Assembly (NCBI GenBank): GCA_016787995.1
Contig: JAEUTB010000111.1
Location: forward strand, 14,775 to 78,774
Length of the DNA: 64,000 bases
Source of the DNA: Flavobacteriales bacterium
GTDB lineage: Bacteria; Bacteroidota; Bacteroidia; Flavobacteriales_F; PHOS-HE28
Direction of reading: 5' to 3'
The position numbers and the translations under genes were made by a program. Positions within the stretch are counted from its first letter, which is position 1. Every line of letters begins with the position of its first letter. Positions 1 to 64,000 of the stretch are shown here, one piece after another. The notes beneath the pieces are model-generated. The model was not told where the DNA came from. It worked only from the letters and a program-made list of their open reading frames with translations, and ran no database searches.

Positions 1-110
1 TGGTGTTGGACAAAGGGCGCGTTCTGGAGAGCGGCACGCATGACGAGTTGATCGCGGACGTGGGTGGGTTGTACCACTCGTTGAGCCGGTTGCAACTGAC
101 GAACGCATGA
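1..110 (+). CDS. ABC exporter ATP-binding protein, C-terminal fragment (5' end lies outside the window)
   Basis: The frame is open from the window edge and reads ...VLDKGRVLESGTHDELIADVGGLYHSLSRLQLTNA*. This is a typical tail of an MsbA/ABCB-type nucleotide-binding domain. Its stop overlaps the next ATG (ATGA at 107-110). Confidence 0.6.
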   Translation, partial: VLDKGRVLESGTHDELIADVGGLYHSLSRLQLTNA

Positions 111-1123
111 CGTTACGACGTCTGCTCTCCTCCTTCTGTCTGATCCTTTGCGTGGCCAGCACGTGCTCCGCACAGCCTGCATATACAGTTGGACAGTACT
201 TGCGTGATCGGGCCGTCCTCGACCGTGTGGATTCAGCCTACAAGACGGGGGATGTCGACCTCGCCCTCGAACTGCACCGAACGCTCGGTAGCAACCATCC
301 AGTAGATCACTTTTGGCGAGCGCAACTGATCTGGCGCACGGGCGGGGCTCCTACCGATGAACTGAAGAAAGCCTTCGACCTAGGGTATCGACACATCCCA
401 AGCGCAACACCGGATAGCTTCGAAGTGGCGATGATGGAAGAGTTACGGCTGTTGGAAGAACAAGCGGCGGTGAAGCGCGACGTGCATCGCATTCAACGAT
501 GCGAGGAACTGATCGATAGGGATCAAGTCCTTGCCCGCGGCGAACATGATGAGGCCGGGAACCGCACCAACTTGGATACCTTGGACGCTCTGATCAGAGA
601 AGCTGGTTGGCCGAGCAGTTTTTCCCTCACCAATGAATATGGCGGCTCTGGGGTGGCCATTGTCCTTGCCCATCAGAAATGGGACAAAGCTCATCTCTTC
701 GGACCCTACCAAGCATTGATAGAGCAGGAGTGCATGGCGAGACGTGAGACCTGGCAGGTTGCTATACTCACTCTGCAACAGCGTATCCGCTATACTGCGC
801 GGAATAAGACGGATACCATCGCCTTCTCGAGCGGGGCACTCACCGACGATGATCCTGCACTACCGATGGTCGCTGCGATAAGCGATCGTTTGACCAGCAA
901 CGGGCACAGACATGTTTGGATACACGCGACGGACAGTACCGCCGCACGCGCCATCGCACAACGCATCGTCCAGGTTCAACCACGGATCACCATACCACAA
1001 GAAGTTCTGGAAATGCTCATAGAACGCGGCATGGACCATCCCGCACCATTATCCATGGAGCGCATCACCCTTGTCGTGGACCCCACATTGCCTACTGACC
1101 AGTTCCTGTATCGAATGAATTGA
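107..1123 (+). CDS. hypothetical secreted protein
   Basis: 338-aa ORF with an N-terminal signal peptide (MTLRRLLSSFCLILCVASTCSAQP). I recognised no catalytic motif. Confidence 0.6.
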   Translation: MTLRRLLSSFCLILCVASTCSAQPAYTVGQYLRDRAVLDRVDSAYKTGDVDLALELHRTLGSNHPVDHFWRAQLIWRTGGAPTDELKKAFDLGYRHIPSATPDSFEVAMMEELRLLEEQAAVKRDVHRIQRCEELIDRDQVLARGEHDEAGNRTNLDTLDALIREAGWPSSFSLTNEYGGSGVAIVLAHQKWDKAHLFGPYQALIEQECMARRETWQVAILTLQQRIRYTARNKTDTIAFSSGALTDDDPALPMVAAISDRLTSNGHRHVWIHATDSTAARAIAQRIVQVQPRITIPQEVLEMLIERGMDHPAPLSMERITLVVDPTLPTDQFLYRMN

Positions 1124-1137
1124 GGAACTTACGACCC

Positions 1138-1662
1138 ATGGCCCATCGAACCAACCTCTTGCTCACTCTCCTACTCATTGCAGGACGAGGATCCGCCCAA
1201 GAACCCGGTCTGTTCATCTATGGCAAGGTTGATGACCTCATCACAGCTGCGGAGTTAGAGGGAGTACGCGTCTCCGTTCAAGAGGTCGGTGCCGATACGA
1301 GCACACGTATCTACTCACCGATCACCACCGGGCAATTGACCTATGAGTTCACCCTAAGCGAACAGGGACACTACGAGGTAAGGGCTGAGGCCCCTGGCAA
1401 GATCAGCAAGTATGTTTTGATTGATGCACGAGGAGTTCCCCCAAAGAGCTGGTCCGATGGCCACGGGATCAACTTGGATATCGCACTATTGGATAGTATC
1501 CATGGCCATGATCTTTCGATGTTCAATGCACCGTATGCGGTAGGGCGTTACAAAAGAGGAACCTTCCGTTTTGACATCGCCGGGAATGCAAAAATGCGAG
1601 ACTATACTCAAGCCCTGTTGAAGAAGACCGGTCAGAAGATGGCCCCGCGACCAAGACAGTGA
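1138..1662 (+). CDS. hypothetical secreted protein
   Basis: The track ORF begins at a TTG at 1120. The first ATG at 1138 gives a signal peptide, MAHRTNLLLTLLLIAGRGSAQ. Confidence 0.6.
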   Translation: MAHRTNLLLTLLLIAGRGSAQEPGLFIYGKVDDLITAAELEGVRVSVQEVGADTSTRIYSPITTGQLTYEFTLSEQGHYEVRAEAPGKISKYVLIDARGVPPKSWSDGHGINLDIALLDSIHGHDLSMFNAPYAVGRYKRGTFRFDIAGNAKMRDYTQALLKKTGQKMAPRPRQ

Positions 1663-1675
1663 GCTTCGAAACCAC

Positions 1676-2296
1676 TCACATCCCCACCTCCACCACCTTC
1701 TTCGTCTCGAAGAACTCGCCGCTGAAGAACTTCTTCAGCTCGTGCACCTTCACCGCGTTGCGCACCGGTAGTATCTCGTCGGCCAGCTCGCCGCCTTTGA
1801 GGTAGTACATACGCCCCTGCCCTTTCGCCACCAGGTGTTTGGTGTCGCGGATGAATTCGGGCAGGGTGGTCACCGCGCGGCTCACGATCACGTCGTAGCG
1901 CTCGTGGTGGTCGGTGCTTCGGATCTGTTCAGCGGTGCAATTGGTGATGCCCAGGCCTTCCACCACGCCTTTCACCGCGGTGATCTTCTTGCCGATGCCG
2001 TCGATGCCGTGGAAAGTGCAGTCGGGGAAGAGTACCGCGAGCGGCACCAAGGGGAAACCACCGCCTGTGCCTACATCCACGATACGCGTGCCTTTCTTGA
2101 AGCTGACTACTTTGGCGATACCCAACGAGTGCAGGATGTGTCGCTCGTAGAGGTTCTCCATGTCCTTGCGCGATACAAGGTTGATGCGCTCGTTCCACTC
2201 CGGATACAGCACACCCAGCCGCTCGAATTGCGCGCGCTGCTGCGCGGTGAGCTCGGGGAAGTACTGGAGGAGGAGGTCGAGACCAGGAGCGTTCAT
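1676..2296 (-). CDS. rsmG: 16S rRNA (guanine527-N7)-methyltransferase RsmG/GidB
   Basis: From the internal Met (MNAPGLDLLLQYFPELT...) the protein is ~206 aa. It carries the SAM-binding motif VDVGTGGGFPLVPLAV and overall GidB-like layout. The upstream 51 aa of the track ORF are treated as a non-coding extension. Confidence 0.9.
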   Translation of the reverse strand: MNAPGLDLLLQYFPELTAQQRAQFERLGVLYPEWNERINLVSRKDMENLYERHILHSLGIAKVVSFKKGTRIVDVGTGGGFPLVPLAVLFPDCTFHGIDGIGKKITAVKGVVEGLGITNCTAEQIRSTDHHERYDVIVSRAVTTLPEFIRDTKHLVAKGQGRMYYLKGGELADEILPVRNAVKVHELKKFFSGEFFETKKVVEVGM

Positions 2297-2473
2297 GAAT
2301 ATGTGGGAGATTACGGCCTCACCCCCAACCCCTCTCCGAAGGAGAGGGGAGCACGACTCCTTGCCGATGAGAACAGACGACCTCCGGTCCCTGCTGGAAA
2401 TAGCCAGCGAACATGTCCACCAATTGTCCCTCCGTGGCAGTATGAGCACTTGACCGCATGTGCAGCGATACGC

Positions 2474-3082
2474 TTAGATGTGGTCCTTGTGGTTCTCCAT
2501 CAGGTTGAGGAGGAACTCCCGGGCGCGGAAGAGCTGGGCTTTCACCGTGCCGAGCGGAAGGTCGAGCTCCTCGGCGATCTCCTCGTAGCTATACTCCTTG
2601 TAATAACGCAGTTCCACCAGGGTGCGGTAGCGGGGCTTCAGCTTGTCCACCACATCGCGCATGATCAGGTTCTTCTGTTCCTTGATGGCGATCTCGGCCG
2701 GATCGAGGCCGGTGCCTTTCAGCTCGATGGTCATCTCGTCGCCATCCTCGGTGCCGATGGGGTTGTCGATGCTGAAGGTCTTCTTCTTCTGCTTGCGGAT
2801 CCAGTCGATGCAGTTGTTGGACGCGATCTTGAACAGCCAGGTGCTGAACGCGTAGTTCGGCGTGTACTGCTTCAAGCGATGGAACGCCTTGCCGAAGGCT
2901 TCGATGGTGAGATCCTCCGCATCGTCCTTGTTGTTGATCATCTTCAACAACATGAAGTAGATGGAGTCGCGGTAACGGCTCATCAGTTCGGCGTAGGCCT
3001 TCTGATCGCCTTTCTGCACGGCGCGTTGTACGAGGATGTAGTCGTACCGCGCCTTCTCGCTGAGGTTCTCGTTCACTTCCAT
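2474..3082 (-). CDS. RNA polymerase sigma-70 family (ECF-type) sigma factor
   Basis: Starts at MEVNENLSEK. Region 2 reads DAEDLTIEAFGKAF...FSTWLFKIASNNCIDWIRK. The region 4 HTH reads YSYEEIAEELDLPLGTVKAQLFRAREFL. Confidence 0.9.
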   Translation of the reverse strand: MEVNENLSEKARYDYILVQRAVQKGDQKAYAELMSRYRDSIYFMLLKMINNKDDAEDLTIEAFGKAFHRLKQYTPNYAFSTWLFKIASNNCIDWIRKQKKKTFSIDNPIGTEDGDEMTIELKGTGLDPAEIAIKEQKNLIMRDVVDKLKPRYRTLVELRYYKEYSYEEIAEELDLPLGTVKAQLFRAREFLLNLMENHKDHI

Positions 3083-4188
3083 CGTTTGGGCTTGACGAGG
3101 ATCGTGCTGGTGTACAGCAGGGGATCCAGTAGTAGGAACAGCCATTCTAGGGGTATAGCCAGCCACGCCAAGGCGCCGGCCTGAAGGCGGCGCATGGCGA
3201 GCACGGTGATCGGGAACAGGACGCACAGCTCCACGGCGAGGCCGATGGCCACTTCGCGCCATTGCATGCGGATGATGAACCACAGCAGCAGCAGCCAGAA
3301 GGCCGTGCGCGCCAGCGGCAGCAGCAGCAGCAGGATCTGATGGCCGAAGCGGTAATGCGCCGCGGTGGTGTAGTGCCGGCGTTTGCGGCGTAGCCAGGTA
3401 CCCAGATCGCGCGTGGGCTGCGTGGTCATGAACGAACGCGGGTCGGCCACCACGCCGGTGTTCTTGGCGCGTGCCACCTCGTTGATGAACAGATCATCAT
3501 CGCCGCTCATCAGGTGGTTGTGCTTGCGCGAGCCCTTGGCGCTGAAGAAGACCTCGCCGGTGTAGCCCAGATTGCGCCCAACACCCATGTAGGGGAAACC
3601 CGCCATGGCGAAGCCCATGTACTGCATGGCCTTCATGGTACCGTCATAACGCTCCAGTACGTTGGCCAGTCCGGCTTGTTCAGCGTAAGGGCTGTGCCCG
3701 ATCACGATCTGTTTGCCCTTGGCGAAGCCCGCGGCCATGGTGCTGATCCAATCGTTCCCGGCGGGCAGGCAGTCGGCATCGGTGAGCAGCACGTTCGGAT
3801 ACTTCGCGGCGCGCACCCCCACACCCAAGGCCAGCTTCTTGCCGTAGTTGAACTTCTCATCCGCCTGGATGTTCACGGGCCGCAAGCGCGGGTGTTCGGG
3901 TTTCATCCATTGCAGCACTTCCCAGGTGTCGTCCTCGCTTCGGTCGTTCACCACCACCACTTCGAACTCCTTGTGGTCCTGCTGCATCAGCAGCGGGATG
4001 AGGTGCTCCAGCCGGCGTGCCTCGCTGCGGGCGCAGATCACCACGCTCACCGGCAGGTCGCGGTCGGGCTGTACCTGCGGCTTGCGGAAGGCCAGCCGGG
4101 CGAACATCACCAGATGGAAGAACAGGAGCACCACGAGCGCGCCTGCCATGACATAGAACTCAATGGACCACATACGGAACGGCCCCAC
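3073..4188 (-). CDS. family 2 glycosyltransferase, membrane-bound
   Basis: Contains VSVVICARSEARRLEHLIPLL...VVVVNDRSEDDT and a DxD-type LLTDADCLP motif. It has an N-terminal TM helix and several C-terminal TM helices. It overlaps the sigma factor start by 10 nt. Confidence 0.8.
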   Translation of the reverse strand: MGPFRMWSIEFYVMAGALVVLLFFHLVMFARLAFRKPQVQPDRDLPVSVVICARSEARRLEHLIPLLMQQDHKEFEVVVVNDRSEDDTWEVLQWMKPEHPRLRPVNIQADEKFNYGKKLALGVGVRAAKYPNVLLTDADCLPAGNDWISTMAAGFAKGKQIVIGHSPYAEQAGLANVLERYDGTMKAMQYMGFAMAGFPYMGVGRNLGYTGEVFFSAKGSRKHNHLMSGDDDLFINEVARAKNTGVVADPRSFMTTQPTRDLGTWLRRKRRHYTTAAHYRFGHQILLLLLPLARTAFWLLLLWFIIRMQWREVAIGLAVELCVLFPITVLAMRRLQAGALAWLAIPLEWLFLLLDPLLYTSTILVKPKRWK

Positions 4189-4342
4189 CGCGGTGCGGGC
4201 ACGAGGGCGAAGCTATCGGCGGGGCTTGGGCCACCCAGCGCCCGACCCGGCCAGTTATGAACAGCGCAGGCGGGGCTGTTGGAGGACCTTCTGGAACAGG
4301 CTCTACTGCACACCTTTGCGCCGCTTATCCACGCTGCCGCCC

Positions 4343-4855
4343 ATGCTCCCGATCACCCGCACCGAACGCCTGCTCCTGCGCGAGATGACCGCCGCCGATG
4401 CGGCCCATTGCTTCGACCTGAACAACGACCCCGACGTGCTGCGCTTCACCGGCGAAGCACCCTTCCCCGATGTGGAGACCGCCCGCACTTTCCTGGCCGC
4501 CTACCCGGCCTACCGCGAAGATGGCTTCGGGCGGTGGGCTGTTGAAAAGCACGACGGCACCTGGCTCGGCTGGTGTGGTCTGCGGCGCCAACCCGACGGC
4601 GAAGTGGACCTCGGCTACCGCTTGCTTCCGGCGCACCGCAGCCAAGGCTTCGCCACGGAGGCCAGCCTGGCCTGCTTGCGCATCGGCTTCGAACGATTCC
4701 AATTGCCCGCGATCATCGCTCAGGTGGATCCTGCGAACCACCCCTCCATCCGGGTGTTGGAAAAGGTGGGCATGCAGATGTGGAGGACCGGCCCATGTGG
4801 GCACCACGAAGCGGCGCTCATCTACCGGTTGGAGCGGGAAGCATGGAACCGGTGA
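4343..4855 (+). CDS. GNAT family N-acetyltransferase (RimJ/RimL-like)
   Basis: Internal start MLPITRTERLLLREMTAADA. Further matches are RWAV...GWCGL, HRSQGFATEA and NHPSIRVLEKVGM, which together are typical of the Acetyltransf_3 family. Confidence 0.85.
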   Translation: MLPITRTERLLLREMTAADAAHCFDLNNDPDVLRFTGEAPFPDVETARTFLAAYPAYREDGFGRWAVEKHDGTWLGWCGLRRQPDGEVDLGYRLLPAHRSQGFATEASLACLRIGFERFQLPAIIAQVDPANHPSIRVLEKVGMQMWRTGPCGHHEAALIYRLEREAWNR

Positions 4856-4859
4856 TCGC

Positions 4860-5699
4860 CTACCGCTGCACCACCAATGGCCGAACGGTCATCGTATTCC
4901 CGTTGACCAGCCGGAGCACATAGTGTCCGTTGGCCAATGTCGTGGGAAGCGGCCAAGTGACCAGGTGCTCGCCTGGCGCCAGTACCTGATCGGCGACCGT
5001 GTGAAGCGCACGGCCTTGAAGGTCGAACACCTGCGCGTTGATGCGCGAAGCCTGGCTCATCCGGATAGGAACGAACACCTCGGCGGTGGCCGGTTGCGGA
5101 TAGGGCTTACCTACGGCCATCTCCCACGCGGACCCCTCACCGATGCCGGTACCCGTGGCGAGTTCGAGGTCATCGAGCAGGAACCAGGAACCCACCGTTG
5201 GGCTGCCTCCGGTGCCGCTGATGCCGAAGCTGATGGTGGCCGTGGCCGCAGCGTTCGTGTTGTACGCCACCAACGGCACGCTGAATTGGGCATACGTCGC
5301 TTGCCCTTCGGTGTACTGCTGGATACCCGCCGCCACCAATCCACCACCGGCATCGACTACGGTGACACTGATGGAGAGCAGATCCCCCGCTGCCTGTGGG
5401 CCAAACTTGTACCAGCCTGTGAAGGTGGTGGGGGTGCCCGTGACCGGCTGCGCCAAATTCTGCAGGATGGGTGGAATGGCGATGGTGCTTGCGATCACTT
5501 CGCCGCGGCAGGCCAGGATGCCGCCGTGCGCATCGTCGCTGGAGGTGACCGGGAACAAGTTCGCCGGTGCGATGTTGTTGTTGCTCCAGCCGTTGGGCAC
5601 CTGGCCCGTCCAGGCTTCGAAGCCGCCGTTGTTGACCTGTGCCGTAGACGCGTTGGAAAGCACGAACGAAGCAAGGGAGAACGTGTAGATGTGTTTCAT
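4860..5699 (-). CDS. T9SS C-terminal-domain secreted protein
   Basis: Signal peptide MKHIYTFSLASFVLSNASTAQ. The C-terminal ~80 aa resemble a type-A Por sorting domain (...LANGHYVLRLVNGNTMTVRPLVVQR). Confidence 0.7.
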   Translation of the reverse strand: MKHIYTFSLASFVLSNASTAQVNNGGFEAWTGQVPNGWSNNNIAPANLFPVTSSDDAHGGILACRGEVIASTIAIPPILQNLAQPVTGTPTTFTGWYKFGPQAAGDLLSISVTVVDAGGGLVAAGIQQYTEGQATYAQFSVPLVAYNTNAAATATISFGISGTGGSPTVGSWFLLDDLELATGTGIGEGSAWEMAVGKPYPQPATAEVFVPIRMSQASRINAQVFDLQGRALHTVADQVLAPGEHLVTWPLPTTLANGHYVLRLVNGNTMTVRPLVVQR

Positions 5700-5738
5700 G
5701 GTGGGTGGGTCTTACTGCAAGCTTAGCGGGATGCTTCT

Positions 5739-5752
5739 ACGGTGATCACCGT
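5739..5752. promoter_or_regulatory. 14-nt perfect palindrome ACGGTGATCACCGT ~40 nt upstream of a T9SS cargo gene start
   Basis: Seen directly in the sequence. A 13/14 match recurs at 17121-17134 in the same position relative to another cargo gene. Confidence 0.35.
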
Positions 5753-5800
5753 GATCCGCCAACGGCGTTCAACAGCGATCGGTGAAAAGCGCCTGGCCGC

Positions 5801-6145
5801 TCAGTTCGTCCACACCGCGTAGCCCTTGCGGCGCAGTTCCAGCGCAAGCCCTTTCTCCACCTCCAAGGCCTCTGCACGACTGAGCGGACCGATGTGCTGG
5901 TACAGGCTGGGGCGCAGGTAGCGGTCGTACTTCCGCACGATGTCGCTGCTGAGCTTGTGGCCCTTGGCACTGCGTGCGCCGGTCTTATGCTGTTGGAACC
6001 TTTCCTTCGGGTCCTTGCTGGTCTGCCCCACGTAGAGGCACTCCAACACGCCGTTGTACTGCGGATTCGCCGCCCGGAATCGCCAGTCCTCGGTGTACAC
6101 CTTGCGGGCGAGTTCGATGACGTAGACGGTGTGGACGGTGGGCAT
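5801..6145 (-). CDS. small GIY-YIG-like domain protein
   Basis: From MPTVHTVYVIELAR...LYVGQTSKDPKERFQQHK...E..LA. The spacing resembles the GIY-(x)n-YVG core of GIY-YIG nucleases. The protein is 114 aa. Confidence 0.55.
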   Translation of the reverse strand: MPTVHTVYVIELARKVYTEDWRFRAANPQYNGVLECLYVGQTSKDPKERFQQHKTGARSAKGHKLSSDIVRKYDRYLRPSLYQHIGPLSRAEALEVEKGLALELRRKGYAVWTN

Positions 6146-6278
6146 GATGCGGTCGTGCCCAAAGATGGCGGTGGCAGAAGTGGACTCCGCAGCCCTTGTC
6201 CGGGTTCCTTTCAACACGGCATCAACGGCACAACACCTAGATGGACCGATCCCAACATTCCCCGCCGTTCTTTCGGGC

Positions 6279-7340
6279 ATGCGCTACCTGTTCATCCCTG
6301 TTCTGTTGTGCATCGGGCTCCTTGCCGCCGCACAACCTACCATCGGTCCGGGTCAGTTCTTTCGGATCGATCATGCTTACCTGCGTCACAGCTACGACAT
6401 CCTGCCGACCAATGCAGCGGAACTGATCGATGCCGTCGGTGCCGATTACGCCATCGACCTGGCTTGGGTGAACACCGCCCCACTCTACACCAGTGACTCG
6501 ATCACCTGCACCGTGGCGGGGAACGACTATCCCTATCATCCGGATGATTACGATACGACCAACGTTCAGGTGGACTTCCATGATCGTGCGCTCAACGGTG
6601 TGCGCACGCATCTTTTCCTGGTGCAGGATGATCTGGTGGAGTACGTGGGCGGTCAGCCCTTCGGCACCGGTGGAACGGGAGATGACCTCGTCTTCCAACG
6701 CTACCCTGACCAGATCTTCGAGACCGTGCTGATCCCTGGGATCGAACTGGGTACCACGTGGAGCGGCCCCATCGATGGGCGTTTCCTTGATGCCTCCGGC
6801 AGTGATGACCATTTCCTCACGGGGACAAGCACCACCGTGGCGGATGGAACAGGAAGCATCACCCTGCCCGACGGCACCTACCTGCCACACACTCTGCGTC
6901 TGCGGACAGTTCGCGAATACACCGATAGCAACGTGATCTTCGGCGACCTACCGCGCAACGACACGCTTTACACTTGGTGGGTGGACAGCTGGGACGGTCC
7001 ACTGATGACCTTACCCATCGGCGACTACGGCCTTATGCATGGTTTCATCGCACCACTGCCCTTCACGCTCTACACCAGGTTGGGTGAAGTACAGCCCGTT
7101 GCCGTGAGCGAAGAAGGTGCGATCCCCGTGCGGTTGGGACATAACCCGTGCAGCGATCATCTCATCATCCAGGAGGGCATCAACTCCGCTTACCGCGTAG
7201 TGGATGCGAGCGGCCGCACCGTGATGCAGGGGCGACTTCACCAAGGATCGCTGGACGTACAGCACCTCGCTCCGGGGAGCTACACGCTACACACGCTCGG
7301 CGAACCAAGGCGGCCTGCACGTTTCGTCGTAGCACGCTGA
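6279..7340 (+). CDS. T9SS C-terminal-domain secreted protein
   Basis: Internal start with signal peptide MRYLFIPVLLCIGLLAAAQP. The C-terminus (LGHNPCSDHLIIQEG...LAPGSYTLHTLG...RFVVAR) looks like a type-A CTD. Confidence 0.7.
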   Translation: MRYLFIPVLLCIGLLAAAQPTIGPGQFFRIDHAYLRHSYDILPTNAAELIDAVGADYAIDLAWVNTAPLYTSDSITCTVAGNDYPYHPDDYDTTNVQVDFHDRALNGVRTHLFLVQDDLVEYVGGQPFGTGGTGDDLVFQRYPDQIFETVLIPGIELGTTWSGPIDGRFLDASGSDDHFLTGTSTTVADGTGSITLPDGTYLPHTLRLRTVREYTDSNVIFGDLPRNDTLYTWWVDSWDGPLMTLPIGDYGLMHGFIAPLPFTLYTRLGEVQPVAVSEEGAIPVRLGHNPCSDHLIIQEGINSAYRVVDASGRTVMQGRLHQGSLDVQHLAPGSYTLHTLGEPRRPARFVVAR

Positions 7341-7403
7341 CGGCAGTACCTTGCGCGCCGCCGAACGCATCGTGAGCGATCGCTGGCGTTCGCACTTCGC
7401 GAC

Positions 7404-8138
7404 ATGTGTCTCATCACCCTCGCTTACCACGTCCACCCGCGCTATCCCCTCGTACTCGCCGCCAACCGCGACGAATTCCATGAGCGCCCTACGGCGCCGG
7501 CAAGTTGGTGGAGCGATGCACCCCATGTGCTCGCGGGGCGCGATCTGCGGGCGGGTGGCACCTGGCTCGGTATCACGCGCCATGGACACTTCGCCGCGCT
7601 CACCAACCACCGCGACCTACGCCGGGAGCCGAAGCCGGGACCTTCGCGCGGTCTGCTCGTGCGTAGTGCTCTGGAGGGCACAGCAACACTGGATGACACC
7701 GTGGCTTACGAAGGCTTCAATCTCTTGCACGGTCCGCTGGAAAAGCTGCGTTACCACAACAACATCGAACCGACCGATGTGGCGCTGGAACCGGGCATCC
7801 ACGGCCTGAGTAATGCGCTATTGAACACGCCCTGGCCCAAGGTGCAACGTGCGAAAGCGGCAATGGAACGCGCTTTGAACAGCCGTGAAGGCGCGCTTGT
7901 GGAAGATCTCTTCGCGCTACTCGCCGATCCCGCGCAAGCGGAAGTGGAGCAACTACCCGATACGGGATTAGCACCACCGATGGAGCGCGCACTCTCCTCC
8001 GTGTTCATCGATACCACCGGCTATGGCACGCGGTGCAGTACTGTGCTGCTGGTAGATACAGATGGGCAGGTGTACTTCGAAGAGCGCACCTGGCCCGCAG
8101 GCACTGCGCAACGCATGACCTTCGCACTCGGTGAATGA
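7404..8138 (+). CDS. NRDE family protein (TANGO2/DUF833-like)
   Basis: N-terminus reads MCLITLAY...PLVLAANRDEF, with the eponymous NRDE motif and Cys2 directly after the Met. Confidence 0.85.
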   Translation: MCLITLAYHVHPRYPLVLAANRDEFHERPTAPASWWSDAPHVLAGRDLRAGGTWLGITRHGHFAALTNHRDLRREPKPGPSRGLLVRSALEGTATLDDTVAYEGFNLLHGPLEKLRYHNNIEPTDVALEPGIHGLSNALLNTPWPKVQRAKAAMERALNSREGALVEDLFALLADPAQAEVEQLPDTGLAPPMERALSSVFIDTTGYGTRCSTVLLVDTDGQVYFEERTWPAGTAQRMTFALGE

Positions 8139-8170
8139 GCGGATGGTCAGATCGGTTCTTCCGCCGTTCA

Positions 8171-8716
8171 TCACGCTTGTCGCGTGAGCGCCGTCAACGA
8201 GCGGTAGAGATCCGCTTCCATCCATTGTAGGGCGAGCGCTTCGTCCTTCAAGCGGCTTAGGCCTTTCTCGTTCGTTGCATCCATCAATTGGCTCCAACAC
8301 CGGATGGCGTGTTGCCGGACCGCACCGAGTGCCCGCTGCAACGCCGCTGGTCTTGCCGCCGGATCACTGCGGTGGTGGTCGGCGTAACGCACTTCCTCCA
8401 ACAAGGCCGTGACCTCCACCTGCGCGAGGGGCCCGGGTCGGATGCCGAAGGACTTCGCTTCGGTCAAGAGGCGTTCCGCGATGTGCAGGTCGATGGCCTG
8501 CTGCCTGCTCAGCACATTGCGCAGTCCTTCATGTCCTTCGCGCGTGAGGATCACCTTCAACATGGAAGCCATTCGCTGATGCAGGGAGACGAGCTCACTG
8601 ACCAGTGCTGCACGCCGCTGTTCCACATCACGCGCCAACGACCGCGTGACCTTCATGGCGCGTTCAGCCACATTGCTTTCCTTTCCCATCTTTACTTCAC
8701 GACCGTTCGAATTCAT
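8171..8716 (-). CDS. hypothetical protein (helical)
   Basis: 181-aa ORF. Its ATG overlaps the stop of the upstream OmpA-family gene (ATGA at 8713-8716), which suggests translational coupling. No motif recognised. Confidence 0.5.
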   Translation of the reverse strand: MNSNGREVKMGKESNVAERAMKVTRSLARDVEQRRAALVSELVSLHQRMASMLKVILTREGHEGLRNVLSRQQAIDLHIAERLLTEAKSFGIRPGPLAQVEVTALLEEVRYADHHRSDPAARPAALQRALGAVRQHAIRCWSQLMDATNEKGLSRLKDEALALQWMEADLYRSLTALTRQA

Positions 8717-9510
8717 GGCGCTTTCGGTGTTGGCGAGGTGAGGGTTGGATCCACGGTGCGGTACAGCTCATCCAATCGAGGGATCAGGATGATCTCCGTA
8801 CGTCTGTTTCGTTGTTTGCCTTCGGCTGTATCGTTGGAAGCGATGGGCGCGAATTCGCTGCGGCCCGCGGCGGTGACCCGCTTGGGATCCATCCCTGCCC
8901 ACAGCAGGATGCGCACGATGCTGGTGGCGCGCGCGGTGCTCAGGTCCCAGTTATCATCGAAACGCCCGCGTTTGATGGGCACGTTGTCCGTATGACCCTC
9001 CACCATCATGTCGATCTCCGTGTTGCTGCTCATGACCGTGGCGAGTTGGGTAAGGGCGTCCTTCCCCTTGGGCTCCACCGCCGCACTGCCGCTGGGGAAG
9101 AGCAGCTTCTCCGAGAGGGACACATACACCTTGCCGTCGCGCATGCTGACGCTCAGTTCCTCGGCTTTGAAATTCACGAGCGCGTCGGCCACCTTCTTGC
9201 GCAACCCGTTCATGGCGGCCGTCTGCGCTTCCAAGCGGCGGTCCAGCTCATCCATCCGGCGTGCCTTCTCCTGCAGCTCCGCGTCCTTGGCCTTGAGTTC
9301 GCGCTTACGTGCCTCCAATTCCTCGGCCGTCATGCGCGCGGTGCCCGCCATACCGTAGAGTTCGGCACGCAGGCCGCGCACCTGATCTTCGTAGGCCAAG
9401 CTGTCCCCGCGTAGTTTGTCCACATGCGCGGTGGCCATGGTGTATTTCTTCTTCGATACACAGCTGCCCAGCACCAGCAGGGCAGAGATGGGGATCAGGA
9501 GCTTCATCAT
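8713..9510 (-). CDS. OmpA/MotB-family peptidoglycan-binding lipoprotein with coiled coil
   Basis: Internal start MMKLLIPISALLVLGSC contains a lipobox. The OmpA_C motifs are VEGHTDNVP...NWDLSTARATSIV...GRSEFAPI...NRRTEIIL. Confidence 0.85.
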   Translation of the reverse strand: MMKLLIPISALLVLGSCVSKKKYTMATAHVDKLRGDSLAYEDQVRGLRAELYGMAGTARMTAEELEARKRELKAKDAELQEKARRMDELDRRLEAQTAAMNGLRKKVADALVNFKAEELSVSMRDGKVYVSLSEKLLFPSGSAAVEPKGKDALTQLATVMSSNTEIDMMVEGHTDNVPIKRGRFDDNWDLSTARATSIVRILLWAGMDPKRVTAAGRSEFAPIASNDTAEGKQRNRRTEIILIPRLDELYRTVDPTLTSPTPKAP

Positions 9511-9885
9511 GACCACCCTTACCACCAGCGGCATGCCACGGGCGCCGAGCGTTCGCTGTCGTGTAGTACAGTGGACGAATATGGGAAGATCATACCCAGG
9601 ATCGGGGCGAAAGCACCATGCCCTGCCGCTAGATCGGAGGATCGGCACGGGATCGGGATAGTGATGCTCATGATACGCGAGGTACACGATGAACGGTTGC
9701 AAGCCGCGTTGGAGCGGGCCACCCGCCGCACGGTGCGACGCCTCTGGATCAGCCTGGCCGTGATACTGAGCGGCTGGAGCGTTCTGGTGGCGGTGATGGG
9801 TTAGTGCGGCGGTCAGGCTGAGGTGCAGTGAAGGGGATCGAGGTTCCTCGGATCCTCATAGCTTCACCCTTCCAACCACGCTGCC

Positions 9886-10983
9886 ATGTTCAGGGACATC
9901 GCCATCGTTCTTCTGTGTGCCATGACCACCACCGCCGCTGGCCAATGCGTCATCAGCAACACCAACGCGCCCGGCTCCGACCCCACCGATGTGGAGATCG
10001 GTCAATCCTTCATGCCTACGTGTGATGGTGAGCTGATCTTCGTGGAGATCTACTGCAACGAAGGAGGCATCAACACGGCCGGGCAGCTGCGCATCTATGC
10101 GGGGAGCACCGTTACGAGCACTCCGATCCATACGCAAGCGTTGCCCGCCACGCTGGTGGAGGCCGACAACTACTATCACATCGACCTCACTACTCCCGTG
10201 CCAGCAACGGCCTTCCAATCGCTCACCTTCGAACTGCCCATGAGCGTGGAGATACCCTTCTCCGGCGGCAACCCCTACCCCGGTGGTCGAATGTTCTACA
10301 ACGGCAACAACGCGGCGCTGTACGCCAACTCCGACATCCGCTTCAACGCGTACATCGCCTCCGCGTGCACCAATACCGCCGCCTCCTTCAGCACGGAGGC
10401 CTGCCAGGAATACACCGCACCCAGCGGAGCCGTGTACACCAAAGGTGGCATCATCAACGACGTGATCCCCAACGCGCAGGGCTGCGATTCGTTGCTCACC
10501 ATCACCGTTGACCTCACCAGCGTGGACACCAGCGTGAACGTGGCTGGCGCGGTGCTCACCGTGGGCGAACCCGGCGCCTCCTACCAATGGCTCGACTGCG
10601 CGACCGGCGAAGCCATCAGCGGGGCCGACGGACAGAGCTTCGAGCCCACGGCTTCGGGCAGCTATGCGGTGGACGTGACCGTGGGCACCTGCACCGTGCG
10701 TAGTGCGTGCGTGCTGCTCCTGCCCACCACGATCCATCCTCATACGACACCCTCACTCATGCTACGTCCGCTTTCGACGTCCGGCTTATGGTCGATAGAA
10801 GGTGATGCCCCTACTACTGGGATCGCGGTGTTCGATGCGGCGGGGCGATCGGTGGCCCACCGCTGGATGAACGGAGTGCTTGACCTGACCACCGCTCCCG
10901 CTGGTGTGTTTGTGGTGCAGGTGTGGGATGCGGAAGGTGGCGTGCGCAGTGGCCGCATCGCCGTGGCGAACAATGCCCGGTGA
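9886..10983 (+). CDS. T9SS C-terminal-domain secreted protein
   Basis: Signal peptide MFRDIAIVLLCAMTTTAAGQ. CTD-like tail: ...APAGVFVVQVWDAEGGVRSGRIAV. Confidence 0.7.
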   Translation: MFRDIAIVLLCAMTTTAAGQCVISNTNAPGSDPTDVEIGQSFMPTCDGELIFVEIYCNEGGINTAGQLRIYAGSTVTSTPIHTQALPATLVEADNYYHIDLTTPVPATAFQSLTFELPMSVEIPFSGGNPYPGGRMFYNGNNAALYANSDIRFNAYIASACTNTAASFSTEACQEYTAPSGAVYTKGGIINDVIPNAQGCDSLLTITVDLTSVDTSVNVAGAVLTVGEPGASYQWLDCATGEAISGADGQSFEPTASGSYAVDVTVGTCTVRSACVLLLPTTIHPHTTPSLMLRPLSTSGLWSIEGDAPTTGIAVFDAAGRSVAHRWMNGVLDLTTAPAGVFVVQVWDAEGGVRSGRIAVANNAR

Positions 10984-11011
10984 GCCTTGACAGCGGAAGT
11001 GCAACGAAGAC

Positions 11012-11980
11012 CTACCGCGTGCTCTCCACGCCGATCACCGGGGTGTTGAGTGATTGCACGTACCAATCGCTGCCGCTGACATCGTCGTAGCCAAAGCCGT
11101 ACGCCGAGGAAGCGGTGTACAGCACGATGCGGTTGCCGGCCACCACCTCACCGCTCACCGGGGCATTGATGGACTGCACATACCAATCGCTGCCGCTGAT
11201 ATCGTCGTAACCGAAACCGAACGCCGTGTTGGCCGTGTACAGCACGATCCGCGCATTGGATGTGACCGCCCCCAGCACTTCTTCGTTCAAGGTCTGCACG
11301 TACCATCCACTTCCACTGGTGCTGTTCTTACCGAATCCGTAGGCGGTGGTCGCCGTGTACAGGACCACACTACTGTCCGATGACAATGCACCGATCACCG
11401 GACCATCGATGCTCTGGACATACCAGCGACTACCCGAGATCTCGTAGAAGCCAAAGCCGAAAGCCGTGGTGGCGTTCCAGATCACCGCACGGCCATCGGT
11501 GGTGTGGATCTCGCACGCTCCCGGACCTTGCGGACCCACCGGCCCCTGCGGACCTTGTGGACCGGCTGGGCCCACGCTGTTGTTGGCTGCGAAGAGCGCG
11601 TAGGGTACGCTGAGCAAGGGACTCACGCCCGTGATGCTGTAGTTCGATCCACCGTTGGGATCCGTTTCGGTCTTGAGGAAGAAGGGACCGTTGCCCCAGT
11701 TGATGCCGCTGAAGCTCCCGCTGACCGGAGTCCCACCACCGATCTCAAGCGTAGCGAGGCCGTTGGCATTGGTGCTGGTGCTGTGCGTTTCCACGTACAC
11801 GGCGGTGCCACTGGCGCTGCCCTGTAGAACGCTGGCGCGCAGGCCCACGGCGCCGCTCACCACGAGGTTATCGCTGGCATCACGCAGCACGGCTTGGAAG
11901 GTCATGCGCTGCGGTGCCTGGGCCGAAACGAGCACGGCTGCGCCCGACAGCGTGGCGAAGAAGAGGTGGCGGAGCGTCAT
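11012..11980 (-). CDS. secreted collagen-like / tail-fibre-like repeat protein
   Basis: Start MTLRHLFFATLSGAAVLVSAQ. A G-X-Y run, GPAGPQGPQGPVGPQGPG, lies at 11519-11572. Four tandem ~40-aa repeats (VLYTAxTAxGFG...SGSxWYVQS) lie at 11015-11488. The ATG overlaps the stop of the upstream gene (ATGA, 11977-11980). Confidence 0.7.
   Translation of the reverse strand: MTLRHLFFATLSGAAVLVSAQAPQRMTFQAVLRDASDNLVVSGAVGLRASVLQGSASGTAVYVETHSTSTNANGLATLEIGGGTPVSGSFSGINWGNGPFFLKTETDPNGGSNYSITGVSPLLSVPYALFAANNSVGPAGPQGPQGPVGPQGPGACEIHTTDGRAVIWNATTAFGFGFYEISGSRWYVQSIDGPVIGALSSDSSVVLYTATTAYGFGKNSTSGSGWYVQTLNEEVLGAVTSNARIVLYTANTAFGFGYDDISGSDWYVQSINAPVSGEVVAGNRIVLYTASSAYGFGYDDVSGSDWYVQSLNTPVIGVESTR
11015..11488 (-). 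repeat. 4 x ~120-bp tandem coding repeats
   Basis: Near-identical nucleotide blocks, e.g. cacgtaccaatcgctgccgctgacatcgtcgtagcc versus cacataccaatcgctgccgctgatatcgtcgtaacc. They encode the repeated WYVQS / YGFG module. Confidence 0.85.
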
Positions 11981-12438
11981 TGTTTGATGAGCTGGAAGGT
12001 GCTTGGGCTGCTGCCCGTGATGCGCAACAGGTAGAGTGCCGGGGGAAGGTCGCCCAGGGGGATGTGCATGGTGGTGGCAGTGATGCTGGCCGTACGAACG
12101 ACCTGTCCGGCGGCGTCGAGCACCAGGTACTGTGCGCCCGGGTCGGGGATGGTCTCGAAGGTGAGCTGCACCCCCTCCACGGCGGGGTTCGGTGCCACAT
12201 TGACCGCAGGATCCAGTGCAGCATCCTCCACCGTTAGCACCAGGTATTCGTAGGGCTGCTGCACGCCGGCGGCGCTGGTGCCGCCTGGGCCCTGCACCGC
12301 CGTATAGCCCACCTGACCGAGGCTGTAGCTGAGCGTGCCGCCCCCGCCGGTAGCCTCGCCACCCGAGGGTACCACGCCCTGCTGCGCCCACAAGGCCGAT
12401 ACGCATAGGAACACAGCTGTAAGAAGAAGAGACCGCAT
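11977..12438 (-). CDS. small T9SS C-terminal-domain protein (signal peptide plus CTD and little else)
   Basis: Only the last 153 aa of the 645-aa track ORF look coding. They start with MRSLLLTAVFLCVSALWAQQ and end with a CTD-like LPPALYLLRITGSSPSTFQLIKQ. Confidence 0.6.
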   Translation of the reverse strand: MRSLLLTAVFLCVSALWAQQGVVPSGGEATGGGGTLSYSLGQVGYTAVQGPGGTSAAGVQQPYEYLVLTVEDAALDPAVNVAPNPAVEGVQLTFETIPDPGAQYLVLDAAGQVVRTASITATTMHIPLGDLPPALYLLRITGSSPSTFQLIKQ

Positions 12439-12561
12439 TCGTCCGCAACCTACGCATCCGCTTGGGATCAGCGAACACCCCTTCCCTTCCGCGCGTTGTA
12501 TCCCATCACCATGTCCGGCTCGCTCCAGCACCCTACATTCGTCGTGCCCCAGCGGCCTACC

Positions 12562-15500
12562 ATGCGTTCGTTCATTCTTCTCGCGGCATTGCTGCTCTTC
12601 GGCCGCGCCGGTGCGCAGGTCTGCGACCCCATCGGCAACCTCTATGTGCTCTCCAACTACAATGGAGGCATCGTCACCATCAACGTGAACGTGGACATCC
12701 CCGACCTGGTGATCGGCATCTCCACCTACGAACCCGTGCAGGTATTCATCACCGGGCCCTTCGCCGCCAACGTGACGCAGGTGCTGTACGCGGGCATGAA
12801 CTCCAACCAGAACAATGACAACTGCGGCCAGGGCAACTTCAGCACCACCATCACCGGTGTGAACCCCGGCATCGTCACCATCAACCCGCCGATGACGCCG
12901 CCCACGGTGGGCTATACCCCTGCACACGGCAACGGTACCGGCCCTTTCGGCGGTCCCGTGATCGGTGCTGGTGGCGCGTGCGATACCACCATCAGCGCTG
13001 GTGGGGTGAACACGCCGGACGAGCTGGTGTACCACTTCGAGGAACAGACCGGCGCCACGCTCTGGGCGCACCAGACACAATACGACTGCTGGCAGAACGA
13101 CATCATCTCCCTCACCGACGGCGGCAACTGCTGCATCGACCCCACACCCACGGCCGATGAATGCGACCCGCTCGGCAACCTGATGATCTATTCCAACTAC
13201 GATGGTGGTGACATGACCATCAACGTGGACCAGAACATCCCCAACCTGAAGATCGGCATCTGCACCTACGAGACCGTGTCGGTGAACTTCGTGGGGCCTT
13301 TCGTGGGCAACATCACCGAGGTGATCTACGCGGGCTTCGGAGGCTACAACAACAACTGCGGCATCAACCCCTTCGTCACCACCATCACCGGGGTGGATCC
13401 GTCCATCATCACTTCGTTCAACCAATCGCAAGGCACCACCGCCATCGCCAACTACCTCGGCGAGCCACTCGGGCCGGGCCTGCCTCCCTTGGTCAATTGC
13501 ATCAGCGGTGCACAGGGTGATTGCAGCACCACCACCAGCAACGGCAACTCCGCTCCGCAAATCGTGCAATTCTTCCTGGACCAGTTCGGCCCGGGTACCA
13601 CGCTCTACGGCCATCAGGTGCAATACGATTGTTTCTTCGGCACCTTCAACCTCTCCGATGGCGGTAACTGCTGCCTGCAGGAGACCGGCACACCGCTCAA
13701 TCCCATCTACGTGGATGGCGCCATCTACGACTTCATCCCCTGGACCGATTCCCTCCTCTGCGGCGGGCCCATCACCATCGACCTCAGCTTCTACCCCGTC
13801 ATCATCCAACCACCCAGCTACCCCGGCTATGTGTGGAGCGATGGCACCCTGGGCCCCGTGATCACCATTACCGAGCCGGGCACCTACTCCTTCATCGTGG
13901 GTGATTATTGCCACTACGCCGACGGGCTCTGGCTCACGGACACTGTGGTGGTACTACCGTGTTGCGCCTTCGGTGGTGTGGACAGCACCATCACCCCCAT
14001 CAGTTGCACGGGTGGCGCCGATGGCAGCATCACCGTGGATCCTGTGCAGGCCGGCACCTTCACCTACACCTGGAACACCGTGCCCCCGGCCGATACGCCC
14101 ACCATCAATGACCTCGCTGCCGGAACCTACGTGGTGGAGATCGACAACGGTGCGAACTGCGACACCACCGTCACCTTCACGCTCGTGGATCCGCCGCCGG
14201 TGGAAATGGAAGTGACCGGCGACGCCGACATCTGCATCGGCGAAAGCACCACCCTCACGGCCGTATGGCTCGGCACCACGGGCACTGTGGATGTGGACTG
14301 GGGGGCCCTCGGCACGGGTAACGACCTGGTCATCTCCCCCGCCGACACCACCACGGTTACCGCCACCATCACCGACGACCTCGGCTGCAGCGCCACCTAC
14401 GACTTCGTCGTGAACCCCGTGGTGTGTTGCCCCACCTACACCATCGACGCCACACTCACCGATCCGCTGTGTACCGGCACCAGCGACGGCAGCATCGCCG
14501 TGGCGGTGGCCACCACCAACACGCTCACTTACGTATGGAACACCACGCCTGCGCAGACCACCGAGACCGCCACCGACCTCGCCGCAGGCAGCTACAGCGT
14601 CACCATCACCGATGATCAGGCGTGCGACACGGTGCTCACCTACACGCTCACCGACCCGCCGGTGTTGAGCGTGACGGTGAACGGCATCACCCCGCTGTGC
14701 CAGGCGGTCACCGCCACCTTCACCGCCGAAGCCGAGGGCGGCACCGGACCGTACACCTATGCGTGGACACCCGAGGCCACCGGCCCCAGCACCAGCTTCA
14801 CCACCACCACCGATGCCACCGTAAGCACCATCGCCACCGATGCCAATGGCTGCACCGCCGAGGGTAGCTTCACCCTGGTGGTGACCCCAGCGCCCACGGT
14901 GACCTTCACCACCAGCGCCGACACCGTATGCGCGCAAGCCGATGTGCGGTTCTTCGCCGTGGGCGATCCCAGCCTGACCCTCTTGTGGGACCTTGGTGAT
15001 GCCGGTGCTTCCAGTTTACCGAACCCAACGGCCAGTTACGAATTCGCCGGTCCGCAGGAGATCTTCCTCGTGGGTACCACGCCCGATGGTTGCGCCAGCC
15101 TGCCCGTCACGCGCACCATCACCATCGCCCCGCTGCCGTCGGTGTCGCTCACCGTGGAACAGGATGGCTGCGCGCGCGGCATCACCGTGATCGCCCTCAG
15201 CGACATCGAGGCGGAACTGACCCTGACCCTCGACAGCTTGCCGCTGCCCGTGGCCTCCAGCGTGAACCGCTATGCCGTGGACCCCGGTGAATACACCGTG
15301 CACCTGCTGGCCACCACGGCCGTCGGTTGCCAGGACAGCACCGAGGTGGATGTGCTGGTGGAGGATCCGTTGGGCATCTACCTGCCCAACACCTTCACGC
15401 CCGACAACAACGGCATCAACGACGCGTTCGGCCTACCCACCTTGGAGGATCCGCGCATCTACGAACTGCTCGTCTTCGACCGCTGGGGCGCCGAACTCTT

Positions 15501-15639
15501 CCGCAGCAATACACCCACTGACCTGTGGACCGCCAGCGGCATCCCCGATGGGGTGTATCCTTATATCCTGCGCACCGAAGATCCCTGCCAGCCCACCGAG
15601 GTGCTGGAGCTACGCGGGCATGTGACGGTGTTGCGGTGA
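12562..15639 (+). CDS. large surface adhesin with SprB-type repeats, a PKD-like region and a gliding-motility type-B C-terminal domain
   Basis: Start MRSFILLAALLLFGRAGAQ. SprB-type repeats include CTGGADGSITVDP and CTGTSDGSIAVAV. The C-terminus YLPNTFTPDNNGINDAFG...VFDRWG matches the TIGR04131-type CTD. Confidence 0.85.
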   Translation: MRSFILLAALLLFGRAGAQVCDPIGNLYVLSNYNGGIVTINVNVDIPDLVIGISTYEPVQVFITGPFAANVTQVLYAGMNSNQNNDNCGQGNFSTTITGVNPGIVTINPPMTPPTVGYTPAHGNGTGPFGGPVIGAGGACDTTISAGGVNTPDELVYHFEEQTGATLWAHQTQYDCWQNDIISLTDGGNCCIDPTPTADECDPLGNLMIYSNYDGGDMTINVDQNIPNLKIGICTYETVSVNFVGPFVGNITEVIYAGFGGYNNNCGINPFVTTITGVDPSIITSFNQSQGTTAIANYLGEPLGPGLPPLVNCISGAQGDCSTTTSNGNSAPQIVQFFLDQFGPGTTLYGHQVQYDCFFGTFNLSDGGNCCLQETGTPLNPIYVDGAIYDFIPWTDSLLCGGPITIDLSFYPVIIQPPSYPGYVWSDGTLGPVITITEPGTYSFIVGDYCHYADGLWLTDTVVVLPCCAFGGVDSTITPISCTGGADGSITVDPVQAGTFTYTWNTVPPADTPTINDLAAGTYVVEIDNGANCDTTVTFTLVDPPPVEMEVTGDADICIGESTTLTAVWLGTTGTVDVDWGALGTGNDLVISPADTTTVTATITDDLGCSATYDFVVNPVVCCPTYTIDATLTDPLCTGTSDGSIAVAVATTNTLTYVWNTTPAQTTETATDLAAGSYSVTITDDQACDTVLTYTLTDPPVLSVTVNGITPLCQAVTATFTAEAEGGTGPYTYAWTPEATGPSTSFTTTTDATVSTIATDANGCTAEGSFTLVVTPAPTVTFTTSADTVCAQADVRFFAVGDPSLTLLWDLGDAGASSLPNPTASYEFAGPQEIFLVGTTPDGCASLPVTRTITIAPLPSVSLTVEQDGCARGITVIALSDIEAELTLTLDSLPLPVASSVNRYAVDPGEYTVHLLATTAVGCQDSTEVDVLVEDPLGIYLPNTFTPDNNGINDAFGLPTLEDPRIYELLVFDRWGAELFRSNTPTDLWTASGIPDGVYPYILRTEDPCQPTEVLELRGHVTVLR

Positions 15640-16030
15640 GGGGGTTGTCGTCCCGACCTTGAGAGCATTTGCCCACCATGTCTATGGGGGCTGTAGGCAG
15701 TAACGCGTTCGTAGTCCAACATCCACCGTGATCACCGGGCGGCAAGGCGTCGCGATCTCCTAGATGTAGGTCGTGCCTGGCGAGCCACGCCTACCGAGGG
15801 GTTGGTCGTGCAGCGGTGAACGAGATGCATGCGAAGAGAAGCAGCGCCACGTAGCGCCGCGTTTTGTTGGGGTGCGAACACCACGTTCGTTCGCAGGGGT
15901 TCTGTGTCGTAGTGCCTGGTGCGCTGGATGCTGAACGTCCCATTCCCAACTGTCGCCCACCGGCGGGGACGAAGCGTGTACAAGACACGCGCACCTTCAA
16001 CCGGCCCCTCACCCTCAACCCCAAGACCCC

Positions 16031-17005
16031 TTGCCCATGCTTGCACCTTACACCTTCCGTTCCATCGCCGCGCTAGCCCTGCTGTTCTGCGGAACGCCGA
16101 ACCTGCTTCATGCACAAGTGAGCTACGCCTTCCAAGCCACCTCCGCCACGTACGAACCGGTGGCGGACTACACGGTGTGCGACTTCGATGGAGATGGCTT
16201 CGACCGCATCAATGAACTGGATGGTGAACTGTTCCACTTTTTCGGTGTGCCTTTCCCCGTGGGCGATGACCATCCGCTCCACATCGGCGACTTCGGCTTC
16301 GTGCGCGTGGACAACGACAGCTCGTTGATCATCATGGACGGGCTCTTCACCACCCTGGAACCGCACGACCAGAATAGCGAAGTGCGCTATGCCATTACCG
16401 GTACCTCCGGCGCACGCACCCTCACAGTGGAATGGCACCGCTGGCATTTAAGCAACGGACCAGAGATCAATTTCGCCAGCTGGCAGGTGCGGATGGAACA
16501 AGGCACCGGTGCCATCACCATCCACATCGGTCCCAACAGCGGCGGCACCAACCTCTTCACCAACATCAGCGGACCCAACTGCGGCATCTTCTATTCGCCG
16601 GTGGACTTCTCCGGCTGCTACGAGAAGATCTGGGTCGAAGGGGCGCCCGATGCCATCGTGGTGGATAGTGCCGCCAACTACGACTTCGATGCGCTCTTCG
16701 GTTTTCCGGAGGCCAACACGTTGTACCGTTTTACGCCACGTACAGCCACCACCGACCTACCCGCCGCACCCATCGTGGGCCTGGCGCAGCTCGTGGTGAG
16801 CGGCACGCAGCTGAACCTGGAATGGCCCGCCGCACCCGCACCGCTCGCTATTACCATCCTGGACGCTACCGGGCGCACAGTGCAACGCAGCAGCACCGCG
16901 CACGACACCTGGCGCTTCAACAGCACCACCTTGCCCAGCGGTGTCTATTTCCTCCAGGCACAGGCCGGTGAAGCGGTCTACACGGCGCGTTTCATCAGGC
17001 CTTGA
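16031..17005 (+). CDS. T9SS C-terminal-domain secreted protein
   Basis: Signal peptide ...FRSIAALALLFCGTPNLLHAQ. CTD-like tail LPSGVYFLQAQAGEAVYTARFIRP. Confidence 0.7.
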   Translation: MPMLAPYTFRSIAALALLFCGTPNLLHAQVSYAFQATSATYEPVADYTVCDFDGDGFDRINELDGELFHFFGVPFPVGDDHPLHIGDFGFVRVDNDSSLIIMDGLFTTLEPHDQNSEVRYAITGTSGARTLTVEWHRWHLSNGPEINFASWQVRMEQGTGAITIHIGPNSGGTNLFTNISGPNCGIFYSPVDFSGCYEKIWVEGAPDAIVVDSAANYDFDALFGFPEANTLYRFTPRTATTDLPAAPIVGLAQLVVSGTQLNLEWPAAPAPLAITILDATGRTVQRSSTAHDTWRFNSTTLPSGVYFLQAQAGEAVYTARFIRP

Positions 17006-17120
17006 GGTGCTGGAGCTCCGCGTGCATGTGACCGTGTTGCGGTGAGGATGCATGATGGCGTGGAGCTAAGAACGACCGGCAAAGGGAGCAACCCCATGAC
17101 CGTTCCGAAGAGAAGAGGAT

Positions 17121-17134
17121 ACGGTGATCACCGG
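17121..17134. promoter_or_regulatory. palindrome ACGGTGATCACCGG ~43 nt upstream of a T9SS cargo gene start
   Basis: CGGTGATCACCG is a perfect 12-nt palindrome. The downstream leader (CACCCACCACCATGA) resembles that of the 5699 gene (ACCCACCCACCATGA). Confidence 0.35.
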
Positions 17135-17176
17135 ATGGTGTGGCCCTTGGTGAAGTGCCACCTTGCACCCACCACC

Positions 17177-18070
17177 ATGAGAACACAGCTACCCTTCATC
17201 CTCCTCATCGCGTTCTGTTCCACGGCAACCGCCCAAACGCTCACGGATGCCACCAGCATCCCGGCCGTGGGCCACAACGAAACGCGGGAATACTACAACG
17301 CCTCGAGCGCACCAGCTTGGAACCTGACCGGTACCGGCAACACCTGGGATGCCACCAGCGTGGTCACCTTCGGAGTGAGCGCCACCGTGAGCTACCGCGC
17401 ACCGGCCGCCAGTCCCTTCGCGGCAGCGTACCCGACCACTACGCTTTGTGCCGAACGCTTCCAGAACGGCAACACCGAATGGCGTCATTACCTCGTTGAC
17501 GCTGCCCATGCCGAGATGATCGGCATCAGCGCCGAGGACTTCAGCGGCGGCCGCACGTATTGCAACTTCCCCTTCACCATCGGCAACACCTTCACCGATG
17601 ATTGGTACCTCAACGGCAACACCTACAGCGACACCTACACCTATGTGGCGTCCGGTGAAGTCCTGGCCCCATGGGGCACCATCTCCGATGTGGTGATGTT
17701 CGAGACCAGCGGTGGTTTCAGCTATTACCTCTACTTGGCCAACAACTTGCTCGACCCCATCGGTGGGTACACCCCAGGCTTCGGTATCGACCTGTGGAAG
17801 GTGGACATCGCCAATGGCATCAGCGATACGTCCACGCCCACCATCAACCTCTGGCCGAACCCGACGACGGATGAACTGGTGATCGACGGGGCATCGGAAC
17901 GGGGCTTCACCTATCGCTTATCCGATATGCGCGGACAACTCGTGCACAGCGGCTACACGACCAATGAACGGGTGGTGCTTGATCTGCGCAGCAGTGCTGC
18001 CGGTGTGTACACCGTGCAGGTCACGGACGCGCGTGGGCGGCTTGCTGTGGAAAAGGTGGTGGTGGAGTGA
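17177..18070 (+). CDS. T9SS C-terminal-domain secreted protein
   Basis: Internal start MRTQLPFILLIAFCSTATAQ. CTD tail LWPNPTTDELVI...AAGVYTVQVTDARGRLAVEKVVVE. Confidence 0.7.
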   Translation: MRTQLPFILLIAFCSTATAQTLTDATSIPAVGHNETREYYNASSAPAWNLTGTGNTWDATSVVTFGVSATVSYRAPAASPFAAAYPTTTLCAERFQNGNTEWRHYLVDAAHAEMIGISAEDFSGGRTYCNFPFTIGNTFTDDWYLNGNTYSDTYTYVASGEVLAPWGTISDVVMFETSGGFSYYLYLANNLLDPIGGYTPGFGIDLWKVDIANGISDTSTPTINLWPNPTTDELVIDGASERGFTYRLSDMRGQLVHSGYTTNERVVLDLRSSAAGVYTVQVTDARGRLAVEKVVVE

Positions 18071-18155
18071 AGCATGCGCTCAAGGTGAGGCACTGGTGGG
18101 CGTTGAGCGCTCCACGAAGTCAGCCTTCGCCCCGGCTTCGGCTGACAAGGCCCAC

Positions 18156-20090
18156 CTACGCGCCTGTGGAACTACGGTGGACAAAGTACATCTCCAGCTC
18201 ACCTTTTCCTTTCGCCTGCACCTTGCCGCGGGGAGTGAAGGTGAACGATGCATCGTTCTTTACCAGGACGTAGGTGGCTTCGCTGATATTGACTTGTCCT
18301 ACCTCACCGCTGCTTTCCATCCGGCTGGCAGTGTTCACCGTATCGCCCCAGATGTCGTACTGGAATTTCTTCACCCCTACGATGCCGGCGACCACAGGGC
18401 CAGTGTGGATGCCGATACGGATCTCGAAGTAGGGCTGCCCGGCCGCTTGCTTTTGGGCCTTGCCTACTGCGATGAATTCGCGCATCTCCAGTGCGGCCAT
18501 GAGTACATCCATGGCGTGTGTGCTGTTGGGCGTGGGCAAACCCCCTGCGGCCATGTAGGCATCCCCGATGGTCTTTATCTTCTCGATGCCATACTTCTCC
18601 GTGATGCGATCGAACGCGCTGAAGCATTCGTTAAGGTCCTTCACTAGTTGTGAGGGTGTAACGACCTCACTCATGGCGGTGAAGCCCTTGAAATCGGTGA
18701 AGAGCACGGTGACCTGATCGATCTGAACGGCCTCCGCTTCGCCCTTCGCTTTCAATTCCTCTGCGACCTCTTCCGGCAGGATGTTCAGCAGGAGCTCCTC
18801 GCTGCGGGCCTTCTCTTTGCCTATGCGGTTGCGTTGTGCCAGGAACACACCGGCGAAGAGCGCCACCAGTACGAATCCTCCGACAAAGCCGTTGCGCACC
18901 AGCTTCTGTCGGCGGACCTCTACTTCATGGGCGGCCTTTGCCACGGCCTCCTTCTTCTCGAAGTCGTATTGCATCTGTAGCTGCACGGCCTTGCGCGTGT
19001 TCGCCTCGTTTTGGATGCTATCGCGGTAGTCGACGTACTTGGTGAAGTGTACCAGCGCCGAGTCAGCATTCCCTTCCTTCATCGCCACATCGTAGAGACC
19101 GGCATGCGCATTGGTGATCCATTGCTTCGCACCGATGGGACGGGAGAGCGAAAGGCCACGGCGCAGGTGGTCCTTCGCCTCCTCGTACCGTTCGAGATGC
19201 GTGAGGATCTCGCCCGTGTTGATATTCGCCGCAGCAAGGCTGAAGGGGTCATCGAGCTCCTCGAAAAAGGCGATCACCTCCCTGTTCATGGCCAGCGCCT
19301 TCTCGAAGTCCTCGTTCCTCTGGTAGTGGTTGGCGATGGCACCTTTACAAATGGCTACGCCCATCGGGTTATCCAGCGCACGCGCGATCGCCAGGGCGCG
19401 CTCCAAATGCGTCAGGGCCTCATCGCCTTTGCCGTGGGCATCGAGCGTATTGCCCAAGTTATTGCTCGCCTGAGCGATACCGAGGCTGTCGTTCAATTCC
19501 TCATATGTATGCAGCGCCTCCTTCTGCCAACGTTCCGCCTCATCGGCATTCTCCATCTGGTCGTGGATGTTCCCTATGGTGGACTTGATGGCCGCCCCCG
19601 CCCTGCGATCGCCCATCTGCTCCACCAGCCGCAGCTGCGCCAACGAATGCTCCAGGGCCACGGGGAAATCCGATGATTGTTGAGCGCAGTAGCTTAGGCT
19701 CTGATGGAGCTTGATCAGCTGGTCTTTGCGGCCCAAGTGGTCCCATGCATCCAGCGAACGCTGGAAGTGGACCCGCGCAACCCCATATTCCTCCCGCTGC
19801 AGATGGCCATGGCCTAAGTTCTTGAGCGCTTCGGCCCGTCCCGGCCCAAAGTCGATGGTTTCGGCCAGCTTCAGCGCCCGGGTGGCTACGACGATGGTGC
19901 TGTCCGGTCGGTCAGCTGCTTCGATCGCGGCTAGCTCGTTCAGGAGCCGCACGGTGGTCGTATCGTGCTGTGGACGCTTTAGCAGAGCACGAAGGGAATC
20001 GGGATCGGCCTGGCCAAGGACCGCAGTGGAGAACGTCGCAAGAGCGAATTGGGTTAGGAGATGACCTAGTTGCATTTTCCTCGGGTTCAT
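18156..20090 (-). CDS. TPR-repeat / transmembrane / class III adenylate-guanylate cyclase (paralogue 1)
   Basis: The layout is an N-terminal signal, a TPR-like helical repeat region, a TM helix (FVGGFVLVALFAGVFLA) and a cyclase domain. Cyclase motifs are FTDFKGFT, IKTIGDAYMAAGG and YDIWGDTVNTASRMES. The start is ambiguous between 20075, 20090 and 20114. Confidence 0.85.
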   Translation of the reverse strand: MNPRKMQLGHLLTQFALATFSTAVLGQADPDSLRALLKRPQHDTTTVRLLNELAAIEAADRPDSTIVVATRALKLAETIDFGPGRAEALKNLGHGHLQREEYGVARVHFQRSLDAWDHLGRKDQLIKLHQSLSYCAQQSSDFPVALEHSLAQLRLVEQMGDRRAGAAIKSTIGNIHDQMENADEAERWQKEALHTYEELNDSLGIAQASNNLGNTLDAHGKGDEALTHLERALAIARALDNPMGVAICKGAIANHYQRNEDFEKALAMNREVIAFFEELDDPFSLAAANINTGEILTHLERYEEAKDHLRRGLSLSRPIGAKQWITNAHAGLYDVAMKEGNADSALVHFTKYVDYRDSIQNEANTRKAVQLQMQYDFEKKEAVAKAAHEVEVRRQKLVRNGFVGGFVLVALFAGVFLAQRNRIGKEKARSEELLLNILPEEVAEELKAKGEAEAVQIDQVTVLFTDFKGFTAMSEVVTPSQLVKDLNECFSAFDRITEKYGIEKIKTIGDAYMAAGGLPTPNSTHAMDVLMAALEMREFIAVGKAQKQAAGQPYFEIRIGIHTGPVVAGIVGVKKFQYDIWGDTVNTASRMESSGEVGQVNISEATYVLVKNDASFTFTPRGKVQAKGKGELEMYFVHRSSTGA

Positions 20091-20138
20091 GAGTTCGTAA
20101 CGAAGGACCTCCACAGCTCCCTCTCTCCTGCCACAGCC

Positions 20139-22136
20139 TCAGGCGACGGCGGACCTCCCGTCCACAAAATACATGTCCAGCTCTCCTTTGCCCTTCGCCT
20201 GCACCTTGCCGCGTGGGGTGAATGTGAGCCCCGGCACATCCTTCACCAGCGCGTAGCTGGCTTCGCTGATATTGACCTGTCCCACCTCACCGCTGCTCTC
20301 CATCCGGCTGGCTGTGTTCACCGTATCGCCCCAAATGTCGTACTGGAACTTCTTCACCCCTACGATGCCGGCCACCACCGGGCCGGTGTGGATGCCCACG
20401 CGCATCTCGAAGAAAGGCTTGCCTGCTGCTTCCCGCTCGGCCTTGTGGTGTTGCATGAAGTCCTGCATCTCCAGCGCCGCGCGGATCACATCGGCCGGTG
20501 GACCGTGCTGCGGATCGGGCAGTCCACCGGCCGCCATGTAAGCGTCGCCGATGGTCTTGATCTTTTCGATGCGGTACTTCGCCATGATCCCGTCGAAGGC
20601 CTTGAAGCAGGTATTCAGTTCCGCGACGAGTTCAGCGGGCGTCACCTTCTCGCTCAATTGCGTGAAGCCTTTGAAATCCGTGAACAGGATGGTGGCGGTG
20701 TCGAAGTGTTTCGCTTCCGCAGCGCCCGTTGCCTTCAGTTCATCCGCCACCTCTTCGGGCAGGATGTTCAGCAGGAGCTCATCGCTGCGCTTGCGCGCCG
20801 CGTTGATCTTATTGCGTTGCCGCCATACCACCCCGAGGAACAACAACGCGAAGGCGAGACCGCCCGCGATGGCATTGCGTACCAGCCGCTGGCGCTGGTC
20901 CTTCTTCTCCTGCTCGGCTCTCGCGGCGGCCTGCTTCTTCTCGAATTCATAGGTCATGGCCGTTTCCGTGAGCTTCTTGTCGCGCTCGGCGTTGAAGAGC
21001 GTATCGCTCCAGGCTTTGTAGAGCTTGTGGTGCTCCAAGGCGCTACGATGATCACCCTGCGCGCGCTCCACCTCGCTGAGCGCGCTGTAGGCGTTCATCA
21101 AGTTCGGCGTGTCCTCGTTGAACAGGAAGGTGGTGATAGCACTATCGAGCAGGGCATGGGCTTCGGCGAGGGCCGACTGGGTGGCTCCATGGAAGAAGCG
21201 CTCCAGGTAGGCGCGGTCGAGGCTGTCCACCGCTTCGCGGTTGAGCGAGGCTATGCGCTCCTGCACGATGGCCACGTCGTTCGTTTGGTCCTCCGCCATG
21301 TAGCCGAGCCGGGCCCGTTCGAAATGCGCGCGAGCGCCGATGCGGTCCCCGGCTAGCTGTGCCACATTGCCCAAACCGAGTTCGGCGTTGGATAGTGCAT
21401 AGGTCATATGCCCGGCCTCGGCCAATTCCTTCAACTCGGTGAAGGTGATCCGCGCAGCGTCCGGCTGGCCCATGTCCAAGTGGACCTGCCCGAGGTTGGT
21501 GAGCGCAATGCTTCGGTCCACCGGCGTGATCGCTGACTTGAGATCGACGAGCAAGCGACGGTAGTTGCTGGCGGCATCCTCCAGTTTGCCCTGTAGGGCA
21601 TAGACCATGGCGATGTTGGAGAGGCAGGAGGCCTGGAACGAACGGTCACCGTTGCGGTCCGCCCAAGCCAGCACCTCGAAGAACGCGCGCAGGCCCTGCT
21701 CGAGATCGTCCATGCTCACCATACCGTTCGCCATGTTCATGCGCAACGCGTAGATCCCGGTGGAATCGGCCAGGGCCAAGCGTATGGCCATGCTTTGCTG
21801 CCAATGATCCATGGCGACAGGCGCGCGGCCCAGGTAGTAGTTGGCAGTGCCCAACTGCTCGAGGCCCAGGCCCTGTGCACGGGTGTTGCCCAAGTCGCGC
21901 GCGAGCTCCGTGAGTTCGGTGTAGAGCGCGATGGCCTTGTCCAGATCGCCACGCTCCAAGAAGATGGTGCCAGCGCGGTGCAGGGAGCGCAGACGGTTGC
22001 TGTCCGGCGGCGCGGTCTCCAGCACGTTCAATATCGAATCCACATCGGGCTGGGCACTTGCCGTGAAGGCCACCCACGTGAGCAGGGCAGACACGAACAA
22101 GGCGCGGGTAGTGGATAACATGGTTCCAAATTGCAC
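20139..22136 (-). CDS. TPR-repeat / transmembrane / class III adenylate-guanylate cyclase (paralogue 2)
   Basis: Same architecture as paralogue 1. The cyclase domain is nearly identical (FTDFKGFT, IKTIGDAYMAAGG, YDIWGDTVNTASRMES). Confidence 0.85.
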   Translation of the reverse strand: MQFGTMLSTTRALFVSALLTWVAFTASAQPDVDSILNVLETAPPDSNRLRSLHRAGTIFLERGDLDKAIALYTELTELARDLGNTRAQGLGLEQLGTANYYLGRAPVAMDHWQQSMAIRLALADSTGIYALRMNMANGMVSMDDLEQGLRAFFEVLAWADRNGDRSFQASCLSNIAMVYALQGKLEDAASNYRRLLVDLKSAITPVDRSIALTNLGQVHLDMGQPDAARITFTELKELAEAGHMTYALSNAELGLGNVAQLAGDRIGARAHFERARLGYMAEDQTNDVAIVQERIASLNREAVDSLDRAYLERFFHGATQSALAEAHALLDSAITTFLFNEDTPNLMNAYSALSEVERAQGDHRSALEHHKLYKAWSDTLFNAERDKKLTETAMTYEFEKKQAAARAEQEKKDQRQRLVRNAIAGGLAFALLFLGVVWRQRNKINAARKRSDELLLNILPEEVADELKATGAAEAKHFDTATILFTDFKGFTQLSEKVTPAELVAELNTCFKAFDGIMAKYRIEKIKTIGDAYMAAGGLPDPQHGPPADVIRAALEMQDFMQHHKAEREAAGKPFFEMRVGIHTGPVVAGIVGVKKFQYDIWGDTVNTASRMESSGEVGQVNISEASYALVKDVPGLTFTPRGKVQAKGKGELDMYFVDGRSAVA

Positions 22137-22289
22137 AAAGCAGCGCGCAATATCAATTCTTACATCGGAGTGCCTCCATAGCCGTCACAACAGGTCGATC
22201 CCTCCGCCTTATACTGATGGTGGCCGGGCGTTGGTCGAAGATCACCAACGCATCTTCATTGCTTCAGCGAACGAGATCCATCTCCCCTC

Positions 22290-24248
22290 TCACCCGCCAT
22301 AGCCTCCGGCGACTGTTGGCATCCTTTCAACAAAATACATCTCCAGCTCGCCTTTCCCCTTCGCCTGCACCTTGCCGCGTGGGGTGAACGTGAACCCCGG
22401 CACGTCCTTCACCAGCGCGTAGGTGGCCTCGCTGATGTTCACCTGTCCCACTTCACCGCTGCTCTCCATGCGGCTCGCGGTGTTCACGGTGTCGCCCCAG
22501 ATGTCGTACTGGAACTTCTTCACGCCCACGATGCCGGCGACGACCGGACCGGTGTGGATGCCTACGCGCATCTCGAAGAACGGTAAACACTTGGCACTCC
22601 GCTCTGCTTTTCGGTGGGCGATGAAGGTTTGCATGTCCAAGGCAGCGAGCACCGTTTTCTGCGCGGAGTCTTCGCTGGGTACCGGCAGACCGCCCGCGGC
22701 CATGTAAGCATCACCGATCGTCTTGATCTTCTCGATGCCATACCTGGCCATAATGCCATCGAAGGCCTTGAAGCACGTATTCAGCTCCGCGACCAGGTCA
22801 GCAGGTGACACGTTCTCGCTCATCTGGGTGAAGCCCTTGAAGTCGGTGAAGAGGATCGTGGCGCTATCGAAATGCTTGGCTTCCGCGTATCCTTTCTCCT
22901 TCAGCTCCTCGGCCACTTCCGTAGGCAGGATGTTAAGCAGGAGCTCATCGCTGCGTTGGAGTGCCTTCATCGTGCGCTGGCGCTGCTTGAACACCACTAC
23001 CCCGAAGACGAGCAGACCCAGCCCAGCGAACAGGACGATATTGCGCCGGGTGCGCTCACGAGCCACACGCGCTTCACCGCGTTCGATCTCCTGCTTCATC
23101 CGCAGGGCGTTGGAGAGACTATCCGCCCTCATCTCCGCTTCGAATTCCAACTGGGCCGTCTCCTCCACCGCCTGCATGCCCGCCACACTATCCTTCAAGA
23201 CGACCCACCGTTCCGTCATCCGTAAGGCGTCTGCCAGTCGTCCTTGGCGACCATAAAGATCCTTCAGGGCCTTGGTCGCCGCCATCTCGAAGCGGACCTG
23301 TCCAGTGGTGCTCAGTTCACCGATGGCCTGCAACAAGGCCGACTCCGCCTCGCGCAGACGACCATCGCGAATGAGCAGCTCGCCCAACAAGGTGCGCTCG
23401 CGGCCCAACCAGTTATCCACCCCTGCGATCTTCGATGTTTCGATGGCCCGTTCGATGGTCGCGATACCCTCCCGCACGCTGTCAAGTCTGGCGTAGTGCT
23501 CTGCCAACGTCCAGTGCATCAGCGCGAAGGGCATGTCCACCGGATCGCCGACCTGTTCGGCGATGGATCTCTTCAACCAACGCATCGCCTCATCCTGTTC
23601 GCCACGTGCATTCAGCAGATACGCGATGTTCCATTTGAAGATCCCGCGATCGTAAGGGGTCTTGGAAAAGCGACCACCCAGCATGATCAAGCTGTCGACC
23701 GGCGCTTGGTCCGGTTCCTTGATGGCGATGGTCAACCGTGCAAGCAGCACGGATGCCGTGTCGTTAAGAGCAAGCGCGAACGGGAGCATCTCCCGCGCGA
23801 ATTGCACCATGCGGGCGGTGTCGCCCATCAGTTCGTAGAAACGCTGGAGGCGTGCGTAGTGGTGCAACGTTTCACGGGCCGTGGGATCTTCCGTGATCCG
23901 CCACGCTTCCATGTACGCCCTGAGCGCACCGCTGAAATCCGACGTGTAGGCCTCTTGAGAACCGAGTGCATACAAGTAGCGAGCGCGCAGGCGTGTGCCC
24001 TTGCGCAGCACTGCGGGTTCTGTGGACCGCTCGAGTTCTCCGAACACGCGGAAGAGACTGTCGCGGTAGCGATCGGCCATGGCGCCCTCGTGTGCCGTCC
24101 ATTCATACAGCGTCACGAGCAACTCCGCTCTAATGGTGTCGTGCGCGGCACGGTCGAGCTCCCGCTCCATGGAGTCCAGCATGGCCCGGCTCTGGGCGCT
24201 CGTTGATACGGTGGCCAGGCTGATCAGCCAGAACAGAAGTATCCTCAT
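22290..24248 (-). CDS. TPR-repeat / transmembrane / class III adenylate-guanylate cyclase (paralogue 3)
   Basis: Internal start MRILLFWLISLATVSTSAQ, with the same architecture and cyclase motifs. Confidence 0.85.
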   Translation of the reverse strand: MRILLFWLISLATVSTSAQSRAMLDSMERELDRAAHDTIRAELLVTLYEWTAHEGAMADRYRDSLFRVFGELERSTEPAVLRKGTRLRARYLYALGSQEAYTSDFSGALRAYMEAWRITEDPTARETLHHYARLQRFYELMGDTARMVQFAREMLPFALALNDTASVLLARLTIAIKEPDQAPVDSLIMLGGRFSKTPYDRGIFKWNIAYLLNARGEQDEAMRWLKRSIAEQVGDPVDMPFALMHWTLAEHYARLDSVREGIATIERAIETSKIAGVDNWLGRERTLLGELLIRDGRLREAESALLQAIGELSTTGQVRFEMAATKALKDLYGRQGRLADALRMTERWVVLKDSVAGMQAVEETAQLEFEAEMRADSLSNALRMKQEIERGEARVARERTRRNIVLFAGLGLLVFGVVVFKQRQRTMKALQRSDELLLNILPTEVAEELKEKGYAEAKHFDSATILFTDFKGFTQMSENVSPADLVAELNTCFKAFDGIMARYGIEKIKTIGDAYMAAGGLPVPSEDSAQKTVLAALDMQTFIAHRKAERSAKCLPFFEMRVGIHTGPVVAGIVGVKKFQYDIWGDTVNTASRMESSGEVGQVNISEATYALVKDVPGFTFTPRGKVQAKGKGELEMYFVERMPTVAGGYGG

Positions 24249-24438
24249 GTGGATGTGCTTGGCTCGCTCAGGCGTATCGAACCTAACGAAAACCCCGCTT
24301 TTGAGCTTGGAATAAGCCCAGAGACGTGATCGCTGCTCAGAGGTGTCCGAAAGGACCAGGACCCTCACCTGAGGGAACGAACGAATTCGTCAAACCGCAT
24401 CGCTACCGACAAGCCCCGTTCCACCCCACCTTTGCTAC

Positions 24439-26898
24439 ATGGTCATCCGTCCACTCCTCTCCCTGCTCCTTGCCTCGACCGCCAAAGCCTTGCATAGCTC
24501 GCCCCAGCGCAGCGAAGGAGAGGCGAAGGCATGGCACTTTGCATTCCCCCTGCGCCTGCCCTTGCGCCTGCTCCTGCCCCTGGCATTCCCCTTGCCCCTG
24601 CCCCTGGCATTCCCCTTGCCCCTGCCCCTGCGCCTGCCCCTGGTATTCCCCCTGCTCCTGCTCCTGCACCTGACCCTACCCCTGCTCCTCACCCTTCCCG
24701 CCGCCGCTCAGACCTGGGAACTCGTCACCCCCGTGAAGACCCTCAGCGACCTGGCCGCCGTACACCAGCGTAGTCCCTTTGAGGCCGTAACCATCGACCG
24801 CACCCTGGGCCATGTGCTCAAGACCACCGACGCCGGCGACAGCTGGGTGCGCATGCCGTACAACATGATCGACAAACCCCGCGCACTGGTGATGTTCGAC
24901 GACGAGCGCGGCATCATCGGCGCCGACCTTAGCCGCTTCTACCGCACCACCGACAACTGGAACAGCTACACCACGGTGAACCTCTTCGGCTTCGGCAATG
25001 CGGCGTGCCTCAGCTTCGTGGACGACCAGCTCGGCTGGGCCGCCAGCGAGAACGGCAAGATCGCGCACACCACCGACGGCGGCGCCACCTGGACCCTACA
25101 GACCAGCGGCACCACCAATGCCATGGTGGCCTTGCACTTCGTGAACGAGCAGCTCGGTTTCGCGGCCGCCACCGGTGCTCTGTTGTTGCGCACCAACGAC
25201 GGCGGCACCACGTGGACACCCATCACCGCACCCATCAACTTCAACCTGCGCCGCTTCCACTTCTTCGATGCGCAGAACGGCATCGCCGTAGGCCTCGGCG
25301 GCCAGCTCCTGCGCACCACCGATGCGGGCCTCACCTGGACCGACCAAGCCAGCCCCACCACCAACAGCCTGCTCAACCTCTTCGTGCGCGGCGACCTTCT
25401 GATGGCCGTGGGCAACAGCGGCACCGTGATCCGCAGCACCGACGGCGGCGACACCTGGAGCGCGCAGACGCTGGAACCCAACCAGGACCTCTACAGCGTA
25501 TCCATCGACCCCAGCGGCATCGGCCTGATCACCGGCGAAGCGCGCGTGTACCGCACCACCGACAACGGCGCCACGTGGGCACCCGTGCAGATCGGCACCT
25601 ACCACAGCCGCCTGAACAAGGTGAGCTTCGGCACCGACCAGCTCGGTGCAGCCGCGGGCTGGCTGAACCAGGGCGGATATGAGAACGGCGTGATCCGCAC
25701 CACCGACGGCGGCCGCCACTGGAGCAACGTGACCGGCGGCACGGCGCAATGGCTCGGCGTACACCTGCGGCCCAACGGCGTGGGCTGGATCGGCGGCGGA
25801 CAAGGCGTTAACCGCAGCACCACCGACCACTTCGCCACCACCGCCAACCACCCCGGCCCCAGCGTGGCCGTGCGCTGCGTATGGGCCCTCAGCGCCACCA
25901 CCGCCGTCATGGGCGGCGGCTACATCAACGGTGGCGTCTACCGCACCACAAACGGCGGCAGCACCTGGCAACAGGTCCTCAACGGCGGCGACATCTACGA
26001 CATCTGGTTCATCAACGACACCCTCGGTTTCTGTGGCGGCGCTGGCGGCAGCATCGCACGCACCACCGATGGCGGCGCCACCTGGACCTGGATCGATACG
26101 CCCAGCAACTCCGACATCAACAGCATCTTCTTCCTCAACGATACCCTCGGCTGGTTCGCCGGCAACGGCGGCGCCCGCACCACCGACGGCGGCGCCACCT
26201 GGACGCTCCTGAACGAATTGCCGCAGTTCACCATGAGCGTTTTCTTCACCGACCCCGACACCGGCTACGCGGTGAACGTGAGCGGCTACGTGCTGCGCAC
26301 CACCAACGGCGGCGACAACTGGGACGAGATCGTGCCCGCTCCCTTCGACGTCAGCATCGGCGACGCCACCCTGGTGGACGGCACCATCGTGGCCGTAGGC
26401 GACCAGGGCGATGTGTTCCGCGCCACGCTGGCCTGCCCACCTGCGCCGCCGATGCCCACGGTGCTCCAGAGCGGCAACACCTTGTGCACCGCCTACCGCC
26501 CGCAGATCCAATGGTACCTCAACGGCGATCCCCTGCCCGATGCCACGTGGCCCTGCCTCACCACCAGCGCCACCGGCAGCTACACCGTGGTGGTGACCGA
26601 CGCGCTCGGCTGCACCAGTGCGCCCTCCGCACCGATACAAGTGATCAGCACGGCGGTGGAAGAGCACCCCTCACCCACCTTCACCCTCTACCCCAACCCC
26701 ACCTCCGCCGACCTCACCGTGCGTTTCGCCACCGATGGCCACCACCACCTCGAGCTCTGCGATGCACAAGGCCGTGTGTTGCGCACGTTGTCCACCCAAG
26801 GCACACAGACCGTGCTCGACCTGCAGGCATTGCCGACAGGGCTGTTCGTGGTGCGCGAGGTGGGGCGTGGTGCGGGGGTAAGGGTGGTGCGGGAGTGA
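24439..26898 (+). CDS. BNR/Asp-box (Ycf48- or sortilin-like) beta-propeller repeat protein with T9SS CTD
   Basis: There are at least 10 copies of the (S/T)xDxGxTW Asp-box (TTDGGATWT, TNDGGTTWT, STDGGDTWS...). The C-terminal type-A CTD reads LYPNPTSADLTVRF...LPTGLFVVRE. The N-terminus contains an unusual Pro-Leu repeat. Confidence 0.8.
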   Translation: MVIRPLLSLLLASTAKALHSSPQRSEGEAKAWHFAFPLRLPLRLLLPLAFPLPLPLAFPLPLPLRLPLVFPLLLLLHLTLPLLLTLPAAAQTWELVTPVKTLSDLAAVHQRSPFEAVTIDRTLGHVLKTTDAGDSWVRMPYNMIDKPRALVMFDDERGIIGADLSRFYRTTDNWNSYTTVNLFGFGNAACLSFVDDQLGWAASENGKIAHTTDGGATWTLQTSGTTNAMVALHFVNEQLGFAAATGALLLRTNDGGTTWTPITAPINFNLRRFHFFDAQNGIAVGLGGQLLRTTDAGLTWTDQASPTTNSLLNLFVRGDLLMAVGNSGTVIRSTDGGDTWSAQTLEPNQDLYSVSIDPSGIGLITGEARVYRTTDNGATWAPVQIGTYHSRLNKVSFGTDQLGAAAGWLNQGGYENGVIRTTDGGRHWSNVTGGTAQWLGVHLRPNGVGWIGGGQGVNRSTTDHFATTANHPGPSVAVRCVWALSATTAVMGGGYINGGVYRTTNGGSTWQQVLNGGDIYDIWFINDTLGFCGGAGGSIARTTDGGATWTWIDTPSNSDINSIFFLNDTLGWFAGNGGARTTDGGATWTLLNELPQFTMSVFFTDPDTGYAVNVSGYVLRTTNGGDNWDEIVPAPFDVSIGDATLVDGTIVAVGDQGDVFRATLACPPAPPMPTVLQSGNTLCTAYRPQIQWYLNGDPLPDATWPCLTTSATGSYTVVVTDALGCTSAPSAPIQVISTAVEEHPSPTFTLYPNPTSADLTVRFATDGHHHLELCDAQGRVLRTLSTQGTQTVLDLQALPTGLFVVREVGRGAGVRVVRE
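24541..24700 (+). repeat. Pro-Leu-coding hexamer / 24-nt tandem repeat inside the N-terminus of the BNR protein
   Basis: The unit cccctggcattccccttgcccctg is repeated at 24577-24600 and 24601-24624. A degenerate third copy lies at 24637-24660. The whole tract is CC(C/T)(C/T)TG-periodic. Confidence 0.85.
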
Positions 26899-26948
26899 AA
26901 AGCCGCCCGCGGCGGCCGTGGGCACTTATACAACGTGCATAAGCCCCA

Positions 26949-27458
26949 TTACACCTTCAACGGACCTTCCACGCCCCCATCATCACCTGGGGTCTTGCCC
27001 ACCAGGGCCAGCAGGATCTTCACGCCCGCTACGAGGTTGCCGTCCTTCGTGTCCCAGTAGTAGCTCTCGTCCGGCGTCACCTGTAGCAGGCGCAGGTCGG
27101 GGTCGTCCGCGCCCTCGGGCACCCAGGCCTTGGCCAGGGGGCTGAAGATCTCCTTCATCCGCGCCCGGTCGTTGCTCACGGTGGTGTGGCCATGTACCGC
27201 CAAGTACTCCTGCTTGCCGGGGTTGGCGAAGTAGAGGCTGATGCGCGGATCGCGGGTGAGCTCCTCGAACTTCTCGCTCGTGCGTAAGGTGAGGAACCAG
27301 AACACGCCCCGCTCATCCACCTCCGCCACCGCCATGGGCCGGCTGTGCGGCGGTCGCTCTTCCGTGGCCGTCACCATCATACAGATGGACTGGTGCTTCA
27401 CGATCTCCTGCAATTGGGCGATCGCCTCGCGACCACCGAGTTCCTTGTAGTTGCCCAT
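26949..27458 (-). CDS. pyridoxamine 5'-phosphate oxidase-family protein (general stress protein 26-like)
   Basis: Internal start MGNYKELGGREAIAQLQEIVKHQSICMMVT...RPM....DERGVFWFLT...YLAVHG is typical of the GSP26/PNPOx-like split barrel. Confidence 0.8.
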   Translation of the reverse strand: MGNYKELGGREAIAQLQEIVKHQSICMMVTATEERPPHSRPMAVAEVDERGVFWFLTLRTSEKFEELTRDPRISLYFANPGKQEYLAVHGHTTVSNDRARMKEIFSPLAKAWVPEGADDPDLRLLQVTPDESYYWDTKDGNLVAGVKILLALVGKTPGDDGGVEGPLKV

Positions 27459-27835
27459 GGCTGTGTTGTTGTGCAGGGGACAACACAAGGGGCATGCCCG
27501 GTGGAAATGCGCACGACGCAGGCTTGTTCCGTGGAAGAGCTTGCCCGATCGGCGGGCTACGCGACTTTCTGCGGGGGATCGGATGCCCAGGGGGGGCAGC
27601 ACTTGGACGGCGATATCTTGGCGTTCGGCTAGACTATGCGCAGCCACCAACTTGCCGTGCATTGGTTACCAGCAGCATTGAGCGTAGAGGGGCACTTCAT
27701 GGTTACACACGGCGACGAACACTACCGTATACCGCTCTGCCGCGCCACATACACTGCAGCTACCGATGTGGAGGGGGTTAGCAGTTCGCAAAAGTTGCGT
27801 CAAGGACCATTTCAAAACGAAAAGTTCACTGACGG

Positions 27836-29965
27836 TCATTTCAGACCAAGCTGCGCCTTGACTTCGGAAGCTTGGATACAAACTTCGTTATGGGATCGCA
27901 GTTCGAGGAACAGGCTACGCAGGTACTTGGACACCTCACCCAGTTCATCCGAAAAGGTGAACACTTTCGGATCGCCGATGATGATCAACTTCTGCCTGGC
28001 ACGACTGATGGCCACGTTCACCAAACGTTCACCGGTATCGCCTTTATAGAGTTGCCCGATCCGACGGTCCGTGCTGTCCACCACATCCCATAGGATGATG
28101 TCGTACTCAGAACCTTGAAAGGAATGAATGGTGCCCACCTTCACACGATCCATCTTTTCGGAAGTGAGCATGCTGCTTCGCAACAAGTGCTGGATGAGTT
28201 GCACCTGACCATTGTAAGGAGCTACAACACCGATCGTTACGCCTTGTACGTCACGGACAAGGGTCTGCACCAAAACCACCACTAACTCCGCCGATGTGTG
28301 GTTGCGCCGAGAACGCGTTTCAGTCATTGACACGCGTGAACCGTCCTGCAGACCAAGTTGAATGAAACTGACCGCCGCGCTGCCAAGGAATTCAAAGCCA
28401 TTGAGTGTAAGGGGTGCCCGGTCAACACGAGTGCGGAGCCGGCCATCGTAAAAGCGTTCGTTGATCAGGTCGCAGATCTCCGGATCCATACGATGCTGCT
28501 CGTTGAGCATCACCAAGCCTTGTTCTCGAAAAGCCGGCACCTTGCGCAAGTAGCTGAAGATGTCCGTAGCGAACCAATTCCGCGCCGCCTCGGTCGTGCT
28601 CACACAGATGGGTCCAAGTTGCTTGAAGTCGCCGGTGATCACCAGCTTATCACGAGTGAACAAGGCCATGGCCACGGTCTGCACCAAAGGCATCATGCTG
28701 ACCTCGTCAATGATGACCATATCGAACTGTTCCGGTTGGAAGGCATCGCTTAGAAAACACATGGCGGAGGTGGTGAGCGTGATGCTCGCCTCCCTCACCC
28801 GGGCCTCGTTCGCTTTCTTCAACTGCGCACGCAATACCACGAGCTGGTCCCTCAATTCAGCACGTCGTTCCGGCAAGTTCTCTGCCGTTCTTGCCAGCGC
28901 GGCTTGCAAGCGCCCCACTTCACGGCGTAGTGTGAGGATGTGGTCCTTATCTGGGAACAAACGGTCGTCCGCATTGATCTCCGGAAGAGCTGGGTACCCG
29001 AAACGAAGGACCTTGCGCGCTTCCAACAGCTCCCGTGTTTCACGCACCCGTTCCATTTCCTTCACCACTGCGCGTGTGAGATGGTCCACGGCGATGTTGG
29101 AGATGCCACTGGCCAGCACTTTGCGGCCTTGCGCAGCAGCCCGGGCGATGATCTTGGCCAAGGTGAAGGTCTTTCCTGTACCCGGCGGACCCCAAATGAA
29201 CGTGAGGTCCTGACCGAATACGCGCTCCATCACCAGACGCTGTGGTGTATTGACTTCGGGGTCGACGATGGTGACGGTGCCATTGCCGGTGCGAACGAGG
29301 TCGCGGCGCTCAAAGAGGCGTGCAGCTGCCGACTCCGGATGGTTCGGTATTTCCTCGAACTGCTTCTGTATCTTCTTCAGGAAATCGATGGGATGCGTAC
29401 GAAAGCGGAAACGACCGTTCATCTGCTCTGCGGAGAGCGCTTGGTTCGTGCGGAAGATGACGGTACTGGTGCGGTTGTAGTAGGCCAACAACACCCCGCG
29501 GGCCACACCACCATCCTGCAGTTCGGGCCACCACAGATCAATGGGCAAGCCGTCCTGACCTGGAGCGGCCAGGCCATCGGGCAGGCTTATCACCGCTTCG
29601 TACTGTTTCCCGTTCGCGGTTTCGCGCAGTAGCCGTAGCACCTTGGCCACCACCCAGTTCTTGCGCTGGTCCTGCTCCACAGCCGACTTCTCATCGTGGA
29701 AGGCCTTGCGCACCTCATCCTCTGGTGTGCTGCTCAGATCGAAACAACTGGGGAAATCACGTGTGAGCTTGCGCCAATCGGGGCGACGCAAATGCGTGCG
29801 CACCACCTCAAAATAGTCGGAGTAGTCGTCCAGGCATTGCACAATGACCTCTTCGTCCACATGATCACGGTGCAGCAGATTCTTCAACTGCAGGGTGTTG
29901 TAGTCCTTCTCGCGATGCGCGGGCTCGTACCACTTCTGGATGATCTTGAGGAAGAGGACCTGCAT
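27836..29965 (-). CDS. Upf1/DNA2-like superfamily 1B helicase (AAA_11/AAA_12-type)
   Basis: Walker A is WGPPGTGKTF and motif II is MVIIDEVSMM. Other helicase motifs are GDFKQLGPI, HSFQGSEYDIILWD and VAISRARQKLIIIGD. Confidence 0.85.
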   Translation of the reverse strand: MQVLFLKIIQKWYEPAHREKDYNTLQLKNLLHRDHVDEEVIVQCLDDYSDYFEVVRTHLRRPDWRKLTRDFPSCFDLSSTPEDEVRKAFHDEKSAVEQDQRKNWVVAKVLRLLRETANGKQYEAVISLPDGLAAPGQDGLPIDLWWPELQDGGVARGVLLAYYNRTSTVIFRTNQALSAEQMNGRFRFRTHPIDFLKKIQKQFEEIPNHPESAAARLFERRDLVRTGNGTVTIVDPEVNTPQRLVMERVFGQDLTFIWGPPGTGKTFTLAKIIARAAAQGRKVLASGISNIAVDHLTRAVVKEMERVRETRELLEARKVLRFGYPALPEINADDRLFPDKDHILTLRREVGRLQAALARTAENLPERRAELRDQLVVLRAQLKKANEARVREASITLTTSAMCFLSDAFQPEQFDMVIIDEVSMMPLVQTVAMALFTRDKLVITGDFKQLGPICVSTTEAARNWFATDIFSYLRKVPAFREQGLVMLNEQHRMDPEICDLINERFYDGRLRTRVDRAPLTLNGFEFLGSAAVSFIQLGLQDGSRVSMTETRSRRNHTSAELVVVLVQTLVRDVQGVTIGVVAPYNGQVQLIQHLLRSSMLTSEKMDRVKVGTIHSFQGSEYDIILWDVVDSTDRRIGQLYKGDTGERLVNVAISRARQKLIIIGDPKVFTFSDELGEVSKYLRSLFLELRSHNEVCIQASEVKAQLGLK

Positions 29966-30001
29966 GGAGTGTACTTAAGCGCTTGGCGCGTGGAATTTCG
30001 T

Positions 30002-30691
30002 TCACATCAGGTCCTCCAACTTCAAAGGACTCTCCTTCACTAGCCGGATATAGGCCTTCATACCCACGAAGTAATTAAATGGAGGATGATGCCCAAGATG
30101 ATCAAGTGAGAAGCACGCCTCGATACGTCGAAATGAATGTTCGACCTGGTCCATCGCACGGGTCACCTGGTCGCGATGCACTCCAATCGAAACCTGGACC
30201 TTCGAATCCCAGTGAGCGAGCCGTGTATTTCTCAACTTCTTGATCGGGCGGAGCGCCTTGACCAAGTCCTTTTCCATTTGAAGTCGCACCGGCTCAGTGT
30301 CTCTGGGGAAAATCGAAGCATGCCTATCCAACCACGCAGGAATGCCTATTGGCTCAGCCCCTGGCCTTCTTCTTCGATCACCAAAAGCTGCAAGACCTAA
30401 GAGCAAAGTGGTCCACAAGGCATCCAGTATGACACCATTGAACGCGCCAAGTTTCTGCACCACTTGGTACCGGTCTTCCGGCGCGGCATCCAGCCAATCC
30501 TGCAACGCTGCCCAGATGTTCTCCAACCTACCGTACTGGTGCCAGAGGTAGTTGAACTCGCGTGCGGCCTCTTCGCCCATGGCCACACGCCAGAATGCGG
30601 CTTGGCCGGCGTTGCCGACCTCGAATGATCGGAAAGTGTTGGCGCTCATGACAGGTGAATTCGAGCGGGCGTTTGATGGACGTGGGCGCAT
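30002..30691 (-). CDS. HEPN-domain protein, AbiU2-like (putative RNase effector)
   Basis: All-helical 229-aa protein carrying LRNTRLAHWD, an R-N-x3-A-H (Rx5H) HEPN-type motif, at 30212-30232. It sits 36 nt upstream of the helicase and 4 nt after the previous gene. Confidence 0.5.
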   Translation of the reverse strand: MRPRPSNARSNSPVMSANTFRSFEVGNAGQAAFWRVAMGEEAAREFNYLWHQYGRLENIWAALQDWLDAAPEDRYQVVQKLGAFNGVILDALWTTLLLGLAAFGDRRRRPGAEPIGIPAWLDRHASIFPRDTEPVRLQMEKDLVKALRPIKKLRNTRLAHWDSKVQVSIGVHRDQVTRAMDQVEHSFRRIEACFSLDHLGHHPPFNYFVGMKAYIRLVKESPLKLEDLM

Positions 30692-30695
30692 CGGA

Positions 30696-32072
30696 TCAGG
30701 CTACCTCCTCCTTCCGCTTCCTGGAGTTGTTGCAATACCGGTGCGTTAACCGCCCATTGTCCTCAGTCGTTGTGCCTCCCTGCCAAAACTGCTCGATGTG
30801 GTCCACCGCCGCATCATCCATCGTCGTGATCTTGTTGCCGCAGAGCTCGCACTTGTTGTTCTGGTCAAATAGCTGCTGCTTGAACTCATAGGTGAACAAG
30901 CGATCCTGTGGCACATCATTCTTCAGAATGGCATCCATGCGTCCACGCCATTTATCGAATCGTTTCTGGATGGCCTGCTTGCTGCTGGTACTGCGTTCAA
31001 TGGAGGTGATGAACTCATCATCGCTGGTCATCAGGTCGATGAAGCCGTCATGGAGCAGGTCACGGTTCCTGGTCACCTGGTTCTTGTCGGCATCGGCGAA
31101 GACCACCATGCACACATCATACAGTGACACGTTGAATTTCTTGGGCTCCCACTTGCCGTTCTTGGCACCGGCAGTCCCCGCATAGAAACGCCTGAAGGCA
31201 CGCTCACCGAAGATCGTGTTCGTGATTTGGACCGCGTTGCGAAAAGCCTTGCGAAGGGCCTCAGCATTCAAGGACTTCATTTCGCGCTCTGCCTCCATGA
31301 AGTCCGTCATGAAGCGTTTCATGGGCGACGTATACTTCAAGTAGGTCTTGTGGTGGAGGGCGGCGAAGCGAAGTACCAGCTCGGTGTTCCACATGCGCCA
31401 ATCCGGCTCCTGTACGCGGAGCAGTTTGTTGAAGGCGGCGTCTTCGGCGAGTTCCTTCAGCAGTTCATTGAATGGCCCGCGCAGAGTACAGTTCCGAAGC
31501 TCTTGATCACTCAAGGGCATTGAACCGGAGTTCAAGCGCTCGAAGATCTCGTACTGCAAGCCCTTGTCGCTTTCCTTCTTGAACAGAATGGTGCGTAACG
31601 GGCAGTCGTTGAACTTCTCTTGTAGTTCATCAGAAAGGTCCTTGTAACCAAGGCCATTCAGGTCCGTGAGCGCCTGAAGGCTTTTCAATTGGAAGGGTGA
31701 GCCGTCCGGGAAGCTCCCGCGCTTGAAACTGAACAGCGAGGTAAGCCGCTGTTGCCCATCAATGACGTTCTGCACCCCATTCACCTCTTCGTTAAGATAA
31801 ATGATCGGGAGCGGGATGTCCAGCAAGACCGATTCCACCAGTCGGCTGGCACGCTTCGCATCCCAGACGTATTTGCGCTGGAACTCAGGTTGCAGAATGA
31901 GCCGACCACGTTCATACTTCTCCGCCAGCACAGCGACAGTAGGGTCCGTGGATTGCGTAAAGATCTTACGGCCCTTGCCATCAAGTGAATCCTCTTCGAC
32001 TTCCTTGTCAAGGTCTTGTTCCAGATCATCCTCTATCTCGTACTTGGCCATGTGCTGCGTGTTAGTGATCAC
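30696..32072 (-). CDS. DUF262 (ParB/GmrSD N-terminal-like) protein with C-terminal HNH endonuclease
   Basis: DUF262 motifs are LQPEFQRKYVW and VIDGQQRLTSLF. The C-terminal HNH reads CELCGNKI...DHIEQFWQGG...N...HRYCNN. The start is either GTG at 32072 (GTGA overlap with the upstream stop) or ATG at 32051. Confidence 0.85.
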   Translation of the reverse strand: MITNTQHMAKYEIEDDLEQDLDKEVEEDSLDGKGRKIFTQSTDPTVAVLAEKYERGRLILQPEFQRKYVWDAKRASRLVESVLLDIPLPIIYLNEEVNGVQNVIDGQQRLTSLFSFKRGSFPDGSPFQLKSLQALTDLNGLGYKDLSDELQEKFNDCPLRTILFKKESDKGLQYEIFERLNSGSMPLSDQELRNCTLRGPFNELLKELAEDAAFNKLLRVQEPDWRMWNTELVLRFAALHHKTYLKYTSPMKRFMTDFMEAEREMKSLNAEALRKAFRNAVQITNTIFGERAFRRFYAGTAGAKNGKWEPKKFNVSLYDVCMVVFADADKNQVTRNRDLLHDGFIDLMTSDDEFITSIERSTSSKQAIQKRFDKWRGRMDAILKNDVPQDRLFTYEFKQQLFDQNNKCELCGNKITTMDDAAVDHIEQFWQGGTTTEDNGRLTHRYCNNSRKRKEEVA

Positions 32073-33355
32073 TTCTTCCTCTTCCGTTTCTCCACCTCCT
32101 TCTTCTTCGCCCGCTTCAGGTACTCTCCATCCTTGGTCAGCTTCTCCATGATCAGGTCGATGCAGGCGTCGGAATAGGTGTGCTGAACGATGGTGCCGTC
32201 GTCGAAATGGAACTTGTTCGAGTTGTCCTTCCAGCCCTCCATGGAGCTGATGCTGCTGAAGTCGTGTATGTTGAACTCCGGCTTGGTTCGGCCGAACAAT
32301 TTCCGGAGTCCATCTTCGCTGAACCGGCCTTTGAGGCGCTTGTTCACCTCGGCCACGATCTGCTTGGCTTCCAGCGGATGCGACTTCTTCTGGTCCAACG
32401 TCTTGTTCACCACAATGGGCATTACGCCCGCGATGCCTGCAATGGTCTGCTCCGGTTGCGAATTCTTGTCCACAAAGCCGATGCTCAGGTGCAGAGGTAT
32501 CGCGAAGCGGTTGTCGTTCGCCTGCTCTGCGTCGCGTTCCAGGCGCTCAATGCGGGAAAGGATGTTGGCAGCATGCTCATGGCCGTAGCGTTGCACCAGC
32601 ATGGCTTGGTAAGGCTCGGTGCCATCGAACACTAAGGACAACAGCCCTACGCCGCTCACCTGCATCGGTGGGTATCCGGCAAGGGTCAGGTACTCCCGGA
32701 AGAAGTTCATCACCCCACTCTGGAAGTAGCGACTGGCAATTGGCCCCAGTTCAGGCAGGACGTAGTGCATGGATTCATCGCGCAGGTCGTGGACGTACTC
32801 CACGTTGCGGCGTACCGGGTCCTGCGCAGGGTACAATTCGGCCAGGACCTTTCGCAGCGACTTGCTCTTGCGCTCCTTGCCACTCTCCCAAATGCTATCG
32901 GCCCCCTGCTCCTTCACAAGCCGTGCTTTCAGGAACTTCTCGAACGCGGCGCAGAAGTGCACCACGAAGGCATCCACGCGGTTGGGAGTGGTGGGGCGGT
33001 TGAACAGTTCGATGGCCAGTTGGAACTCCTGTGCAGCGGCCTCCAATAGATCCCCGAAAAGGCCAGTGTGCTTCGTGGCCGGGCGCGGCGGCCCCGCCTT
33101 GCGCTGGCTCAAGGCATCCTGGAAGCGCTCCAGCGTGATGCCAGCAAAGCCTTGCACCATATAGGTGTCCTTATTCGCTTTATGCAGCCACGGCACAAGG
33201 CCCTTACTTATCATGGGCTTGATAGCTGTGTCCTTATAGCCCGTGGCCGATAGGACTTTGGCCAAGGTCAGTGTGCGACCGTTGGATGCATACTCCCGGA
33301 GCAGGGCAAATAGCTTTTGCTGTTTGTCGGACGCGTTACGCATGGTTTTGGTCAT
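32069..33355 (-). CDS. hypothetical protein with HEPN-like Rx4H motif (DUF3644-like)
   Basis: 428 aa. The central helical region is FQLAIELFNRP...FVVHFCAAFEKFLKA...VHDLRDESMHY, with the RDESMH motif at 32765-32782. Family assignment is from memory only. Confidence 0.5.
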   Translation of the reverse strand: MTKTMRNASDKQQKLFALLREYASNGRTLTLAKVLSATGYKDTAIKPMISKGLVPWLHKANKDTYMVQGFAGITLERFQDALSQRKAGPPRPATKHTGLFGDLLEAAAQEFQLAIELFNRPTTPNRVDAFVVHFCAAFEKFLKARLVKEQGADSIWESGKERKSKSLRKVLAELYPAQDPVRRNVEYVHDLRDESMHYVLPELGPIASRYFQSGVMNFFREYLTLAGYPPMQVSGVGLLSLVFDGTEPYQAMLVQRYGHEHAANILSRIERLERDAEQANDNRFAIPLHLSIGFVDKNSQPEQTIAGIAGVMPIVVNKTLDQKKSHPLEAKQIVAEVNKRLKGRFSEDGLRKLFGRTKPEFNIHDFSSISSMEGWKDNSNKFHFDDGTIVQHTYSDACIDLIMEKLTKDGEYLKRAKKKEVEKRKRKK

Positions 33356-33434
33356 GTTGCATCCGGAGCCTCCTTCAGTGAGTTTGCTACACTATATCGA
33401 CTTGGGAGTGTCACCGGCCTGACTCGGACCCACT

Positions 33435-34652
33435 TCAAGTAGTTGGAAGTTTCTTGATCAGCGGAATCATCACATCAACCACCTTGCGATACATGGCGCT
33501 CTTCCGCTCTTCTTGGAATTTCTTCCAAATGCGATCAGCTACCTCTGTGGCACTCAGCTCTTGCTTCAGCGACTTGTCAAGCGATTGGCGATAGAACGTG
33601 AACCACTGTTCAGGCGCGCTTGTCTTGTTATCTGAAGGGAACTTCTCCTGCTTCATCAAGCTCAATACTTCCTTTCGCCATTCCTGATCCTTTGCAGATG
33701 GACGAAGTTGTGCGGCGAGCACGGCGTTAGTCTCCTGGACACGCACTTCAAAAGCTGCCGAGTACCATCGGCCCGCCTCTTTGTTCTGGGCTAGATCCCA
33801 AGCCTTGGGCACATAGGTCAACAGGCCCTTGGTGGCATGCACGAAAACCAGTTCCCCTTTCTTATCTTCCTCAATAAGGCGGTGCTTCAGAAGGTCGGTT
33901 ACCTCCTTCGTCCTGTCGGGGCGTTGGGAGAACAAGTAGTCCAACGCGGTACCATGCGCCTTGTAGATCTCCTTAGCCAGCGTGATGGCCTCGTCGTTGT
34001 CGATGAACCGTTCTTTCAAAAGCGTGTTGTATTGATGAATGAGATAGCCCGGCCCCTCTTGTAGTTCTCCGCTCGCATGGCCTAGGCAGGTCTCCAATGC
34101 TTGTTGAACGGTCTGGTAGGTTGTCGGTATGTACTCCTTGTCGTTGGGTTGTTCTGCGTGTCTCGTCAGAAAGAGCAGCACCCTCTTCGCATCCGGGTAT
34201 TCCCTCTCCACTTCTGCCCTGTACTTCAGCAATTGGTCGTTCCCTTGCCGGGAGTTCACTTTGTTCTCGATACCAATGACCCATTGCAGGTCGTTCGCCA
34301 AAGTGATCTCCACCAATACATCCAAACGGCTCCATTCTCGTACAACTCGCACCTGTTTGAACGGCTTAGTATCAACCATGACCGGGTCGATGACCTCAGG
34401 TCGGTCAGCATCGTGCAGCACAAGCATCATCCATCGGCGCAGGAACAATTCACCGAAGCCATGATTCTCTGTTGGATCGAGTAGCCAAGCCAACATGTTT
34501 GAATGCCTGAGCTCATGGTCACTACTGCGCAGGACATCGAACACGTTGAATCGCCCGATGGTGCGTTCGAGCTTCATGAAAGCATCTGGCGCGACCACAA
34601 GCTTGCGCATTGAGGCTATGATCTCAACCGCTTGGACTTCACGCTCTGCCAT
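33435..34652 (-). CDS. PD-(D/E)XK nuclease family protein
   Basis: The N-terminal part reads HELRHSNMLAWLLDP...HGFG..FL. It is followed by RLDVLVEI...VIGIENKV, which fits D-x17-E-x-K. Confidence 0.65.
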   Translation of the reverse strand: MAEREVQAVEIIASMRKLVVAPDAFMKLERTIGRFNVFDVLRSSDHELRHSNMLAWLLDPTENHGFGELFLRRWMMLVLHDADRPEVIDPVMVDTKPFKQVRVVREWSRLDVLVEITLANDLQWVIGIENKVNSRQGNDQLLKYRAEVEREYPDAKRVLLFLTRHAEQPNDKEYIPTTYQTVQQALETCLGHASGELQEGPGYLIHQYNTLLKERFIDNDEAITLAKEIYKAHGTALDYLFSQRPDRTKEVTDLLKHRLIEEDKKGELVFVHATKGLLTYVPKAWDLAQNKEAGRWYSAAFEVRVQETNAVLAAQLRPSAKDQEWRKEVLSLMKQEKFPSDNKTSAPEQWFTFYRQSLDKSLKQELSATEVADRIWKKFQEERKSAMYRKVVDVMIPLIKKLPTT

Positions 34653-34668
34653 GTGATTCAGCTACTCC

Positions 34669-34872
34669 TCAGGCTTTCGGGCATGGATCCTTTGTCCCCA
34701 GGTCTTTCAGGGTGTCAGGGTCGAACCTGAGCAATGAGAGCGACATCGTATTGCCGCCGCACACTTCAACTATCGTGGCATTTACACACTTGAAAAGGAT
34801 TGGCAGCGAGCGGCCGTTGACCTCCTGCTTCGCGGTATACCAATTCCCAGGAATGAGTTCAATCGTTGACAT
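34669..34872 (-). CDS. small hypothetical protein (67 aa)
   Basis: ATG-initiated MSTIELIPGNWYTAKQEVNGRSL.... It ends 17 nt before the PD-(D/E)XK gene and has no motif. Confidence 0.35.
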   Translation of the reverse strand: MSTIELIPGNWYTAKQEVNGRSLPILFKCVNATIVEVCGGNTMSLSLLRFDPDTLKDLGTKDPCPKA

Positions 34873-35009
34873 CGCTACCTGTTTGTGCTCGTTCAATTCC
34901 CTTCCTCTTCCCACTCCCCTCCACGATCTTGATCTCCTCCTCCGTCAACCCATCGCGCACACACCTTGCGCTCCTCCCGCACAGGCCGCCCTCGAAGATG
35001 CGCGCCACG
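34859..35009 (-). pseudogene. relic of a second methyltransferase 3' end
   Basis: The minus-strand frame reads ...CVRDGLTEEEIKIVEGSGKRKG.... This parallels the intact MTase tail VYGLYGLTPEEIEIVERSGKRKP. The nucleotide block ctccacgatct is shared at 34919-34929 and 35059-35069. Confidence 0.4.
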
Positions 35010-38000
35010 CTACTCATCGCCCGTCGCGCCATCGTTAGTTGGCTTTCGCTTGCCGCTCCTCTCCACGATCTCTATCTCTTCAGGTGTAAGCCCATACAGA
35101 CCATACACCACCTGGTCGATCTCCCGCTCCACCGCCTCCGCCTTTGGCCCAGCCACCATCCCCAGCCGCTTCTCCACCAGCTTCTCCAGTTGTGTGTCAA
35201 GACTGCGGTTGGCCATTGGCAGAGGCAACTGAGCAATGGACCGTGCCTGTATTTCACTGAAGACCTTCTTCGTGGACTTCAGAAATGTTGTGTAGTAGTA
35301 GTTCCAAAGCTTCGAATTGAACAAGGCCAAAAGCCACTCAGGTGTCCGGTTAGTATCTTGGTTCAGATTAATGACCACAAGCGTATTAAGCGCATAGAAC
35401 TGCTCTTCGTCGAGAGCTGCAATCAAGCTCGATGAAACACGTCGGAAGAAGATCTTCTTCTTGGAGAGAAAGATGTCCTCTCGCTTACAACTATGAATGG
35501 AATCAACATCGTACCGCAAGTAATTTCCAGACCATGCGATGCCATAGCGATGAATCTCTCTACCGTCAATTACCGGCTTGTAGTTCTTGCCCTTGGCCTT
35601 GTTGAACAGATGTGCAGCTCGGTCACCTTTGAGCGCGATTGCCTGGTTTATTGACGATATCTGTCCAAGCTTGATAGAAGAACGGTCGTCGATGTTCTTC
35701 TTTAGGACACGACCAGCATCGTCATGAGCCACCGAGAATCGCAACAAATCATCGCTTGCGAATTCACCTGCCGGTATTGTAGTACTGCTCCATTGGTAGT
35801 CGCTCGTAAACGACGTGACCTTGATAGCGTTTGACGAAGGTCGCGTCCTCTGAAGAAAGAGCGTCACGGCTTCGACCACGGCATCATCGAACGGCAGCTT
35901 TTCGTAGGTCACTATCTCCGCAACCTGTGTCTGCTCCAAAATGAACTTGCGCAATCCATGGTAGTAGTCCTGAGTAAGTATCGTATTCGGTACAATGAAT
36001 GTCAGTACGCCATTTTTCGCAAGCGAGAGTGCGCCGCTTTCAATGAAGAACCCGAATGTGTTCATTCGGCCCATAGATGAAGAGTAGTTGGCGAGCAGAT
36101 ACTTCCGCTGCACGTCGTCGAACCATTCATACATCGCAAGCTGCACGTATGGAGGATTCCCAATCACAATGTCGAAACCCTTGTTCAACCCATACATCCA
36201 CTCGGGGTCGAAGAAGGGCGCGCTGGCGTTCTGGTCGTAGGGGTCCCAAGCGGCGAGCATCTTGGCGGTCTTGGGCTGGAACTCGTGTTCCTGCACCAAT
36301 AGCTCCGCCAGCTCCTCGCGCAATTGCTTGTCCTGCTCGCGGCACCGGGCCTTGCGCTGGGGGGTGCGCGCCTCGAAGTAGTCGTGCCGCACGCGCTTCA
36401 GTTGGGCCTTTTTCCTGTCGATGGCCGGGTTGGTGAAGAGGTTGTCCTGCTCCTTCTCCAACTTCATCAGCGTATTGGCCGCCACGAACTTGGTCTCCAA
36501 ATTGGGTAGGGGGCGCACGCCCAGGTTGGGGCGCTTGGCATCCACGCGCTGGTCCACCACCAAGCTGATGAAGAAGCGCAGCTTGGCGATCTGCATGGCG
36601 ATGGGCTGGATGTCCACGCCATAGATGCCGTTCTCGATCAGGTAGAGCTTGCGGCCGTAGTCCAACGCGTTGTGCTCGAAGGCATCCTCGATGTCCCGGA
36701 TAGTGTTCTCCTTGATCTCCGCATCGTCAAGCTGCTTTGCCTTCTCGATCTGCCGCTCCTTCCATTGGGTGTTCTTGGGATCGAGCTTGTGCAGCACGTG
36801 CACCAGCTTGTGCAGCACGCCCATGGGGAAGGCGCCGCTGCCACAGGCGGGGTCCAGGATCTTGCAACTGTCGATGGCCGCGATGAGCTTCTCGGCCTCT
36901 GCCTTGGAGAATTGGTGGGGCTCTTCAGTGTAGGAAAGCACGTGGCGGAGCTTCGCTTCGATATCGTTTCGTGTGTCGACCCTGTGGGTCGACGGTACGG
37001 GAGCTTCGAGGGATGTTTTGAGGTAGGCGATGAGTGATTCATCCACCATGTAGTTCACGATCTCCCGCGGCGTGTAGAAGCTGCCGGTCTGCTTGCGGGC
37101 GGTGGTCTTGGTCTCCGGGTTGTAGTTGGCCAGCAGGTTCTCGAACACCTTGCCCAACAGCTCGGGGTCCAGCGCCACTTCCTCCTCGATGGGCGTGTTC
37201 TCCGTGATGGTGAACTTGTAGCTACCCAGGATGTCGATGAGGCCGCGCACCTTCTCCTTGCGGGCCTTCTTACTGCCATACACCTCACTGAAGTCCCATT
37301 CCTCGCCCTCGGGGTCGAAGAAGAGCTTGTCCGGCACGTGCAGCGGATTATCCTCCCGGTCGCTGAAGCCATCAATGCGAACGGGAACAAGCTTGCCCTT
37401 CTGCTCCACCTGCTTGTCCAGGCACTCGAAGAGGCCACCGTTCAGGAAGGGGATGGGGTCGAACAGCTCCTTAAGGGTTCCCTTGGGGTCCACGAAGCAG
37501 CGTTCGTAGCGGAACACGTTGTGGATGAAGTAGTGCTTGCTCTGGCTGCGGTCCGCCTCGATGCGGAAGCGGCGCTTGCCCATCTCCGTGTTCAGCGTGG
37601 CGAAAAAGAGGTTCTGCAAGATGGCCTTGTAGTAGAGGCTCTTCTCCTTCGCATCGCTGCGCAGGATCTTCTTCAGCGCCTTGGGATCGAAGAGGGCATC
37701 AGGCACCAGGTCCTTCTCGCGCAGGAACCACACGAACATGAGGCGTGTGATCAGCCGGATGGTGTTGATGGCGTTGCGCTTCTCCTTGTCGCCTTCGGCA
37801 TCCGCGGGCCACTTGGTCACCTCCACGGCATGGAAGTACCAGTTGCTCAGTTCGCGGAAGAAGCGCTTGTTGAGTTCCTTGGTGTCGAGGGTCTTGCGCC
37901 AGGCCTCGTGCAGCTTGGGGAAGTTGGGCACCTCATGCTTCTTGCGCAGTTGCTCTAGGCTCAGATCAAAGAGGATCTCCACATGTGCCCGGTGCGGCGC

Positions 38001-38549
38001 TGTGGTGCGGATATCCTTGATCAGGGTCACCTTCTCCAGCACGTCCTTGCTGCTTTCACGCTTGTGCAGGCGGCGATCGATGACCGCGAAGGACAACGTA
38101 TCGCCATGTTTGAACAGGATCATCGCCGGCATGGCGAAGCACTTGTTCAACTCGCGCGTGATATGACTAAGCTCGGTGCGCGTATAGGCGCCTTCCTTCT
38201 TCGGCTTCAGCTCCAGCACGAAGAAGAGGTAGCTCTCGATGATGGTGTTGTCCACCTGCTCGTTCCTGAACAAACCGTGTTGGGCGCCCAGGTTGTCCCC
38301 AGTGAGCTGGAAGAGCAGGTCGATCTTTTTCCACTGCTCGTGCAGCGCGGTCTTCTTGTTGAAGCGTGGATCGTTCTTCCCGAAATACTCCTCGAATTCA
38401 GCGAAGGTGCCCTTAGTGAAGTAGTTCAAGCGAGGCGCGCTGTAGCCAAGGTTCTTGAGCAGGTACAGGGCGCATTCGGACAGGTCGCCGGTGCCTAGGG
38501 CCTCGATGGCTTCCTTGATGCGCAGTTTCAGGTCTTTCTTCTCGCTCAT
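35010..38549 (-). CDS. large gamma-class N6-adenine DNA methyltransferase with C-terminal target-recognition region (Eco57I/type IIG/PglX/DrmMI-like)
   Basis: Motif I is ILDPACGSGAFP, upstream of motif IV DIVIGNPPYV. The protein is 1179 aa. Its tail, LYGLTPEEIEIVE, is typical of this family. Confidence 0.9.
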   Translation of the reverse strand: MSEKKDLKLRIKEAIEALGTGDLSECALYLLKNLGYSAPRLNYFTKGTFAEFEEYFGKNDPRFNKKTALHEQWKKIDLLFQLTGDNLGAQHGLFRNEQVDNTIIESYLFFVLELKPKKEGAYTRTELSHITRELNKCFAMPAMILFKHGDTLSFAVIDRRLHKRESSKDVLEKVTLIKDIRTTAPHRAHVEILFDLSLEQLRKKHEVPNFPKLHEAWRKTLDTKELNKRFFRELSNWYFHAVEVTKWPADAEGDKEKRNAINTIRLITRLMFVWFLREKDLVPDALFDPKALKKILRSDAKEKSLYYKAILQNLFFATLNTEMGKRRFRIEADRSQSKHYFIHNVFRYERCFVDPKGTLKELFDPIPFLNGGLFECLDKQVEQKGKLVPVRIDGFSDREDNPLHVPDKLFFDPEGEEWDFSEVYGSKKARKEKVRGLIDILGSYKFTITENTPIEEEVALDPELLGKVFENLLANYNPETKTTARKQTGSFYTPREIVNYMVDESLIAYLKTSLEAPVPSTHRVDTRNDIEAKLRHVLSYTEEPHQFSKAEAEKLIAAIDSCKILDPACGSGAFPMGVLHKLVHVLHKLDPKNTQWKERQIEKAKQLDDAEIKENTIRDIEDAFEHNALDYGRKLYLIENGIYGVDIQPIAMQIAKLRFFISLVVDQRVDAKRPNLGVRPLPNLETKFVAANTLMKLEKEQDNLFTNPAIDRKKAQLKRVRHDYFEARTPQRKARCREQDKQLREELAELLVQEHEFQPKTAKMLAAWDPYDQNASAPFFDPEWMYGLNKGFDIVIGNPPYVQLAMYEWFDDVQRKYLLANYSSSMGRMNTFGFFIESGALSLAKNGVLTFIVPNTILTQDYYHGLRKFILEQTQVAEIVTYEKLPFDDAVVEAVTLFLQRTRPSSNAIKVTSFTSDYQWSSTTIPAGEFASDDLLRFSVAHDDAGRVLKKNIDDRSSIKLGQISSINQAIALKGDRAAHLFNKAKGKNYKPVIDGREIHRYGIAWSGNYLRYDVDSIHSCKREDIFLSKKKIFFRRVSSSLIAALDEEQFYALNTLVVINLNQDTNRTPEWLLALFNSKLWNYYYTTFLKSTKKVFSEIQARSIAQLPLPMANRSLDTQLEKLVEKRLGMVAGPKAEAVEREIDQVVYGLYGLTPEEIEIVERSGKRKPTNDGATGDE

Positions 38550-38559
38550 CGGTCGTTCA

Positions 38560-41500
38560 TCACTTGATCACCAGCCAGGTCACCAGATCGAAGTCATCCG
38601 GTGTGCTGGCCTGCTGTGCGTCGGGGATCAGCAGGGCTTGCCGGTCGTTGCTCAGTTTGGCACCGCTGCGCTTACGGAACAAGCTGGCGATGTCGGCGGT
38701 GGCGCGCTCGATGAGCGCATCGTACTTACCCATGCCATTTTCCGTTTCGCGATTGAAGAGCTCGCACAGTTCCTGGTAGGCTTCCTGCTTGCCTTGGCAC
38801 AGCGAGCGGAAGACTTCCAAGGTCTGCTTCGGCTGGGTAAACCTGAAACGCACGGTGCCATCCTCCCGCACGTACACCAAGAAGTAGGGTGCCGTTACGT
38901 TGATCGCTTCCTTGGCCTTCTGCTGCTCGTCATCGCCACGTTTCCGTTCACGCAGGCAGAGCAGCACACCGGGCTTGATCACGTCCTTGACGCCGGGACT
39001 GAGCAGGTCGTACTGCTTGGCACCCATGGCGTGGCCAGGGGAGGGCACCACGGCATAGAGGCCTTCGGGCGCTTCACGCAGGCGGTCCTCGTTGCCCTTC
39101 AGGAAGTTCAGTAGCTCGGTGCGGAAGTCGTCCAGTGTAAGGTCGGTGAGCGAAAGAGTATCGCCGCTGTCCTCGATGTCCAGCACCTCCTCCTTCAGCT
39201 TCTTCAACTGACGGTTGCGGTACTTCAGATCCTCGCTGATCAGTTCCTCCACCTGTTCGTTGGTGAGCAGGTTGTCATCGGCGGTAGCGGCCAGGTCCAC
39301 CAGCGCCATGCGGGTCTCCACGCGGATCTTCAACTCAATGTACTTGTCCAGGTCCTCGGTGGGCCAGAAGTTCACCAAATGCACGGTGGCGTTGGTGCTG
39401 CCCAGGCGGTCGATGCGGCCGAACCGCTGGATCACGCGAACCGGGTTCCAGTGGATGTCGTAGTTGATCAGGTAGTCGCAGTCCTGCAGGTTCTGGCCTT
39501 CGCTGATGCAATCGCTGGCGATGAGCACATCGATGCAACCTTCCTGCGGCATGTCCTTCTTCAATGCCCGCTGCTTGCTGATGGGGCTGAAGTTGGTGAG
39601 GATGTGGTTGAAGTCGTTACGGCCGAAGGTGGTCTTGTTGTTGGTGCCGGTTACCAGGGCGATGTGGCTTTTCAGCTCATGGGCCACGAACTCCTGCAGG
39701 TTGTCGTAGAGGTACTCCGCCGTATCGGCGAAAGCCGTAAAGACGATGACTTTCTTATTGCCCGGATTGTATTGCTTGATGGCTTTGGCCGCGAGCAGGT
39801 TCTTCAGTTCCTGCAGCTTGGCATCTCGCTTGGCGTCGATGGCCTTGGCTGTGTTGTACAAGCGCACCATGGTCCGTTTGTCGCTAGCCAGCACCTTCAG
39901 CCACTCGTCCAACTTACTTTCCATGTGGGCCAACTTGAACTTCATGCGCTTGCCCACCTCCCATTGCGCATCGTCCTCATCGAAGTCGGTCGTCTCCTCG
40001 CTGTCCGGCTCGGAGGCTTCCAGCTCATCGGCTTCGGCTCGCTTGGCCTGGTACTCCTTGATGCGCTTCTCCAGGTTCTCAATGCGCTGGATGGTGCGGT
40101 CCATGCTCACGGCGAAACTGTGGATGGAGCTTTCCAGTCGTTTGAGGAAGCCCTTCTTCATCATGTGGATGAGCAGGCGTTCGCGCTTTCCCTGGCTGAA
40201 GGGCAGTCCTTCCAAGGCGGCTTGAGTCTCGTAGTGGCTCACCCACTTGTCGTCGATGAAGCGCGAGGGGTTGTAAACCGCCAGCTCGTACTTCAGGATC
40301 TCGTCGTTGATGGCATCGTAGCCCTCGATCCGGTTCTCCAGATCGAGCGCCGGGTAAATGGAGATGGGCTTCGCCCGTTCGGGGAAGTGACCGATGACCT
40401 CCTCCGAGTAGAAGGTCTTGATGTGGTTGCGGCTGCGTGCGATGGTTAGCTCGTCCAGCAGCTTGAAGAAGGCGCTGTCCAATTGCTCCATCAACTGCTT
40501 CACGTTGCGGTCTCGATTGACCGGGTCGGCCCACTTGGTGAACTGGGACTGGGCACGTTTTAGCAATTGTGCGGTCGTATCATCCACGCCTTGGATCAGC
40601 TGGATCTGGTTGCGCAGGTCGCGGAGATTGGTGTTCACGGGCGTGGCCGTGAGCAGGAGCACCTTGCTCTTCACCCCTTCGCTGATGAGCTTCTTCAGTA
40701 GCCAGGCCGTGCGATTGAACTTGTCGTTGCCTTCTTCATCCGTGCGGATCTCCGGATTGCCTCGGAAGTTGTGGCTCTCATCAATAACGATGAGGTCCCA
40801 TGCGCCCCATGGGAAATTGGCCATGTCGAAGCCGTCCACCTCGCTGGTGCCGCGTGTGCGACCCATGTCGGTATGGTACAGAAGCCGGTAGTTGAACTTG
40901 TCCTTCTTGAACGGCGAGAGCGGACTGAGGCGGCGGCTTTGATAGATGGTCCAGTTCTGCGCGAGTTTCTTTGGGCAAAGCACTAGTACGTTCTGTCCGA
41001 GCCCCTCGAAATACTTGATCACGGCCAGCGCCTCGAAAGTTTTCCCGAGACCAACACTATCGGCGATGATGCAGCCGCCGTGCGTCTTGATCTTGTTGAT
41101 GGCGCCTTTCACACCGTCCTTCTGGAAGGCGAAGAGCATGTTCCAGATCTCGCTCTCCAGGAAGCCGGTGCGGTCATCCAGCAGACCGCCTGCTGCCTCG
41201 TCCTTCAAGAATTTCTCGAAGACGTGGTAGAGTGTCTTGAAGTACACGAACTCCGGCGGCGTTTCCGCGAACAGGAGCTTCATATCGTCCAGCACCTTCT
41301 GCTTCACATCTTCCACCAGTCCGGTGTTGTCGTTCCACAACTCTTCGAACCACTGCTTCAACTCCTCTCGGTCCCGGCGATCGTTGATCACCATGTTCAA
41401 CTCCATGTTCGGCGTGCTGCCGCATCCCAAACCTTGTGCGGTGAAGTTGCTGCTCCCGGTGATCGCTTCCTCGGTCTTGTTCGGATTAGCGATGTGGTAG

Positions 41501-41934
41501 AGCTTGCCGTGCAGGAAGTTCGGCCGCACCAAAGATCGTATCTCCACTTTGCGCTGGATCCAATCCGCACAAGCTTTCGCCATGGCCCGCTGCTGTACCT
41601 GTGCGGCCATCTTCAAGCCCTCATCAGTCATTCTGAAATTGCGCCGCGGCTTGTTCTCGTCCTTTACCTTGATGAAAGCTGGATCACCGAAAAGGAAGCG
41701 GAGGTGATCGACGCCCTCGAGTTCTTCCCGCAATTGGGCGTACGCGTTCACCGTGAAGTAGGCACTGACGATACTGAGCGCACTGCCGTCCAGGATCTTC
41801 TCCCTAAGCCAATCGCCAACCTTGCCGTGGTCTCGATTGTCTTTGATGGAAGATAGATGTGTCGTAGTCCTAGGGATCGAAGGGAACAATTGTTCGGGGG
41901 TATTTACTCCGGGTGCAAAGTACCTCAAATGCAC
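38560..41934 (-). CDS. PLD-nuclease domain fused to SNF2/SF2 helicase
   Basis: The N-terminal HKD motif is HGKLYHI...ITGSSNFT. Helicase motifs are ADSVGLGKTF (I), VIDESHNFRG (II), LLTATPVNT (III) and QRFGRIDRLGS (VI). Confidence 0.9.
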   Translation of the reverse strand: MHLRYFAPGVNTPEQLFPSIPRTTTHLSSIKDNRDHGKVGDWLREKILDGSALSIVSAYFTVNAYAQLREELEGVDHLRFLFGDPAFIKVKDENKPRRNFRMTDEGLKMAAQVQQRAMAKACADWIQRKVEIRSLVRPNFLHGKLYHIANPNKTEEAITGSSNFTAQGLGCGSTPNMELNMVINDRRDREELKQWFEELWNDNTGLVEDVKQKVLDDMKLLFAETPPEFVYFKTLYHVFEKFLKDEAAGGLLDDRTGFLESEIWNMLFAFQKDGVKGAINKIKTHGGCIIADSVGLGKTFEALAVIKYFEGLGQNVLVLCPKKLAQNWTIYQSRRLSPLSPFKKDKFNYRLLYHTDMGRTRGTSEVDGFDMANFPWGAWDLIVIDESHNFRGNPEIRTDEEGNDKFNRTAWLLKKLISEGVKSKVLLLTATPVNTNLRDLRNQIQLIQGVDDTTAQLLKRAQSQFTKWADPVNRDRNVKQLMEQLDSAFFKLLDELTIARSRNHIKTFYSEEVIGHFPERAKPISIYPALDLENRIEGYDAINDEILKYELAVYNPSRFIDDKWVSHYETQAALEGLPFSQGKRERLLIHMMKKGFLKRLESSIHSFAVSMDRTIQRIENLEKRIKEYQAKRAEADELEASEPDSEETTDFDEDDAQWEVGKRMKFKLAHMESKLDEWLKVLASDKRTMVRLYNTAKAIDAKRDAKLQELKNLLAAKAIKQYNPGNKKVIVFTAFADTAEYLYDNLQEFVAHELKSHIALVTGTNNKTTFGRNDFNHILTNFSPISKQRALKKDMPQEGCIDVLIASDCISEGQNLQDCDYLINYDIHWNPVRVIQRFGRIDRLGSTNATVHLVNFWPTEDLDKYIELKIRVETRMALVDLAATADDNLLTNEQVEELISEDLKYRNRQLKKLKEEVLDIEDSGDTLSLTDLTLDDFRTELLNFLKGNEDRLREAPEGLYAVVPSPGHAMGAKQYDLLSPGVKDVIKPGVLLCLRERKRGDDEQQKAKEAINVTAPYFLVYVREDGTVRFRFTQPKQTLEVFRSLCQGKQEAYQELCELFNRETENGMGKYDALIERATADIASLFRKRSGAKLSNDRQALLIPDAQQASTPDDFDLVTWLVIK

Positions 41935-42159
41935 TTTCTCGAGTCACCCTTCGTGCAACTTTCCTGTAGCGTAGTACCACGGAGCAACGTCTACTACCAG
42001 CAAATCGCACATTCCATTCCGATCGAACCGCGCGAACGATCCTAGTGCTTCATTTCAAGAATGAGTGTCACCATGTTCAGGCACAAGGCTAGTCCACCAC
42101 GGGCGCGGGTGCAAAAACCGCTAACGTTCGACAACCTATGCCAAGTATCGAAGTCAGGC

Positions 42160-42921
42160 TCATCTCTCACGATAGGTGAAGTTCATGACATCATCGATCG
42201 TAAGTGCAGGTGCTTTCTCCAGGTTCTTATCATAAGCTATTTCAACTGAGTACTTCTTTTGTTCTTTCTTGATCACGCCCTCTGGATAAGGGCTGATGCC
42301 CCTGAGCTCGATGCCTGCGCGCATGACGGCCATGGCCACTGCGAGTACCGTCTCACGGCCTACCCCTGGATTGTATCGTATGGAATTTGACCTTTCGTTC
42401 CGGTAGGACTCATTATTCACCCACAGTGCCCTGAAGCCGGACGCTCGCAGACTCTCGACCACCTTGTCCCTTTCCGATCGTTTGATGTAGTACCTGATCG
42501 TCGCGAGCACATCCACCTTCTCCCCTTTAAGCAATGTGATCAACCGTGTATGGCTCGTCCTGCTCCTTTCAAGACCTTCAAGGCTCCGATCCAGAGATAC
42601 ACTATCGGCCCACTCCTTAGCAATGAACTTCTTGAAGTCCAAGTCATATCGGTCTATGAGCTGCTTCCAACCTTGTATGCTATCCCGCAAGCCTACTAGC
42701 TCATTCGTTACCTGGATCCGCTCCGACCTAAGGACCATCACGCTGTCCTTTAACTCACGAACCTCACGTTGCGCGCTGATCACACTCTTACTCGAATACG
42801 TAATGAGAGCGAGCGCACCTATAACAGTGAGCACGTTCAAGGTCATCAATCGCCACTTGGATCGCCGCTCCTTGGCATCGATCTTCAAGAGCAGTTCTTG
42901 GAATTCATCCGCTTGCTGCAT
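42160..42921 (-). CDS. coiled-coil / single-TM protein with C-terminal globular domain, unknown function
   Basis: 253 aa. TM helix WRLMTLNVLTVIGALALITY, then a heptad-like region (REVRELKDSVMVLRSERIQVTNELVGLRDS), then a ~130-aa C-terminal domain. Confidence 0.55.
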   Translation of the reverse strand: MQQADEFQELLLKIDAKERRSKWRLMTLNVLTVIGALALITYSSKSVISAQREVRELKDSVMVLRSERIQVTNELVGLRDSIQGWKQLIDRYDLDFKKFIAKEWADSVSLDRSLEGLERSRTSHTRLITLLKGEKVDVLATIRYYIKRSERDKVVESLRASGFRALWVNNESYRNERSNSIRYNPGVGRETVLAVAMAVMRAGIELRGISPYPEGVIKKEQKKYSVEIAYDKNLEKAPALTIDDVMNFTYRER

Positions 42922-42930
42922 GTTCTTTGA

Positions 42931-43299
42931 TCATCCAAGGTTCAACAATCGCTTCATGAGATCCTGCAGGAAAGCGTTGACCTGCTTGGCTTCTTCTTCT
43001 GTTGGTTCTTCCTCCTTGTATTTCTCCAATTTGGTTGCGATAAGCTCCAGGCCGGTAACCACGCCTCTCCGGGCAACCACCTCTTTAACCTGGAATCCTG
43101 AGAGCGTAGCTACAAAGCCTCCACCAAGCTGAATGATGGTTTGTGAGGTGTTGTCATCGCTGATGAAACGACCAACCACAAGCATGATGACACCGAGTAT
43201 GATCACGGCTGCACCGAATATGGCATAGAGCTGGATCGCCTTGTCCTGATCATGTTTGATCCTCCTGACCTCATCGGTGGTGAGAAAAAAGGACGCCAT
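42931..43299 (-). CDS. small two-TM membrane protein
   Basis: 122 aa. Hydrophobic segments are LYAIFGAAVIILGVIMLVVG and IIQLGGGFVATLSGF, followed by an acidic helical tail. There is a 9-nt gap to the next gene. Confidence 0.5.
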   Translation of the reverse strand: MASFFLTTDEVRRIKHDQDKAIQLYAIFGAAVIILGVIMLVVGRFISDDNTSQTIIQLGGGFVATLSGFQVKEVVARRGVVTGLELIATKLEKYKEEEPTEEEAKQVNAFLQDLMKRLLNLG

Positions 43300-43368
43300 G
43301 GAAGTCAGAAGCTTTCAATTGCTCCGAATGTAGCAAATATCAAGCTCGTCAAGTGGAACTTACAGGTA

Positions 43369-45117
43369 CTATACCGACAGATCCTGCTGCGGCGTGTACG
43401 GCTTCGTCACCTTCTTCGTCGGACCACCCGGCAACAACCAATGTTCTTGCAGATCGTTCTTGATGGTCTCGCGCACGAACCGTGAACCTTTCCTATTGAG
43501 GTACACCAACTTGCCGGCCCAGAACAGCAAGCGGTTGAGCCAACCATCGGTGTTCACCAGATCGGTGAGGATCGCGTTGGTGCGCTCGCGCAAGGGAGCA
43601 TCGAAGCGGTCGATGTCCTCGGTACGCCGCATCGGCCAGTTGCAACCACTGTTGGCGAACACCGGCTGCAGCTCTCGTTCGGTCCGTGGCTTGAAGATGG
43701 GGATGATCTGGAAGCCAAGATCGTTCTCTTCTACGGAGCGGAAGAATTCCTGCCGACCCGGGGTCAGCGCCGCATAGGAATCGCGAAAGATGGGGTTCTT
43801 TGTATTCGCGGGCACCGTGAAACTGTCTCGTAAGAATTTCTCGCAGTTGTAACGCCCCAAGAAGTAGTCGTGCACGCGGAACTCCTTGTGCAAGAAACCG
43901 CTGAACCCACCGAGCTGTCCGCAAGCGATGGCGTCTGAGCCCTTAAGGTCCACTCCGGGTGCAATGGAAGTTGGCAGATCACGACTGGGACTGATGAGGA
44001 ACTGACCGGCACCGGCGGATCCCATGGCTTCATCCAAGGTCTTGGGCTTGGTGCGCAGCTGCCCGATCATGGCGCCTAAGGTGTTGCCCATGGTGCGTAA
44101 CAGGGCGTCCTTGCCCTTGAACTCCTCGATGGTGGTGGGGAACGGATCGATCATCAAGATGGTGCCCTTGAAGGTGTCGTAGCTCTGCCGTTCGAAGGCA
44201 TCCTGCTGGCCGGTGCGGTCGCAGATCAACTCGCGCACCCGCTCGAAAGGTTCGTTGTTGATGAGGCCGCCGTCCACGTTCATGGACTTGTACTCGTCCA
44301 CGATCACGGGATTCCGCTCTGTGATCCACCTGAACCACGGGTGATCGTTGATGTAGTCCTTGGGCCGCACCACCTCGCGCGCCTTCAGGCCGACCGGGAA
44401 AGCCGCCGTGGCCATGGCCACTTGGCGGGCGATGGTGACCTGGCGAGGTACGGTGAAGTCCAAGGGGATCCAACCATCGCGCCGTTCTGCATAGGCAGCC
44501 AGGGTGGAGTTGAGCCGGAAGCAGCCATAATCGTTGTGCACCTGCACGTGGTAGGGCTCCATGGCCCGTGTGCGCGAATTGAAGGTGACGCTGTAGTAGA
44601 AACCTTCGAGGTTGGTAAGGGTGCTGAAGACCCGCATATCGTTGGCGATGTACGGACGCGGCACCCAGGAACCAGCACCGCTCAAGGCCCGTTCTGCCGT
44701 GCGGTCTATGAAGGCCGTGTTGAGGAGTGACTTCGTGTAGGACTCTGTGATGTCGTTGGTCAGCAGCATCTGCTGGAACATATCCGGATGGGTAAGGTCC
44801 ACCCAGGTATGGTAGAACAGGTTGTTGGGGCGTTGGGCCATCACATCATCACCCTCTTTCCACTTGGCAGGCTCGATACGGCCATGGAGCGCCGTGGCCG
44901 TGAGCAGGCCGATGATGCCGCCAGCAGAGGCCCCACCGATGTCGCAGATGCGCACTTGGTGCATAGGTGTGTTGGCCGGGTCCCGCACCTTTTCCTGTTC
45001 CCAGATCTCCAGTGCCTCCAACAAATAGTCCATGACACCGGCGGAGTACGCCCCGGCGGATACGGCACCGGCCAGGCAGAGGCCGATCTCAAAAGGTTGC
45101 TTCGGTTCGTTGCTCAT
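43369..45117 (-). CDS. patatin-like phospholipase with long C-terminal extension
   Basis: Start MSNEPKQPFEIGLCLAGAVSAGAY (Gly-rich oxyanion region). The nucleophile elbow is GGASAGG (GxSxG). The catalytic Asp motif is NVDGGLINNEP. About 300 aa follow the catalytic domain. Confidence 0.85.
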   Translation of the reverse strand: MSNEPKQPFEIGLCLAGAVSAGAYSAGVMDYLLEALEIWEQEKVRDPANTPMHQVRICDIGGASAGGIIGLLTATALHGRIEPAKWKEGDDVMAQRPNNLFYHTWVDLTHPDMFQQMLLTNDITESYTKSLLNTAFIDRTAERALSGAGSWVPRPYIANDMRVFSTLTNLEGFYYSVTFNSRTRAMEPYHVQVHNDYGCFRLNSTLAAYAERRDGWIPLDFTVPRQVTIARQVAMATAAFPVGLKAREVVRPKDYINDHPWFRWITERNPVIVDEYKSMNVDGGLINNEPFERVRELICDRTGQQDAFERQSYDTFKGTILMIDPFPTTIEEFKGKDALLRTMGNTLGAMIGQLRTKPKTLDEAMGSAGAGQFLISPSRDLPTSIAPGVDLKGSDAIACGQLGGFSGFLHKEFRVHDYFLGRYNCEKFLRDSFTVPANTKNPIFRDSYAALTPGRQEFFRSVEENDLGFQIIPIFKPRTERELQPVFANSGCNWPMRRTEDIDRFDAPLRERTNAILTDLVNTDGWLNRLLFWAGKLVYLNRKGSRFVRETIKNDLQEHWLLPGGPTKKVTKPYTPQQDLSV

Positions 45118-45181
45118 CGGGGTGTCGAGTATGTTGAATGCATGTTCTGTCGTCAAAGGCCAGGTGGGTAAGTCCTTTCCC

Positions 45182-45862
45182 TCACGGGACCTGCACACCG
45201 GCGGGCACTGCCATGCGCGCCGAGTCGGCCTTCAGCGGTTCAAGTTGCTGTGCGCAGCATTTCACTGGCATTGGCCTGCAAGTGGTCATGGCCGCGTGGC
45301 AGGTGCAGGCGTTGGGTGGCACCATGTGCTTATCGTGTACACCAGAGCCGATGCAGCCATTACTGGAATACGGCGAACGCTTCTTTCTGGGCTTGTGGCT
45401 GGGTGGTGCATCATTCCTATCACATCCGCAGCAGGGGTTCACCAAGTAGATCTCGGGCGCTTGGCAGGGTTCTGCCTTGCATCGGTCGTTGCTCTCGGCT
45501 GCAGTGAATAGTTGATCGATCTTCACGGTAATGGTCTCTAAACGATCGCTCATCCAGCAGAACTGAGCGAAGCCGAACAGCATGGCGACTAGTACCAGGA
45601 AAAAGGTGGCCCAGACCCCACGACGCACTCGGTTGGTGAGGGACCTGAGTTTCTTCTCCCGCTCAGGCGTGGCCTTCGTCTTCTCGACGGCCTCTTCCAG
45701 CGATCTGACCTTCTCACTGAAGTCTTTAAGCTGTCCGGCAAGTGTCTCTTCGGCACTATCGAAGACTTTGTTCCGCTGTCGTATGATCTTGTCAAGGTCC
45801 TCCAGGCGGCTGCGCTGGTCAGAGAGTTCGTTCAAAATATCTTGGAGAGTGGGCGTAGCCAT
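45182..45862 (-). CDS. coiled-coil / TM / Cys-rich extracytoplasmic-tail protein
   Basis: 226 aa. The N-terminal part is helical, followed by the TM helix VWATFFLVLVAMLFGFAQF after RVRRG. The C-terminal ~110 aa hold about 11 Cys (PCCGC, ACTC, KCC). Confidence 0.5.
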   Translation of the reverse strand: MATPTLQDILNELSDQRSRLEDLDKIIRQRNKVFDSAEETLAGQLKDFSEKVRSLEEAVEKTKATPEREKKLRSLTNRVRRGVWATFFLVLVAMLFGFAQFCWMSDRLETITVKIDQLFTAAESNDRCKAEPCQAPEIYLVNPCCGCDRNDAPPSHKPRKKRSPYSSNGCIGSGVHDKHMVPPNACTCHAAMTTCRPMPVKCCAQQLEPLKADSARMAVPAGVQVP

Positions 45863-45891
45863 GTGAATACTGTATTTGTTTTTGGTCGGTC

Positions 45892-48800
45892 TCAGGCCAT
45901 TTCATGGGCCGCGATATTCGTGTCCAGGGCTTTCAGGCGCCTGCGGTAGAGTGAGGTTCCAGCATTGGATCTGCCCTGTACCACCCTGCGTTCAATGGCG
46001 CAGGAAAAGTGGTAGAGGTTGTCGGCGTAATCATCCTCCAGAAAAAAGAGATCGCCAATGAGGCGTCGTAGGTGCTTCCCGCCGTTGTGCACGCCCATGC
46101 CCCGCGAGAGGTCTTCCCGGGCGAGGGTGTAGTGCATCAAGGGGTCAAGCCGGTTCTCCACGTTGCCATCGGCCCAACGACTAACATCCGCATGGATCTC
46201 CGCTGCGGCCGCCCTTACATCCGCAGAGCCTGGGGAGGAGATCGGATAGGTCTCCATGCTGCGGAGCAAGGCTGTCCAGTTGCCCAAGCGCATACGCGCT
46301 AAGGCTATCCGGGTATGGTTATTCACGAAACTGATGCCCGAGAGGTTGAAGATGTTGATGAGGTGGAAACAACAGTGGATGGAATCAGCCACGAGTTCGC
46401 GGATACTTTCACGGCCTGGCATGTGCGCGTTCAAGGGTAGTGCCGCCCCGATATGGCGATTCCAGGCATACACCGGAGTCGTGCCATCGAAGATGCCGCT
46501 GCGGGCAAGGTCCGCTCGTATCCAGTTGTACTGCACTGTGAGCTCCAGCAGCAGGGCTCGTGTGAACTGTAGGGTGACTAGGTGTTTGTGCACCATCAGG
46601 AATTCCCGTGCGTCATCCAAGGCGCGCGCAAGTGGCGGTCCGGGTTGGCGATGTGTCAACTGCAAGCGATGCCAGAGGATGTCCAGCTCCACCAGTTCAG
46701 CTTGGTAGGAGATACCACGAACGGACCGCACTGCGGATGCTCCGGCTGAAGGGTACACGATGGGCTTTGGTGATTTGGAGCGTTGCTGCACATCGATGTG
46801 CCCGTTGTATTTGTGCACGGTGGCCACGGCCCAGCGTTTCAGATCCAAGACTTGGTCCAAGGCATTCGCGGAAAGCGAAGTCCCATTGGTATCCAACATC
46901 ACGAATAGCAACTTCTTCAATTGAAAGACGGCCTGGAACGATTGACCGCTTTCGGCATATGCGCGTGCCGAAAGCAAAAGGAAATACGCCACTTGCCCAT
47001 ATTGGGTATCGGCGAGGATCCAGTTGACCCGTATCCCCATGAATTCGTTCGAAGTGGGGTCGGGGTATGCTTCGGCGTAACCCTCTGCGATCAGTGCATC
47101 TGCATACTTGGAAATCGCGCTGGCTGCGAGTTGATGTGTGGCGTTCGTCGTCTGGTCATCGGCAAGACCAGAGGTCATCCACCGCTGGTGGTCGAGCCGA
47201 TTCTCAGGTTGTCGAAGGAGCCTAAGGGCACGTTCCCACTGATTCGTCTTCGTTGTATCGAGCAGATGGTCTACGGCGGTTCGATAAAGAAGGAGAGAGT
47301 CCTCCTTCATCTGCCCCGGTATCAGCGAAGGTCTGTTGGGTTCGTGTTTCAGGCGCAGATTGCTGAAAAAGAGAATGGAGCCAGCCTGGGTGGTGGCCAT
47401 GGACAGGAAGCGTGGTAGGGCAAAATTCCTTGGTCTGGACATGTTCTTCTTGGCGATAGCCTGGGTGAACTTGTAGATCCAATCCACCGATGCATACACG
47501 GTGGTCATGCTTTGTGCTTTCACCCGGAGCGCCAACGCATACTGCATGGTCAGGCTGAGCAATCGTATGTCCAGCCTTCTTACGTCCACATTGTAAGCCC
47601 TTTGATCATTTCCAGCGGGGACTCTCCGGACCACGTCGAGGATCAGTTCGCACAAGGAGCTCACGGTGATCACGGCTTCGTCCATCGCCTTTATCCGCTC
47701 GAGACAATGAGCCTCCTTCAGCTTCAACCGAACGTATTCGTGGAAATGATCCAACTCGAAGTGCTTTCCTCGATGTGCGCTGCGCTCAAAGTGCAGAGCC
47801 GCTGAACGATAATGCTCCAGCGCATCTGCATGTTCGGCATCGTAGAAGTGAAGATCACCTAGCTGTGCGTGTAGGTCACTGATCGGCTGGATGCCCCATT
47901 CCTTCTGCACCACGTTAGTTTCCTTGAACTGCCGGTGCAGATCCTTCAAGCGTTTGTTGAACAATTGTTTTACGGCTTGGGACTCGTCCAACGTGAAGTT
48001 CATAGCAGCCGAATCCAGTTCAGAGACCTTGGAGAAGTAGGCGATCTCCTGGTAGGTCTTGGCGAAGAATACATAGCCGTAAAGTCCGTTGTCTATAGTT
48101 CGCAGATGCTGATCGGATAGGCGCAGCAGGATGTCGCTGATGTATTTCCGCACTTCGGGCACCTTGTTCAAGGCAATGGCCTCGGGTGCCATTTCCAAGT
48201 GGGCAAAGCTGAACGCGTTAGGGTGGAATTTGAAAAGGTGGTCGAGCAGGTAGGTGAGCGAGACGAGTTGCTTGTCGTTGAGCGATCGGTAGTAGTGCGA
48301 GTGGATGCTGGTGAAGGGGCGGCAGAAGTAGGTCATCAGCATATGCGCATGTTGAGCCGTTGCGTCGAGCCGCAAAAAGAGGCCGGGGCCATCATACCCC
48401 AGGTCCATCACCAGGTTGTTCGGATCCTGGCGTAAGCGATCCAAGGCCTGCTTGCTTTCCACCGGATACATACTGCGCTCGTAGAGCTGCATGAGCTTCT
48501 TTGGGATCCCATTGCTGCGGAAGGTGAGGTAGATGGCATAGTTCTGGACGGCTGAAAGCATCTGGTCCAGCTGCTCCTGCGCCAGTTGTCGGTCAGGTTG
48601 TGCGAACAACCAGTTCCGATACGAAGCGCTGACATCGTTAATGCGCACCATGCGCGCACCGGGCTGGCGAAGTTGCTCCACTAGGCTGCGCGGTAGCAGG
48701 GTTTCTAGTACGAACCGTTCGGTGGTGGTAGTGAGCCCGCTGCGTTCACTGTCCCCATCGCGTTGGCGCTCCTTCAAGAAGGTGGGCACGTAGACCACGT

Positions 48801-50178
48801 GGTTGAACACACTACTGAAGAAGGCGTCACGGTTGCTTGTATCGGCCATGACCGCATCGAACATCTCCCGGCTACCGATGAAGATGAACTTGGCTTGGGC
48901 CACGTTCAGGAAGTGCTTCAAGTTGGCGAACAGCGCAGCGATGGCCTCCTGCCGCCGCCGGTAGTGGTAGGCGGCGAAACTTGTATGGCGTTGCTCCTCA
49001 TGTTCGTCATCTGTTAGGTCCTGGTCGTCCTTCTGCATCACCCCGGTCGGCGCTCGCGGCGTGAGTTTGTCCAGTTCATCGACTAGGAACACGATCCGGT
49101 TGTGACCTTGCCGGTATCGCGGTTGATCATACTCCACCTTCGTGAGGCGGCAGAGTAATCGCATGGCCCACTCGGGCAATATGGGGGGACTGTGGGAGTC
49201 CATGATACCGAACTGGTCGAGGATGTCGGTCAGCTCGATCTCGATCTCCTTGGTCTTCGCGATCGGATAGGAGACGCTCTTACGCCTACCAAAGGCGAAA
49301 GGATTGTAGGTGGCACCTTGCAGCCCACGCACATCCTCGGTGGTCACCGATGCACCGATGCGGGCGATAAGCAGTTGTAGGCGGTCCTTCAAGCGCGAGG
49401 TGGATCGATCGATGCGATCCTGGAAGGTCCTTCGCAACAACTGGCGCCAGACCCAATAGGTGAATAGGCCCACCAAAGCGGGTAGGAGGAACACATCCAC
49501 GAAGCGCATCCAGTAGTACCCGTCCTGCTCTGCCTTGATCGGTCCGAGCCCGTGCATGACCAGGCCATCCGTGCAGACGAGGCCTGCTCGGGGCGTTGTT
49601 GTGGAACCGCCCGCTGGAACCTCGTGGTGACAAGGCCCCATGGTGGTGAACAGGACATGCGGGCCGATGTGCGGCAGCGCCACGAAGAACGCGCCGATGC
49701 CGAAGAGATAGGGCAGCACCCTGCACGCCATCCCGACCCTGTCCCACGGCCGCATCCGGATACGCCCCATGACCTCGAGCAACTTCACCGCCATCAAGCG
49801 CAGGATGGCGCGCTGGTCGATCTCATCCTCCGCTAGGTTGATCTCCAGGTGATGTACCCGAACCTCACCGGGTCCGCCAAGGTCCCAGACCAGCTTCTTC
49901 CAAAAATTCCTCCGAAGTCCCATGGTGGACTCCTTGTTGAGCTTTCGCAGGACGTTGCGTGTCAGACTCGTCTTACCCACACCGCGATAGCCCGTGACCA
50001 GGATGGAGCCGCTCCTATTGGCCGTATTATCAAGGATACGCGCCTTCAGATGCGCTTCGATCGTGCTGCGCTCGATGTACTTATCATCGCCATCCAACGA
50101 CACGTTCCCCGCTTGTGGCGAGTCGTAGAACTTGTACCACGGCAGTCGGATGTAGAGGTTCGGAATATGATTACGCAT
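45892..50178 (-). CDS. giant KAP/PifA-type P-loop NTPase with ~1000-aa helical-repeat C-terminal region
   Basis: Walker A is GYRGVGKTS (49966-49992). Two hydrophobic helices lie at ~49645-49728 and ~49441-49503. Walker B, RIVFLVDELD (49072-49098), follows them. This insertion topology is the KAP family hallmark. Confidence 0.75.
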   Translation of the reverse strand: MRNHIPNLYIRLPWYKFYDSPQAGNVSLDGDDKYIERSTIEAHLKARILDNTANRSGSILVTGYRGVGKTSLTRNVLRKLNKESTMGLRRNFWKKLVWDLGGPGEVRVHHLEINLAEDEIDQRAILRLMAVKLLEVMGRIRMRPWDRVGMACRVLPYLFGIGAFFVALPHIGPHVLFTTMGPCHHEVPAGGSTTTPRAGLVCTDGLVMHGLGPIKAEQDGYYWMRFVDVFLLPALVGLFTYWVWRQLLRRTFQDRIDRSTSRLKDRLQLLIARIGASVTTEDVRGLQGATYNPFAFGRRKSVSYPIAKTKEIEIELTDILDQFGIMDSHSPPILPEWAMRLLCRLTKVEYDQPRYRQGHNRIVFLVDELDKLTPRAPTGVMQKDDQDLTDDEHEEQRHTSFAAYHYRRRQEAIAALFANLKHFLNVAQAKFIFIGSREMFDAVMADTSNRDAFFSSVFNHVVYVPTFLKERQRDGDSERSGLTTTTERFVLETLLPRSLVEQLRQPGARMVRINDVSASYRNWLFAQPDRQLAQEQLDQMLSAVQNYAIYLTFRSNGIPKKLMQLYERSMYPVESKQALDRLRQDPNNLVMDLGYDGPGLFLRLDATAQHAHMLMTYFCRPFTSIHSHYYRSLNDKQLVSLTYLLDHLFKFHPNAFSFAHLEMAPEAIALNKVPEVRKYISDILLRLSDQHLRTIDNGLYGYVFFAKTYQEIAYFSKVSELDSAAMNFTLDESQAVKQLFNKRLKDLHRQFKETNVVQKEWGIQPISDLHAQLGDLHFYDAEHADALEHYRSAALHFERSAHRGKHFELDHFHEYVRLKLKEAHCLERIKAMDEAVITVSSLCELILDVVRRVPAGNDQRAYNVDVRRLDIRLLSLTMQYALALRVKAQSMTTVYASVDWIYKFTQAIAKKNMSRPRNFALPRFLSMATTQAGSILFFSNLRLKHEPNRPSLIPGQMKEDSLLLYRTAVDHLLDTTKTNQWERALRLLRQPENRLDHQRWMTSGLADDQTTNATHQLAASAISKYADALIAEGYAEAYPDPTSNEFMGIRVNWILADTQYGQVAYFLLLSARAYAESGQSFQAVFQLKKLLFVMLDTNGTSLSANALDQVLDLKRWAVATVHKYNGHIDVQQRSKSPKPIVYPSAGASAVRSVRGISYQAELVELDILWHRLQLTHRQPGPPLARALDDAREFLMVHKHLVTLQFTRALLLELTVQYNWIRADLARSGIFDGTTPVYAWNRHIGAALPLNAHMPGRESIRELVADSIHCCFHLINIFNLSGISFVNNHTRIALARMRLGNWTALLRSMETYPISSPGSADVRAAAAEIHADVSRWADGNVENRLDPLMHYTLAREDLSRGMGVHNGGKHLRRLIGDLFFLEDDYADNLYHFSCAIERRVVQGRSNAGTSLYRRRLKALDTNIAAHEMA

Positions 50179-50336
50179 GGATCCTCGTTTCGTCCTTGTT
50201 CCTTGCTCCGATTAGGATCAACGTGCTTGCTGCCGGTCTTTCACCGTGCGGAGGAACTCCTCATCCACCTTCTTCGCGGTCCTTCGGATGCTGGTGCCGC
50301 CAGCATGCGGCTCTAAACCACCTTGGATCATCCACC

Positions 50337-50957
50337 CTACCATGTTGTATCAAAATGAGTTGTTTGGCGCCGGAATTCGAATGACCCGAACAACGGCTCG
50401 TTCGGCGGAAGTTGCCAATAGTTACCCTTCACATTGTTATCATCAAGAACCTCTCCTTCTGCATAGCCCTTTAGGTGTGTATCCTCTTTGGTTATCTCAT
50501 ATGTATAAGCGATCCTGTGGTCGCTGATGAAATCACCCCAAGATGTTTGCCACTGATACGGGATATCCAAGGTGACCTGTTTCACCACCTTTCCCGAAGT
50601 GTCTTTCACTTCTTCCCAGAGCCTGTTGCCTTGCAATTTCCATTGCAGGCCGTTCGCCGTGGTGACCAGTGAGATCTCGCACACCCCGCCATGGTTCTTC
50701 ACCTTTGACTTACAGCGATACTTGTACTTTCCGACAATCCGGGAGTACTCATTCAATTGCTTGGCCGTGATGGTGTTCGGTGTGCCTTCACTAACCACCT
50801 TGATGTATTGCTCAAGAAACGGCAATCTGATCTGCTGTCCATTCAATCTCAACCAGAATATGATCGTAAGGATGAAGAAGAAGATGAGCAGCAAAAGGAT
50901 CAGAGCGTCCTTGGGTTGGCGTTTGGCAAAACCCCATATTCTATTCGCGAGCTCCAT
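50337..50957 (-). CDS. N-terminal-TM, beta-strand-rich protein, unknown function
   Basis: 206 aa. TM segment ALILLLLIFFFILTIIFWL is followed by alternating aromatic and polar beta-like segments (YKYRCKSKV, WKLQGNRLW, AYTYEITK). Confidence 0.55.
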   Translation of the reverse strand: MELANRIWGFAKRQPKDALILLLLIFFFILTIIFWLRLNGQQIRLPFLEQYIKVVSEGTPNTITAKQLNEYSRIVGKYKYRCKSKVKNHGGVCEISLVTTANGLQWKLQGNRLWEEVKDTSGKVVKQVTLDIPYQWQTSWGDFISDHRIAYTYEITKEDTHLKGYAEGEVLDDNNVKGNYWQLPPNEPLFGSFEFRRQTTHFDTTW

Positions 50958-51038
50958 CAGTTCGAATTTTGTTCCAGCCCTCTGCCATGGTTGTTCGGAT
51001 CAACACTCCTTCACGTTCATCGAGGGAACTGGAGATCC

Positions 51039-51881
51039 TCAATTGTTCTTCTTCGCCTTATCTATGGTCTGTGTAAAGACACTCATACCGACGGCAACTC
51101 CGAACCAAGGCTGGCCTTGGTAACGCCAACCGGAGTCATCATCGAATAGCATGTCCCAGCCAATGAACACTCCAAATTGTATCCTATCACGGTCCACGAC
51201 CAATCCTATTGGAAGGGTCAGTGCTGCACGCTCCTTGCTTTCCTTGACTTCGCCATTCGTATTAAGGCTGTCCACTGTGATGGAACTGAACGCCGCGCCA
51301 AGGCATAGTGCGATGCCATTATCCCTAGACCCATTGAGCCGAATACCTCCTATACCACCCAGTGAGACATCTTTTGTGACTACGCCACTCTGTGGGCGGT
51401 ACTTAAAAGGGAGTACTGCCGTACCAAATATGGCCGAGAGTCCGCCACCCTCGAAGGGTACCGCGTTCTGCTTCAGTTCATCCGCCGTGATGAGAAAGTA
51501 GCGATCAGCTTCACGCTCTCCCGCAGCGATCTTTTCCGGATCGTAATTATATCGATAGGCCATTTCCTCTTCGTGTTCGCGGAGATCACGATCCCACCAG
51601 TACGCCCGGTACTTGGTCTTTGTCTTGAGGGTGGTGCTCGTCGCCCAATCATAAAAAGCGACCACGTAGGCGCTTGGCGCAACCCCTTGGGGTCCTATGC
51701 TCCTAACCAGTGTGAACTTCGCGGAATATGGGCATAGTCGATGAACATAACCTCCGGTGTCGCCAATGATAGAACATTCGTGAAGGATGACATCATTGGC
51801 CAACTGATACTCCTTGCTTTCCTGGGTCATGCTCCACAGCGATGCTTGTGCAGCTGCAATGAATAGTAGTGCCCTTTTCAT
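51039..51881 (-). CDS. secreted beta-rich protein (possible outer-membrane or porin-like)
   Basis: Internal start MKRALLFIAAAQASLWS is a signal peptide. The C-terminal half is Gly/aromatic-rich with alternating segments (GGLSAIFGTAVLPFKY, WFGVAVGMSVF). Confidence 0.55.
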   Translation of the reverse strand: MKRALLFIAAAQASLWSMTQESKEYQLANDVILHECSIIGDTGGYVHRLCPYSAKFTLVRSIGPQGVAPSAYVVAFYDWATSTTLKTKTKYRAYWWDRDLREHEEEMAYRYNYDPEKIAAGEREADRYFLITADELKQNAVPFEGGGLSAIFGTAVLPFKYRPQSGVVTKDVSLGGIGGIRLNGSRDNGIALCLGAAFSSITVDSLNTNGEVKESKERAALTLPIGLVVDRDRIQFGVFIGWDMLFDDDSGWRYQGQPWFGVAVGMSVFTQTIDKAKKNN

Positions 51882-51984
51882 GGTGCGAGAGATAACGGAT
51901 GGTTCCTGCATGTCTTCGAGCAATCGTCTTCTGTATTCGACATTCTATAAAATGTGGTATCCAGGATTTGGCACATTATTCCAT

Positions 51985-53571
51985 TCACTTCGGAAAATTC
52001 CCCCGCGCGAATTCCTCCGCATTCCTGTGACAGATCCCCTCCACCGCGTGCTCCACGGCGGTGGTGGAGGTGAGGTGGTGCAGGCAGCTGGGTGGGTTGG
52101 CACTTTGCCGTTCGTGGTCGATGGCGGCGATGAGCTGGGCGCGGAAGTCGGCGAAGAAGAGGGCCGTGGGGTATGGGTCAACGGGGTCTATCCAGCCTTC
52201 GAAGTCGGTGCCGATGGACAGGCACTCCCAGATGCGGTGTTTCTCGGCCAGGGGGAATTCACTGTCGGGTTTTCCATAGACCACCTCGAGTATGGCCTTG
52301 ATGTTGGCCCAGAGGATGGTGATGTCGTTCTCGGCATTGGCACGCACACCCACGATGCGTTGGTCGAAGCTGAGACCGATAAGGCCGTTCGTGCGGTGGA
52401 CGAGAAGGACATCCTCGTCGCAGATGTTGATGTTCCAGCGGTTGAAGCGGCTGCCCGGTGCGGTGGCGCCGTCCTTTTCGTCACCGCTCTGGGCGATGAG
52501 TTGCTGCAGGGTCTTGACACCCGTGTAGGCCACATGGCTGGCGATCACGGGGATCACATCGGGGGTTGACCGCTCAAGTCCTGGCCGCACCACGCTCTCG
52601 TAGTATTCATGCCGCGCCTTGGCGCTCATGTGCTTCACGTCGATCAGGATGCGGTAGCCTGCCGCAGGGTCCGGGTCGCCACTCTCCTTGATCGAGAGGA
52701 TGCGCCGGAGCACGCGCCAGCCTTCGGGCGTGAAGCCCTCGTTCATCTGGACCTCCTGCCCCATGATGTAGGTGGCCTTGCCCGGGAAGCTGTGCGCATG
52801 GCCACAGAGCTTGTTGGCGAAGTGGTGCGCGAACGTGATGAAGAGGATCGGATGGTCCCATTGTTTCACGCGGTCCACGTTGGCCAGCCAGTCGGTGACC
52901 GTGCCGCGGTCCGTGCCCAGCGCGTGCCCGCCCTCGATGGTGAGGATCATGGCCACCTTGTCCGCAGCGAGAGCATTGACCAGCTGGGCCTTGGTGCGCG
53001 GGATCACGTAGGTGCCGGTGGCGTCCAGTTCATTCGGATAGTCGCGTCGCCGCTTGCGCTCGCTCTCGAAGATGTTGCGCACCGTGGTGGGCGTGAGGAT
53101 GCTGTTGCGCGTTTCCACCCCATCCTTCAGCGTGGCGAAGGCGTACTCTTCGTTGAGGTAGTCCCAGTAGCTGTACGATGCGCTCTGGAAGTGGTCGATG
53201 GCCGCATCGGGGATCCACATCACGAAGAACTGCAGGTAGTCGCGTAGCGGAAGCACCTGCGAGGTGAAGGCGCGCGTGAGCGCTTTGTACCAGCGGTCGG
53301 CCCCGGTGATGCCCTGCATGTCGATGGAGAAGAAGCCTTTCTCCACGGGGTACAGCGCGTTGAAGGTCAGGCGCACCTTCCCGTTCCAGAGCTTCACCAG
53401 ATCGGCCTGGGCGTACTTGCTGGCCATCTTGCGTCCGTTGAGCGCTGCCCGGCTGTCGCTCACGATGGTCCAGGGGTGGTATTCGCCCTTGCGCTCGTAG
53501 CGTTCGCGCTGGTGGCGCATCCACAAGAAGCCCTTGGTGTGGTTGTGGGCGTGCAGGTCCGCGAAGCGCAT
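51985..53571 (-). CDS. membrane-dipeptidase (M19)-like metal-dependent hydrolase
   Basis: The motif series is ADLHAHNH, ILTIEGGHALG, ITFAHHFANK, IDVKHMS, VIASHVAY and IGTDFEGW. It parallels the M19 DGHND / EGG / DxSH / SHS / GxDFDG pattern. Confidence 0.6.
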   Translation of the reverse strand: MRFADLHAHNHTKGFLWMRHQRERYERKGEYHPWTIVSDSRAALNGRKMASKYAQADLVKLWNGKVRLTFNALYPVEKGFFSIDMQGITGADRWYKALTRAFTSQVLPLRDYLQFFVMWIPDAAIDHFQSASYSYWDYLNEEYAFATLKDGVETRNSILTPTTVRNIFESERKRRRDYPNELDATGTYVIPRTKAQLVNALAADKVAMILTIEGGHALGTDRGTVTDWLANVDRVKQWDHPILFITFAHHFANKLCGHAHSFPGKATYIMGQEVQMNEGFTPEGWRVLRRILSIKESGDPDPAAGYRILIDVKHMSAKARHEYYESVVRPGLERSTPDVIPVIASHVAYTGVKTLQQLIAQSGDEKDGATAPGSRFNRWNINICDEDVLLVHRTNGLIGLSFDQRIVGVRANAENDITILWANIKAILEVVYGKPDSEFPLAEKHRIWECLSIGTDFEGWIDPVDPYPTALFFADFRAQLIAAIDHERQSANPPSCLHHLTSTTAVEHAVEGICHRNAEEFARGNFPK

Positions 53572-53577
53572 GGCGGC

Positions 53578-54651
53578 TCAGTATTGGAACACGGTGGTCT
53601 TGCCGTTCAACACCTCCTTCACATCGTGCACGACACTCGGGCTGTTCATGTAGTACCAATGGTGCGCGATGTTCTCTCGAAGGGTCTTGTCATCCGAGAT
53701 GTAACTGACATCGGCTTGGATCACGCCGTCCGGCAGGGGCACGGTGCGCCGGGCTCCCCAACGTCCCAGTCGATTGAAAGCGTTCTTGGTGCGTTCACTG
53801 ATCCCCAACGCCTTGTCCTCGTTGTGGTAGTACACGTGCATGCGCTCGCCCAGCATGATGGCATTGTGCAGGGGTTTGCCCGGCTCCAGACCATCATCAT
53901 CCACATCGGCGGCCATCAGGAGGATCTCGCCGAAGACACTGTTGGGGCGCACGTTACGCGCGAAGAGTTCGGCCATCATGCTCTCGAACACCCGGTTGCC
54001 CATGCTGTGGCACATCAGGTGGATCTTCTGGGCGCAGAAGACGTTGTTCATGTCCTTCACCCTTCGCTTTCGTGCTGCCGTGACCAGGTCTTGGAAGAAA
54101 CTGGTCATGGACTGGAAAGAGCGCGCCATGGCGTAGCCGGTCTTCACGGCATCGCGTGCATCATCCCGGTACCGGGTGAGGCTGCCGCGTGATGGCCAAG
54201 TGAAGAGGATGATGTGCCCGATCGGGCTATCAGCCGGTGCCACGTAGCGCTCGTGAAGGTCGGCCAGTGTGGTGAGCGCGCCTTTGAGGTCACTGTTGTA
54301 GCCGTGGACGAAAACGAGGAAGTGGCCTTCGCCGGCCTTGTCAGCCTTCCCCGTGGCATGGAGTTCCTCGAACACCTGTATGCTGGGCGGTACCACCCCT
54401 GCTGGATACTTGCCATGGAGCTCTTTGTACTCCATTTCGGCATCGGAGAGGTCGGGGAGGATCTCGATCTTGAAATCGTCCAGGTTGCGCGCCTTCGCCG
54501 GATCGAAGGTGACCGTGCCGTACCGCAGGTTGTCCATAGCCTCTTCCTTGCCATCGGCGCGCAGGCATTCACTCCTATTCACGGAGACGTACCCGCCCTT
54601 GCGGCTACCTTTGATGATCTGGCGGTTAGTGATGATGTAATGCGTTGCCAT
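53578..54651 (-). CDS. alpha/beta hydrolase, DUF900-like
   Basis: Internal start MATHYIITNRQ. Motifs are FLVFVHGYNSD...ILFTWPS and the nucleophile elbow LMCHSMGNRV. Confidence 0.7.
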   Translation of the reverse strand: MATHYIITNRQIIKGSRKGGYVSVNRSECLRADGKEEAMDNLRYGTVTFDPAKARNLDDFKIEILPDLSDAEMEYKELHGKYPAGVVPPSIQVFEELHATGKADKAGEGHFLVFVHGYNSDLKGALTTLADLHERYVAPADSPIGHIILFTWPSRGSLTRYRDDARDAVKTGYAMARSFQSMTSFFQDLVTAARKRRVKDMNNVFCAQKIHLMCHSMGNRVFESMMAELFARNVRPNSVFGEILLMAADVDDDGLEPGKPLHNAIMLGERMHVYYHNEDKALGISERTKNAFNRLGRWGARRTVPLPDGVIQADVSYISDDKTLRENIAHHWYYMNSPSVVHDVKEVLNGKTTVFQY

Positions 54652-54676
54652 TTGCAATAGAGTTGGATGATCGCTA

Positions 54677-55396
54677 TCAGCCCTTGTTCGGATCCACGAA
54701 ACCTGTGACCCGATCGATGAGTTCCTCGAACCGGGTGGGATCGAAGCCCACGATGAAACCGATGCCGGACAGCACGCAAGCCATCCGTTTGTAGGCTTCT
54801 TCACGGATGTCCGATCCTTCCGTGGTGACATCGCTGAAGAGGTGACCTTCGAAGAAGCCCCAGGTCGCGATGAGCACCAAGTACACGAAGAAGCCACGGC
54901 TAAGGGAAACCCATGGAAGCTCGTACATGAAGGAGTACCGTCTGATCATGCGTTCAGGGATCTTACCCTCCCCCTGTGCAAAGGCGTTCAGCAAGCGGAT
55001 CCACATGCCCTCGAATCGGAAGTTGTAGCTGGTGCAGCCACCGACGAATGCAGCCAGAACGCACAGGAGTCCCACGTTGGTCGGCGTCCAATAGAATAGG
55101 ATGGCGGCCAGGGCTTCGCTCCTTGTCAACGTTTCAACGAACGCACGTGGGGGGTCGAATTCCAAGGTGCCACATTCGTAGTAATTCCGCATGGCGATGC
55201 GGTAGGGCGCACTGTCCATCGAAGAGCCGACGGTGAACACGGCTACCCATGCTGCAATGCCTAAGAGACCAAGACCCATGTACAGCCCTTGCCATAGCCG
55301 AAGGGGCTTCAACTTGGCCATTTGTTCGAGCACCGACCCACGTCCACTCGGTGGTTGCTTGGGCACTTGATCCGCTGTGTCTTCTGTCGTGGTCAT
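54677..55396 (-). CDS. multi-pass membrane protein, unknown function
   Basis: Internal start MTTTEDTAD. At least 5 hydrophobic helices (e.g. LYMGLGLLGIAAWVAVF, VGLLCVLAAFVGG, FFVYLVLIATWGFF). Confidence 0.5.
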   Translation of the reverse strand: MTTTEDTADQVPKQPPSGRGSVLEQMAKLKPLRLWQGLYMGLGLLGIAAWVAVFTVGSSMDSAPYRIAMRNYYECGTLEFDPPRAFVETLTRSEALAAILFYWTPTNVGLLCVLAAFVGGCTSYNFRFEGMWIRLLNAFAQGEGKIPERMIRRYSFMYELPWVSLSRGFFVYLVLIATWGFFEGHLFSDVTTEGSDIREEAYKRMACVLSGIGFIVGFDPTRFEELIDRVTGFVDPNKG

Positions 55397-55409
55397 CGGT
55401 TGCGACTTT

Positions 55410-56057
55410 TCATTCCACCCACCGATACCCCAACACCCTCCGCGCCCCATACCCCGCCACACACACCTTGTTGCTTTGGTTGCCGCCCAACACTTGGTAG
55501 CCCGTGCCTTTCGTTTCGAGATAGAAGGCCACATGCCCCGCATTGGGATTGTTCGGATCGCTGCGATCGAACACGACCACACAGCCGTATTCGGGTGCGC
55601 TCAACTTGCGGCCCCACTTCAGCCAGCTGCGCGCGGCAGCGGAATTGGTGCCGACGATGCCCGCCTGTTGCATGCACCAGTTCACGAAACCCGAGCACCA
55701 AGGCGTTTCATCGCTGGTGGCCGGGTTGGTGGTACTCCGCAGGTATTGGATGATACGCGGGTTATGCTCCGGTCCTGGGTATTCCTGCACGCCCAGCTCT
55801 GCGCGGGCGATGGTGATCCATGCGGGTTCGTCCACCGGCGGGGCGCCGGGTATGGCTTCCACATGGTATTTGTTCACCCAACCTTCCAGCGTGCCGTCGC
55901 GCAAGGTGGCCTGCACACGGAGCCAGTCGCCCTGCGGTCCGGAGAGGCGCAGCAAGGGAGTACCATAGGGCAGACGGCCGATGATGTTGTCGCCGAGGGC
56001 GGCGGTGCGTCGTATGCGCAGCACGCTGGCCGTGGTGCGGTGGGTGGGCAATGGCAT
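55410..56057 (-). CDS. SH3-like plus TIGR02594/CHAP-like cell-wall amidase family protein
   Basis: Start MPLPTHRT. The SH3b-like region is ...GDWLRVQA...EGWV. It is followed by NPRIIQY...TPWCSGFVNWC...GHVAFY....LGGNQSN, a Cys-His papain-like pattern. Confidence 0.7.
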   Translation of the reverse strand: MPLPTHRTTASVLRIRRTAALGDNIIGRLPYGTPLLRLSGPQGDWLRVQATLRDGTLEGWVNKYHVEAIPGAPPVDEPAWITIARAELGVQEYPGPEHNPRIIQYLRSTTNPATSDETPWCSGFVNWCMQQAGIVGTNSAAARSWLKWGRKLSAPEYGCVVVFDRSDPNNPNAGHVAFYLETKGTGYQVLGGNQSNKVCVAGYGARRVLGYRWVE

Positions 56058-56248
56058 GGTGGTGGTCTCCTCCTCTACTGTTCGTGCACCGTGCACGAGC
56101 AGTGGGTCAAACCTCATGCTCCTAAGCGCCCTTCACCAAGCGCCGAGGGGGGGCGATCCACCGGGGTGTTCCCCGCAATTCACCCGGGCAAGGGTGTGGC
56201 GGATGGTGCGGAAGACTTAACACACGATTCGGTGGACTTGTCCTAAAC

Positions 56249-56914
56249 TTGAGGCACCACCGCATGTTGCCCGCTCCCATCCCGTTGGCCTTGATCGACG
56301 ACCATACGCTGTTCCGCAGCGCCTTGGCCGATATGCTCGCGGGTGATGCGCGCTTTGAAGTGGTGGTGCAGGCAGCGCACGGCGCCGAGTACCTGCGTGC
56401 GGTGCAAGGCGGTGTACAAGTGGCGGTGGCGGTGGTGGACCTGCACATGCCGATCATGGACGGCTTCGAGACCATCGCGTGGATCCGCGATCATGCGCCG
56501 GGCACACGGGCGGTGGCCCTCTCCTTCGACCTGAGCGAGGAGGTGCGCCAGCGCGCGCTGAAGGCCGGTGCCTGCGGTTTCCTGCGCAAGGACACCACCA
56601 AGGACCATTTCCTGGCGGCGCTGATGCAGGTGGCCGTGGTGGGGCAATTGCCGCCCGATGCGGCGCAGCACGACCAGCGCGCCGAGCAGGCGCAGAGCCG
56701 CAGCGAGCTGCTAGCGAAGTTGAGCCAGCGCGAGCTGGAGTACATGCGGCTGCTCTGCGCCAACGGCGACAGCACCGCCGAGCAGCTGGCGGCCCAAATG
56801 CAAGTGGGCGTGCGCACGGTGGACGGCTACCGCGAGGGCGCCTACCGCAAATGCCAGGTGCATTCGCGCGCCGGCCTGGTGGCCTTCGCCTACAAGTGGG
56901 GCTTGTACCCGTAG
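56249..56914 (+). CDS. NarL/FixJ (LuxR-HTH) response regulator
   Basis: The receiver has LALIDDH, the phospho-acceptor VVDLHMP, ALS and K. The C-terminal LuxR HTH is LSQRELEYMRLL...TVDGYREGAYRK. Confidence 0.85.
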   Translation: MRHHRMLPAPIPLALIDDHTLFRSALADMLAGDARFEVVVQAAHGAEYLRAVQGGVQVAVAVVDLHMPIMDGFETIAWIRDHAPGTRAVALSFDLSEEVRQRALKAGACGFLRKDTTKDHFLAALMQVAVVGQLPPDAAQHDQRAEQAQSRSELLAKLSQRELEYMRLLCANGDSTAEQLAAQMQVGVRTVDGYREGAYRKCQVHSRAGLVAFAYKWGLYP

Positions 56915-57136
56915 TGCGGTCGTGGTGCCGCTGAACCCTTATGTCCGTAGGTATTGCGCGTTATGGCCCGTACACCGGTGCACGGTGCGTGCCGCCCACA
57001 ATGGCATGTGCGATACGTCTAAATTACGTGGGTACACTACCGTCTTTTAGACCTTGTGGACCGCGCTGCGGCATTCGAACTTCGCCCGAACGAACCGCGT
57101 GCGCTCCTCTCCCGGCCACGCACGATCCGAACGACC

Positions 57137-57805
57137 ATGGCCGGCGAGAACCCCTTACCCACCACCGTGGCGGTGGTGCATACGGATGAGCTGATGCGTG
57201 TGGGCATCCACACGGTGGTGGAACATGAAACCGACCTGCAGGTGCTGCATACGGGCGAACGCCTGGATGCCTTGACCGCCGAGGTGGCCACAGGTGCGGA
57301 AGCCGAGCCGCAGGTGCTGGTGGCCCAGCTGGCCGCGCCGTTGGACCTGGGCTGTGCAGCCCTTCGTAGGTGGCGGCGGGCTTGTCCGCAGGCGCCCGTG
57401 GTGGTGATCGGCGAGCTGACACCGCTGCTGGTGCAGCGCGCGGTGGAGGCCGGGGCCATGGGCGTGTTGCCGCTGCACGTGGCGCGCACGGAGCTGGTGC
57501 AGTGCATCCGCACGGTGGCCGGTGGTGGGCTGCACGCGAACAGCTGGTTGCAAGCGCGGTTGCGCGCGGGCCATCAACGGCTGCGCAGCGCGGGTGCCGA
57601 CGCCGGTGTGCTGCTCACGGCGCGCGAAGCGGAAGTGCTCCGCCTGATGGCGCACCCCGCCGGTCATACCTACCAGGTCATCGGGGAGCAGCTCGGGATC
57701 AGCGAGGCCACGGTGCGCACCCACCGCGACAACCTCTTCGCCAAGTTGGAGGTGAACAACCGCCAGGCCTTGGTGGCCGAAGCCACGAAGCGCGGATTGG
57801 TGTAA
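57137..57805 (+). CDS. atypical LuxR-HTH response regulator with degenerate receiver domain
   Basis: Start MAGENPLPTTVAVVHTDE. The expected acidic pocket and phospho-Asp are replaced (HTDE; VLVAQLAAP). The LuxR HTH is intact: LTAREAEVLRLM...ISEATVRTHRDNLFAKL. Confidence 0.75.
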   Translation: MAGENPLPTTVAVVHTDELMRVGIHTVVEHETDLQVLHTGERLDALTAEVATGAEAEPQVLVAQLAAPLDLGCAALRRWRRACPQAPVVVIGELTPLLVQRAVEAGAMGVLPLHVARTELVQCIRTVAGGGLHANSWLQARLRAGHQRLRSAGADAGVLLTAREAEVLRLMAHPAGHTYQVIGEQLGISEATVRTHRDNLFAKLEVNNRQALVAEATKRGLV

Positions 57806-58017
57806 CGGCTCGTTCGTTCCACCGCGTTGATCGGCAGGTGCTGCGACGAACGCTGTTCTATGGAACGCGCGCGCGAGGCACCGATGGTGCGCGTAACGCT
57901 GGCGCGTGATCCGTGGAAGGTGCACATGCTGTTCGGATGGGAGGCACCGGCGCGGCGGGGTAGGCAACTGCCAGCAAGAGTGGTGCAACTCTCCGGGCAG
58001 GGTGCGCACCTGCTCAT

Positions 58018-58395
58018 GCAAGGTGTACAACTGTCCGCGCAAGGTGTACAACTGTTCGTGCAAGGTGTGCAACTGTCCGCGCAAGGTGTACAACCGTTCG
58101 TGCAAGGTGTACAACTGTCCACGCAAGGTGTACAACTGTCCGTGCAAGGTGCACAACTGTCGGTGCAAGGTGCACAACTGTCCGTGCAAGGTGTGCAACT
58201 GTCCGTGCAAGGTGTACAACTGTCCGTGCAAGGTGCACAACTGTCCGTGCAAGGTGTACAACCGTCCGTGCAAGGTGTACAACTGTTCGTGCAAGGTGCA
58301 CAACTGTCCGTGCAAGGTGTACAACCGTCCGAGCAAGGTGTACAACTGTTCGTGCAAGGTGTACAACTATCCGTGCAAGATGTGCACCTCCTGGT
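58018..58395. repeat. 21-bp tandem direct repeat array (17 good copies plus degenerate flanking copies)
   Basis: The unit GCAAGGTGTACAACTGTCCGT starts at 58018, 58039, 58060 ... 58354 with exact 21-nt phase. Variation is mostly transitions at three positions. Degenerate copies lie at ~57977-58017 and 58375-58395. Confidence 0.95.
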
Positions 58396-58630
58396 GCGTG
58401 GAAGTGGACATGATGGATGGCTCGCACCGCGGGTGATCCCGTTGTGCCACAAAAGCGTTGGCCGCGTGGACTATTCGTGCGAACCGCTGTGGGCGCGGTC
58501 CCTGGCGCATGGGCATCCGCCGTTCGGCGGAGGGCGGCCCCCGCCCTATGGCGTGGATAGGGTAACGAACAGGTTGCGCCCAGCGGATAAGGGCCACAAA
58601 CCGGGCCTCGGCCCACAAAAAAACAAACCG

Positions 58631-59263
58631 ATGTTGAAGCAGTATTACATCCTGAAACTGGGGTTGGACCGGATCACCCCGAGCGCCTTGCTGGTGAAAG
58701 CCCGCAACATGGTGAGCAAACTGACCGGCAACGCCGCCTTCGCCACCCCCACCCCGCCCTTGGCGGCGGTGACCGCAGCGGCGGACCTGCTGCAAGGGGC
58801 GATCAACGCATACGAGGCCAACCCGGGTCCGAACGAGCTCACGGACCGCACCATCGCCTTCGAGCAGGTGAAGGGCTTGGTGACGGACCTGGGCGGCTAC
58901 ATCCAAGCGGCCAGCGGTGGCGACCTGGCGCTGATCAAGAGCGCGGGCTGCCAGGTACGCAAGGAGCGCACTCCGGTGGGTGAGCTGCCGGCCCCTCGCG
59001 GTATCTCCGCCGTGGGTACGGCACTTACGGGTCGCATCGACATCAGCTGGGGCGGGGTGCGCGGTCGCCTGATGTACGAGCCCGAGATCTGCGAGGGCGA
59101 TCCCAACGTGGAGAGCAATTGGCGCGTGCTGCAGCTCACCAGCAAGAACCGCTTGTCGGTGACCGGCCTCAAGAGCGATGTGCTGTACTACTTCCGCGTG
59201 AAGGCCATCGGCACCGCGGGCGCTGGTCCGGTGAGCGAACCTGCAGTAGCCAAGGCCGCCTAA
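58631..59263 (+). CDS. fibronectin type III domain protein
   Basis: The ATG at 58631 is preceded by an A-rich leader (cacaaaaaaacaaaccg). The C-terminal FN3 signature is ...LTGRIDISWGGVRG...YEPEI...WRVL...LSVTGLKSDVLYYFRVKAIG. Confidence 0.7.
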   Translation: MLKQYYILKLGLDRITPSALLVKARNMVSKLTGNAAFATPTPPLAAVTAAADLLQGAINAYEANPGPNELTDRTIAFEQVKGLVTDLGGYIQAASGGDLALIKSAGCQVRKERTPVGELPAPRGISAVGTALTGRIDISWGGVRGRLMYEPEICEGDPNVESNWRVLQLTSKNRLSVTGLKSDVLYYFRVKAIGTAGAGPVSEPAVAKAA

Positions 59264-59366
59264 GCGGAACAGTTTCCTTCTTCACCTGCAAAGACCCGGG
59301 GTCTGCCACGCACGGCGGATCCCGGGTCGCGGGCTGGACACACGAACCACACCAACACCCCAACGC

Positions 59367-59768
59367 ATGAACGCCGCACACCTCCTCAACGCCGCCTACG
59401 AACAGGACTACCTGGACTGGCACCAACACACGGGCCCCTATGCCGGTGTGCCCTTCGACCCGCGCACCTTCGCCCAGCTGGTGCGCGAACAATACCCCGC
59501 CGAACCCGCCTGGGCCGATGCCATGGAACGCTGCGACCGCGCTTGGCATACCGAGTGGTACACCACCTTGTACCCGCCGTACGAGCGCAAGTACGTCCGC
59601 CACCGCGGCAGCTTCTGGCTGCAGCACCCGCAGCTCGGCACGTTGCTGGTGGACCACTTGCAGAGCGGCGACATCAGCGGCATCGAGTACTGGGCACGTC
59701 TGGGCCACGAGAACCTTGAACCGCTGGAGCACGTATTGAACAGGCTCGCGATGTGCCCTGTGCGATGA
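59367..59768 (+). CDS. hypothetical protein
   Basis: 133-aa ORF. Its stop overlaps the next ATG (ATGA at 59765-59768). Confidence 0.55.
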   Translation: MNAAHLLNAAYEQDYLDWHQHTGPYAGVPFDPRTFAQLVREQYPAEPAWADAMERCDRAWHTEWYTTLYPPYERKYVRHRGSFWLQHPQLGTLLVDHLQSGDISGIEYWARLGHENLEPLEHVLNRLAMCPVR

Positions 59769-60532
59769 CCATCCAACCCCTCACCCCCGACGTGCCGCAC
59801 CGCGCGTACTGGATGCCCGACCTGGAGTGGGGCCGCGCGCTGTGGCACGCGCACACGCCGTACTGCTACGCGCGCTGGTGCGAGGAGTACGACGATGTGA
59901 TGGGCATCGGCGGCTACGTGAACCACGGCGACAGCGCCCTGCTGGACCTGCTCTACATACACCCCGACGAGACGGGTCGTGGCTACGGCACCGCACTGCT
60001 CCAAGACCTGCTGGCCCACGCCGACAGCGAAGGCATCGCCACCATGGTGGCCTACGTGCGGCCCGCGCTGGTGCCCTGGCTGCAACGCCACGGTTTCGCC
60101 CCCCATGGGGAGATCCTCCGCTGCACCGGCGGCCGATTCCTGCAGGCCACGCTGGACGAAGTGGAACCGATGGAAGCGCAACATCTGCTCGGCGTGTTGC
60201 ACTTGGACCGTCGCGCCACCGGCGAAGACCGCCGCACCTGGCTGATGGAGCATAACTACCTCGGCAGCGTGTACAACGAGCGCGGCCGCATCCGCGGTTT
60301 CGTGCTGCCCCTCTTGCGCGACGCGCTGATCGTGGCCGACGTCCCCGAAGTGGGCCTGGAACTGCAGCGCTGGGTCTTCCCCGTGCAAGAGCACCTCCTG
60401 ATCCCCGCCACGAACAGCGCCGCCCTCCAGCACCTGCACGAGCGCGGCTACACCAGCACCGTGGACACCGTGCGCCTCGTGCGCGGCGTGGTGCCGGACT
60501 ACAAAGGGGAACTGGTGTATGGGTTCGCGTAG
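59765..60532 (+). CDS. GNAT-family acetyltransferase-like protein
   Basis: Start MTIQPLTPD. The acetyl-CoA-binding-like region is LYIHPDETGRGYGTALLQDLLAHADSEG. Confidence 0.65.
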   Translation: MTIQPLTPDVPHRAYWMPDLEWGRALWHAHTPYCYARWCEEYDDVMGIGGYVNHGDSALLDLLYIHPDETGRGYGTALLQDLLAHADSEGIATMVAYVRPALVPWLQRHGFAPHGEILRCTGGRFLQATLDEVEPMEAQHLLGVLHLDRRATGEDRRTWLMEHNYLGSVYNERGRIRGFVLPLLRDALIVADVPEVGLELQRWVFPVQEHLLIPATNSAALQHLHERGYTSTVDTVRLVRGVVPDYKGELVYGFA

Positions 60533-60554
60533 GTCATTTTACTGAAATGAAAAG

Positions 60555-60585
60555 ACGAAGCCCGGCGTGTTGCGCCGGGCTTCGT
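60555..60585. terminator. GC-rich hairpin between convergent genes (bidirectional intrinsic terminator candidate)
   Basis: acgaagcccggcg-tgtt(g)-cgccgggcttcgt forms a ~13-bp stem. An A-run lies 5' (aaaaga) and T-rich bases 3' (gcgtt). Confidence 0.6.
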
Positions 60586-60600
60586 GCGTTGGGGGGGGAT

Positions 60601-61953
60601 TCAAGGCTTACCCTTCAACCCTGTGGTCAATATCGTGACCGCCAATTGCGAGGGGAAGGTGCGCTGGATGAACGCATCGCCCGCGTTGATGGAATAGCTG
60701 ATGCGCAGCACATTGCTGATGCCGATGCCAAAACGCACCTGGGCCATTGCCAATGAACGCAAGTCGCCTTTGGCCAGATTACCATAGAACGCTGGATTGC
60801 CGATGAGGAGAGAGGGCCGCGCACTGGCGAAGAAGCTCAAGATGCCATCGCGCCCCGAAAAGCTGGTGTGCAACTCGAACCCGAGGTCGCTGTGGAAGGG
60901 CACCTGTACTTGGTCTTCGGCATATCGCGTGAGATCGATCGAGAGTTTGGGTTGGAAGCTGGTGCGGAACATGAACAAGCCGGTGATGCTCGTGTATCCG
61001 ACCAATGGCATTCCGAAGGTGGCGACAGCGTTGCCGCCTCCACCAAGTATGCGTTGGGCCTGGTCCTGTGCCACCTGTTCAGCATCCACTTCGGTGGTGT
61101 CGCCTTTGCCCACGTTGCTCAACAAGCCACCGAAACCGACCCGAAGCGGGCCGATATAATCGTGGAAGATCTCTGAATACAAAGCACCGTTGCCCGTCTC
61201 AGTACTTAACGTTAGGATATTGCTCTGAAGGAACTTGGACCCTTCCTTGAAGAATGGGTCGTAGAACCGTCTGGTGGTCTCGGCAAGTCCATCTACGGCT
61301 ACCCATTCCGTACGATGCATGGCCCGGAATGCACTCATCAAGGCCTCGCTTTCGAGTCGGACCTTGGCCAGTGAATCGGCCATCAACTGCCGGATGCTGT
61401 CGACTTTGGCGGACATATCCTTGTGGTCTTTGGCCTGGACCAATGCCGCCATCCGTTTTTGTTCGAAACGTTCTTCCACCTTCTTGGTCAGGCTGTCACG
61501 GTAGTGCTGGATCCGATCGATGGAACCACTGCGTGCAACCATTCGGCGAAGTGCGGTCGCTTCCGCATCCACCCGTTCCTTCTGCGCATCTTTCTCCTCC
61601 TTCACCACATTGGAAACGGAATCGAGTCTAGTGCTTAGTGCTTTTGCGGCTTTGGAGAGGCTATCGCACAAGCCCTTCAACTCCTTGATGCGTTCATCCT
61701 TACTGGCTGCTGCAACCACCGGTTCGCTCAATTTCTGCGTGCGCTCCAGCAACCTGCCCAAGCCAAGGGTGTCCACAGCGCGCTCGGTCAGCTTGATCAT
61801 TTCTTGGGACACCTTGACTGAATCGGAGCTTGCTGGCGGTTGGAACCAACGTACTTTCTCGCGGGTCGGTGTGAAGTATGGGATGTTCTGTGCGACCGCT
61901 TCCTGCCCGAGCAGGAGACCGATCAAGATGACTAGGGAGGTTACTGGGCGCAT
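60601..61953 (-). CDS. secreted coiled-coil protein with beta-rich C-terminal domain (possible outer-membrane protein)
   Basis: Signal peptide MRPVTSLVILIGLLLGQEAVAQ. A long helical middle section is followed by a C-terminal part of alternating beta-like segments. Confidence 0.6.
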   Translation of the reverse strand: MRPVTSLVILIGLLLGQEAVAQNIPYFTPTREKVRWFQPPASSDSVKVSQEMIKLTERAVDTLGLGRLLERTQKLSEPVVAAASKDERIKELKGLCDSLSKAAKALSTRLDSVSNVVKEEKDAQKERVDAEATALRRMVARSGSIDRIQHYRDSLTKKVEERFEQKRMAALVQAKDHKDMSAKVDSIRQLMADSLAKVRLESEALMSAFRAMHRTEWVAVDGLAETTRRFYDPFFKEGSKFLQSNILTLSTETGNGALYSEIFHDYIGPLRVGFGGLLSNVGKGDTTEVDAEQVAQDQAQRILGGGGNAVATFGMPLVGYTSITGLFMFRTSFQPKLSIDLTRYAEDQVQVPFHSDLGFELHTSFSGRDGILSFFASARPSLLIGNPAFYGNLAKGDLRSLAMAQVRFGIGISNVLRISYSINAGDAFIQRTFPSQLAVTILTTGLKGKP

Positions 61954-62096
61954 GGGGTGTTGGTTTGGTGCTGCGAACCAACAGCGACCGGCCCCGCGCG
62001 AACAGCGTTGTATTCACCGGCGGGGAACACGTACTTTTCACAGGTGCCCGCCTGAAGTAGGCGGATTGTTTTGCGGCACTAACCAATTCCACCACG

Positions 62097-63044
62097 ATGA
62101 GAACGAGACACCTACTCCTATTGATCCTGGCAATCTTCGCACTTGCCGCTGCCTACCTCTTCTATAGGCGATCAACAGAAGGTAGCATCCCCCCCGGGAG
62201 TTCAGGGTTCGAGGATTCTTACGTCAAGGCACTCGAACTCGGTTGTGCGCGCTGTGACTTCGAGCGGTTCTTTGCGGTAAAGGCCGGTGGCACTAAACGT
62301 ACCCTCGTGCCAGATATCCTGATCGACCTGACGTCATTCGAGCGGGAACTCGATGCTGCCTTATCAGTGAATACCTCGAAGGATGTGGGAGTCATTGTGT
62401 ACCATGGTCTTCAGACGCTGGAAACGAACCAGTTTATCTACAGGCCAGAGATAGAATTCGTCGGATTGAAAGAGCTCAACGATGATGTGTGGGATCTGGA
62501 AACCATACCGGATAGTCGTTATTCGATCGACCTAATGAATGGTTCGTTGGTCAGGACCGGACCCGGGCACGGCTGGGAAACCTACAAGTCGCACATGCAC
62601 GTGCACAGGACCATCCAGGATGCCACCAACGACCCGGGCTTCCAGAATGCACCATCCGTATCTGAAGGTGATGACGTTAGATATTACATCTTCAAGTATG
62701 ATGGACGCTTGAGTAAACTACTTGGTCAAAGTTTCGGCCTGAAAGCGTCTCGGCTAAAGTTGATAAGCACAGCTGAACCTTCCATCGAACCTGGTCACAC
62801 GGGTGAAATGCGTCATCACGTAGCTATCGCGCTTTGCACGGTTGAAGCCAATGGAACCGTAGCAGAGCTTGTGGAGGATAGATCTTACTGGCCTTTCAAC
62901 TTCCGGATGAAGGCTCTTGATATCGGCTCTCCCTGCCCATACCGGTGTGCAGACGCTCATTTTCCTGATAAAGGAATACCCATTCGTGCATCGTGCACAC
63001 CCCAGGATCAGAGCTGCACACATACACCTAGGCACTATAATTGA
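62097..63044 (+). CDS. membrane-anchored hypothetical protein
   Basis: N-terminal anchor MRTRHLLLLILAIFALAAAYLFY. No motif recognised. Composition is somewhat more AT-rich than neighbouring genes. Confidence 0.55.
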   Translation: MRTRHLLLLILAIFALAAAYLFYRRSTEGSIPPGSSGFEDSYVKALELGCARCDFERFFAVKAGGTKRTLVPDILIDLTSFERELDAALSVNTSKDVGVIVYHGLQTLETNQFIYRPEIEFVGLKELNDDVWDLETIPDSRYSIDLMNGSLVRTGPGHGWETYKSHMHVHRTIQDATNDPGFQNAPSVSEGDDVRYYIFKYDGRLSKLLGQSFGLKASRLKLISTAEPSIEPGHTGEMRHHVAIALCTVEANGTVAELVEDRSYWPFNFRMKALDIGSPCPYRCADAHFPDKGIPIRASCTPQDQSCTHTPRHYN

Positions 63045-63053
63045 ACTAGTGCT

Positions 63054-63725
63054 GTGCTAACGTTGCTATCACTCTGGGGCTGGATCTCCTTGGGCAAGTG
63101 CGCGCTGGTGTTCGCGGCGCTGGTAGCCTGGTCGCTGGGCTGCAAAGCGCTGGGCGCAGGTTCCAACTGGCTGGGACTACAACTCGTGGCGGCGCTGGTG
63201 GCGGAATGTGCCGCCACTGCGCTGTCCTTCCAGGGCGAGAACAACCTGCGCGTGTACGATGCCTACCTGCCCGTGGAGTTCGTGGCGCTGTTGTGTTATG
63301 CCCTGACCTGGTCGGGCTTGCTGCGTGCCAAGGGTATCATCCTCGGCGTTTGCCTGACCCTGTATGGTCTTGTGCTTTGGAACGAGTTCCCAACGGCTTG
63401 GATCAAGCAGTCCTTCACCACTAACAGTTACATGCTCGGCGGCCTGGGCCTCGTTTGTGCAAGCGTGTTCGCGCTGTTCCGGATCGCCATGCGTTCGGAA
63501 GTGCCCATGATGAAGGTGCCCAGCACATGGGTGTTGCTGGGCATCGTGGTCTTCTTCGGCGGCAGCATCCCGCTCTTGGGTCTCACCAATGCGCTCATCG
63601 AACGCCAAGTGGCCTGGGCGCCGAACATGTACTTCATCAACGACGCGCTCTTCCTCTTCCGCTATGGTTGCGTGCTGGTGGCGGTGTTCATCGGTCTGCG
63701 TAACCCTACCCCGTCACTTGTATGA
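63054..63725 (+). CDS. multi-pass membrane protein
   Basis: 223 aa with about 6 hydrophobic helices. Its stop overlaps the ATG of the downstream kinase (ATGA at 63722-63725). Confidence 0.55.
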   Translation: MLTLLSLWGWISLGKCALVFAALVAWSLGCKALGAGSNWLGLQLVAALVAECAATALSFQGENNLRVYDAYLPVEFVALLCYALTWSGLLRAKGIILGVCLTLYGLVLWNEFPTAWIKQSFTTNSYMLGGLGLVCASVFALFRIAMRSEVPMMKVPSTWVLLGIVVFFGGSIPLLGLTNALIERQVAWAPNMYFINDALFLFRYGCVLVAVFIGLRNPTPSLV

Positions 63726-64000
63726 GCGACCTGTTCGTCACCATCACCATCAGCACGCTCATCGTGTTGCTCTTCCTCGGATTGGTGGTCACACTGCTCG
63801 TGCTCAACAACGCGCGCCGCATCCGCCACCGCGCCGAAGTGGCGGAGCTGCGCCAGCAACAGGACCGCGCCGTGATGGACGCCGAACGTGAAGCCACACG
63901 CCACACCCTGCGCGAGCTGGGCAACGAGCTGCACGATAATGTGGGGCAGTTGCTGGTGGTGTCGCAACTCGGGGTGAACACGGTGGTGGACGAATTGGGT
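63722..64000 (+). CDS. sensor histidine kinase (HisKA_3/NarX-DesK type), N-terminal fragment; 3' end lies outside the window
   Basis: This ORF is not in the track because it runs off the window. My own translation is MSDLFVTITISTLIVLLFLGLVVTLLVLNN...RELGNELHDNVGQLLVVSQL. It has a TM helix followed by an ELHDxxGQxL H-box. Confidence 0.8.
   Translation, partial: MSDLFVTITISTLIVLLFLGLVVTLLVLNNARRIRHRAEVAELRQQQDRAVMDAEREATRHTLRELGNELHDNVGQLLVVSQLGVNTVVDELG

Follow-up and report, generated by a model that had tools for sequence, protein, structure and literature searches.

What is a row of seventeen 21-bp units, all in one register, doing between a regulator gene and the gene of a small FN3 protein? 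The question is raised by one locus in the window, i.e., the whole 64,000-nt stretch of Flavobacteriales DNA analyzed here. An initial annotation of this DNA had offered three explanations: a multi-site operator or nucleoprotein scaffold, a contingency locus with variable copy number, and a heptad-repeat N-terminal extension of the FN3 protein. The locus is made up of the following features, listed in the order in which they lie on the forward strand.

56249 to 56914, plus strand: canonical NarL/FixJ-type response regulator (Pfam Response_reg 69 bits, GerE 31 bits)
57137 to 57805, plus strand: atypical LuxR/NarL-type regulator (GerE 57.8 bits) with a degenerate receiver, candidate reader of the array
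57975 to 58016, no strand assigned: two decayed units upstream of the array, starting at 57975 and 57996, in register
58017 to 58373, no strand assigned: main array, seventeen well-formed 21-bp units in register with the consensus TGCAAGGTGTACAACTGTCCG, judged to be non-coding
58374 to 58394, no strand assigned: one decayed unit downstream of the array, TGCAAGATGTGCACCTCCTGG, placed by the register layout
58631 to 59263, plus strand: FN3 gene for a 210-aa cytoplasmic protein composed of a three-helix bundle at the N terminus and an FN3 domain at the C terminus (Pfam fn3 24.5 bits)

Tandem Repeats Finder delimited the array as 58017–58383, with a period of 21, 17.5 copies, 89% matches, 0% indels, a score of 587 and the same consensus unit, TGCAAGGTGTACAACTGTCCG. 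This result and the register layout (58017–58373) agree on a phased array of about 17 units with decayed flanks, as the initial annotation had described it; at the upstream decayed edge, the core matches at 57997 with two mismatches. In the array, 19 occurrences of the 14-mer core were counted, where 2.5 are expected for the window as a whole. It is about tenfold over-represented in the window, and a count of 25 was reached by none of 100 shuffles. Variable sites are found at unit positions 1, 10, 11, 16 and 19, where changes are almost all transitions (at position 1, a single unit has A in place of T or C), and three isolated changes, each in one unit, lie outside these five positions. The GC content of the region is 64–67%. 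From the stop codon of the atypical regulator at 57805 to the first good unit we measured 211 nt, and from the array end at 58383 to the FN3 start codon at 58631 we measured 247 nt, in line with the approximate distances given before. The hexamer TGTACA, also noted before in most units, was counted in 11 of the 17. Its dyad is no longer than expected by chance (arm 3, p = 0.78 against shuffled units); the array unit contains only an imperfect 10-bp dyad, GGTGTACAAC, in which the arm of 3 is not above shuffles.

The unit is confined to this locus in the 3.3-Mb, 74%-complete genome assembly. No further copies were found near either regulator gene in the window, no arrays of this unit were found in 40 relatives, and the unit was absent from the metagenome and species-genome collections searched. 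REP/RAYT repeats were rejected as a class for the array, since its unit is unique to the locus rather than dispersed. Elsewhere in the genome (C224), a REP-like array lies beside a RAYT-like gene and looks different from the window array.

The array is one copy of a family-wide module that is tied to the FN3 gene family. Among about 60 FN3 paralog loci of the genus, 47 have an array of their own upstream. The base period of these arrays is 21 bp in 40 cases and 22 bp in six, and one array is periodic at 42 bp only. The arrays have a median length of 361 bp, and a median of 236 nt separates them from the ATG. Unit sequences differ at each genus locus, and the units of paralogs are unrelated. 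We defined the module by a tandem base period of 20–22 bp or a multiple thereof, by an array located about 120–560 nt (typically 180–300) upstream of the gene of a helical-bundle and FN3 protein of about 210 aa, on the same side as that gene, and by a unit whose sequence changes from locus to locus at constant period and length. The window array shows each of these properties.

This genome contains five FN3 paralogs, and up to 18 are found in a congener. Arrays of 21 bp × 20.7 (C161), 42/126 bp (C31) and 22 bp × 18 (C264) precede FN3 paralogs in this genome, and there are 4–5 such loci per genome. A scan of species genomes with a close-homolog profile gave 29 loci. Distant homologs preceded by arrays with a period of 21, 42, 63 or 84 were found in Chitinophagales/Bacteroidia, Prosthecobacter, Limisphaerales and Abditibacteriaceae, i.e., the layout of array and FN3 gene is also present in Chitinophagales, Verrucomicrobia and Abditibacteriaceae. 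A full-text search of the literature found no published description of this module. The position of the array is fixed relative to the downstream start codon, and this points to a role in the control of transcription.

An orphan array is also present in this genome (C240:46046–46467). It lies 264 nt upstream of a DJ-1/PfpI-type gene, is more degenerate and consists of intermediate units (GTGCAAGGTGTATTCC...). From these intermediate units we conclude that the units are homologous yet diverge fast.

How fast the arrays change is seen when related loci are compared. The closest ortholog, L031, shares 93% identity in the FN3 protein as well as the 133-aa and GNAT genes downstream of it. Its array is a 42-bp one with TGCAACTTGCA cores, and its unit agrees with the window unit at 12 of 21 positions. 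L084 and L090 were the sole pair of related arrays that could be aligned. Here, identity was 97.3% in the FN3 coding sequence, 93.6% in the leader and 85.7% in the array, with 0 indels over about 370 bp; in this one close pair, the array hence diverges about five times faster than the FN3 gene. Since 14% substitutions have accumulated without one slippage event, length and phase are under constraint. L033 and L034, which come from two samples, are identical. Judging from these alignments, array length and phase are constrained and the base sequence is not.

Within units, conservation is patchy: a core of about 11–13 bp is kept and the linker varies. The autocorrelation of per-position conservation was +0.075 at lag 1 and −0.18 at lag 9, with −0.05 expected. 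Such a pattern suggests a recognized core plus a free linker, the signature of recognized sites. Moreover, strand composition is unbiased (GC skew 0.02, AT skew −0.04, not significant), which fits a role at the level of DNA rather than RNA.

We tentatively propose, in what we regard as close to an even call, that the array is a helically phased docking array for the adjacent atypical LuxR-type regulator, upstream of the FN3 promoter. Among the explanations offered in the initial annotation, the multi-site operator or scaffold is the best supported one, and it gains greatly from the membership of the array in a period-locked, family-wide class; the binding protein remains putative. The array would be a non-coding row of protein-docking sites that forms the upstream control region of the FN3 gene (58631–59263), with one site per 21-bp unit, i.e., per two turns of B-DNA. 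As the unit equals two helix turns, the bound units, about 17 in number, would all face the same side of the DNA. The row would end about 60–100 bp upstream of the promoter, which we place within the first half of the 247 nt between array and gene. For the FN3 subclade of the window locus, the reader would most likely be the regulator encoded at 57137–57805, acting independently of phosphorylation; its dimers would tile the array, one per 21 bp, and so set the transcription of the FN3 gene. We infer protein binding, the identity of the reader, the promoter position and the direction of the effect, be it activation or repression.

NarL/FixJ-family dimers such as BvgA tile promoters at a spacing of about 21–22 bp on one helix face, which agrees with the length of the unit. 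BvgA at the Bordetella fha and ptx promoters resembles the present case in its adjacent LuxR/GerE-type HTH gene and in its sites of about 21–22 bp, which lie on one face upstream of the promoter. In contrast to the approximately three graded sites of BvgA, the window array has 17 near-identical tandem units; we know of no described NarL-family promoter where the number of sites comes near to this. Further differences are the degenerate receiver found here, the replacement of the unit between close relatives and the presence of arrays at loci without a LuxR gene as well.

As in a NarL/FixJ operator, a gene for a GerE-type HTH regulator (57137–57805) is linked to the sites, and it is syntenic in 13 of 13 subclade loci: each of the 13 species-level subclade loci with upstream DNA has a lux1-type regulator gene immediately ahead of the array and in the same orientation as the FN3 gene. 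The Response_reg match of the window protein (21.5 bits) is under the threshold of 30.2 bits, and its phospho-acceptor Asp site reads VAQLAAP, without the Asp, where canonical paralogs have IVDLRMP, so that the dead receiver assigned to it earlier is plausible. The product of the gene further upstream (56249–56914) gave NarL/UvrY-like NCBIfam matches below the equivalog cut-offs. We treat this regulator as a neighbor, and its membership in the module is uncertain.

Among subclade loci, mean pairwise identity is 31% for the receiver, 34% for the HTH and 60% for FN3. The regulator, HTH included, thus evolves about twice as fast as FN3, and this fast evolution matches the fast-changing arrays. 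The motif TG(C/T)AC reaches at least 0.45 per unit in 8 of 16 LuxR-clade arrays and at least 0.5 in 3 of 39 others (Mann-Whitney p = 0.004), where the motif was picked after looking and the loci are related. No simple rule connecting the recognition helix with the unit sequence was found across loci: at loci with similar recognition helices the units are not visibly alike, and loci that have the GTCGGTACCGAC unit in common differ in their recognition helices. Sites for an HTH dimer would be expected to be inverted repeats, e.g., 7-2-7 heptads or 20-bp palindromes. Dyad symmetry is only mildly enriched, with p ≤ 0.05 in 6 of 46 arrays and no significance for the window array; in view of this mild enrichment, we rejected it as the defining feature of the arrays.

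The region in which a promoter is expected contains the following elements.

58395 to 58630, plus strand: spacer between array and gene, probable promoter and 5′ leader
58517 to 58546, plus strand: two adjacent GC-rich dyads, CCGCCG-TT-CGGCGG and GGGCGG-CCC-CCGCCC, found by eye
58584 to 58593, plus strand: box CGGATAAGGG, some 45 nt ahead of the ATG, recognized by its conserved columns in an alignment of 16 orthologous spacers
58603 to 58614, plus strand: GC stem with tetraloop, GGGC-CTCG-GCCC, followed by an A-rich leader, read from the sequence

Orthologs agree in the gene-proximal half of the spacer and vary in the part next to the array. The two dyads at 58517–58546 are the local form of a locus-specific A-B-A′ element (arm, complement, repeated arm). 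Exact A-B-A′ elements with an arm of at least 6 were present in 19 of 66 loci, where shuffles predict 1.2. Most of them lie at about −130 to −90 relative to the ATG; the search for exact elements found none in the window. The element may act as RNA or as DNA. In L033 and L035, the GC stem and tetraloop read GGGC-TTCG-GCCC. The window spacer gave no sigma-70-type promoter match and no terminator-like site. A pair GGAAC-N16-17-TTTCAG was set aside as a promoter, since it is at a consistent place in just 7 of 66 loci. Sigma-54 enhancers resemble the arrays in that their sites lie 100–200 bp upstream of the promoter, and in a Verrucomicrobia relative (L094), a TGGCATTGCCGTTGCT motif lies in the stretch from the array to the gene. 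They differ in that no gene for an enhancer-binding protein is nearby and in the inconsistent placement of the motif in Flavobacteriales loci; a sigma-54 motif (GG-N10-GC) was found neither in the window nor at a consistent position in the Flavobacteriales loci.

The docking proposal for the LuxR-type regulator is limited to part of the family. A LuxR-type gene precedes the array at about 17–20 of 58 genus loci and is absent at about 28 of the 47 array-bearing ones; a common upstream gene was not found at the genus loci without LuxR. As most array loci have no LuxR gene, LuxR cannot be the general reader. The persistence of this array type without a LuxR regulator, at many loci and across phyla, suggests that the general reader may be something else. 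Period and total length, and not the base sequence, may carry the function. A block of about 360 bp would then travel together with the cytoplasmic FN3 family in at least three phyla and would be read either by the FN3 protein, through a novel DNA-binding fold, or by pure DNA geometry, and the neighboring regulators would be lineage-specific add-ons. We consider this doubtful.

Taken separately, the two ways of reading such a block are each unlikely. In the first, the helical N-domain of the FN3 protein would bind its own upstream array, either in autoregulation or in a centromere- or iteron-like assembly, and the neighboring regulators would be optional. The FN3 gene is indeed the sole constant companion of the arrays across paralogs and phyla. 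Its product lacks a signal peptide, and counting on the sequence puts its net charge at about +5. AlphaFold2 predicts a three-helix bundle and an FN3 domain with a pLDDT of 89.8. Only the FN3 domain matches entries in PDB or BFVD; for the N-domain, no PDB fold match was obtained at E < 0.5, and this absence of a known fold leaves room for a role in nucleic acid binding. Searches of PHROGs, NCBIfam and PADLOC returned nothing for the protein. Its 78 homologs are all named hypothetical or FN3-domain protein, and it carries the family motifs TGN..F.TP.P.L and YVQAASNGD. Against an FN3 reader stand the lack of a recognizable DNA-binding fold or family in the protein and the comparison with the 93% identical ortholog, whose unit has diverged as described above. 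The two proteins differ at 14 residues, which are spread out and form no cluster. Moreover, FN3 evolves slowly, whereas the arrays change at near-neutral speed.

An assembly of the FN3 protein on its array would recall plasmid and phage elements. The iterons of theta-replicating plasmids and phages (R6K, RK2, P1, F) are likewise direct repeats of 17–22 bp, spaced by about 21–22 bp, beside the gene of a potential binder. In contrast, the window array is chromosomal, with 5–18 copies per genome and far more units per array, and an FN3 protein of no known fold adjoins it; a Rep-like winged-helix protein, DnaA boxes or an AT-rich unwinding region were not found at the locus. Partition centromeres (F sopC with 12 × 43 bp, R1 parC) share with the arrays their tandem units, about ten or more, sometimes with an internal dyad, and their place beside a small gene. 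They differ from the window-type arrays, many of which occur per chromosome, and no ParA/ParB-, ParM/ParR- or TubZ/TubR-type genes were among the ten neighboring genes scanned.

In the second way of reading the block, geometry is read and not sequence: slight bends, or anisotropic flexibility, would add up in phase over the 21–22-bp repeat. The block of about 360 bp would then bend around RNA polymerase or a nucleoid protein, or wrap it, and would either determine how active the promoter is or form a barrier. We find this improbable as well. It agrees with the conserved period and total length of arrays whose sequence drifts at an about neutral rate, with dyads that are not universal and with the missing cognate regulator gene at most loci. 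In our models, arrays were slightly more curved than shuffled-unit arrays, with a mean rank of 0.42, and 9 of 46 arrays fell into the lowest decile compared with 4.6 expected. This curvature signal is weak, however, and depends on the wedge angles assumed; for the window array itself, the model predicts a rather straight path (end-to-end ratio 0.85, rank 0.75). The 22-bp units have no compensating lower twist (745 versus 715 degrees per unit), and the conserved core and variable linker within the units point to sequence recognition rather than to geometry.

That the array acts as RNA is highly unlikely in our judgment. This would require transcription of the array, either as a long 5′ UTR or into a repeat RNA of its own, with units that serve as protein-binding or processing modules. 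The locus-specific paired dyads and the tetraloop hairpin of the spacer could be RNA structures, and the unit size is like that of small guide RNAs, which is speculation. Several results speak against RNA, i.e., the lack of strand asymmetry in composition, the leader dyads, in which G-T and A-C mismatches were found 8 and 7 times, respectively, and hence without G-U asymmetry, and the folding of the leader, which was no better than that of shuffles (z = −0.31). A search of 57700–58700 against Rfam gave no match at E ≤ 1. Many unit dyads, moreover, have loops of 0–1 nt and would be incapable of forming RNA hairpins.

We likewise give very slight credence to the contingency locus of the initial annotation, in which the number of copies would change by slippage, and FN3 expression would thereby be switched or tuned from cell to cell or from strain to strain. 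With units that are 89% alike, slippage is physically possible, and short-read assemblies often break at such arrays; the L031 sequence starts inside its array. Like contingency loci and VNTRs, the array is an intergenic tandem repeat upstream of a gene. It differs from them in its long 21-bp unit, in a copy number that is conserved in the compared pairs and in a period that is kept across unrelated units. The pair L084/L090, 14% different and free of indels, and the identical pair L033/L034 disfavor this explanation, as does the clustering of array lengths around 360 bp across unrelated units. A change by 21 bp would, in addition, shift neither the reading frame nor the promoter spacing in the way known contingency repeats do.

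The weakest reading, with practically no probability left, is that the repeat codes for a heptad-repeat protein on either strand or for an N-terminal extension of FN3; it is already refuted at the family level, as far as the compared reading frames tell, since 10 of the 11 orthologous loci have an in-frame stop ahead of the ATG (152–230 codons read). In the 93% ortholog, the stop is 65 codons before the ATG, between array and start. The heptad extension is also countered by the start of all FN3 homologs at the same Met (length about 210 aa), by the 22-bp period of 6 of the 47 genus arrays and by the closure of all six frames by stops in 10 of 46 genus arrays. The heptad itself, QGVQLSV in the FN3 frame, had been translated correctly. 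The further statement that the unit has no stop in six frames holds for the consensus and fails for the unit at 58353 (CAACTATCCG), where a TAG closes one frame of the minus strand and leaves five of the six open across the array. Four of the five variable positions fall into one codon phase, and changes are synonymous in the minus-strand frame VVHLART and the plus-strand frame ARCTTVR. We attribute this bias to chance, for which we calculated a probability of about 0.14. Neither of the two synonymous frames has a plausible start, and the minus-strand ORF, which stops precisely at the array edge, has no start codon close to the repeat. The coding signature was thus rejected for its chance value, the missing start codon and the contrary evidence from the family. 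By these comparisons, the array is a non-coding element.

For gene annotation and genome assembly, the arrays explain recurrent assembly breaks as well as spurious long ORFs from gene callers; at L033 and L035, "genes" of 170 aa and 78 aa were called on arrays. If the array is a regulator platform tiled by LuxR-type dimers, it would be a natural case of operators and regulator that diversify together at a fixed spacing, and by far the largest such platform in bacteria known to us. If instead the FN3 protein or the geometry of the DNA reads the array, it would be a new kind of gene-control or nucleoprotein element, which, if true, occurs in several phyla and in up to 18 copies per genome in the genus. 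The array gives a testable handle on a large protein family that lacks a known function.

In the relative carrying the related locus L018/L090 (G001:C7, JADJCX010000007.1), the FN3 gene contains an in-frame stop or a frameshift, and the HTH of the LuxR gene is disrupted by a frameshift. Despite this damage to both genes the array remains whole and keeps the phase of the array at L084, the second member of this pair of loci with alignable arrays. Public gene calls run across the arrays on the minus strand at two other related loci, i.e., a 170-aa ‘gene’ at L033 (4246-4758) and a 78-aa ‘gene’ at L035 (4504-4740). Both calls are artefacts of the stop-free repeats.

We found the following further repeats in the window's own genome (G000), outside the window:

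G000:C240:46046-46467, orphan degenerate 21-bp array
G000:C264:24747-25146, paralogous array module, 22-bp period, 18 copies
G000:C224:4054-4208, 20-bp-unit repeat, 7.8 copies

The units of the orphan array are intermediate between the window unit and that of L031, the 93% ortholog, and 264 nt downstream a DJ-1/PfpI-type gene takes the place of the FN3 gene. At the paralogous module the LuxR gene is replaced by a small XRE-type HTH gene, which lies divergently upstream. The 20-bp repeat differs in type from the 21-bp arrays, and its unit forms the palindrome GGGCGACG-TTCA-CGTCGCCC. An IS200/RAYT-like transposase gene begins 18 nt after the end of this palindromic repeat, so that the two together look like a REP/RAYT pair.

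The wider window holds additional genes and repeats:

11031-11248, 120-bp repeat, 1.8 copies
24547-24689, run of the CCCCTG hexamer, about 24 copies
53578-56117, minus strand, DUF900 alpha/beta hydrolase, membrane protein and SH3+CHAP peptidoglycan hydrolase
63722-64000, gene starting at the window end

Judged from its N-terminus, which resembles that of a membrane-anchored sensor kinase, the last gene reads like a putative protein of this kind. Type I restriction-modification and caspase-like genes are present at related loci.

In the Limisphaerales locus L094, the sequence TGGCATTGCCGTTGCT between array and FN3 gene, at about -182 relative to the FN3 start, is a good sigma-54-type motif; no such motif was found among the Flavobacteriales loci. 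Shortly before the FN3 start codon of the window we located a GC stem with a tetraloop:

58603-58614, GGGC-CTCG-GCCC, about 17-28 nt 5' of the start codon

This stem, which reads GGGC-TTCG-GCCC in L033 and L035, is followed by an A-rich leader.

Ahead of the FN3 ATG the leader moreover contains a locus-specific element, in which an arm is followed by its complement and then recurs, or which consists of a tandem pair of hairpins sharing one stem. The arm/complement/arm form is exemplified by CCCCGTTG-AA-CAACGGGG-N7-CCCCGTTG in L035. In its exact version this form occurred at 19 of 66 loci, compared with 1.2 expected from shuffles, and mostly lay at a fixed distance from the FN3 ATG (about -130 to -90). 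An exact search for the element in the window found none, and two dyads were identified there by eye (58517-58546). This leader element could act at the RNA level, in the manner of an attenuator, or could represent a second operator particular to each locus.
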